From: Pyrobaculum oguniense TE7
GTDB taxonomy: Archaea; Thermoproteota; Thermoprotei; Thermoproteales; Thermoproteaceae
DNA length: 32,000 nucleotides
Direction of reading: 5' to 3'
Assembly (NCBI GenBank): GCA_000247545.1
Contig: CP003316.1
Location: 249,233 to 281,232 of the forward strand
The number at the start of each line of letters is the position of its first letter. Positions within the stretch are counted from its first letter, which is position 1. This document shows, piece by piece, positions 1 through 32,000 of the stretch. The position numbers and the translations under genes were made by a program. The notes below the pieces were generated by a model, which was given only the letters and a program-made list of their open reading frames with translations, was not told the DNA's origin and did no database searches.

Positions 1-231
1 TCGCGTCCCCCCTCCGCCCCGCACGGCACGCGCCTTTTCGCGCCTCTCCTGGAGCTCTCTCCTAAGCTCGGCCATCCTCCTCCGAATGTGCTTAACCAGC
101 TTCTCAGTACCCTTGTGCTTCGGCACTGCGGATAAGAACTCTTCCATGGCCCGTAGCTTCTCCTCAGGAGTCTTTGCCTCCATCACCTTCAGCCAAGCAG
201 CCTTGGCCTCAGCAGGGAGATTTGCAGGCAT
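1..231 (-). CDS. DRG/Rbg-family GTP-binding protein, N-terminal fragment (gene runs off the left edge of the window)
   Basis: Own translation of the minus strand from the ATG at 231 gives MPANLPAEAKAAWLKVMEAKTPEEKLRAMEEFLSAVPKHKGTEKLVKHIRRRMAELRRELQERREKARAV... The TPEEK...PKHKGTEKL N-terminus is as I recall for archaeal COG1163/DRG GTPases. The frame stays open to position 1. It is not in the ORF track because there is no stop inside the window. Confidence 0.5.
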   Translation of the reverse strand, partial: MPANLPAEAKAAWLKVMEAKTPEEKLRAMEEFLSAVPKHKGTEKLVKHIRRRMAELRRELQERREKARAVRGGGGTR

Positions 232-255
232 CGATTTTATCAGCCAAAAGAATTT

Positions 256-930
256 TTACGCTTTTCCCAGAAACTTCCTAATCCTCTCCCTAGTCTCCTC
301 CCTGGTGCCCACCTCGGCGAGTCTGTATAAGAATGGAACCACCTCGTCTACAACCTCCAATAACCATCTACGAGGCCTTACCAGTTCTAGATAATCCGGT
401 GGCTGAAATAGCCTATTTGGTTGGAAGTCGCCGATTTCAGACACTATTCCAAACACTGCGGCTTCTCTAGCCGTGAAATCTCTGCTGAGCATTACTCTGA
501 GGTGTCCGTAGCTAAACAAGCGGCGGCCCAAAGCCACTGTGTATGGGGGGAAAACCCCGAAGTTGACCCCTTGTAGGGAGAATCTGAAAGCATCGCCACT
601 AGCCACCACGTAGTCGACAAAATACAGAACCTCAACTCCGAACCCGTATACATCTCCCTTGACCAAAACCACGGTGCGTCCGCCACACCCGAGAAGCTTT
701 TTTACAAGCCTGTGAATTGTAAACAAGTATTCTAAGACCTTATCCTTACTTTCTAGAAATACCGATAAGTCAAGGCCCGCGGAGAAGACAGGGCCCTCGT
801 TGGTGATCAGAACATCTCTGTCGCATCCAATTTCGAGAAGTCGTTCTACGACAGTCCACGTAAAGGCGTTTCGCTTCTCCCCCGTAAGTACGATCTTGTG
901 GTATTTGCCAAATGGCTCACTCTTAATCAC
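256..930 (-). CDS. Enoyl-CoA hydratase/isomerase (crotonase) family protein
   Basis: 224 aa. NEGPVFSAGLDL matches the crotonase oxyanion-hole motif (FxAGxDL), and the length fits. A TATA box at 948-959 lies about 23 nt upstream of the start. Confidence 0.7.
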   Translation of the reverse strand: MIKSEPFGKYHKIVLTGEKRNAFTWTVVERLLEIGCDRDVLITNEGPVFSAGLDLSVFLESKDKVLEYLFTIHRLVKKLLGCGGRTVVLVKGDVYGFGVEVLYFVDYVVASGDAFRFSLQGVNFGVFPPYTVALGRRLFSYGHLRVMLSRDFTAREAAVFGIVSEIGDFQPNRLFQPPDYLELVRPRRWLLEVVDEVVPFLYRLAEVGTREETRERIRKFLGKA

Positions 931-947
931 ATTACTGCTGATTTAAC

Positions 948-959
948 GTTTTTTAAACT
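948..959. promoter_or_regulatory. Shared TATA box (gttttttaaact) for the divergent crotonase and icd genes
   Basis: This is the only A/T-rich element in the 46-nt spacer 931-976. Its centre is about 23.5 nt from both start codons (930 and 977). Confidence 0.55.
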
Positions 960-976
960 AAGAGTCGGGAACCATC

Positions 977-2296
977 ATGTCAGTTGATATAGAGAAGATA
1001 AAACAGCAAATCCCAAACCTCGTAACTTTCACAGGAAAGTATATAGATCCGCCGAGCGGAGAATACGTCAAGTATACAGGCCCGGGACAGCTGAAGGTGC
1101 CTGATAAAGTAGTTATAGGCTATATTGAGGGCGACGGAATTGGGCCGGAGGTTGCTTACGCCGCAATTAAGGTCGCCAATGCGGCGGTGGAAAAGGCCTA
1201 TGGAAAGTCTAGGCAAATTACGTGGTACGAAATCGTCGTTGGGGAGAAGGCAGAAAAGTTATTCGGCAACAGGTTGCCAGATCAAAGCATAGAGGTGTTG
1301 AGAAAGATTAGAGTATTCCTCAAAGCCCCTCTCGAAACCCCTGTAGGGGGCGGGTTTAGAAGCATAAACGTGACGCTTCGCCAACTCTTCGACCTATACG
1401 CCAACATTAGGCCTGTGAAGTACTTCCCCGGCTTGCCGTCGCCTCTTAGACGCCCAGAACTTGTAGACTTGGTTATATTCAGAGAGAACACGGAAGACGT
1501 CTACGCTGGTATAGAGTGGCCTTATAACAGCCCAGAGGCGGCGAAAATTAGGGAATTTCTACGCAGGGAATTCGGCGTAAATATCAGAGACGACGCCGGC
1601 ATAGGGATAAAGCCTATTAGCAAATTCGGTACTCAGAGAATTGCCAGACTTGCGCTAAAGTTTGCCATTGAGAACAAGAGACGTGTCGTAACCGTTATGC
1701 ACAAGGGAAATATACAGAAATACACAGAAGGGGCCTTCAAGGAGTGGGTATTTGAAGTGGCTAGAAACGAGTTTAGGGAACACGTGGTATTTGAAGACGA
1801 GTTGGCTCAGTACGGCGGCTCTGTGCCACCAGGAAAGGTGCTTGTAAATGATAGAATTGCTGATAACATGCTCCAGCAACTACTTACGCGCACGGGGGAG
1901 TACGACGTAATACTTGCCCCCAACCTAAACGGCGACTACGTCTCAGACGAGGCCGCTGGCCTTGTGGGAGGACTTGGCGTCGCGCCTGGCCTAGACGTAG
2001 GCGACTGGGGAATGATGGCAGAGCCTGTACACGGAACAGCGCCTAAGTACAGGGGCAAGAACTACGTAAACCCAACTGCCACGATACTAGCTCTCGAACT
2101 GATGTTCCGCTTCCTAGGATGGAGAGAGGCTGCTGAGTATATTATGAAAGGAGTCGAGACCGCATATAGAGAAGGATATTTCACTGGTGACCTGGCTAGG
2201 CAGATGACAGATGAGGAGAGAAAATTGAGAGTCAAAGAAGTACTCGGCACGCAAGAGTTCGCAGACAAAGTGGTGGAGATTATAAAAAGACTTTAA
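977..2296 (+). CDS. icd: Isocitrate dehydrogenase (NADP-dependent type)
   Basis: 439 aa. IEGDGIGPEV and the NLNGDYVSDEAAGLVGGLG signature belong to the isocitrate/isopropylmalate dehydrogenase family. The length fits dimeric IDH. Confidence 0.9.
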   Translation: MSVDIEKIKQQIPNLVTFTGKYIDPPSGEYVKYTGPGQLKVPDKVVIGYIEGDGIGPEVAYAAIKVANAAVEKAYGKSRQITWYEIVVGEKAEKLFGNRLPDQSIEVLRKIRVFLKAPLETPVGGGFRSINVTLRQLFDLYANIRPVKYFPGLPSPLRRPELVDLVIFRENTEDVYAGIEWPYNSPEAAKIREFLRREFGVNIRDDAGIGIKPISKFGTQRIARLALKFAIENKRRVVTVMHKGNIQKYTEGAFKEWVFEVARNEFREHVVFEDELAQYGGSVPPGKVLVNDRIADNMLQQLLTRTGEYDVILAPNLNGDYVSDEAAGLVGGLGVAPGLDVGDWGMMAEPVHGTAPKYRGKNYVNPTATILALELMFRFLGWREAAEYIMKGVETAYREGYFTGDLARQMTDEERKLRVKEVLGTQEFADKVVEIIKRL

Positions 2297-2766
2297 ACCT
2301 CTTTTGCAAATATATACTCAACAGGCCTGAACCCCATCTTTTTGTAAAAGTTTATAGCGATGTCGTTGAGGGCTGGAAAAGAGGCCATAATTACCTCTGC
2401 TCCTTTCTTCCTTAGTTGGTCAATCCCCTCGGCCATCAGCCTTTTACCTAGGCCCTTTCGCCTGTATTCCGGCAGTATGTAAAATTCCCTAATTACCCCT
2501 ACATACCTCGGCTTGTAGAATTTCCTATCTTCAACGTCGCCTTTTAGTACCCCGATCACTTTGTTGCCTTCTACGGCAACTAAAAGAACTGAAGATGGAT
2601 TGTTTAAGGTTTCTTCGAGATATTGCTTAGTTACTTGCTCGATTTCGGGCGTGACTTGTAGCATGGGATCGAATTCGGCGTTTAGCCGCTTTAATCGCAC
2701 TACCAGAGAAACTGCGGAGTCAAGATCTTCTTTTGTTGCGGTTCTAATTACTACAGTCGGGTACAT
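2293..2766 (-). CDS. GNAT-family N-acetyltransferase
   Basis: 157 aa. The acetyl-CoA binding motif A is present as RRKGLGKRLM (R/Q-x-x-G-x-G/A), and the size is typical for GNAT. Confidence 0.75.
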   Translation of the reverse strand: MYPTVVIRTATKEDLDSAVSLVVRLKRLNAEFDPMLQVTPEIEQVTKQYLEETLNNPSSVLLVAVEGNKVIGVLKGDVEDRKFYKPRYVGVIREFYILPEYRRKGLGKRLMAEGIDQLRKKGAEVIMASFPALNDIAINFYKKMGFRPVEYIFAKEV

Positions 2767-2899
2767 ATGCTCTAGTGATGAGTATGTTTTTAAGTATTAC
2801 CAAACTCAGTATTTTAATTATGTATAAAATTTTTAACTAGAATCTTTGGTATAAACTATATGTATAATAATAAATTTCTTGTTATTGCGATATAGATAG

Positions 2900-3769
2900 C
2901 TAGGAATTACCAATCAACAGCGGTTTTGAACTAAGCAATTCTCTAATAGTTATTTGTTCGTATTTTTTTGTTTCAATTGAATATAAAATAATAAATTTAT
3001 TATTAATACTAATTGTGCTTTTTCTTTCTCCTTTTAGTACTATTATATCTCCGGCTTTATATGTAGCAATAATAACGGCATATGTCATGTGGTACAATTT
3101 TCTGCCATCTTTCACTCCGACATTTTTGGCGGTTTTTACTATTTGGCTGGGAAAATGCTTGTGAATTACATATGCCAGATGTCTTGCAAGATCAGCACTC
3201 GTTGTATATATATCTACTCCATTTTCGGTGTTTTTTATATCGCTAATATATCCAATTCTCTTATCTTTAAGTTTATACAATTCTTGTTCAACAATTTGGA
3301 AAATTTTTTTCTTCATAGCATCATCAAGCCCACGCGGCGTTCCCCTCACTTGAAGCAAGGCAAGCTCTCTTTTGCTTAACATCTCTCTACAGTCTATACA
3401 CACATCGTAGTCGTAGCTAAACTCGATTTGGTAAGCCAGCGCCCTCTCAGCTATTAGTGGATGAGGCGACCCCTTCACCGTTACGTGTAGATGTAATTTA
3501 CTACCTATCTCTTGCATGTCAATATTTTCCACTACTCCCCGTACAGTCGCCTTCTCGGCTAGTATTCTTTTGACCAATTCCCCCATACCTGTTTTTCGTG
3601 CTCTCAGCCACTTGCCTCTAAGATACACTGCACCACAGTACTTACACTTCAGCAGTGTCTCATCTTCTACTGTTATAAGAGGGTGCTTCTCGATATAACA
3701 ATCTTCGCACATCCCTTCAATTAGCCTATCAACCAATCGTCCACAATGAGGGCAGTAGACTCTAGCCAT
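2900..3769 (-). CDS. NMD3-family protein (archaeal homologue of the 60S export/ribosome maturation factor)
   Basis: 289 aa. Four Cys pairs are present (CPHCG, CEDC, CKYCG, CIDC), followed by LLQVRG as in the NMD3 N-terminal domain. The C-terminal part (GVDIYTTSADLARHL...HMTYAVII) follows the NMD3 pattern. The start overlaps the methyltransferase stop by 8 nt. The 3' half of the gene is anomalously AT-rich. Confidence 0.6.
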   Translation of the reverse strand: MARVYCPHCGRLVDRLIEGMCEDCYIEKHPLITVEDETLLKCKYCGAVYLRGKWLRARKTGMGELVKRILAEKATVRGVVENIDMQEIGSKLHLHVTVKGSPHPLIAERALAYQIEFSYDYDVCIDCREMLSKRELALLQVRGTPRGLDDAMKKKIFQIVEQELYKLKDKRIGYISDIKNTENGVDIYTTSADLARHLAYVIHKHFPSQIVKTAKNVGVKDGRKLYHMTYAVIIATYKAGDIIVLKGERKSTISINNKFIILYSIETKKYEQITIRELLSSKPLLIGNS

Positions 3770-4718
3770 GTCGATAATCCTTCTCGTCTATATATTTTCG
3801 TATCTCAAGCGCAATCGCATAAGCCAGCGGGGGCGGCACGCTTTCTCCAACCTGGTTATACTGTGAATCTTTAGAGCCGAAGAAAGTGTATGAGTCTGGG
3901 TAGCCCATTAGCCTAGCCTGCTCACGCACTGTGAGGACTCTGTGCTCCTCCGGGTGGACAAATCTACGGGTGCCCATTACGGTGGGCGCCACCTCGTCCC
4001 AGCGTAGCCGGATGTAGTTTTCATAGAAACCGGTAGCTCCTCTGTATTTCATTAAAGCCTCGCCAGGCCTCAGCCGGGCAATTCGATACTGTTTTTTCAT
4101 GCTTATCGTCACCGTGTCGTGGTTAGGCACTAGGCCACTGTCGGGAGGAGGCAGGTCGCGCAACGCCTCTCGGACCGTGATGATGCGTGTTTTAGGTGGC
4201 TTAATTTCTACGTTTGAGACGAAGACCCTCCGCCTCCTGCTGGGGACTCCGTAGTCCTCTGCGTGAAGTACGTTGAAGTACACCTCGTAGCCCACCCTTC
4301 TGAATTCCCTTTCAATATACGACCTCAGCGGTTCCTCGGCCAACGCCGCTACGTTCTCCATGACGAAGATCTTCGGCTTGAGCTCGCCTACAATCCTGAT
4401 AAATTCAAGTGTCAGCTGACCGGCTGGATCGAGGTAAAGCCTATCGGCGGGGTCTTCCATTCTGTTAGGATTTGCCGATGTGAACGGCTCGCAGGGAGGG
4501 CTCCCAATTAGCACATCTGCCTCTCCGTATTTGACTAAGTCCTCGTAGCTCACCTCCCTAATGTCCCTCTGCAACACTACCGTGTTTACGTGGTTGGCGC
4601 TATATGTCCTGACAGCGTCTCTGTCCACATCGAGCGCTACCCTTATTTTAAAACCCGCTTGTCTAAAACCCAGCCCGAATCCGCCGCCACCTGAAAATAT
4701 ATCAATAACGTTATACAC
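3762..4718 (-). CDS. DNA (cytosine-5) methyltransferase
   Basis: 318 aa. C5-MTase motifs appear in canonical order: I DIFSGGGGFGLGF, IV GSPPCEPFT (catalytic Cys), VI ENV, VIII PSRRRRVF, IX TVREQARLMGYPDSYTF, X QVGESVPPPLA. Confidence 0.9.
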   Translation of the reverse strand: MYNVIDIFSGGGGFGLGFRQAGFKIRVALDVDRDAVRTYSANHVNTVVLQRDIREVSYEDLVKYGEADVLIGSPPCEPFTSANPNRMEDPADRLYLDPAGQLTLEFIRIVGELKPKIFVMENVAALAEEPLRSYIEREFRRVGYEVYFNVLHAEDYGVPSRRRRVFVSNVEIKPPKTRIITVREALRDLPPPDSGLVPNHDTVTISMKKQYRIARLRPGEALMKYRGATGFYENYIRLRWDEVAPTVMGTRRFVHPEEHRVLTVREQARLMGYPDSYTFFGSKDSQYNQVGESVPPPLAYAIALEIRKYIDEKDYRHG

Positions 4719-4737
4719 GTACCGCGGGTTAGCAAAT

Positions 4738-4747
4738 TATTTAAATA
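4738..4747. promoter_or_regulatory. Perfectly palindromic TATA box (TATTTAAATA) shared by the divergent methyltransferase and nuclease genes
   Basis: Its centre at 4742.5 is 24.5 nt from the MTase ATG (4718) and 22.5 nt from the nuclease ATG (4765). The spacer is 46 nt. Confidence 0.6.
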
Positions 4748-4764
4748 CAAACCCGCAACTCGTC

Positions 4765-5352
4765 ATGGGCTTTGCTAAGAGGCTGAAGTATCGCCTTAGC
4801 GATTTAATTAGGCTAGAGAAGCCCGACGCTCTGAGCTCCCGTTATGGAAAGGCGTTTGAGAAGGCAGTTTTAGCCCTGATAAGGGCAAGAGACGCGGTCG
4901 TGGCGCTACGCACCTTTATAGAGCACTACGGCGAACCCCACACCGGTGCGTTTAGTAAGCTCATAAAGCTGATGCCGTGGGCCAAGAAAATTGTGGAGAT
5001 TACGCCCGCACCGCCTGTGACTCTACAAATAGAGGGTGTCATTATCACGGCACAGGCGGATTTCTTGGTGAAATACGCCGACGGAAAGAAAGAGCTCGTA
5101 GAGCTGAAGTCCCACATATTGAAGAAAGGCGAGTGGAAAACCAAGGCAGAGTGGTCCCTAGCCACTAAAATCATGCGCATGCTCTACCGCAAAGCGGGGT
5201 ACGACTATCCGCTACGCCTTATTTACTTCGTGGAAAACGGAGAGAACGTGATGCCAGAGGAGGAGGTGTTTATATACCCCAAAGACGACAAAGACGACGA
5301 GGTGCTCATCAACGTAATCCGCGAAAGGCTAAAGAAAGTCACAAACAAGTAA
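4765..5352 (+). CDS. PD-(D/E)xK-fold nuclease (candidate restriction endonuclease / Cas4-RecB-like)
   Basis: 195 aa when started at the ATG at 4765. The track ORF starts at 4561, but that extension runs antisense through the MTase gene. The motif IITAQADFLVKY...KKELVELKS gives D-x(n)-E-x-K. The gene diverges from the C5 MTase and shares its TATA box. Confidence 0.5.
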   Translation: MGFAKRLKYRLSDLIRLEKPDALSSRYGKAFEKAVLALIRARDAVVALRTFIEHYGEPHTGAFSKLIKLMPWAKKIVEITPAPPVTLQIEGVIITAQADFLVKYADGKKELVELKSHILKKGEWKTKAEWSLATKIMRMLYRKAGYDYPLRLIYFVENGENVMPEEEVFIYPKDDKDDEVLINVIRERLKKVTNK

Positions 5353-5550
5353 CCTTCTGTCAACACCGCGTCATTGCTCGCGCTAGAGCCGCGCAAAGTC
5401 ATCGATACGTGAACACAGCACAGAACACCAAAGCGTAGGAGAGTCTGAGTATTTCAAGAGGTCAGTCAGCGAACATCCTAGGAGAGGGGCGAAAGGCGTT
5501 GCTAGGAAGACGGCATGAATTTCAAACCGCCTGGCCTTGAGTCAAAGGGT

Positions 5551-5856
5551 CTAAGATCGCTGGAGGCAGGCGAGTTTCTCCTTGGCCATTTGATGTGCTG
5601 TCTTTATTATAGATACCGCCAAGTCGAGCTTGTCTAGATGCCTGGTCTGAATGACGGCGTTCTCGTCGCCTATCATGTACTCAATTGTGCAGTCCTCTTC
5701 GTTGGACCAGGAGAAAATAATAAACACGTAGAGATCCTCTTTCAGCTGTATCTGTGTCAGCGCCTCGTACTGTCTCCATTCCACGGTAAATGCCTCTATC
5801 TCTTTATCTATTGCTTGATGTAGTTCTTTGAAATACTGCTCAACCCTCTGTTTCAT
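5551..5856 (-). CDS. Hypothetical protein (101 aa)
   Basis: Clean ORF with an ATG 24 nt from the TATA box at 5876-5885. No recognisable motif. Confidence 0.45.
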   Translation of the reverse strand: MKQRVEQYFKELHQAIDKEIEAFTVEWRQYEALTQIQLKEDLYVFIIFSWSNEEDCTIEYMIGDENAVIQTRHLDKLDLAVSIIKTAHQMAKEKLACLQRS

Positions 5857-5875
5857 ACGCCTCTTGGTGTTTCTC

Positions 5876-5885
5876 TTTAAATATT
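5876..5885. promoter_or_regulatory. Shared TATA box (tttaaatatt) for the divergent 101-aa ORF and pheT
   Basis: 45-nt spacer. The centre is 24.5 nt from the start at 5856 and 21.5 nt from the start at 5902. Confidence 0.5.
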
Positions 5886-5901
5886 AGACGTTTCCCCAAT
5901 T

Positions 5902-7449
5902 GTGCCCGTTATAGACGTCGCCAAGTTTGACTTGGAGCGGCTAACACGCATGAATTTCGGCGAGGTGATTAGGCTACTGGAGCATGTTAAGTGTGAGGTA
6001 GAGGAGGACCTGGGCGACAGATTGAAGCTTGAAGTTACCCACGACAGGCCAGACCACTTCTCTGCGGAAGGACTGGCAAGGACTCTTAAAGGCGTCGCCG
6101 GCGTGGAGGTTGGCCTCCCCAAGATAAGGCTAAGCGCCTCTAGTATAAGGCTAGAGGCTAGCCACATAGAGGAGAGGCCCTACATCTCAATGGCGGTGGT
6201 AAGAGGCGTGAGGCTAGATGACGAGGCCGTGAGGCAATTGATCCAATTGCAGGAAAAGTTGCACGAGACCTACGGCCGGGGCAGGAGGAAGATAGCCATT
6301 GGATACTACGATGTCTCCAAGATAAAACCCCCCATACGCTACGTCAGAATTTCCCAAGACGACGAGTACACCCCTCTGGGCTTTGATAAACCAATAAAGG
6401 TCAAGGAGATGTACGAGGCCACAGAACAGGGCCGGAAGTACAGCCACCTCATTAACAGGGAGCGCCCGCCCGCTCTTGTGGACTCTTTAGATCAAATAAT
6501 GGTGGTCATACCTGTGCTAGGGTCAGAATGTTGTAAAATTACCGATCGCAGTAGAGACGTCTTGATAGACGTCACGGGCACAGACCCCAACGCCGTCACC
6601 TCCGCGTTGTCTATCCTGATATATTCATTGCTTGAGAGAAGCGAGACAAGGGAGGTAGAGGTAGTACAAGGGGGCTTGACATATGTCCACAGGTACGTCA
6701 CAATTAGAACAGATGAGCGAGAAGTGGGTAGCCTTCTTGGCGTCGACATTACCAGAGAGGATTTCGTAAAATACATCGCAATGGCACGTTTCGGATACCA
6801 AGAAGGAACGGTTGTAGTCCCGCCTTATAGGCCAAATGTCTTGTCGTGGGTTGACGTGGCTGAGGAGGTGGCCGTAATGATGGGCTACAATCAGTTTCCA
6901 AGAGAGGTCCCGAAAATTCAGTCTGCAGGTAAGCGGCACCGTGTGGAAATACTTACACAGGAGGCGCGTAAAATCCTCCTATCGATGGGCTTCATGGAGA
7001 TGAATAACTACATATTGGCCGATGAGGCGGTTGAGGAGATATGCAAGCCGGCGCGGGTGGCTAATCCAATGTCTGAGCTGTACAGTGTGGTGAGGTGCTC
7101 GATAATAACACAGCTCATCGCCACAGCCGCTTTGGTAAAGCGGAGGGAGATAAAGCTCTTCGAAATAGGTGACGTTGTGAGGGGTGGGAAAACGAGACGC
7201 GTAGCGGCGTTGTTAATAAGCCGAGACGGCGTGACGCTCACAGATGGGCTCTCTGCAGTGAAGGCCTTATGCCACAGGTTGGGTCTTAACTGCCACTTCG
7301 CCGAGATGTCAACTGCCTGGGCCCTGCCCGGCCGTGTTGCTGAAATAAAGGGCGACGTAGAGGGTTATGTTGCGGAGACATCGCCGGACTTGTTAGTCAA
7401 GTTCAAATACGGGATGCCTACAGTTGTGGCGGAGCTGTACATTGGCTAA
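5902..7449 (+). CDS. pheT: Phenylalanyl-tRNA synthetase beta subunit (archaeal type)
   Basis: 515 aa with a GTG start. The N-terminus MPVIDVAKFDLERL...THDRPDHFSAEGLARTLKG matches the archaeal PheT B3/B4 region, and the length fits. Confidence 0.8.
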   Translation: MPVIDVAKFDLERLTRMNFGEVIRLLEHVKCEVEEDLGDRLKLEVTHDRPDHFSAEGLARTLKGVAGVEVGLPKIRLSASSIRLEASHIEERPYISMAVVRGVRLDDEAVRQLIQLQEKLHETYGRGRRKIAIGYYDVSKIKPPIRYVRISQDDEYTPLGFDKPIKVKEMYEATEQGRKYSHLINRERPPALVDSLDQIMVVIPVLGSECCKITDRSRDVLIDVTGTDPNAVTSALSILIYSLLERSETREVEVVQGGLTYVHRYVTIRTDEREVGSLLGVDITREDFVKYIAMARFGYQEGTVVVPPYRPNVLSWVDVAEEVAVMMGYNQFPREVPKIQSAGKRHRVEILTQEARKILLSMGFMEMNNYILADEAVEEICKPARVANPMSELYSVVRCSIITQLIATAALVKRREIKLFEIGDVVRGGKTRRVAALLISRDGVTLTDGLSAVKALCHRLGLNCHFAEMSTAWALPGRVAEIKGDVEGYVAETSPDLLVKFKYGMPTVVAELYIG

Positions 7450-7480
7450 ACCTTAAAAAGAAGGTCTGAAAAATAGTTAT

Positions 7481-7843
7481 ATGAGTGACGACATCGACAT
7501 CTTGCTTAGGAAAAAGGCGCTAGAACTTGCGAAGATGAAGACGAAGGAGGTAGAAGCTCCGAAGCAGAGAGCGCTAACCGGTGAGGAGGCGGTGGAGATT
7601 ATTAAGAGGATTACTAAGGGAGATAGAGCTGGCGAAATTATTGAAAACGCTTTGGCTCTGTACGGCCAACACGCCGTGGCGCTTTTCAAGAAACTTGCCG
7701 AACTTCACTTGCAAGGCGTAATTAATGAGTTGGCCGACTATGAGCTGTACCAAGTACTGCTACGGGCTGGGATGAAAGTCCCAGTGAAAACAGAGATAAA
7801 GATTGTTAGACACGGAAGGGAGTACAAGCTTGGGGAGTCCTAG
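7481..7843 (+). CDS. Small DNA-binding protein, PDCD5/TFAR19-like (tentative)
   Basis: 120 aa. It has an acidic/basic N-terminal helix (MSDDIDILLRKKALELAKMK) followed by a helical bundle pattern resembling COG2118 proteins. Identified by pattern memory only. Confidence 0.4.
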   Translation: MSDDIDILLRKKALELAKMKTKEVEAPKQRALTGEEAVEIIKRITKGDRAGEIIENALALYGQHAVALFKKLAELHLQGVINELADYELYQVLLRAGMKVPVKTEIKIVRHGREYKLGES

Positions 7844-8103
7844 CTTGTTTCATATAGGCGGGACAGTTCAGCCATTATGCCCCTCCAGTCAAATATACGG
7901 GCCCCGTAGTTGACATAACGCCTTACTAAATCTCTTTTCTCTCTTTTCACGTACCTCATGCAACCCCTGCACCCAAACCAGAGGTATTTCTCGTCTTCTA
8001 CTATTTCCATTAACCCACCACAGAAGGGGCACCTAGTCCCGGCCTCTACTGTTGTGAGATCCATATAAGCCGCCCCCGCTTCTCTTAAATTAGCTGTAGA
8101 CAA
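7840..8103 (-). CDS. Zinc-ribbon protein, hypothetical
   Basis: 87 aa with CPFCGG...CRGC. The track start at 8103 is TTG. An ATG at 8064 is an alternative start. Confidence 0.45.
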   Translation of the reverse strand: MSTANLREAGAAYMDLTTVEAGTRCPFCGGLMEIVEDEKYLWFGCRGCMRYVKREKRDLVRRYVNYGARIFDWRGIMAELSRLYETS

Positions 8104-8228
8104 AATAGCTAGTTCCCTTAATAAACGCCACGCCGTTGTGTAACATGTTCAAGATTCTGCGAAATCTACTGGCTGGAGAAAAGCGGAAGTTGCTTGAACA
8201 GCTGAGAGAGGATATAGAGGTTATTTAA

Positions 8229-8504
8229 CTAGCATAGAGTGAACGGTGGGAGAACTACTCCTACTTCTCTCAAGTCGGTAGAGGCTTCTGAATAGAATCT
8301 CTTAGCCTCTGCACATCTCCTGTGCCAGTAAACGTCATTCCCCTTCTCTGCGCGGAGGATCTGCACTACGGCCCTAGCCACGTATTCCAGCCTGCCGTAG
8401 AAATCCTCTGGCGGATTGGGGAGGACAACGCCGATTTCCCGGCTGTATTCTACCACTAGACGGGGGTTTCTCACAGCCTCCCAGAGAAAGTCGTAGAAGG
8501 TCAC
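8229..8504 (-). CDS. Hypothetical protein (91 aa), translationally coupled to the upstream YbaK-like gene
   Basis: Its GTG start overlaps the TGA stop of the YbaK-like gene (GTGA). Confidence 0.45.
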   Translation of the reverse strand: MTFYDFLWEAVRNPRLVVEYSREIGVVLPNPPEDFYGRLEYVARAVVQILRAEKGNDVYWHRRCAEAKRFYSEASTDLREVGVVLPPFTLC

Positions 8505-8905
8505 AGCTTCACGGGTCTCGCGAACCCCCTCTCCACCAAATCTCTGGGTTTGAATCTGAGTAGGCTGTATTCGTCGCCGCCTCCGCCGTAGACGTAGTCC
8601 TCTCCTAGAAGCTCCTCATCTATAAAGACAGGTATGGCCAGAACTGGGGGCACTCCGCCGATTTGATAACCAGTTACGCTTTGTACCTCTTCCGGCGTCG
8701 CCAGCCGACAGCCCAGCGCTTCAAGGTCTAGTCTTTTAATGCCCCGTAAGATGTAGGCCCTGTATTCGTCGCCGCATTTCACCACTAGCGTCTTGACGAT
8801 TTTCCTCTCGTCCACGCCGACGGCCCTTGCGGCTTGTCTAACTGTGCGTACAAGCCCTCCTAATCTGAGGATTTCGCCTATTTCCTCCAGCAACGGCCTC
8901 GTCAT
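8501..8905 (-). CDS. YbaK/ProX-like aminoacyl-tRNA editing (deacylase) domain protein
   Basis: 134 aa. [11 protein letters not shown] and the KTLVVK pattern are typical of YbaK/prolyl-tRNA editing domains. ATGA overlap with the archease gene. Confidence 0.65.
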
Positions 8906-9354
8906 ATGTCCACTACAAACTGCAACTTCCAGTAATCGCCGACTTTTGCAATTTCTAACATATGAAATGTCATGGCCTTGACTATGAGACCTGTGAAGCC
9001 ATGTTTATTTATGTCGTAAGTTTCGCCATATATTATCGCCCTCAATCTATATCCGCCGTCCTGTTCTATCTTCACCTCAATCTTGCGGCTTATGGCAAAT
9101 TTTTCGGCATCAAATAGGTAGAGCAACTCGTCAATCCACTTAAACAATAAGCCTTCTAGGTCGTCGTACTCGATATCGAGGCTCTTTACAAGCCTAGGCT
9201 CAACTCTCTCGGTATAGTATGTCAGATCTGCATAGGCAATAGCCGCGTTTCTAAACGCCTCTTCCAGAGTGCAGCCGTACGCCTCTATAAGGACGTCTGC
9301 GGTGTGCTCTCCATATTTGTAATCAGCAGGCTTGGCACATGCCACGTTGCCCAT
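8902..9354 (-). CDS. Archease (RtcB tRNA ligase cofactor family)
   Basis: 150 aa. [16 protein letters not shown] is the archease N-terminal signature. A GTG at 9345 sits 25 nt from the TATA box centred at about 9370 and may be the true start. Confidence 0.8.
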
Positions 9355-9392
9355 AGGCGAGGTCTGTTTTAAACTATTACTTCTCTAGCCCT

Positions 9393-10058
9393 GTGAGGCT
9401 ACAAGTCGCGCTAGACATAACCGATATTAGAAAGGCGATACAGTTAACAAAAGATCTCTGCAAAGTTGGCCTTGAAGTAGTGGAGGTGGGCACCCCGTTG
9501 ATCAAGACGTACGGATTATCGTCTGTGAGCGCGGTGAAAGTAGCGTGCCCCAAAGCCGAGGTGGTCGCCGACTTAAAAACTGCAGACGTAGGTGCACTTG
9601 AGGCGCGGCTTGCCTGGGAATTCGGCGCAGACTGGGCTACGGTTATGGGCGCCACGAATATCGAGACAATAGAGGAATTCGTGAAAGAGGGAAGAGGGCT
9701 TGGTTTGAAAAGCATAGTGGATCTCATAGGTGTTCAAAATCCCGAAGCTAGGGCAAGAGAAATACTAGAGGTGGCACGGCCTGACATGTTTGTGGTTCAC
9801 CTCGGGATAGACGTACAGAAAAGAACAGGTCTTACGTTTGAAAATCTTCTGGATATTGCCGCTATAATTAAAGGCTTGGGAGTCGGCGTAGGGGTAGCGG
9901 GGGGTATCTCAGAGCGCGAGATCGAGCTTATTCTAAAAAGGGGGATCAATGTAGATGTGGTTATAGTCGGAAGGGCTATTGTCAACGATGCTTCTCCTCA
10001 GTTGAGATATGTAAATCTGAGTAAAGCTTTAAAAGAAGGAATTCGCAAAAGTTTATGA
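9393..10058 (+). CDS. OMP-decarboxylase suprafamily protein, 3-hexulose-6-phosphate synthase-like
   Basis: 221 aa with a GTG start. MRLQVALD and ADLKTADVG (D-x-K-x-x-D) are characteristic of HPS/KGPDC enzymes. Confidence 0.6.
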   Translation: MRLQVALDITDIRKAIQLTKDLCKVGLEVVEVGTPLIKTYGLSSVSAVKVACPKAEVVADLKTADVGALEARLAWEFGADWATVMGATNIETIEEFVKEGRGLGLKSIVDLIGVQNPEARAREILEVARPDMFVVHLGIDVQKRTGLTFENLLDIAAIIKGLGVGVGVAGGISEREIELILKRGINVDVVIVGRAIVNDASPQLRYVNLSKALKEGIRKSL

Positions 10059-10651
10059 AGGTAGTTCTAGTAGCCGTACCTGGAAGCGGAAAGACAACTA
10101 TAATGAACTATGTCAGGCAGAAACTTCCAGATGTCAAGATAGTAAACTACGGAGATGTAATGTTGGAAATCTCCAAAAAGAAATTTGGGATACAGCACAG
10201 AGATGAGATGAGGAAGAAAATACCAATAGAGGAGTATAGGAAAATCCAAGAAGAAGCCGCGGAGTACATCGCCTCCCTGCCCGGCGATGTCTTGATAGAC
10301 ACTCACGCCTCTATTAAGATAGGTGGCGGCTACTACCCAGGCCTCCCCGACAGAGTTGTTTCTAAGCTAAAGCCCGACGTGATATTGCTAGTCGAGTACG
10401 ATCCCAAAGATATTCTCGAAAGACGCAAGAAAGACCCAGATAGGTTTAGAGATGAGGAATCCCCAGAAGACATTGAGATGCACCAACAAGCCAACAGATA
10501 TTACGCCTTCGCGGCTGCAAATGCAAGCGAGAGCACAGTGCATGTACTAAGTTTTAGGGGGAAGGCGGAGAGCAGGCCGTATGAACATGCGGAGATAGCC
10601 GCGGAGTACATAGTCAGCCTTTTCTTAAAGGCTAGGCAGCAGAAGTCTTAA
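10055..10651 (+). CDS. adkA: Adenylate kinase, archaeal type
   Basis: 198 aa. P-loop VAVPGSGKTT at the N-terminus. Length and layout fit archaeal AdkA. ATGA overlap with the upstream gene. Confidence 0.8.
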   Translation: MKVVLVAVPGSGKTTIMNYVRQKLPDVKIVNYGDVMLEISKKKFGIQHRDEMRKKIPIEEYRKIQEEAAEYIASLPGDVLIDTHASIKIGGGYYPGLPDRVVSKLKPDVILLVEYDPKDILERRKKDPDRFRDEESPEDIEMHQQANRYYAFAAANASESTVHVLSFRGKAESRPYEHAEIAAEYIVSLFLKARQQKS

Positions 10652-10659
10652 ATATCCTC

Positions 10660-12244
<1,585 letters not shown>

Positions 12245-12339
12245 GGATTTACGTAGCGACATATACTGGTGCAACCCCACACGTCTAGTCAGGCAATAAG
12301 AGGGGGCAGAGCCATGAGGCTGTGAGGCTTCTGCCACCT

Positions 12340-12573
12340 CTATGTCCCCCTCCCTCCAGCCCAAACAACAGAATCTGTTTCTGGGTCCCAGACTACGGTG
12401 TAGCCGTCTACTTTCATACGCACCCTCCCCCTCCTAACAGCGATAAAGAAACCACGGATCTTGCCTGTTTCGACATCTACAAGAAGTCTATTGCCCACGA
12501 CGTCGATACGCAGCGCCTCTGCAATCTTAGACTTGCGGAACTGTTCAGCAATTTGGGAAAAATCGACCGCCAT
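12340..12573 (-). CDS. Hypothetical protein (77 aa), translationally coupled to rpoP
   Basis: Its ATG overlaps the TAA stop of rpoP (TAATG). The opposite-strand 84-aa ORF is Pro-rich and low complexity. Confidence 0.5.
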   Translation of the reverse strand: MAVDFSQIAEQFRKSKIAEALRIDVVGNRLLVDVETGKIRGFFIAVRRGRVRMKVDGYTVVWDPETDSVVWAGGRGT

Positions 12574-12731
12574 TAGACAGCCGGGATTCTCTTGACCGTT
12601 GGTGACCGCACCTTCATTATGATCTTGAAGTTACAGTAAGGACATCTAATACCTGGGAGGATCTCCATTTCCGATCTACTGAAAGTGCGGCCACAGCGCA
12701 TGCATATGTAGAGCTTCCTCTCCTCGACCAC
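12573..12731 (-). CDS. rpoP: DNA-directed RNA polymerase subunit P (Rpo12)
   Basis: Not in the ORF track. Own translation from GTG 12731 gives [52 protein letters not shown] (52 aa). The CxxC...LPGIRCPYC...K..VR.PT pattern is the RpoP zinc ribbon. TTTAAATA lies about 20 nt upstream. An in-frame TAG lies 7 codons upstream of the GTG. Confidence 0.8.
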
Positions 12732-12749
12732 GGCTCTCGCCTTTTCTCT

Positions 12750-13262
12750 CTATTTAAACGTTTTTTCGGTGGCGTATAGAGATCTGATCCTCTCCGTTGC
12801 ACCTATCTCCTCTAAGTACTCGGCCACTGCGGGGGGGACCATTTGTCTCCACTCATCACTTCCCTGGGCAATTAACGCCCTTATCGAGGTGGCGGAGTAC
12901 TCGCCGAAACGGGGATGGGTTCTGACCTCTATCCCCCAAAAGGAGAGGGCGGCCGCCACCCATGGGTTGTTGGAATAGACCACGTGGTGCTGGGGACACC
13001 AGTGGCGCAGATATGCACCCCAGAGACTCGTGGGGCCGTTAGTGTCCGGCACGGCGCAATAGAGGAGGCGGCAGTTGGCGCCAAAGTGCCTCCTGAACAT
13101 CTCAATTCGCTCACCTGGGGTGAAGGGGTTGTCCGCCGTTAGCGACTTATCCGCAGAGCCTATCGCGATCACCACTTCATCGTAGTGTGTAAGTAACCAT
13201 TCTACGACCTTTACGTGGCCCCAGTGGAGAGGTTGGAAGCGCCCTACTAACAGTGCCCGCAC
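12750..13262 (-). CDS. nadM: Nicotinamide-nucleotide adenylyltransferase (archaeal NMNAT)
   Basis: 170 aa with a GTG start. The VGRFQPLHWGH nucleotidyltransferase motif is present, and the size is typical of archaeal NMNAT. Confidence 0.8.
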   Translation of the reverse strand: MRALLVGRFQPLHWGHVKVVEWLLTHYDEVVIAIGSADKSLTADNPFTPGERIEMFRRHFGANCRLLYCAVPDTNGPTSLWGAYLRHWCPQHHVVYSNNPWVAAALSFWGIEVRTHPRFGEYSATSIRALIAQGSDEWRQMVPPAVAEYLEEIGATERIRSLYATEKTFK

Positions 13263-13300
13263 AGGTTTTGCTGAGCATCTTTTTTAAACTGTGTCTCTGG

Positions 13301-13360
13301 GCAAGTGATGAAGAGGTAGCTCGCGGCTGAGTATGAAGAGAGGCATACTGGCTGATCTAC
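13301..13360 (+). ncRNA. Box C/D sRNA candidate
   Basis: Read directly from the sequence. C box GUGAUGA 13305-13311. 15-nt spacer AGAGGUAGCUCGCGG. D' box CUGA 13327-13330. C' box AUGAAGA 13333-13339 (one mismatch). Exactly 12-nt guide GAGGCAUACUGG 13340-13351. D box CUGA 13352-13355. It lies in the only non-coding gap between nadM and speB, convergent on the speB 3' end. Confidence 0.55.
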
Positions 13361-13368
13361 TGGGTGGG

Positions 13369-14175
13369 TCACTGTTTTTGTAGGAGTGACGCCATGTGTA
13401 TGAGAAGTCTAGCTACCTTTGTGGCTGTTATGTCCGACATGTCGTTAGGCGGGGAGTATTCAACGATGTCCACGGCCACGGGTTTAAGAGTCAGCATGAG
13501 GTCCGCTAATAGGTATTCCAGTTTTTTGAAAGTGAGCCCCCCTGCTTCCGGGGTGCCGACGCCCGGCGCCTCGGAAGGGTCAAGGACGTCTATGTCTAGG
13601 CTTAGGTACACCCTCCCGGAGGCGGTCGACACGGCATCGGATACCACTTCTCTAGCGAAGTCGCTACCCCTGACTACGAAGAAGCCTGCCTCCTCTGCAT
13701 ATTTCCGCTCCTCGTCGTCATAGGCTCTCACGCCTATGTATATGGCGTAGAATCCGAGCTCCTCGTGGGCTCTCCGAGCGAAGGTGGCGTGCGAGAGCCT
13801 CTGCCCGGGAGGCCACTCGTTGCGGAGGTCGAAGTGGGCGTCTATATGCACGTAGGTATCGGGCTTGACGACTTTCAACGCGGCGTAGGTTACCGTGTGC
13901 TCCCCGCCGAGCATGAGAAAGGGCGGCTCCGCCTTCTGCAACGCCTTTTTTATCCTCTCCACGTTCTCCTCCGGCTTGCCTTGTAGCAACTCGACGTCGC
14001 CTAGGTCGCACAAGGGCTTCGCCACGTTGCCAAACAGCGTCGTATATTCAAGATACGGCAAAATCTGCCTTATCCTCTGGGGAGCAAAGCGCGTTCCTGG
14101 CCTGAAGCTCACCGTGTCCTCCATTGGCGCCCCAATTAGATTTACGTCGCCTTCACGGCAGATGGCTTTAAGCAC
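13369..14175 (-). CDS. speB: Agmatinase / ureohydrolase family
   Basis: 268 aa. The metal-binding motifs of the arginase/agmatinase family are present: HIDAHFDLR, GGEHT, SLDIDVLDPSEAPGVGTP. Confidence 0.8.
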   Translation of the reverse strand: MLKAICREGDVNLIGAPMEDTVSFRPGTRFAPQRIRQILPYLEYTTLFGNVAKPLCDLGDVELLQGKPEENVERIKKALQKAEPPFLMLGGEHTVTYAALKVVKPDTYVHIDAHFDLRNEWPPGQRLSHATFARRAHEELGFYAIYIGVRAYDDEERKYAEEAGFFVVRGSDFAREVVSDAVSTASGRVYLSLDIDVLDPSEAPGVGTPEAGGLTFKKLEYLLADLMLTLKPVAVDIVEYSPPNDMSDITATKVARLLIHMASLLQKQ

Positions 14176-15058
14176 GCTCTCCCCTCTCCGCCCGCTTAAA
14201 GATTTTGCGCCTCGGCACTACCTTAATGTCTACGTGGACTATTAGGGGATGTAGCTTTGATATTGTTTTAATTGCCCTTGATCTGACGCTGTGGAGTTTT
14301 CCTACTGTCATCTCTGGTGAGACGCCAACTAGTGCGTGAACCACTAAGAAGCTGCCGGCTCTTCTTATCTTTACATCTATCGGAACGCCGAGTTCTGTTA
14401 AGGAGTCTCTAATCTTTCCCTCTAGTTCAGCATCTTTGTAAAGAGCGCCCAAGATGCCGTATGTAGCCTCTTTAGCGAGTCTTGAAAATTCGAAAATCAC
14501 GTAGGCGTATATCGCAAATACCGCGATAGTCTCTGCTATGGTTATGTGTAACAAGTTGCTCATTACTACTGCCAAGGTGGACGCAACTGAGAGAATAGAG
14601 TCCACCTTAGCGTGCACGGCATCGGCCTTGAGGATCTCCAAGCGCAGAACCTTGTAGTTGTGTCTTTCCCAAAGATACATGAGGTATGTCATTGCGCCCC
14701 CGGCTAACAGTAGCAAGGCCATCCAGAAGGGAGTCGGCTCAGTGCTCGGTGCAGGTGACGTAGCAACCATATATGTATAGAGAATTACCACTGCCAGCAC
14801 CAATAATAATGTCAAGAGGCTTTCGAGTCTGTAAAGATCCCAAGGAAATGACTTGCCCCTCCTCGATGCATAGTAGAGGCCAAAACCGGCTATATACGCC
14901 ACCGCTGCATCCATAAAGCCGTGGAACGCATCGCTTATGATCAAGAGACTCTGGTACATCCACCCAAGCAGAAGCTCTACTAAGGTGTATGAAAGGGATA
15001 CTGTGCCCATTATAAACAAGTAAAGAGACGCAAGCCACAGTCTCGTAGAGGGATGCAT
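14168..15058 (-). CDS. Cation diffusion facilitator (CDF) family metal transporter
   Basis: 296 aa. It has multiple TM helices, SDAFHGFMDA (the H-x3-D metal site of CDF TM2) and a C-terminal cytoplasmic domain. It overlaps speB by 8 nt. Confidence 0.75.
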   Translation of the reverse strand: MHPSTRLWLASLYLFIMGTVSLSYTLVELLLGWMYQSLLIISDAFHGFMDAAVAYIAGFGLYYASRRGKSFPWDLYRLESLLTLLLVLAVVILYTYMVATSPAPSTEPTPFWMALLLLAGGAMTYLMYLWERHNYKVLRLEILKADAVHAKVDSILSVASTLAVVMSNLLHITIAETIAVFAIYAYVIFEFSRLAKEATYGILGALYKDAELEGKIRDSLTELGVPIDVKIRRAGSFLVVHALVGVSPEMTVGKLHSVRSRAIKTISKLHPLIVHVDIKVVPRRKIFKRAERGERA

Positions 15059-15077
15059 GGTTGCGAGACGGTAAAGA

Positions 15078-15087
15078 CTTAAATATT
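15078..15087. promoter_or_regulatory. Shared TATA box (cttaaatatt) for the divergent CDF transporter operon and glyS
   Basis: 46-nt spacer. The centre is 24.5 nt from the start at 15058 and 22.5 nt from the start at 15105. Confidence 0.5.
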
Positions 15088-15104
15088 GTGGCTGACTGCC
15101 GTCA

Positions 15105-16862
15105 ATGCGCCGAGTTGAGCTATTGGAAGAAATTATAAAACGCCGCTTACTCTACTGGCCCTCATCTGAGATTTACGGCGGCGTGGGCGGCTTCTACGAC
15201 TATGGCCCGCTGGGGGTTCAGCTGAGGCGGAACATAGTGGAGAAGTGGCGCCGCACCTTCGTCTTGCCCTTCCAAGACCTCATAATTGAGGTGGAGACGC
15301 CCATAATTATGCCGGAGCCCGTCTTCAAGGCGTCGGGCCACCTTGACCACTTCACCGACTACGTGGTGGGGTGCACCAAGTGCGGGAGGAAATACAGAGC
15401 CGATCACCTTGTGGAGGAGGAACTGGCCAAGAGGGGCCTCAAGATATCCACAGAGGGCCTCTCGGCGGCTGAGCTGGAGCGCTTAATAGCGGAGCACAGA
15501 ATTGTCTGCCCCAACTGCGGCGGTCCTCTCGGGAGGGTTGAGTCTTTTAACCTCCTCTTCAAGACGACGATTGGGCCCTACAGCGAAAACGCGGGCTATT
15601 TAAGACCCGAAACGGCTCAAGGAATATTCGTAGCTTTTCCCCGCCTCGCGGAATACGTGGGGCGCCGCCACCCCTTCGGCGTTGCGCAGATAGGGAGGGT
15701 GGCACGCAACGAGATCTCACCTCGGGGCGGACTCATGAGGCTGAGGGAATTCACACAGATGGAGATAGAACTCTTCTTCGACCCTCAGAACCCCAAGTGT
15801 CCCTACTTCGCCGAGGTGGAGGGGCTTGAAATCCCTATCGTGCCGGAGGAGTTAGTGGCTAAGGGTCAGACAGAGCCCCTTTTCCTAACGGCGAGGGAAG
15901 TAGCGGCGAGGGGATACGCAAACGAGTGGATGGCCTTCTTCATGGCCCTAGCCGCCAAGTTCCTCAAAGAGCTTGGAGTTCCCCTGGAGAGGCAGAAGTT
16001 CTTGGGTAAGCTCCCACACGAGAGGGCCCACTACTCGGCTAAGTCCTACGACCAGATGGTGTTGACAGAGCGCTTCGGCTGGGTGGAGGTATCAGGCCAC
16101 GCCTACCGCACCGACTACGACCTCTCTGGCCATATGAGGCACAGCGGCCGCGAGATGTACCTAGAGAGGCGTCTTCCAGCCCCTAAGGAGGTAGAAGTGG
16201 TGAGGATCTATCCCAACCCCAACGCCATAAGGGAGAAGTACGGGGATAGAATAGGAGAGGTCATAAAGGCGATAAAAGAAAACGAGGCGTATGTAGCTAA
16301 GACATTCGGCGAGGGAAGGCAAGAGGTGACCGTTGGCGAATACATCGTAACTCGTGACATGGTATTTATAAAGACAGAGAAGCGCAAAACCGACCTCGAG
16401 AAGTTCATTCCGCACGTGGTGGAGCCTTCTTTTGGCCTCGATAGGATTATGTACGCTGTTTTGGAACACGCATTGGCGGAGGAGGGTGGGCGCGTCTACT
16501 TGAGGCTCCCGGCAGACGTCGCGCCCATCAACGTGTGTATCCTGCCTATTGTCAAAAGGCAGGACTACGTGGAGATAGGCAGGTCTCTGCGGAGGGAACT
16601 GGCGACGGAGGGCTTTTTAGTGTGGTACGACGACGAGGGGACAATAGGCAGTCGATACGCGGCATGTGACGAAATAGGTGTGCCGCTTGCGGTGACGATT
16701 GACGAGAGAACCCCAACAGACGGCACCGTCACCATACGAGACAGGGATACCCGCAAGCAGGTGCGGATAGGGCTGAGGGACGTGGCGAAATTCTTGGCGG
16801 CGGTTAGGAAAGGCGTTTCTTTTGACGAGGCGGCTAAGGCCCTCGGCGCCATGCCTGTCTAA
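15105..16862 (+). CDS. glyS: Glycyl-tRNA synthetase (archaeal/eukaryal alpha2 type)
   Basis: 585 aa. YWPSSEIYGGVGGFYDYGPLG is present, together with class II motifs (RPETAQG, EFTQMEIE), a Zn-ribbon insertion and a C-terminal anticodon-binding domain. Confidence 0.9.
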   Translation: MRRVELLEEIIKRRLLYWPSSEIYGGVGGFYDYGPLGVQLRRNIVEKWRRTFVLPFQDLIIEVETPIIMPEPVFKASGHLDHFTDYVVGCTKCGRKYRADHLVEEELAKRGLKISTEGLSAAELERLIAEHRIVCPNCGGPLGRVESFNLLFKTTIGPYSENAGYLRPETAQGIFVAFPRLAEYVGRRHPFGVAQIGRVARNEISPRGGLMRLREFTQMEIELFFDPQNPKCPYFAEVEGLEIPIVPEELVAKGQTEPLFLTAREVAARGYANEWMAFFMALAAKFLKELGVPLERQKFLGKLPHERAHYSAKSYDQMVLTERFGWVEVSGHAYRTDYDLSGHMRHSGREMYLERRLPAPKEVEVVRIYPNPNAIREKYGDRIGEVIKAIKENEAYVAKTFGEGRQEVTVGEYIVTRDMVFIKTEKRKTDLEKFIPHVVEPSFGLDRIMYAVLEHALAEEGGRVYLRLPADVAPINVCILPIVKRQDYVEIGRSLRRELATEGFLVWYDDEGTIGSRYAACDEIGVPLAVTIDERTPTDGTVTIRDRDTRKQVRIGLRDVAKFLAAVRKGVSFDEAAKALGAMPV

Positions 16863-16891
16863 GTTTATAAGGTAGTGCTATATGTTTAGAT

Positions 16892-17242
16892 ATGCCAGAG
16901 GATAAGGAAGTAGAGCGTGGGCGTAAGCTGTTGATACCGCCGTTCTTGACACCGCAACAAGAGAAAAAGGAGCAGAAAAAAGCCGAGCGTAGAGTGAAGA
17001 TCAAGGGCGAAGACGGCATAGGCGAGGGGGTTGCAAAAATTCCTCCAGATCTCTACGAGGCTTTAGACAAACCCTCCGAAGTGGAGGTGGTAGCACCTGG
17101 TGGATCGTCCCACGAAAGGAAAAAGATCTTCAAGGCGGTAATGAGCGATAAAATTCCCTCGGGGGAGATCCACGTATCTCCTGAGGATTTGAGAACTCTC
17201 GGGGTGGCGGAGAACACCGTCGTGACTATAAGAAAGAAATGA
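16892..17242 (+). CDS. Hypothetical protein with a Lys/Glu-rich N-terminus and a small beta-barrel-like C-terminal domain
   Basis: 116 aa. The ATG is 25 nt from the TATA box gtttataagg. The stop overlaps the endA start (ATGA). The C-terminus ...[24 protein letters not shown] resembles AbrB/VAT-N-like barrels (weak). Confidence 0.45.
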
Positions 17243-17790
17243 GGGGGGTCTTACGAGGGCTCGCCGTAGTTGTCAAAGACATAGAGTTTGGAAGGAGGTT
17301 ATACAAAGAGGGGTTTTATGGCCGTTTTCTTGGCTATGACAAGGTTAGGCGTGAGGAGGTCGACAGAATAAATGCGCCGCTCGTGCTTGCGCTTTACGAG
17401 GCACTTTACCTCGTCGAGAGGGGCGTACTAGAGGTTGTAACCGATAGCGGGGAAAAAATAACGCAGACGAGGCTAGTGGAGCTCGGCAGAGAGAAATTGA
17501 AAAATTTCGACGAGATTTACAAAATTTACAAGTACTTCCGGGACTTAGGCTATGTCGTGAAGAGCGGCCTAAAATTCGGAGCACTATTCTCGGTTTACGA
17601 AAAAGGCCCCGGCATAGACCACGCTCCTATGGTTGTGGTATTTCTCGAGCCGGATAAGGGCATATCGGCTACTGACATCACTAGGGGAGGGAGACTAGGC
17701 CACAGCGTCAAGAAGACCTTCACCTTGGCAACAGTGTTAAAAAATACGGGAGAGGTGATCCTCCTCGGCTTCTCGTGGGCTAGGCTTTAG
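17239..17790 (+). CDS. endA: tRNA-splicing endonuclease, catalytic subunit
   Basis: 183 aa. [26 protein letters not shown] carries the Tyr/His catalytic region of archaeal EndA, and SVKKT the Lys loop. Confidence 0.8.
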
Positions 17791-18173
17791 TCTATCTTAA
17801 GCTCGGCGACTCCGTACTCGCCCGCTTTGGCAATTACGATTTGCAATACCCCGTCTCTGTATATGGCCTTGGCGCTGTCGACTCTAAGCCTGAAGGGAAG
17901 CTCTATCTTTCTCGCCACGGGGAAGTTGGAAATCCTCTCCCTCCTAAGCGGTTTACCGCCTCCCTCGTACTGGGCGGGCGACGCCACCACTTCAACAGAT
18001 CTGTCGTATACTCTCACCTTTATGCTGTCTTTTCTCACCCCCGGCAGATCGACGTATATGACAAGGTTTTCGCCCAAGTCGTAAATGTCTACGTCTGGTT
18101 GCCGTTCTACCTTGCCCGCGTTGGAATCGTACAGCTCTTTAAGCCCCTCTTCTAATTTCTTGACAGGGTCCAT
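17787..18173 (-). CDS. Small heat shock protein (Hsp20/alpha-crystallin)
   Basis: Alpha-crystallin domain [25 protein letters not shown]...GVLQIVI. The start is moved to the ATG at 18173 (MDPVKK...), which is 23 nt from the TATA box. The track start at 18194 is a TTG inside the promoter. Confidence 0.8.
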
Positions 18174-18227
18174 GAAAAACGTGACTCGAAACAATAAAAA
18201 CTGGCGGCGGTATTATAAGAGTAGTTT

Positions 18228-18449
18228 TTACTTCCCCCCGGCTACCCCTATTACTTTGCCGTACATGTTTATCGGGAACGACCTGCCGCACTTGGGGCAC
18301 GTGATGCTAAACCCAATGTTGTACCAAGACTCGCCTATCTCCACGTCGAAAGTATGCTTGCAGTACGGGCATGTTGCTCTTACCTTCAGCGTTTTTTCTA
18401 GCTCGCCGCCTGAGTATTCCCAGTCTTCAGGGAATTCTTGCGCCACCAT
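18228..18449 (-). CDS. Zinc-ribbon protein, hypothetical (73 aa)
   Basis: CPYCKH...CPKCG. The ATG is 22 nt from the shared TATA box at 18466-18478. Confidence 0.45.
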   Translation of the reverse strand: MVAQEFPEDWEYSGGELEKTLKVRATCPYCKHTFDVEIGESWYNIGFSITCPKCGRSFPINMYGKVIGVAGGK

Positions 18450-18465
18450 GCCCCCACAGGATGCG

Positions 18466-18478
18466 AATAATATAAATT
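18466..18478. promoter_or_regulatory. Shared TATA box (aataatataaatt) for the divergent 73-aa ORF and the nitroreductase gene
   Basis: 44-nt spacer. The centre is about 22-23 nt from both starts (18449 and 18494). Confidence 0.5.
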
Positions 18479-18493
18479 CTTTGCTATTTAGTC

Positions 18494-19210
18494 GTGGATT
18501 TCTTCGAAGCGGTACATAGGAGGCGCTCTGTGAGGAAGTTTAAGCGAGCGAAAATCCCAGAGGAGGACATTACGAAGATTATGGAGGCGGGTAGGGCGGC
18601 GCCTACAGATGCCACACTCCACCTGTGGAGTGCGGTTTGGATAAGAGACGATACAAAGAAGGCAGAGATCTCAAGGCTCATAAATCAGCCACACGTCGAT
18701 GAGGGATCCGACTTCTTTGTATTTGTCGCAGATCTATACCGCCTAAGAGAATTGCTCAAATTCAGAAACCGCGAGATTGCTAAGAACAAAATATCGCTGT
18801 TATTATTCGCGGCGATCGACGCAGCATTGGCAGCCGAGAATATGGCCTTGGCCGCAACTGCCTTGGGCTACGGCAGTTGTTTTATAGGCGCCGTCCAGAA
18901 CGCCGTAGCAGAGCTTATCGATATGTTAAAACTGCCTCCTCTGACTTATCCACTTTTTGGGCTTGTCATAGGGATACCCAACGAGGATCCCCCACAGCGG
19001 CCTAGACTACCTCTAGATATGCTTTTCCACAAAGAGGAGTATAGGCCATATTCCGACATTCAGCTGGACCAAGCATATCAAATAATGGGGAAGATTACCA
19101 GGTCGGGAGACTGGCTAAGGCTACTAGAGCGCTACGCGGGTGCTGAAGGCTATTTCAACGAGAGAGGGCAAGTCCTAGTGGAGCTCTTGAGGAAGACGGG
19201 ATTTACGTAA
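18494..19210 (+). CDS. Nitroreductase-family flavoprotein
   Basis: 238 aa with a GTG start. It has the FEAVHRRRSVRKF N-terminal motif and the central helix pattern of the nitroreductase family. Confidence 0.75.
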   Translation: MDFFEAVHRRRSVRKFKRAKIPEEDITKIMEAGRAAPTDATLHLWSAVWIRDDTKKAEISRLINQPHVDEGSDFFVFVADLYRLRELLKFRNREIAKNKISLLLFAAIDAALAAENMALAATALGYGSCFIGAVQNAVAELIDMLKLPPLTYPLFGLVIGIPNEDPPQRPRLPLDMLFHKEEYRPYSDIQLDQAYQIMGKITRSGDWLRLLERYAGAEGYFNERGQVLVELLRKTGFT

Positions 19211-19240
19211 ATATTTAAAGATAGGCCGAGTTTCGGCTCT

Positions 19241-19582
19241 ATGGTTGCAATTAGGGGCGTAGTTGTTTCAAAGCAACTTGTCTACGACCCTGCCGGTACG
19301 AGGTATGTGAAGATCGACATAATTGAGGAGAAGGAGCTTCCAGGCCCCGTAGCTGCCTTTTCTGCACAAGATGAACAAGCGGCTCAGTTAATGCGGGAGG
19401 TTATGCCTCTAGTGACGCAGATAGTGCGCTCTCTTCCATTCGGTGGGGGCAAGATAACAGTGCCCCGAGTTACTCTCTGGCTCACTGATGAGGAGCTAGA
19501 GATATACGGCGATATTGATGTGGGAGATGTCGTAGCTATACAAGTAGAAGGTGGGACCGTTACTATCAAGCCAGAAAGTTAA
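19241..19582 (+). CDS. Arcadin-1-like protein (first gene of the crenactin cluster)
   Basis: 113 aa. It lies immediately upstream of crenactin, the position arcadin-1 occupies in the published Thermoproteales cluster. The call rests on synteny and size only. Confidence 0.55.
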
Positions 19583-19590
19583 AAAAGTAG

Positions 19591-20904
<1,314 letters not shown>

Positions 20905-20906
20905 CT

Positions 20907-21488
20907 GTGGAGTTTCCAAAACTACTGGTAATTAGGTACTTCTCTGAGACTCTCGGTATGAAGTTTGTGGGTGAGGAAGGAGATGTGTTGTGGTTTGAAG
21001 ATGGGCTGAACAAAGTGGCTGTGGACGTATACCTCTCAGAGGTGTACGAAGAGACAGAGCTCTACAAAAGAGTCGCAACGCTGGCGGGGCTCAACGCAAC
21101 GAAAACGTATCTGGCCGTGTTGCCAGACGGCTCGGCCTTCGTGGATCCTCGGTTTTTCAAAAACCAGGGGATAGGGCTGGTGCTGGTCGATCCAGCTGGG
21201 GGAGTTGAGATAAAGATATACGCAAAAGCCCGCCAGGCGCAAGTCCCAGTAGTGGATGTTAACAAAGTGGCGGAGGCGGTAAAGGCAGCGGTGCTTGAGT
21301 CCTTGAAGGCCGAGATTAAAGGTCTCGAAGCGGCTCTTCTAGATAAGCTTAAGAAGTACGTAGATCAGAGACTAGAGGAGTTCAGACGCCAAGCCGCGTC
21401 TCAGGCGCCGAGTCAGCCAGAGAGACAGACAGAAGCGCCGGCGTTGGACAACGAGTGGGTCAGAATTCTGAGATCCCGCAGTAGATAA
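20907..21488 (+). CDS. Arcadin-2-like protein
   Basis: 193 aa with a GTG start 3 nt after the crenactin stop. It has a helical Ala/Lys-rich middle and a short basic/hydrophobic C-terminus (NEWVRILRSRSR). Position and size match arcadin-2. Confidence 0.6.
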   Translation: MEFPKLLVIRYFSETLGMKFVGEEGDVLWFEDGLNKVAVDVYLSEVYEETELYKRVATLAGLNATKTYLAVLPDGSAFVDPRFFKNQGIGLVLVDPAGGVEIKIYAKARQAQVPVVDVNKVAEAVKAAVLESLKAEIKGLEAALLDKLKKYVDQRLEEFRRQAASQAPSQPERQTEAPALDNEWVRILRSRSR

Positions 21489-21513
21489 TATAAACCCCGG
21501 GACAATACTAGGC

Positions 21514-21684
21514 GTGGACATTCTCCTAGAAGAGGTCAGAAGGGCCTTTGGCAACACAGCCGAGGGCAAGTTGGCGGAGAGTCTTATTGAGGCGTATAGG
21601 GAGGGTGGGCCCCGCGGAGTGAGGAGAGCCTTACTCGAATACCTAAAGGCGCTGGGGGTGGATGTGGAGGATAGAGAGGATTGA
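21514..21684 (+). CDS. Small helical protein, arcadin-3 candidate (56 aa)
   Basis: Not in the ORF track. GTG at 21514, stop TGA at 21682-21684. Own translation: MDILLEEVRRAFGNTAEGKLAESLIEAYREGGPRGVRRALLEYLKALGVDVEDRED. The TATA-like ataatataaacc is centred about 24 nt upstream. It overlaps the arcadin-4 start by 23 nt in another frame. Confidence 0.45.
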   Translation: MDILLEEVRRAFGNTAEGKLAESLIEAYREGGPRGVRRALLEYLKALGVDVEDRED

Positions 21685-24046
21685 GCTGGAAAACTTCCGC
21701 TCCTACAAGGGGAGACATGTTGTGAGCCTAGGCGATGTGAACATACTGTGGGGGAGAATAGGGGCGGGTAAGACATCTCTCCTATACGCAGTAGAGTACG
21801 CCCTCTACGGGAGGCAATTGGAGGTCAAGGAAAGAGTCGCCAAGTTGCTAGACCTAATCAACGTCGAAGCTCACGAGATGCGAGTCTCCCTCGTCCTAAG
21901 CGATGGTGGGAGATTACTCGAGATAGAAAGGCGACTAGGGAGGCGCGGCGACGAAAAGATAGTGGTGAGAATCAACGGGGAAGAGCTCCGGGGGAGAGAG
22001 GCGGAAAGGAGGCTGGAGGAGCTGTTAGGCGCCGACGAAGATATCTACGAAAGACTCATCTACATATCGCATAGGACCCTAGAGGGCTTTATCTACGGGA
22101 CTTCGCAGAAGAGGTCGCTAACAGTAGATAGGCTCTTCGGTATCGATGTGATAGATAGCGTTGTCCGGGTTGTTTCGTCCGTTGAGAAGTCCCTTTTGGC
22201 CAAGGCCGAGGAGCTGAGGGGGAGGCTTGCGGCGTATGAGAAGTATAAGGAGGTGATCAGAAGATACGGCGGTTTCGCCGGCGTCAAGAAGCGCCTAGAA
22301 GACTTAACAAAAGAGGTAGAAACCCTGGAGGAGAGGGAAGCGGCGCTGTCTAGAGACGCAGAGGACTTAGCAAGAAAAAGAGCGGAGCACTTAGCCAAGC
22401 TGAGGGAGCACGAGTCTATGCTCCTTGAGTACTACAAGACGAGGTCGGAGCTAGAGGTTTTAGAAAGCGCCACAGAGGGAGGAACTTATGACTTGTCGAC
22501 AGTGGAAAAGCTGAGAGATGCGCTCAGAGAAGCCGTAGAGGAATTTGAACATGTCGTTGGCGAGGAGCTTGCCGAGAAGCTCTCAAAAGCGGGCGATGTG
22601 GAGTCGCTGTCTATTGCCATGATGGATGCGTACAACGCCCTGTCCAGGTTGCAAAACGAACTAGAAGCGCAGATTGCAGAAGCGAAAAAACTCTACGAAC
22701 AGTACTCGGCAAGAGTTAGGAAAATCGATGAGGAGATAGCCGAGGCACGGGATAGGCTGAGAAGACTTGAAAAGTACTACGCCCGTTTCAAGGAGTTGCA
22801 GAAGACTATCCAGTCAGTGGATTCGGCTCGCGCCTCGCTGGCGGAGCTTAGAAGACAGATTCAGACGTTGGAAAGAGAGGTTTCTTACTCCTCCGCGTTG
22901 AGAGTAGTGGCGCTCTACGCCGCGGAGACCGGGGCAGAAAAGTGCCCCATATGCGGCGCTCCTGTGCGGAAAGAGGATCTCCTTCGCCGTGTGGAGGAGG
23001 TGGAGGCTAGACACGGAACTCTCATCAAGGAGGTGGAGGAGCTGAAGGAGAGGGCTTCTCAGCTGGAAAAAGCCGTGGAAGAGGCAGAGGCGCTAAGCGG
23101 CGAGGTCGCGGAGTATCTAGCCGTGAAGACTAGATTAGAGGAGCTTGAAACCGAGAGGGAAGAGGCGGCAAAGAAGGCGTTGCAAGCAGAGAAATCCTTG
23201 AAACAGCTTGAAAAGAAGACAGAAAGGCTACGCTTGTTGCTGGCTAGAGTTGATAGAAGAACTATATCTGATACCCTCGCCAAGTATGGAAGGGCTGTAA
23301 GGATTAGAGAGTTACGTAAGCGTTTGAGAGAAATCGAGGACTCGTTGAAAAGGATTGGGATCACGAGCGATGTCATAAGCATTGATGTGAACTGGAGAGA
23401 GGTCGTAGAGGAGCTTGAAAAAACCTCGCGCAGACTCGCCGAGGCGTATAGAGAGAGAGCCCTCCTAGAAGAAGTTGTGAGAGAAGTCGGCGAAAATGCC
23501 GAGGCGTTGAAAAAGAAACTGGACAACGCCCTGTACGCCTATGGCAAATTGCAGGAGGTTAAGGCTAAGCTGGAGCTTGCCAAGATCAACGCGAGGGCGC
23601 GGCTCCTTGAAGTGGCCAGGAGCAGATTCAACGAGGTATTCACCTCTCTGTACAGATATGGCGACATCGTAAGGGTTGATGCCGACTTAGAACAGCGCAG
23701 GGGCTTCTACGACTTCCACGCCATAACTCCCAGCGGGGATAGATATGGAATCTCTAAGCTCAGCGACGGCCAGCGGCTCTCCATAGCCCTTGCCCTCGCG
23801 CTGGCGCTCCGGGATATTGCAAGAATAAACTTGGGATTTGTAATCTTCGACGAGCCGATCCCCTACGTGGATGTGAACATAAGAAGAGCCTTTGCCGAAG
23901 TGGTCAAGGCGCTGGCGAGCCGTTTCCAGATAGTTGTCGCTACCCAGTCGAGGGAATTCGCGGAGATGATAAAAGAAGCGGTCCCCAACGCGCTTCTCTT
24001 CAAGGTGGATAAAAAAGAGAGCTCCGAGGCAGTAGTGGAGTCCTAG
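21662..24046 (+). CDS. Arcadin-4-like Rad50/SMC-type coiled-coil ATPase
   Basis: 794 aa. MWRIERIELENFRSYKG N-terminus, Walker A GRIGAGKTS, about 550 aa of coiled coil with a central CPICG (Cys428/Cys431), ABC signature LSDGQRLS, Walker B FVIFDEP. Confidence 0.8.
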   Translation: MWRIERIELENFRSYKGRHVVSLGDVNILWGRIGAGKTSLLYAVEYALYGRQLEVKERVAKLLDLINVEAHEMRVSLVLSDGGRLLEIERRLGRRGDEKIVVRINGEELRGREAERRLEELLGADEDIYERLIYISHRTLEGFIYGTSQKRSLTVDRLFGIDVIDSVVRVVSSVEKSLLAKAEELRGRLAAYEKYKEVIRRYGGFAGVKKRLEDLTKEVETLEEREAALSRDAEDLARKRAEHLAKLREHESMLLEYYKTRSELEVLESATEGGTYDLSTVEKLRDALREAVEEFEHVVGEELAEKLSKAGDVESLSIAMMDAYNALSRLQNELEAQIAEAKKLYEQYSARVRKIDEEIAEARDRLRRLEKYYARFKELQKTIQSVDSARASLAELRRQIQTLEREVSYSSALRVVALYAAETGAEKCPICGAPVRKEDLLRRVEEVEARHGTLIKEVEELKERASQLEKAVEEAEALSGEVAEYLAVKTRLEELETEREEAAKKALQAEKSLKQLEKKTERLRLLLARVDRRTISDTLAKYGRAVRIRELRKRLREIEDSLKRIGITSDVISIDVNWREVVEELEKTSRRLAEAYRERALLEEVVREVGENAEALKKKLDNALYAYGKLQEVKAKLELAKINARARLLEVARSRFNEVFTSLYRYGDIVRVDADLEQRRGFYDFHAITPSGDRYGISKLSDGQRLSIALALALALRDIARINLGFVIFDEPIPYVDVNIRRAFAEVVKALASRFQIVVATQSREFAEMIKEAVPNALLFKVDKKESSEAVVES

Positions 24047-24106
24047 ATCAGAGCTCCAGACCATCTTCACCAATTCAGAGGACCCACTAAAAAGTCATCA
24101 CGGAAA
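24045..24106 (-). ncRNA. Box C/D sRNA; the D guide is complementary to the tRNA-Trp anticodon arm (predicted Cm34 guide)
   Basis: Minus-strand read: C box GUGAUGA (24101-24095), spacer CUUUUUAGUGGGUCCU (16 nt), D' CUGA (24078-24075), linker AUUG, C' GUGAAGA (24070-24064, one mismatch), 12-nt guide UGGUCUGGAGCU (24063-24052), D box CUGA (24051-24048). Ten consecutive Watson-Crick pairs plus one G-U form with tRNA-Trp nt 26808-26818. It lies in the 3' region downstream of the TrmB-family gene, and its D box ends 2 nt from the arcadin-4 stop. Confidence 0.7.
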
Positions 24107-24127
24107 TGGCTACACCTATATTAATAG

Positions 24128-24865
24128 CTATTTTGCCCTTTGCCATACGTTATAGAAGTACGTCTTGGCGATTTCCGCTATAAAACGCTCGTTGGAGTAC
24201 ACTCCTGATATCTCGCCGCTGTGCTTGACAAATATCAATACCGAGCCCCCTATGGCGCCCCCGCCGAACATCTCGGGGACTGCCCTTACCTCCACCCGGG
24301 GGGGCAGGTCAAACTTCGCCCTTAGCCGCACTGTAGTGAGCACCTTAATTGAAATACGCTTAGACTCCTCCACTATTGTGGCAAAAAGCCTGTAGGAGAT
24401 GAGTTCTTCGAAAGGAAGAGCTAGATATGCCTCAGTCTCGGCTTCGGACAACACCTCGTTGATCAAGTCGGAGACCCTCTCGGCGCCGCGTATTAGAGTG
24501 AGAAACGTCGACGTTGCCGCCGCGTATCTGGACTCATAGACTATCTGCAGGCTATCGAAAAACGGCTTCAAAGTCTTTAGAATTTCGGAAGTCTGCCTCA
24601 CTAATATTCTGTACACCTCCATCGGAGGTGTAGCTCTGAACTTAGCCGGGCGCGCTTCTCCTGTCGTTGTGATTAAGCCAAGTCTCTCCAGCCTTTGAAG
24701 ATGCACATATATCTTGGTGTAGGGTATAGCCAGCAAGTCGGATAACTCCCTAGCAGTCATCTCTCCCCTCTCCACAAGAGCTAGGTATATATCCACCTCC
24801 CTCTTCCCAATGCCAAAAGACGCCAGCACTTTGCCCAGCTGATCCACAGCAGTGTAAAAGCACAT
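24128..24865 (-). CDS. TrmB-family transcriptional regulator
   Basis: 245 aa. The N-terminal winged HTH (REVDIYLALVERGEMTARELSDLLAIPYTKIYVHLQRLERLGLI) is typical of TrmB. A C-terminal effector-type domain is also present. Confidence 0.75.
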   Translation of the reverse strand: MCFYTAVDQLGKVLASFGIGKREVDIYLALVERGEMTARELSDLLAIPYTKIYVHLQRLERLGLITTTGEARPAKFRATPPMEVYRILVRQTSEILKTLKPFFDSLQIVYESRYAAATSTFLTLIRGAERVSDLINEVLSEAETEAYLALPFEELISYRLFATIVEESKRISIKVLTTVRLRAKFDLPPRVEVRAVPEMFGGGAIGGSVLIFVKHSGEISGVYSNERFIAEIAKTYFYNVWQRAK

Positions 24866-24887
24866 CTTTAATCCTTTTCACGTAAAA

Positions 24888-24908
24888 CAGTTAAAAAGTT
24901 TAAAAAAA
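24888..24908. promoter_or_regulatory. Tandem TATA-like boxes (cagttaaaaag / gtttaaaaaaagc) for the divergent TrmB-family and radical SAM genes
   Basis: 60-nt spacer. The box centred at about 24903 is 23 nt from ATG 24926. The box centred at about 24893 is 28 nt from ATG 24865. The near-palindrome ttttcacgtaaaa (24875-24887) sits between the TrmB TATA box and its start codon. Confidence 0.45.
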
Positions 24909-24925
24909 GCTACCATGCCGAGGCC

Positions 24926-26662
24926 ATGAGCAAGCAAGTTGCCGAGCTGGCGACAGTCTGCGAAGAGAAGCCGGGCAGACTCGTAGATTTGTCTAAGTAC
25001 AACCTACCTGAAAGGTACAAGACCACTCTCCTCAACGAGAAGTGGCAGACTACGTTGAAGAGGCAGTACGGCTTGCCAGCCCACACCAGAGTGGTTAAAG
25101 CAACTCTCTCCCTCTGCCCCGTCTGCAACACCAGAATACCCGCCGTGGTGTATGAAGAAAACGGCGCCATATGGATGAAGAAGAGCTGCCCTCACCACGG
25201 CGTCTTTGAAGACCTCTACTGGGGCGACGCAGAGATGTACTACTACTTCCTCCAGTGGGACCGCCCTGAGTACATCGCCAAGGGCCTCGCCAACCCATAC
25301 ACTGACCTGGAGTTTTACAAAGACATGGGCTCATGCCCCGAGGGCTGTGGTCTCTGCCCAGTCCACAAGTCCAACACAGTCCTCGCCATTATAGACGTCA
25401 CTAATAGGTGCAATATGGCCTGCCCCGTCTGCTTCGCAAACGCCGGTGCCGCAGGCTACGTCTACGAGCCCACGCTGGAGCAGATCGAGTATATGCTCAG
25501 GACGTTGAGAGCGCAGAAGCCGTGGCCGCCTAACGCCATTCAGATATCGGGAGGGGAGCCCACTCTCAGAGACGACCTGCCCGAAATAGTGAGGATGGCC
25601 AAGAAGCTCGGCTTCACCCACATAGAGATAAACACCAACGGCATAAGACTTGCTAATGATATTGAGTACTACAAGGCGCTTCTTGACGCTGGGATCTCTA
25701 CCCTGTACCTGCAGTTCGACACAATAGACGAGAAGAACGAGGGCGTCTGGAGGCACAGGCTCTACCACCCCAAGGCATACAGGATCATAAAGGAGAAGGT
25801 CATCGAAAACGCCAGGAAGCTAGGCCACCGCTCCATCGTCCTAGTGGTCACCCTCGCTAAGAACTACAACGACAAAGATCTCGGCAAAATAGTGGACTTC
25901 GCCATCCAGAACAGAGACGTGGTGAGGTGGGTAAACATACAGCCAGTGAGCTTTTCAGGCAGGGCCAAGCTATACAGCAAGGAAGAGCTTAGAAAGTACA
26001 GAATAACAATACCTGACACCATAATAGAGATAGAGAAGCAGACAGGCGGCGTCATTAGCAGGTGGGACTGGCGCCCCACCAATTGGCCAGTGGCACTAGC
26101 CAAAATGGTAGAGGCGCTGACCGATTCGCCCAAACCGCTCTTCTCAATGAACCCCATGTGCGGCGCCGCCACCTTTATCTACTACGACGAAGACGAAAAG
26201 CGGATATACCCCATCACCAAGCTGGTGGACGTAGACGCTTTCGAAAAAGGCGCCTGGGACATATACTACACCGCAGTGAAGGGCGGCATCCACAAACAGA
26301 CAGCCAAGGTAAAAGCCCTGAAGCTGTTAAAAGCAGTTAAGCACAAGAAGGTGAAAGACTTGATATACGACTTCTTGGTGAGGAAGGACTACGACTCCCT
26401 AGGCCGCTTCTTCTTCAACGTCGTAGGTATCGGAATAATGCACTTCATGGATACCATGAACTACGACATAGAGAGAGTACAGCGCTGCGACATACACTAC
26501 GCCACGCCCGACGGCAGAGTATTTCCATTCTGTACATACAACGTAGTAGGCCACCGCGAAAAGGTGGAAAGCTCATTCAAGGTAGATCCGAAAACCTGGG
26601 TTAAAGTCACAGGGCTCTCGCTAACAGGCTGGAACAAGCAAAAATTCGCCGAATTTAAATAG
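24926..26662 (+). CDS. Radical SAM enzyme, COG1964-type; possible tetraether lipid synthase (Tes/GDGT-MAS) homologue
   Basis: 578 aa. N-terminal Zn/Fe ribbon CPVCN...CPHHG, an auxiliary cluster motif CPEGCGLCPVH, then the radical SAM CxxxCxxC as TNRCNMACPVCF, plus GGEPTLR. The radical SAM call is solid. The Tes assignment rests on my recollection of the family's motif layout. Confidence 0.8.
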   Translation: MSKQVAELATVCEEKPGRLVDLSKYNLPERYKTTLLNEKWQTTLKRQYGLPAHTRVVKATLSLCPVCNTRIPAVVYEENGAIWMKKSCPHHGVFEDLYWGDAEMYYYFLQWDRPEYIAKGLANPYTDLEFYKDMGSCPEGCGLCPVHKSNTVLAIIDVTNRCNMACPVCFANAGAAGYVYEPTLEQIEYMLRTLRAQKPWPPNAIQISGGEPTLRDDLPEIVRMAKKLGFTHIEINTNGIRLANDIEYYKALLDAGISTLYLQFDTIDEKNEGVWRHRLYHPKAYRIIKEKVIENARKLGHRSIVLVVTLAKNYNDKDLGKIVDFAIQNRDVVRWVNIQPVSFSGRAKLYSKEELRKYRITIPDTIIEIEKQTGGVISRWDWRPTNWPVALAKMVEALTDSPKPLFSMNPMCGAATFIYYDEDEKRIYPITKLVDVDAFEKGAWDIYYTAVKGGIHKQTAKVKALKLLKAVKHKKVKDLIYDFLVRKDYDSLGRFFFNVVGIGIMHFMDTMNYDIERVQRCDIHYATPDGRVFPFCTYNVVGHREKVESSFKVDPKTWVKVTGLSLTGWNKQKFAEFK

Positions 26663-26664
26663 GA

Positions 26665-26670
26665 TTTTTT
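26665..26670 (+). terminator. Oligo-T tract (T6) 3 nt after the radical SAM stop codon
   Basis: ...aaatag ga tttttt ctcg. Archaeal RNAP terminates at oligo-T runs. Confidence 0.4.
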
Positions 26671-26777
26671 CTCGCAAATTATCCTACATCTCATCAGTGA
26701 TACCAGTATGAAAGAGTGTCCTATCGGCAAGGACAGATAGCAAAAAACATAAATACACAACAACCACAATCTTGCAC

Positions 26778-26854
26778 GGGCCCGTAGCTCAGCCAGGCAG
26801 AGCGGCGGGCTCCAGACCCGTAGGGCGGGGGTTCAAATCCCTCCGGGCCCACCA
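26778..26854 (+). tRNA. tRNA-Trp (anticodon CCA), intron-less, with genomically encoded 3' CCA
   Basis: Cloverleaf folded by hand. Acceptor GGGCCCG/CGGGCCC. D arm GCUC-AGCCAGGCA-GAGC. Anticodon arm GCGGG-CUCCAGA-CCCGU, anticodon 26812-26814. Variable loop AGGGC. T arm GGGGG-UUCAAAU-CCCUC. Discriminator A, then CCA. The TATA box cataaata is centred about 26 nt upstream. Confidence 0.9.
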
Positions 26855-26903
26855 ACTTATCTTCCTAAACACAGAGAGTTTTGGTAGAAAACTGCTGGTT
26901 TAA

Positions 26904-26957
26904 TCAGCGTGATAACCGCCAAGTCACTCATCTTTAATCCCCGAGACTTCATCACAG
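26904..26957 (-). ncRNA. Weak small-RNA candidate (C/D-like boxes or a hairpin) with its own TATA box
   Basis: Minus strand: the TATA box ttataaa (26976-26982) lies 20 nt upstream of GUGAUGA (26955-26949), and CUGA (26907-26904) lies 41 nt further downstream. There is no credible D'/C' pair. GUGAU/AUCAC and AAGUC/GACUU can instead pair into a hairpin. Confidence 0.25.
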
Positions 26958-27045
26958 TCCTCCACGGCGCTTTGGTTTATAAGACATAGCACCGATGTTG
27001 CGTGTGATGAGTCTCACGGTAAGCGAGAGGTCTGCACAACGCCCT

Positions 27046-27285
27046 TCACCGACCTCCCAGCAGTCTTTTCAAGTATTGTAATAACTCGCTGGCTTCTTCT
27101 TCGTCTAGGTGGCCTACGCCGAGTTGCTTAGCGAGCTCCCTATCGCCGACGACGAGGACGATCTTTTTGTCGATAGAAACAAGTTCTTCGGCTTTTATCG
27201 CCCTCACCCCGGGGAACCTCATCCACTCCTCAGGAGGCTCTTTATTAAAAACTATATAGATCTCCACATGTGCCTTTACATCCAC
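27046..27285 (-). CDS. Hypothetical protein (79 aa)
   Basis: Last ORF of the acd/AKR/GNAT co-directional gene string. No recognisable motif. Confidence 0.4.
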   Translation of the reverse strand: MDVKAHVEIYIVFNKEPPEEWMRFPGVRAIKAEELVSIDKKIVLVVGDRELAKQLGVGHLDEEEASELLQYLKRLLGGR

Positions 27286-27306
27286 CTTAAAAAATTATAC
27301 GTAGCG

Positions 27307-27855
27307 CTATAGGCCTATGTAGGGCTTAAGACAAGTCTCCCGCCACAGTTTTTCGACATCTTCGCTTTCTTTGACCACCTCCTCAGGATTACCGCCTTTA
27401 ATAAGAAGTACATCGTCGTCGTAGCCGCATGTCGCTTTGAGCAAGATGTTTCTCGCCCTTTTGCTTATACTACTCCACCTGTATAGCTTATATCCAAGCT
27501 TCATGAAGAGCATTATGGTCGCGTGGTTATCATCAGTAGTGGTAGCCATGTACACACCAGCTTTGCAGATCTCCTCTACCTTCTTGATGAGTTGAGTCGC
27601 CACGCCCTTTCTCCGGTGCTCCGGCACCACCGCGATGTAGTAGTGGACACAGACGGTCAGGGCTAGATCCACACTGTAGACGATCTCAGCGCCTGCTGTC
27701 TCGCCGTTCATATACGCAACGATACCGCTTGAGCGTGGCCACCTCTCCAGAATCGCCTTTGCGTATTTTACAGGCCCCTTGTAGTATAGGCCTATTATCT
27801 CCAGGGCCTTTTGCTTATCTTCTCTGAACTCCAGAGATCTTGACGAAGTCCTCAT
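27307..27855 (-). CDS. GNAT-family N-acetyltransferase
   Basis: 182 aa. Motif A is VVPEHRRKGVATQLI. It overlaps the upstream AKR gene by 41 nt. Confidence 0.7.
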   Translation of the reverse strand: MRTSSRSLEFREDKQKALEIIGLYYKGPVKYAKAILERWPRSSGIVAYMNGETAGAEIVYSVDLALTVCVHYYIAVVPEHRRKGVATQLIKKVEEICKAGVYMATTTDDNHATIMLFMKLGYKLYRWSSISKRARNILLKATCGYDDDVLLIKGGNPEEVVKESEDVEKLWRETCLKPYIGL

Positions 27856-28633
27856 CGCTTAGCTCCACATGCAATGCGCCAGCTATTTCATCTATATGCT
27901 CCCGACTGCCGGCTTTTGGAATGGGGACAACTCCACGCTTGACGTACCACGCGAGGGCAATCTGTATTGGTGTTGCACCGTAGCGCTTGGCGATTTCAGA
28001 AAGAAGTGGATCTTTTGCCAGTGCGCCTTTTTCCAGGGGGGTGTAAGCAATGTACATAATCCCGTTTGAAAGGGCGTAGGGAATGACGTCAGCCTCGTCC
28101 CTCCTGTTGTACAGCGAATAGTGGTTCTCTACGGCGGCGAGCTCGTACTTCTTGGCACAAGCCTCCGCCTCTTGTATCTGGCGCAGGGAGAAGTTGCTCA
28201 CGCCAAAGTGCCGAATTATGCCGCGGTCGACAAGCGTCTCGAAGGCTCTCACCGTTTCGCATATCGGCACAGTGTCGGAGGGCCAGTGGAGGAGGTAGAG
28301 GTCGATGTAGGTGCCCAGCCGCGCCGAGCTGGCCTGGGCAGACTTGAGCACGTCCTCGTATCGGGCGTGGTTGGGCCACACCTTCGTCACGATGAAGAGC
28401 TCGTCTCTCTTGTACCTCTTTATGGCCCTCCCCACTAGCTCCTCTGCATGCCCTCCGCCGTACATCTCCGCGGTGTCTATTAGCCTCAGCCCTTTTTCAA
28501 CTGCGTATTCAATAGCCGCGGTCCACTCCTCGTCTCTGCTACTATCCGGCGACCAGAAGCCCCCGCCGATGCCCCACGTGCCTAGGCCAATTGACGGCAC
28601 ACATCCTACTCTTTTAAAACAACTTCTTTTCAC
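27815..28633 (-). CDS. Aldo/keto reductase
   Basis: 272 aa. GLGTWGIGG, IDTAEMYGGG, LYLLHWP and the C-terminal IPKAGSREH motifs belong to the AKR superfamily. Confidence 0.85.
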   Translation of the reverse strand: MKRSCFKRVGCVPSIGLGTWGIGGGFWSPDSSRDEEWTAAIEYAVEKGLRLIDTAEMYGGGHAEELVGRAIKRYKRDELFIVTKVWPNHARYEDVLKSAQASSARLGTYIDLYLLHWPSDTVPICETVRAFETLVDRGIIRHFGVSNFSLRQIQEAEACAKKYELAAVENHYSLYNRRDEADVIPYALSNGIMYIAYTPLEKGALAKDPLLSEIAKRYGATPIQIALAWYVKRGVVPIPKAGSREHIDEIAGALHVELSDEDFVKISGVQRR

Positions 28634-28653
28634 AGTATCGACTTGACCCCCTA

Positions 28654-29355
28654 TTAATAGTTAATACGTAGTATAAAGCGTGCATCCACAACGTAGGCTC
28701 CCTTCCCCTCCTCGAGGGCTATAACAGGGTTTAGATCAGCTTCTGATATCTCTGGGTTATCCTCTATGAGGCGTGAGAATTTGTACACTATGTCCACGAC
28801 GGCGGGTATGTCGCGAGGCGGCATCCCCCTGAACCCCGTTAAGAGGCGGTAGGCCTTGACCTCACGTACCATTTCCCATACATCCTCGACATCAACCGGC
28901 ACCACCCTCATGGAAATATCCTTGTAAAGCTCGGTGTAGATTCCGCCGAGGCCAAAAGCCACAACGTGGCCAAATATTTCGTCATAGACAGCCCCTACTA
29001 TGAGCTCGACGCCTTTTGGCACCATCTTCTGTATTAACACTCCCTCGAGTTCTGCATAGGGCACTCTCTTCACCACTTCCCTCAGCCTTCTGCACGCCTC
29101 CCTCACTCCCTGGGCGTCATTTATGCCAACTATGACGCCGCCGACGTCGGTCTTATGCACAATCTGTGGCGACACAACCTTGGCAACGACTGGGAATCCA
29201 ATAGCCTCCGCTACCTTCACCGCCTCCTCCTCGTTTTTCACAAGTGCGAAGTCGGGTACAGGTATGCCATAAGCCCTAAGTAGAGTAAGGGCTTCATCCT
29301 CTCTCAGCTTGCCCCTACTCTCCGACAAGGCCCGGGATACAATTGGATGCGTCAT
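28654..29355 (-). CDS. acdB: Acetyl-CoA synthetase (ADP-forming), beta subunit (ATP-grasp)
   Basis: 233 aa. The ATP-grasp N-terminus is EDEALTLLRAYGIPVP...GFPVVAKVVSPQIVHKTDVGGV. The gene overlaps the upstream alpha subunit gene by 4 nt. Confidence 0.8.
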   Translation of the reverse strand: MTHPIVSRALSESRGKLREDEALTLLRAYGIPVPDFALVKNEEEAVKVAEAIGFPVVAKVVSPQIVHKTDVGGVIVGINDAQGVREACRRLREVVKRVPYAELEGVLIQKMVPKGVELIVGAVYDEIFGHVVAFGLGGIYTELYKDISMRVVPVDVEDVWEMVREVKAYRLLTGFRGMPPRDIPAVVDIVYKFSRLIEDNPEISEADLNPVIALEEGKGAYVVDARFILRINY

Positions 29356-30737
29356 AACCTCTTTCTTATTTCCCCATATTTATACAAGGCCCAAAGCGCC
29401 TTAGCCGCTCTGTCGGGAGTGGGGTACACCGGAATTCCGTTGCCCTCAAGTACCTCTTCAAATCTCTGTACGAGTTCGCTACCGCCGAAGTTCACCACGA
29501 CTATGGGCTTACCGTATTTTTTCGCATCTATTAGGTAATCGGCTAAGTTTTTTGTTAGGCCAGGGACTTGCATCAACGTGACTACAAGCGCCATGTCAAA
29601 AAGCGGAGTTGGCAACAACGCGTCTAGGACTATTTTGTAATGCTCATCTGTTGTACTCCCCGTGACGTCGACAGGATTCGCCACAGCGGCAAAGGGCAGT
29701 AGCTCCCTCTTTAGCTCCTTGGCGACGCTCTCCGGGATCTCAGGCACCTCAAGCCCCAGAGCCTCCAGCGCGTCCACAGCTTGTATACCCATACCGCCGC
29801 TGTCTGTAAGGACGAGAGTCCGCCTTCCCCGTGGGGTGGGCTGCATGGCGAGGGCCTTAGCCATATCAAACATCTCTCTGACAGACGAAGCCTCTATTAC
29901 GCCCGCTTGTTGAAATAGGCCATGGTACATTTCGTACGACCCCGCCATTGCTGCAGTGTGGCTCTTAACAGCCCTCTGCGCGGCGCCGCCCCTACCAGCC
30001 TTATAGGCCACCACAGGCTTCTTAGCCGCTATCTTCTTTGCAGTTTCTAAAAACTGCCTTGCCTCGCCGGGGTATTTGAACCCCTCGATATATATCGTAA
30101 TTACTTTTACCCGGTCGTCTGCCGCAAAACCCTCTAATAACTCGGTTTCAGTAATATCTGCCTTGTTCCCGTAGTTAACTAAAAAGCCTAACCCCAGCCT
30201 CCTCCTCGCCGCCCAATCCATTATAGCCGCTGCAACTGCACCTGACTGGCTAATCAAAGCAAGAGGGCCAGGCGGCGGTCTGCCGGCTCTCTCTGCTGGG
30301 AGAAAAACTGTATCGAAGCCGGAGTAGGCGTTATACACGCCGATACAGTTCGGCCCTAAGACTCTTACACCATACTGCTTCGCCACGGCTTTAACCCAGT
30401 TCTCCAATTCTGTGTTTCCTGCCTCAGAGAAGCCGCTACTGACAATCACCGCGGCTTTAACGCCTTTAATACCCGCCTCCTCAAGCACCTTGGGGACGGT
30501 GGGAGCCGGCGTCGCTATCACGACTACGTCTACGGGATCCGGCACCTCAGAGATTGATCTGTAGAACTTTATCACGCGGCCCCATAGTTCCACCTCGTCG
30601 TATTTCGGATTTATGGGGAATACCTTTTTTCCAAATCTAGTGACTAAATTTTCCAAAATGACGTAGCCCACAGAGCCTTGTTTTGGAGACGCCCCTACTA
30701 CGGCTACGCTTTCTGGGTCGAGCAGTTTCGAAAGCAC
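29352..30737 (-). CDS. acdA: Acetyl-CoA synthetase (ADP-forming), alpha subunit (CoA-binding / succinyl-CoA synthetase-like)
   Basis: 461 aa with a GTG start. It has the CoA-binding motif SVAVVGASPKQGSVGY, GPNCIGV, and the phosphohistidine segment KSHTAAMAG. Confidence 0.85.
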   Translation of the reverse strand: MLSKLLDPESVAVVGASPKQGSVGYVILENLVTRFGKKVFPINPKYDEVELWGRVIKFYRSISEVPDPVDVVVIATPAPTVPKVLEEAGIKGVKAAVIVSSGFSEAGNTELENWVKAVAKQYGVRVLGPNCIGVYNAYSGFDTVFLPAERAGRPPPGPLALISQSGAVAAAIMDWAARRRLGLGFLVNYGNKADITETELLEGFAADDRVKVITIYIEGFKYPGEARQFLETAKKIAAKKPVVAYKAGRGGAAQRAVKSHTAAMAGSYEMYHGLFQQAGVIEASSVREMFDMAKALAMQPTPRGRRTLVLTDSGGMGIQAVDALEALGLEVPEIPESVAKELKRELLPFAAVANPVDVTGSTTDEHYKIVLDALLPTPLFDMALVVTLMQVPGLTKNLADYLIDAKKYGKPIVVVNFGGSELVQRFEEVLEGNGIPVYPTPDRAAKALWALYKYGEIRKRL

Positions 30738-30798
30738 GGGACAAGTCTATTCAATATATAAATGTATATAGACTGCGTAGGGCTCCACCTTGTGGTAT

Positions 30799-31135
30799 CT
30801 AAAACCCGCTCATCGCTTCTGCGTACCACCAGAGTAGGTCCCAGCCCTTTCCCATGAACCTAGCCAAGGCGAGGAGGTGCTTGGCATATAGCATAACGGC
30901 GCCATACCTGCCCTTTAACTTCTCGTCGTCTGTGAAGGCGGGCGACGCAGAGGCCCTCCCGTAGTCCAGTCTCACGTTGGCGTAGACCGTCCCGCCCTTT
31001 GTAACATTCCAAGAAACTTTCGACGCGGTTGTGTATCCTGTACTACACCTGAGTTTAGGAGACCATGCCCCGCAACGACGTTCTCACAGGGTAAGAAACA
31101 CCGTTGTCAAAAACGTCGCGCAGAACAAAAGCCAC
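30799..31135 (-). pseudogene. Possible frameshifted gene remnant
   Basis: The minus strand has a protein-like reading frame about 96 codons long, open from the in-frame TGA and ending at TAG 30799-30801 (...NVTKGGTVYANVRLDYGRASASPAFTDDEKLKGRYGAVMLYAKHLLALARFMGKGWDLLWWYAEAMSGF). It has no start codon before codon 42. A GTG-initiated frame (31135, MAFVLRDVFDNGVSYPVRTSLRG...) joins it if one G is removed from the G4 run (plus-strand cccc at 31067-31070). Confidence 0.3.
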
Positions 31136-31261
31136 CGCAGAGTGGCGGAGGCACGTTTTCAGAAAATGATAGAGGCACTTCAGAACTTTGAAACGTACAT
31201 TATAAACAAAGCGGCGGCATATTGAGCGTTGCGTAAAAAAATCTAGGTCATAGTCGTCACG

Positions 31262-31978
31262 TTGATTAGAGTAAATCTACTAGAGGCCTTAGGGCCGGAG
31301 CTTGGGTTTTATGGAGAGTGGCTCTTTGCGTCTCTTTTCAGAAAAGCGGCAAGGGGGGAATCCGTGGCAATGTTACTAGAGGGCATATACTCATATTCAC
31401 ACCTCCGCCCCCGTAGTAACATTTTTCCCACAGAAGCTCGTGATGGGGTCTATTCGCGCCATATCTCAACGATGTGGCCTATACACAAGTCTTGGTTTGT
31501 ACCAGCCGTTGATAATGGAGAACCCGTAGTTTATGTAGATCCGCCTAAGGGCTTTGTGAAGTACATCGGGAGAGATACCAACGGAAGCTACGAATACCTC
31601 TTGTATGTGGGGCTGGGAGAGTTGAAGAAATTTGTGCTCGAAGGGGCTACTCCCACATACCTAAAAGGAGTTGATAGCTTTACAAATGCGGATATAGAGG
31701 CCGCTTCACTCCTCTACCCACGGCTTGAGGGCGGCGAGGGCTTCGTGTCAGAGGTTATAGAGACGTTAAGACAGGTGGACTTTATCCTCTTGGAGGGAGG
31801 TACGATCTACCACGTAGAGGTTAAGACCACAGCAAATCCTCAAGACTCAAAACTGAGGAAGAAGCGTCTTCTGTTACAAAGAAGACAACAGATACTTGAA
31901 AAGCTTGGTTTAAAGCCTGCACTTGCCGTGGTAGTACCAAGAGAAAACTGGGAAGTAGAAATCTGGCTGGAAAAATAG
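31262..31978 (+). CDS. Protein with a C-terminal Hjc/PD-(D/E)xK-type nuclease domain and an uncharacterised N-terminal domain
   Basis: 238 aa. The TTG start is 25 nt from the TATA-like gtaaaaaaatc. The C-terminus EGFVSEVIETLRQVDFILLEGGTIYHVEVKTT...LGLKPALAVVV shows the E...D...E-x-K arrangement of archaeal Holliday-junction-resolvase-like nucleases. Confidence 0.5.
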   Translation: MIRVNLLEALGPELGFYGEWLFASLFRKAARGESVAMLLEGIYSYSHLRPRSNIFPTEARDGVYSRHISTMWPIHKSWFVPAVDNGEPVVYVDPPKGFVKYIGRDTNGSYEYLLYVGLGELKKFVLEGATPTYLKGVDSFTNADIEAASLLYPRLEGGEGFVSEVIETLRQVDFILLEGGTIYHVEVKTTANPQDSKLRKKRLLLQRRQQILEKLGLKPALAVVVPRENWEVEIWLEK

Positions 31979-32000
31979 TTTATTGTTTATTTCTTGATTT

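Follow-up and report, generated by a model that had tools for sequence, protein, structure and literature searches.

The box C/D sRNA sR26 of Pyrobaculum oguniense and a putative second contact with the 3′ end of tRNA-Trp

Between the convergent arcadin-4 and TrmB-family genes of Pyrobaculum oguniense (Pog) lies a box C/D sRNA that is regarded here as a member of the sR26 family, in effect the Pog sR26 gene, and whose D guide very probably directs a predicted 2′-O-methylation of the wobble nucleotide of tRNA-Trp (Cm34). The other guide of the same RNA, the D′ guide, probably contacts the 3′ acceptor strand of this tRNA rather than position 39, as judged from comparisons of pairing potential across the genus. 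Taken together, these comparisons incline us somewhat toward a view of sR26 as a guide that contacts precursor tRNA-Trp twice, rather than as a single-guide sRNA whose D′ guide is an orphan: the D guide would bind the anticodon loop and specify Cm34, and the D′ guide would co-evolve with the 3′ acceptor strand and trailer, with a 6-nt re-targeting in one lineage. The trans-acting guide for Cm34 is itself nothing new: a C/D sRNA family with this target was catalogued for Pyrobaculum, Pog included, in 2018. For pairing of the D′ guide with the 3′ end of the tRNA-Trp precursor, no earlier report was found, and none appears in the main text of that catalogue (PMC6009581).

Architecture and genomic setting of the sRNA

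The element resides on the minus strand of the 32,000-nt stretch of Pog DNA that was analyzed (the window); its parts and their proposed partners on tRNA-Trp are listed in Table 1, with guide nucleotides numbered from the D or D′ box. As expected of an archaeal box C/D RNA, terminal C and D boxes (GUGAUGA and CUGA) enclose internal D′ and C′ boxes with a short intervening loop (CUGA-AUUG-GUGAAGA, a K-loop). Guide spacers of such RNAs measure approximately 12 nt, and 12 nt is the spacing reported to be optimal for methylation by archaeal C/D RNPs. All orthologs have a D guide of precisely this length, 12 nt; the D′ spacer exceeds the canonical length, at 16 nt in Pog and 15–18 nt in sR26-type orthologs. 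The complete C/D′/C′/D layout occurs twice in the window and in none of 100 shuffled versions of it, in keeping with the first-pass annotation, which had recognized a near-canonical minus-strand box C/D RNA here (24045–24106). The fold of the RNA is less stable than that of shuffled sequences (z = +1.53), as would be expected with open guide regions. Analogy to archaeal C/D sRNPs in general suggests that it would assemble with L7Ae, Nop5 and fibrillarin.

Table 1. Positions of the sR26 element, its neighbors and its predicted partners within the window
Feature	Coordinates	Strand	Basis or remark
Box C/D sRNA, Pog sR26 member, C box to D box	24048–24101	minus	sequence, orthologs, literature
C box GUGAUGA	24095–24101	minus	sequence; RUGAUGA-like in orthologs
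D′ guide CUUUUUAGUGGGUCCU, 16 nt	24079–24094	minus	nt 2–9 (GUGGGUCC) vs tRNA-Trp G67–C74; nt 5 = G, 24083
D′ box CUGA	24075–24078	minus	sequence; ACGA, GUGA or CCGA in some orthologs
Spacer AUUG, 4 nt, D′ box to C′ box	24071–24074	minus	sequence
C′ box GUGAAGA	24064–24070	minus	sequence
D guide UGGUCUGGAGCU, 12 nt	24052–24063	minus	vs tRNA-Trp G30–C40; nt 5 = G, 24056, opposite C34
D box CUGA	24048–24051	minus	sequence
A/T-rich, TATA-like stretch CTATTAATATA	24117–24127	minus	read by eye; 16–26 nt upstream of C box
Arcadin-4 (SMC-like ATPase) gene, convergent with sRNA; conserved synteny anchor	21662–24046	plus	ORF, ortholog loci
TrmB-family regulator gene, upstream of sRNA, same strand	24128–24865	minus	ORF; Pfam TrmB on orthologs
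tRNA-Trp(CCA), intron-less, CCA encoded; predicted substrate	26778–26854	plus	ARAGORN and Rfam
Predicted D-guide target G30–C40	26808–26818	plus	pairing; C34 = 26812
Proposed D′-guide target G67–C74 (3′ acceptor strand, A73, C74)	26845–26852	plus	N+5 = C70, 26848; G69, 26847, G-U wobble

The sRNA begins 26 nt downstream of the stop codon of the TrmB-like gene and lies outside that gene, not within its 3′ region as had been annotated. Toward the convergent arcadin-4 gene, the gap between the D box and the stop codon (24044–24046) is a single base (24047) and not two. The arcadin-4 protein encoded here is 100% identical to that of P. oguniense TE7. The A/T-rich stretch upstream of the C box is a possible promoter of the sRNA's own. 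Similar elements precede most sR26 orthologs among the loci compared; the DRTY8-type locus lacks one, and its C box and TrmB stop codon overlap. A scan for promoters and terminators of bacterial type, with models that are not applicable to archaea, found none.

At least 12 Pyrobaculum genomes have an sR26 ortholog directly downstream of arcadin-4; they comprise Pae (L081), Pis (L084), Pne (L086), a Par-like genome (L089) and eight others that are MAGs or isolates. The alignment of related genomes that the first-pass annotation had proposed as a check finds the boxes conserved, along with the nearly invariant D-guide core GGUCUGGAGC; flanks and spacers vary. In Pca (L082), a C-like box (GUGGUGA) at the orthologous locus precedes the guide AGGUCUGGAGCU, with no CUGA behind the guide, which agrees with the entry for Pca sR26a in Table 1 of PMC6009581, listed there as a transposed form whose D′ guide is common to the sR26 D guide.

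The D guide and the sR26 family

The window contains a single tRNA-Trp(CCA) gene, which both ARAGORN and Rfam report to be without an intron, as originally annotated. The D guide is complementary to its anticodon arm through 10 Watson-Crick pairs and one G-U wobble (guide nt 1, a U, with G30), and its N+5 position forms a Watson-Crick G-C pair with C34 in Pog and the corresponding G-C pair in every ortholog. The same pairing had been described at first pass, and it holds up in both the Pog sequence and the conserved D guide. The anticodon arm is itself identical across all six lineages recovered. Within the window, GCTCCAGACC is present exactly twice, at 24053–24062 (the complement of the guide) and at 26809–26818 (tRNA G31–C40); shuffles predict 0.07 matches, close to the earlier estimate of about 0.06, and none of 100 reached two. 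The guide-versus-tRNA shuffle test gave 17 of 20,000 for the D guide. Boxes of this kind are short, and one could suppose a chance array of motifs between two convergent genes that has no RNA function, although nothing else speaks in favor of that idea. A layout absent from 100 shuffles and a 10-mer match expected so rarely make it vanishingly improbable, and it is effectively refuted by the genus-wide conservation of the element in position, boxes and guide, set against neighboring non-coding bases that vary.

These observations support the identification of the element as a stand-alone box C/D guide with its N+5 position on C34 of an intron-less tRNA-Trp. Because C34 lies opposite guide nt 5, it is the nucleotide predicted to be methylated: the 12-nt D guide would bind G30/G31–C40 and place Cm34. 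For some Pyrobaculum sRNAs, PMC6009581 considers guide–target pairing that does not lead to methylation, and it is conceivable that the sRNA binds tRNA-Trp only as a folding chaperone, C34 being methylated by a protein-only enzyme or left unmethylated. This appears quite improbable, however, given the Watson-Crick G-C pair at N+5 in every ortholog, the D spacer of exactly 12 nt and the canonical boxes, and given that Cm34 is present in tRNA-Trp of other archaea, namely Sulfolobus, Haloferax and Thermococcus, where it is thought to stop C34 from reading UGA (PMC7668247).

The predicted guide–target pair is a published one. The C/D sRNA catalogue of six Pyrobaculum species, Pog among them (Lui et al., 2018, NAR 46:5678; PMC6009581), contains a family-level prediction named “sR26:C34Trp,” which also supports the identification; a guide for C34 of tRNA-Trp was thus already known, and the suspicion that the element might belong to a catalogued Pyrobaculum family proves to be justified. 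According to its main text, small-RNA-seq support was obtained for the Pog catalogue as a whole. The Pog element is assigned to sR26 by its D guide for C34 of tRNA-Trp, by orthologs recognized from both sequence and synteny, and by the transposed Pca form. As far as the main text describes it, the family comes from the same genus, has the same predicted target and is a single-tRNA guide, with no difference from the Pog element in the sRNA itself. Bernick 2012 makes no mention of Trp or sR26. Recovery of this pair from raw sequence serves as a positive control.

The proximity of sRNA and substrate gene is not general. The 2.7-kb distance annotated at first pass is correct for the Pog/Par lineage and does not hold elsewhere, so the description of the tRNA gene as “nearby” cannot be extended to the family: in Pis and Pne, record coordinates put tRNA-Trp far away on the same chromosome, at ~330 kb and ~160 kb, respectively, and 16 arcadin-4 loci of other species had no tRNA gene within 10 kb. 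ARAGORN, Rfam and motif searches found no tRNA-Trp near the Pae ACS/GNAT genes, and Pae, whose guide variant is GGGUUUGGAGCG, was left out of the covariation comparison.

The D′ guide and its proposed contact with the 3′ acceptor strand

In Pog, the D′ guide can form seven Watson-Crick pairs and one G-U pair with G67–C74 of tRNA-Trp, where a C-to-G change at tRNA position 69 is met by a G-to-U change at guide nt 4. On the same 3′ strand, the Pis and Pne guides form eight Watson-Crick pairs each, and the guides of the MAGs 21I_056 and S1_Bin form eight and 10. The link between sRNA and tRNA is firm only for the complete genomes and for 21I_056, where a single MAG assembly contains both genes; for S1_Bin it is drawn from matching contig naming. 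In these two MAGs the tRNA-Trp gene does not encode CCA, its trailer starts with U, and guide nt 9 is A, not G. The divergent D′ guide of the DRTY8 type forms eight Watson-Crick pairs with C61–G68 of its own divergent tRNA-Trp (N+5 = C64), a pair of genes linked by co-occurrence in the same samples.

The D′ core (nt 2–9) is fully paired (100%) in five species, and two of the pairs are changed on both sides, in a duplex that is short (8 bp) and GC-rich and whose covariation comprises three events. Each D′ guide fits the tRNA-Trp of its own lineage at least as well as that of any other, except in Pis and Pne, whose guides obtain higher scores on the CCA-less MAG genes by way of chance pairing with the trailer. 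The specificity comparison covered tRNA genes, among which 10 others from the same genomes reached at most seven pairs with the D′ guide. Shuffle p-values per species range from 0.0005 to 0.04 (0.01–0.04 for Pog, Pis and Pne).

The first-pass annotation had instead tentatively placed the D′ guide on position 39, so that sR26 would direct methylation of both C34 and C39 in the manner of the euryarchaeal tRNA-Trp intron, whose D′ guide does target position 39 (as summarized in PMC7994747). On G37–U43, the Pog guide forms five Watson-Crick and two G-U pairs with N+5 on C39, and the Pog-specific U at nt 4 matches A38, improving the pairing. This is nonetheless fewer Watson-Crick pairs than the same guide forms on G67–C74, and all other lineages have G at nt 4 opposite A38, a mismatch adjoining N+5, despite an identical anticodon arm. 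Their D′ guides give 8–10 uninterrupted Watson-Crick pairs on the 3′ acceptor strand and follow the changes that occur there, and wherever a lineage has a paired tRNA-Trp, its D′ guide fits the 3′ part of the molecule better than position 39. Dual targeting of positions 34 and 39 is thus a poor candidate, to which we assign little probability. A separate guide for position 39 was also sought; no (C/U)GGGUCU motif was found beside a D-like box in ~0.3 Mb of Pyrobaculum loci, a span too small to be informative.

A stronger competitor, although still an unlikely one in our estimation, is that the D′ guide has no target at all or acts on some other RNA, such as an rRNA site with GGCCCCAC, the fit to tRNA-Trp being a GC-rich coincidence and the D guide alone being active. 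In one form of this explanation, a conserved rRNA complement to GUGGGGCC would account for the conservation of the D′ guide. The main text of PMC6009581 reports that ~80% of tRNA-targeting Pyrobaculum sRNAs have one target-less guide and does not name sR26 among the dual-guide families for a single tRNA, and the single-species p-values given above are modest. Against this explanation, the D′ core is conserved across the genus, which implies that it is under selection; three departures from the consensus are each matched by a change in the tRNA-Trp gene of the lineage concerned; and a conserved rRNA site would not predict the G-to-U change at nt 4, next to N+5.

If the D′ guide does contact the 3′ acceptor strand, it would pair with G67–C72, the discriminator A73 and the next base of the same tRNA-Trp, which is C74 where CCA is encoded and otherwise the first U or Us of the 3′ trailer. 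Since a trailer U is the partner where CCA is not encoded, the molecule engaged by the D′ guide would be precursor tRNA-Trp, with N+5 on C70. Pairing with position 70 requires an unfolded acceptor stem, which weighs against the D′ reading, as does the departure of the 16-nt spacer from the optimal 12 nt. The role favored here is that of an auxiliary anchor, which would keep the GC-rich precursor open and contribute specificity. It is favored over strictly site-specific methylation because the register has shifted to C61–G68 in one lineage and because the C-to-D′ spacer is 15–18 nt, not 12.

Should the two-contact reading be correct, the sRNP would meet tRNA-Trp before 3′-end maturation and acceptor-stem formation, and selection on the second contact would act on binding or unfolding (or on Cm70/Cm64) rather than on a fixed modification site. 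C/D sRNPs could then engage pre-tRNA before 3′ processing, and some “orphan” guides of tRNA-targeting sRNAs might have precursor targets that were missed because published searches used mature tRNAs and, according to the main text of PMC6009581, generally required nine Watson-Crick pairs.

Relationship to the euryarchaeal intron guide and other wobble-base guides

The euryarchaeal pre-tRNA-Trp intron is itself a C/D guide (Clouet-d'Orval 2001 and Singh 2004, as cited in PMC7994747). At Rfam gathering thresholds, no family matched the sRNA, either in the window or at the loci of Pae, Pis, Pne and Pca; the best sub-threshold match of the Pog sRNA was RF01133 sR3 (30.4 bits, E = 5.7e-6, against a gathering score of 41), true members of which score 58–63 bits. 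A pattern search with the RF01133 consensus returned 27 metagenome loci, all 27 of them euryarchaeal-type tRNA-Trp introns between G37 and A38, which rules out that Rfam sR3 is a Pyrobaculum paralogue (Lui et al. mention an sR3). The other sR26 orthologs score at most 19 bits against RF01133 or fail to match; common descent of sR26 and the intron guide is accordingly not supported, and the resemblance is most simply ascribed to convergence on one target.

Stand-alone guides for position 34 are known for Pyrococcus tRNA-Leu and tRNA-Met and, in Pyrobaculum, as sR27, sR45 and sR46. Like the Pog sRNA, they are trans-acting, have N+5 at the wobble base and target a single tRNA, owing to the uniqueness of the anticodon region. 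They differ in acting on other tRNAs and in being reported, for the most part, with an orphan second guide.

A functional parallel exists with the intron guide (RF01133; Pyrococcus sR50/Haloferax intron). Both guides have N+5 of the D guide on C34 of tRNA-Trp and contain the common core UGGAGC-N-CUGA, and the second site of the intron guide, which lies on the same precursor and is used before maturation is complete, can be likened to the contact proposed here. The intron guide resides inside the tRNA-Trp gene, whereas the Pog sRNA is encoded by a separate gene and its tRNA-Trp is intron-less. The intron uses guides that span exon–intron junctions, with position 39 as the D′ site; of this C34-and-39 specificity the Pog sRNA has the C34 half, pairing at 39 being weak in Pog and interrupted in other species, and it is proposed to make its second contact on the 3′ acceptor strand or trailer. 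If that contact is real, sR26 would be functionally equivalent, as a stand-alone RNA, to the euryarchaeal intron, which likewise contacts its precursor at two points, and crenarchaeal stand-alone guides and euryarchaeal intron guides would have a common two-contact logic on tRNA-Trp.

Architecture and predicted tRNA target of the sRNA

The minus strand carries a complete C/D′/C′/D layout between arcadin-4 and a TrmB-like gene, bearing out the first-pass annotation of a box C/D RNA here. A regular-expression scan recovered such layouts at two sites in the window and at none in 100 shuffles; the second, GTGATGA-N15-CTGA-GTA-TGAAGA-N12-CTGA, sits between ORFs 12750..13262(-) and 13369..14175(-) and is probably another catalogued Pyrobaculum sRNA. 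The sRNA is less structured than its shuffled versions (z = +1.53), as expected of a guide RNA.

Coordinates of the sRNA elements and related features
Feature	Locus	Position	Strand	Basis
C box GUGAUGA	window	24101-24095	minus	sequence read
D′ guide, 16 nt, CUUUUUAGUGGGUCCU	window	24094-24079	minus	sequence read
D′ box CUGA	window	24078-24075	minus	sequence read
Spacer AUUG	window	24074-24071	minus	sequence read
C′ box GUGAAGA	window	24070-24064	minus	sequence read
D guide, 12 nt, UGGUCUGGAGCU	window	24063-24052	minus	sequence read
D box CUGA	window	24051-24048	minus	sequence read
Second C/D layout	window	13305-13355	plus	regular-expression scan
tRNA-Trp(CCA), intron-less	window	26778-26854		ARAGORN and Rfam concordant
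C34 of tRNA-Trp	window	26812		
Crenactin cluster	window	~17000-24046		
Synteny breakpoint at tRNA-Trp	window	26660-27050		
Intron-bearing tRNA-Trp, P. neutrophilum	L091	8692-8785		
Intron-bearing tRNA-Trp	L093	7697-7790		
Intron-bearing tRNA-Trp	L092	10707-10800		
Intron-bearing tRNA-Trp	L094/L095		minus	
Trp-C34 guide element	L012	~13205-13290	plus	
Trp-C34 guide element	L011	~13215-13300	plus	

The sRNA was originally placed inside the 3′ region of the TrmB gene but begins 26 nt past its stop codon; the D box does lie beside the convergent arcadin-4 stop codon, as described, with the sRNA ending one base before it on the other strand. The convergent gene encodes a 794-aa SMC-like product that matches a P. 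oguniense TE7 protein at 100% identity and is 62% identical to P. calidifontis arcadin-4. The sRNA closes a conserved crenactin cluster (also at loci L081-L086) of arcadin-1, crenactin, two small genes and arcadin-4. An A/T-rich, TATA-like stretch, seen by eye ~16-26 nt 5′ of the C box in P. oguniense and most orthologs, may play a promoter-like role; the promoter/terminator scan was of the bacterial type and is uninformative for this archaeal locus.

The window contains one tRNA-Trp gene. The 10-mer GCTCCAGACC occurs at only two window sites, the complement of the guide and tRNA nucleotides G31-C40, with 0.07 matches expected from shuffles, close to the earlier estimate of ~0.06. Guide nucleotide 1 (U) forms one further pair, a G-U wobble, with G30; nucleotide 5 lies opposite C34, the N+5 position. 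Shuffled D guides equaled the observed tRNA pairing in 17 of 20000 trials. The proposed pairing with G30-C40 is thus confirmed in its correct geometry, and the main interpretation, a stand-alone guide for predicted methylation of tRNA-Trp C34, is supported.

A curated set of 110 C/D sRNA families covers six Pyrobaculum species; P. oguniense is one of them, and small-RNA-seq was generated for it (Lui et al., 2018; PMC6009581). Every position-34 guide in the set is assigned to one tRNA only, and “sR26:C34Trp” is among those named (PMC6009581). At the orthologous P. calidifontis locus, a C-like box precedes the guide AGGUCUGGAGCU and no CUGA lies downstream of it, which is the transposed arrangement given for sR26 by Lui et al. 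(PMC6009581). This arrangement, the shared C34Trp target and the presence of the species in the catalogue identify the sRNA, by sequence comparison, as the P. oguniense member of sR26. The earlier suggestion that it might belong to a catalogued family was therefore correct, and the sRNA and its C34 target, being already published, are already known. The tRNA-Trp of S. acidocaldarius, H. volcanii and T. kodakarensis is known to carry Cm34, a modification proposed to prevent UGA reading (PMC7668247). By analogy with established C/D sRNP biology, the sRNA would assemble with L7Ae, Nop5 and fibrillarin and direct Cm34 formation on tRNA-Trp.

Conservation of the sRNA and location of its predicted target gene

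Orthologous intergenic regions were located with arcadin-4 as anchor, the conserved crenactin cluster making this reliable, in P. aerophilum, P. islandicum, P. neutrophilum, a Par-like genome, Pyrobaculum sp. WP30 and seven MAGs; another Pyrobaculum MAG has an N run at the expected site (L003 ~9800-9900) and was left out. In every genome of this set, arcadin-4 is immediately followed by a C/D sRNA encoded on the other strand. Its boxes and 12-nt D spacer are conserved, and there is almost no variation in the core GGUCUGGAGC (P. aerophilum variant, GGGUUUGGAGCG); variation is free in the flanks, the D′-C′ loop and the 5′ portion of the D′ spacer. Comparing related genomes, as the first-pass annotation had advised, thus reveals genus-wide conservation. 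P. islandicum keeps the sRNA although the TrmB gene no longer adjoins. In the DRTY8 and KC015 lineage (L004, L098, L005), the C box GUGAUGA overlaps the upstream TrmB-family stop codon, an arrangement that leaves no space for a separate promoter and suggests that the sRNA is co-transcribed with that gene and then processed out of the 3′ end of its mRNA.

Farther afield, Thermoproteaceae archaeon Bin S10 (L008) has a C/D sRNA just downstream of arcadin-4 whose D guide, GGGGGUCAGGGA, is akin to the family guide and no longer complementary to the CCA anticodon loop, indicating a diverged or re-targeted copy. Two distant Thermoproteales MAGs (L011, L012) bear the Trp-C34 guide, GGGUCUGGAG(C/U)U, directly after a canonical C box, i.e., in the D′ position, with a small GC hairpin (GGCG-CGCAU-CGCC) instead of D′/C′ motifs, ~830 nt downstream of an arcadin-4 homologue.

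The tRNA-Trp gene was recovered in six lineages via its neighbors GNAT and ACS-beta. All six share one anticodon arm, GGCGGGCUCCAGACCCGU, which therefore suits the D guide in each (9-10 Watson-Crick pairs, N+5 = C34). The closeness of sRNA and tRNA-Trp pointed out earlier, whose significance is not supported, is confined at 2.7 kb to the P. oguniense/Par lineage: outside it, the 10 kb around the sRNA contain no tRNA, and in P. islandicum and P. neutrophilum the two genes are far apart on one chromosome, separated by ~330 kb and ~160 kb according to record coordinates. Gene positions thus mark the proximity as a lineage-specific rearrangement and no feature of the system. The tRNA gene lies at a synteny breakpoint (also at L081, L086, L087, L088 and L091), adjoining a radical-SAM gene in P. 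oguniense and the Par-like genome and ACS-beta in P. islandicum, P. neutrophilum and the MAGs; P. aerophilum lacks it in both neighborhoods and has PaREP2 elements nearby. The tRNA-Trp of P. oguniense, the Par-like genome and P. islandicum has no intron. Short introns at non-canonical positions occur in the variable region in P. neutrophilum and two MAGs (~17-20 nt) and in the D arm of the DRTY8 type (20 nt, missed by ARAGORN); none of them has C/D boxes.

Proposed pairing between the D′ guide and 3′ tRNA-Trp sequence

The first-pass annotation directed the D′ guide to position 39, in a register (G37-U43, N+5 = C39) with five Watson-Crick and two G-U pairs in P. oguniense. This register is not supported: in all other lineages D′ nucleotide 4 is a G opposite A38, a mismatch adjoining N+5, and pairing with the 3′ acceptor strand is better everywhere. 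There, D′ nucleotides 2-9 face G67-C72, discriminator A73 and the base after it, N+5 being C70.

D′ guides and their pairing with tRNA-Trp, by lineage
Lineage	tRNA-Trp segment	D′ guide	Pairs	sRNA-tRNA link
P. islandicum, P. neutrophilum	3′ end GGCCCCA-C	GUGGGGCC	8 Watson-Crick	
P. oguniense, Par-like	3′ end GGGCCCA-C (C69>G69)	GUGGGUCC (nt4 G>U)	7 Watson-Crick + 1 G-U	
MAG 21I_056	GGCCCCA, then UGUA; CCA not encoded	AUGGGGCC (nt9 A, not G)	8 Watson-Crick	one assembly
MAG S1_Bin	GGCCCCA, then UUUA; CCA not encoded	AAAUGGGGCC	10 Watson-Crick	indirect, via contig naming
DRTY8/KC015 type	C61-G68 (CCCCUACG), N+5 = C64; divergent T-stem and acceptor stem	ACGUAGGGGU, quite different	8 Watson-Crick	DRTY8 indirect: identical marker proteins co-occurring in samples ERZ28593179, SRR18577005

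Across five alignable lineages the nucleotide 2-9 core is 100% paired, with two pairs changed on both sides; slid registers drop to 24-54%. The covariation score for these lineages is reached by 1 of 500 shuffles. The D′ guide thus co-varies with 3′ tRNA-Trp sequence, in a short, GC-rich duplex and on the strength of only three events. No guide fits a foreign tRNA-Trp better than its own, except those of P. islandicum and P. neutrophilum, whose scores rise on the CCA-less MAG genes because of chance trailer pairing. Ten other tRNA genes of the same genomes form at most seven pairs with D′ guides, and per-species shuffles give p = 0.0005-0.04. On balance, we lean slightly toward a real, selected interaction between the D′ guide and the acceptor/trailer, and in this pairing lies the residual interest of the sRNA. 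The scan of Lui et al. used mature tRNAs and generally required nine Watson-Crick pairs (PMC6009581), which would explain why the contact is absent from their main text.

In our reading, the contact would be made on precursor tRNA-Trp, before trailer removal and acceptor-stem formation. The shifting register (C70 versus C64) and the 15-18 nt spacer point to anchoring or help with unfolding as its likely chief role.

Comparison with the euryarchaeal tRNA-Trp intron

The best Rfam match of the P. oguniense sRNA is RF01133 “sR3”, at 30.4 bits, short of the gathering score of 41. A pattern from the RF01133 consensus recovered 27 metagenome loci (L101-L127). All 27 matches fall within a tRNA-Trp gene and separate G37 from A38; the family scores 58-63 bits there, enclosed by the tRNA match (e.g., L122 203-339). 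From these matches, RF01133 is recognizable as the box C/D intron of euryarchaeal-type pre-tRNA-Trp, the analog cited in the first-pass annotation. The family name hides this intron identity and need not denote the Pyrobaculum “sR3” of Lui et al. RF01133 gives at most a weak match to other sR26 orthologs and to some none, so the likeness is best explained by shared boxes and a same-target guide rather than by demonstrated homology. In the intron, the D guide spans the exon 1-intron junction, with N+5 at C34, and the D′ guide spans the intron-exon 2 junction, with N+5 at C39.
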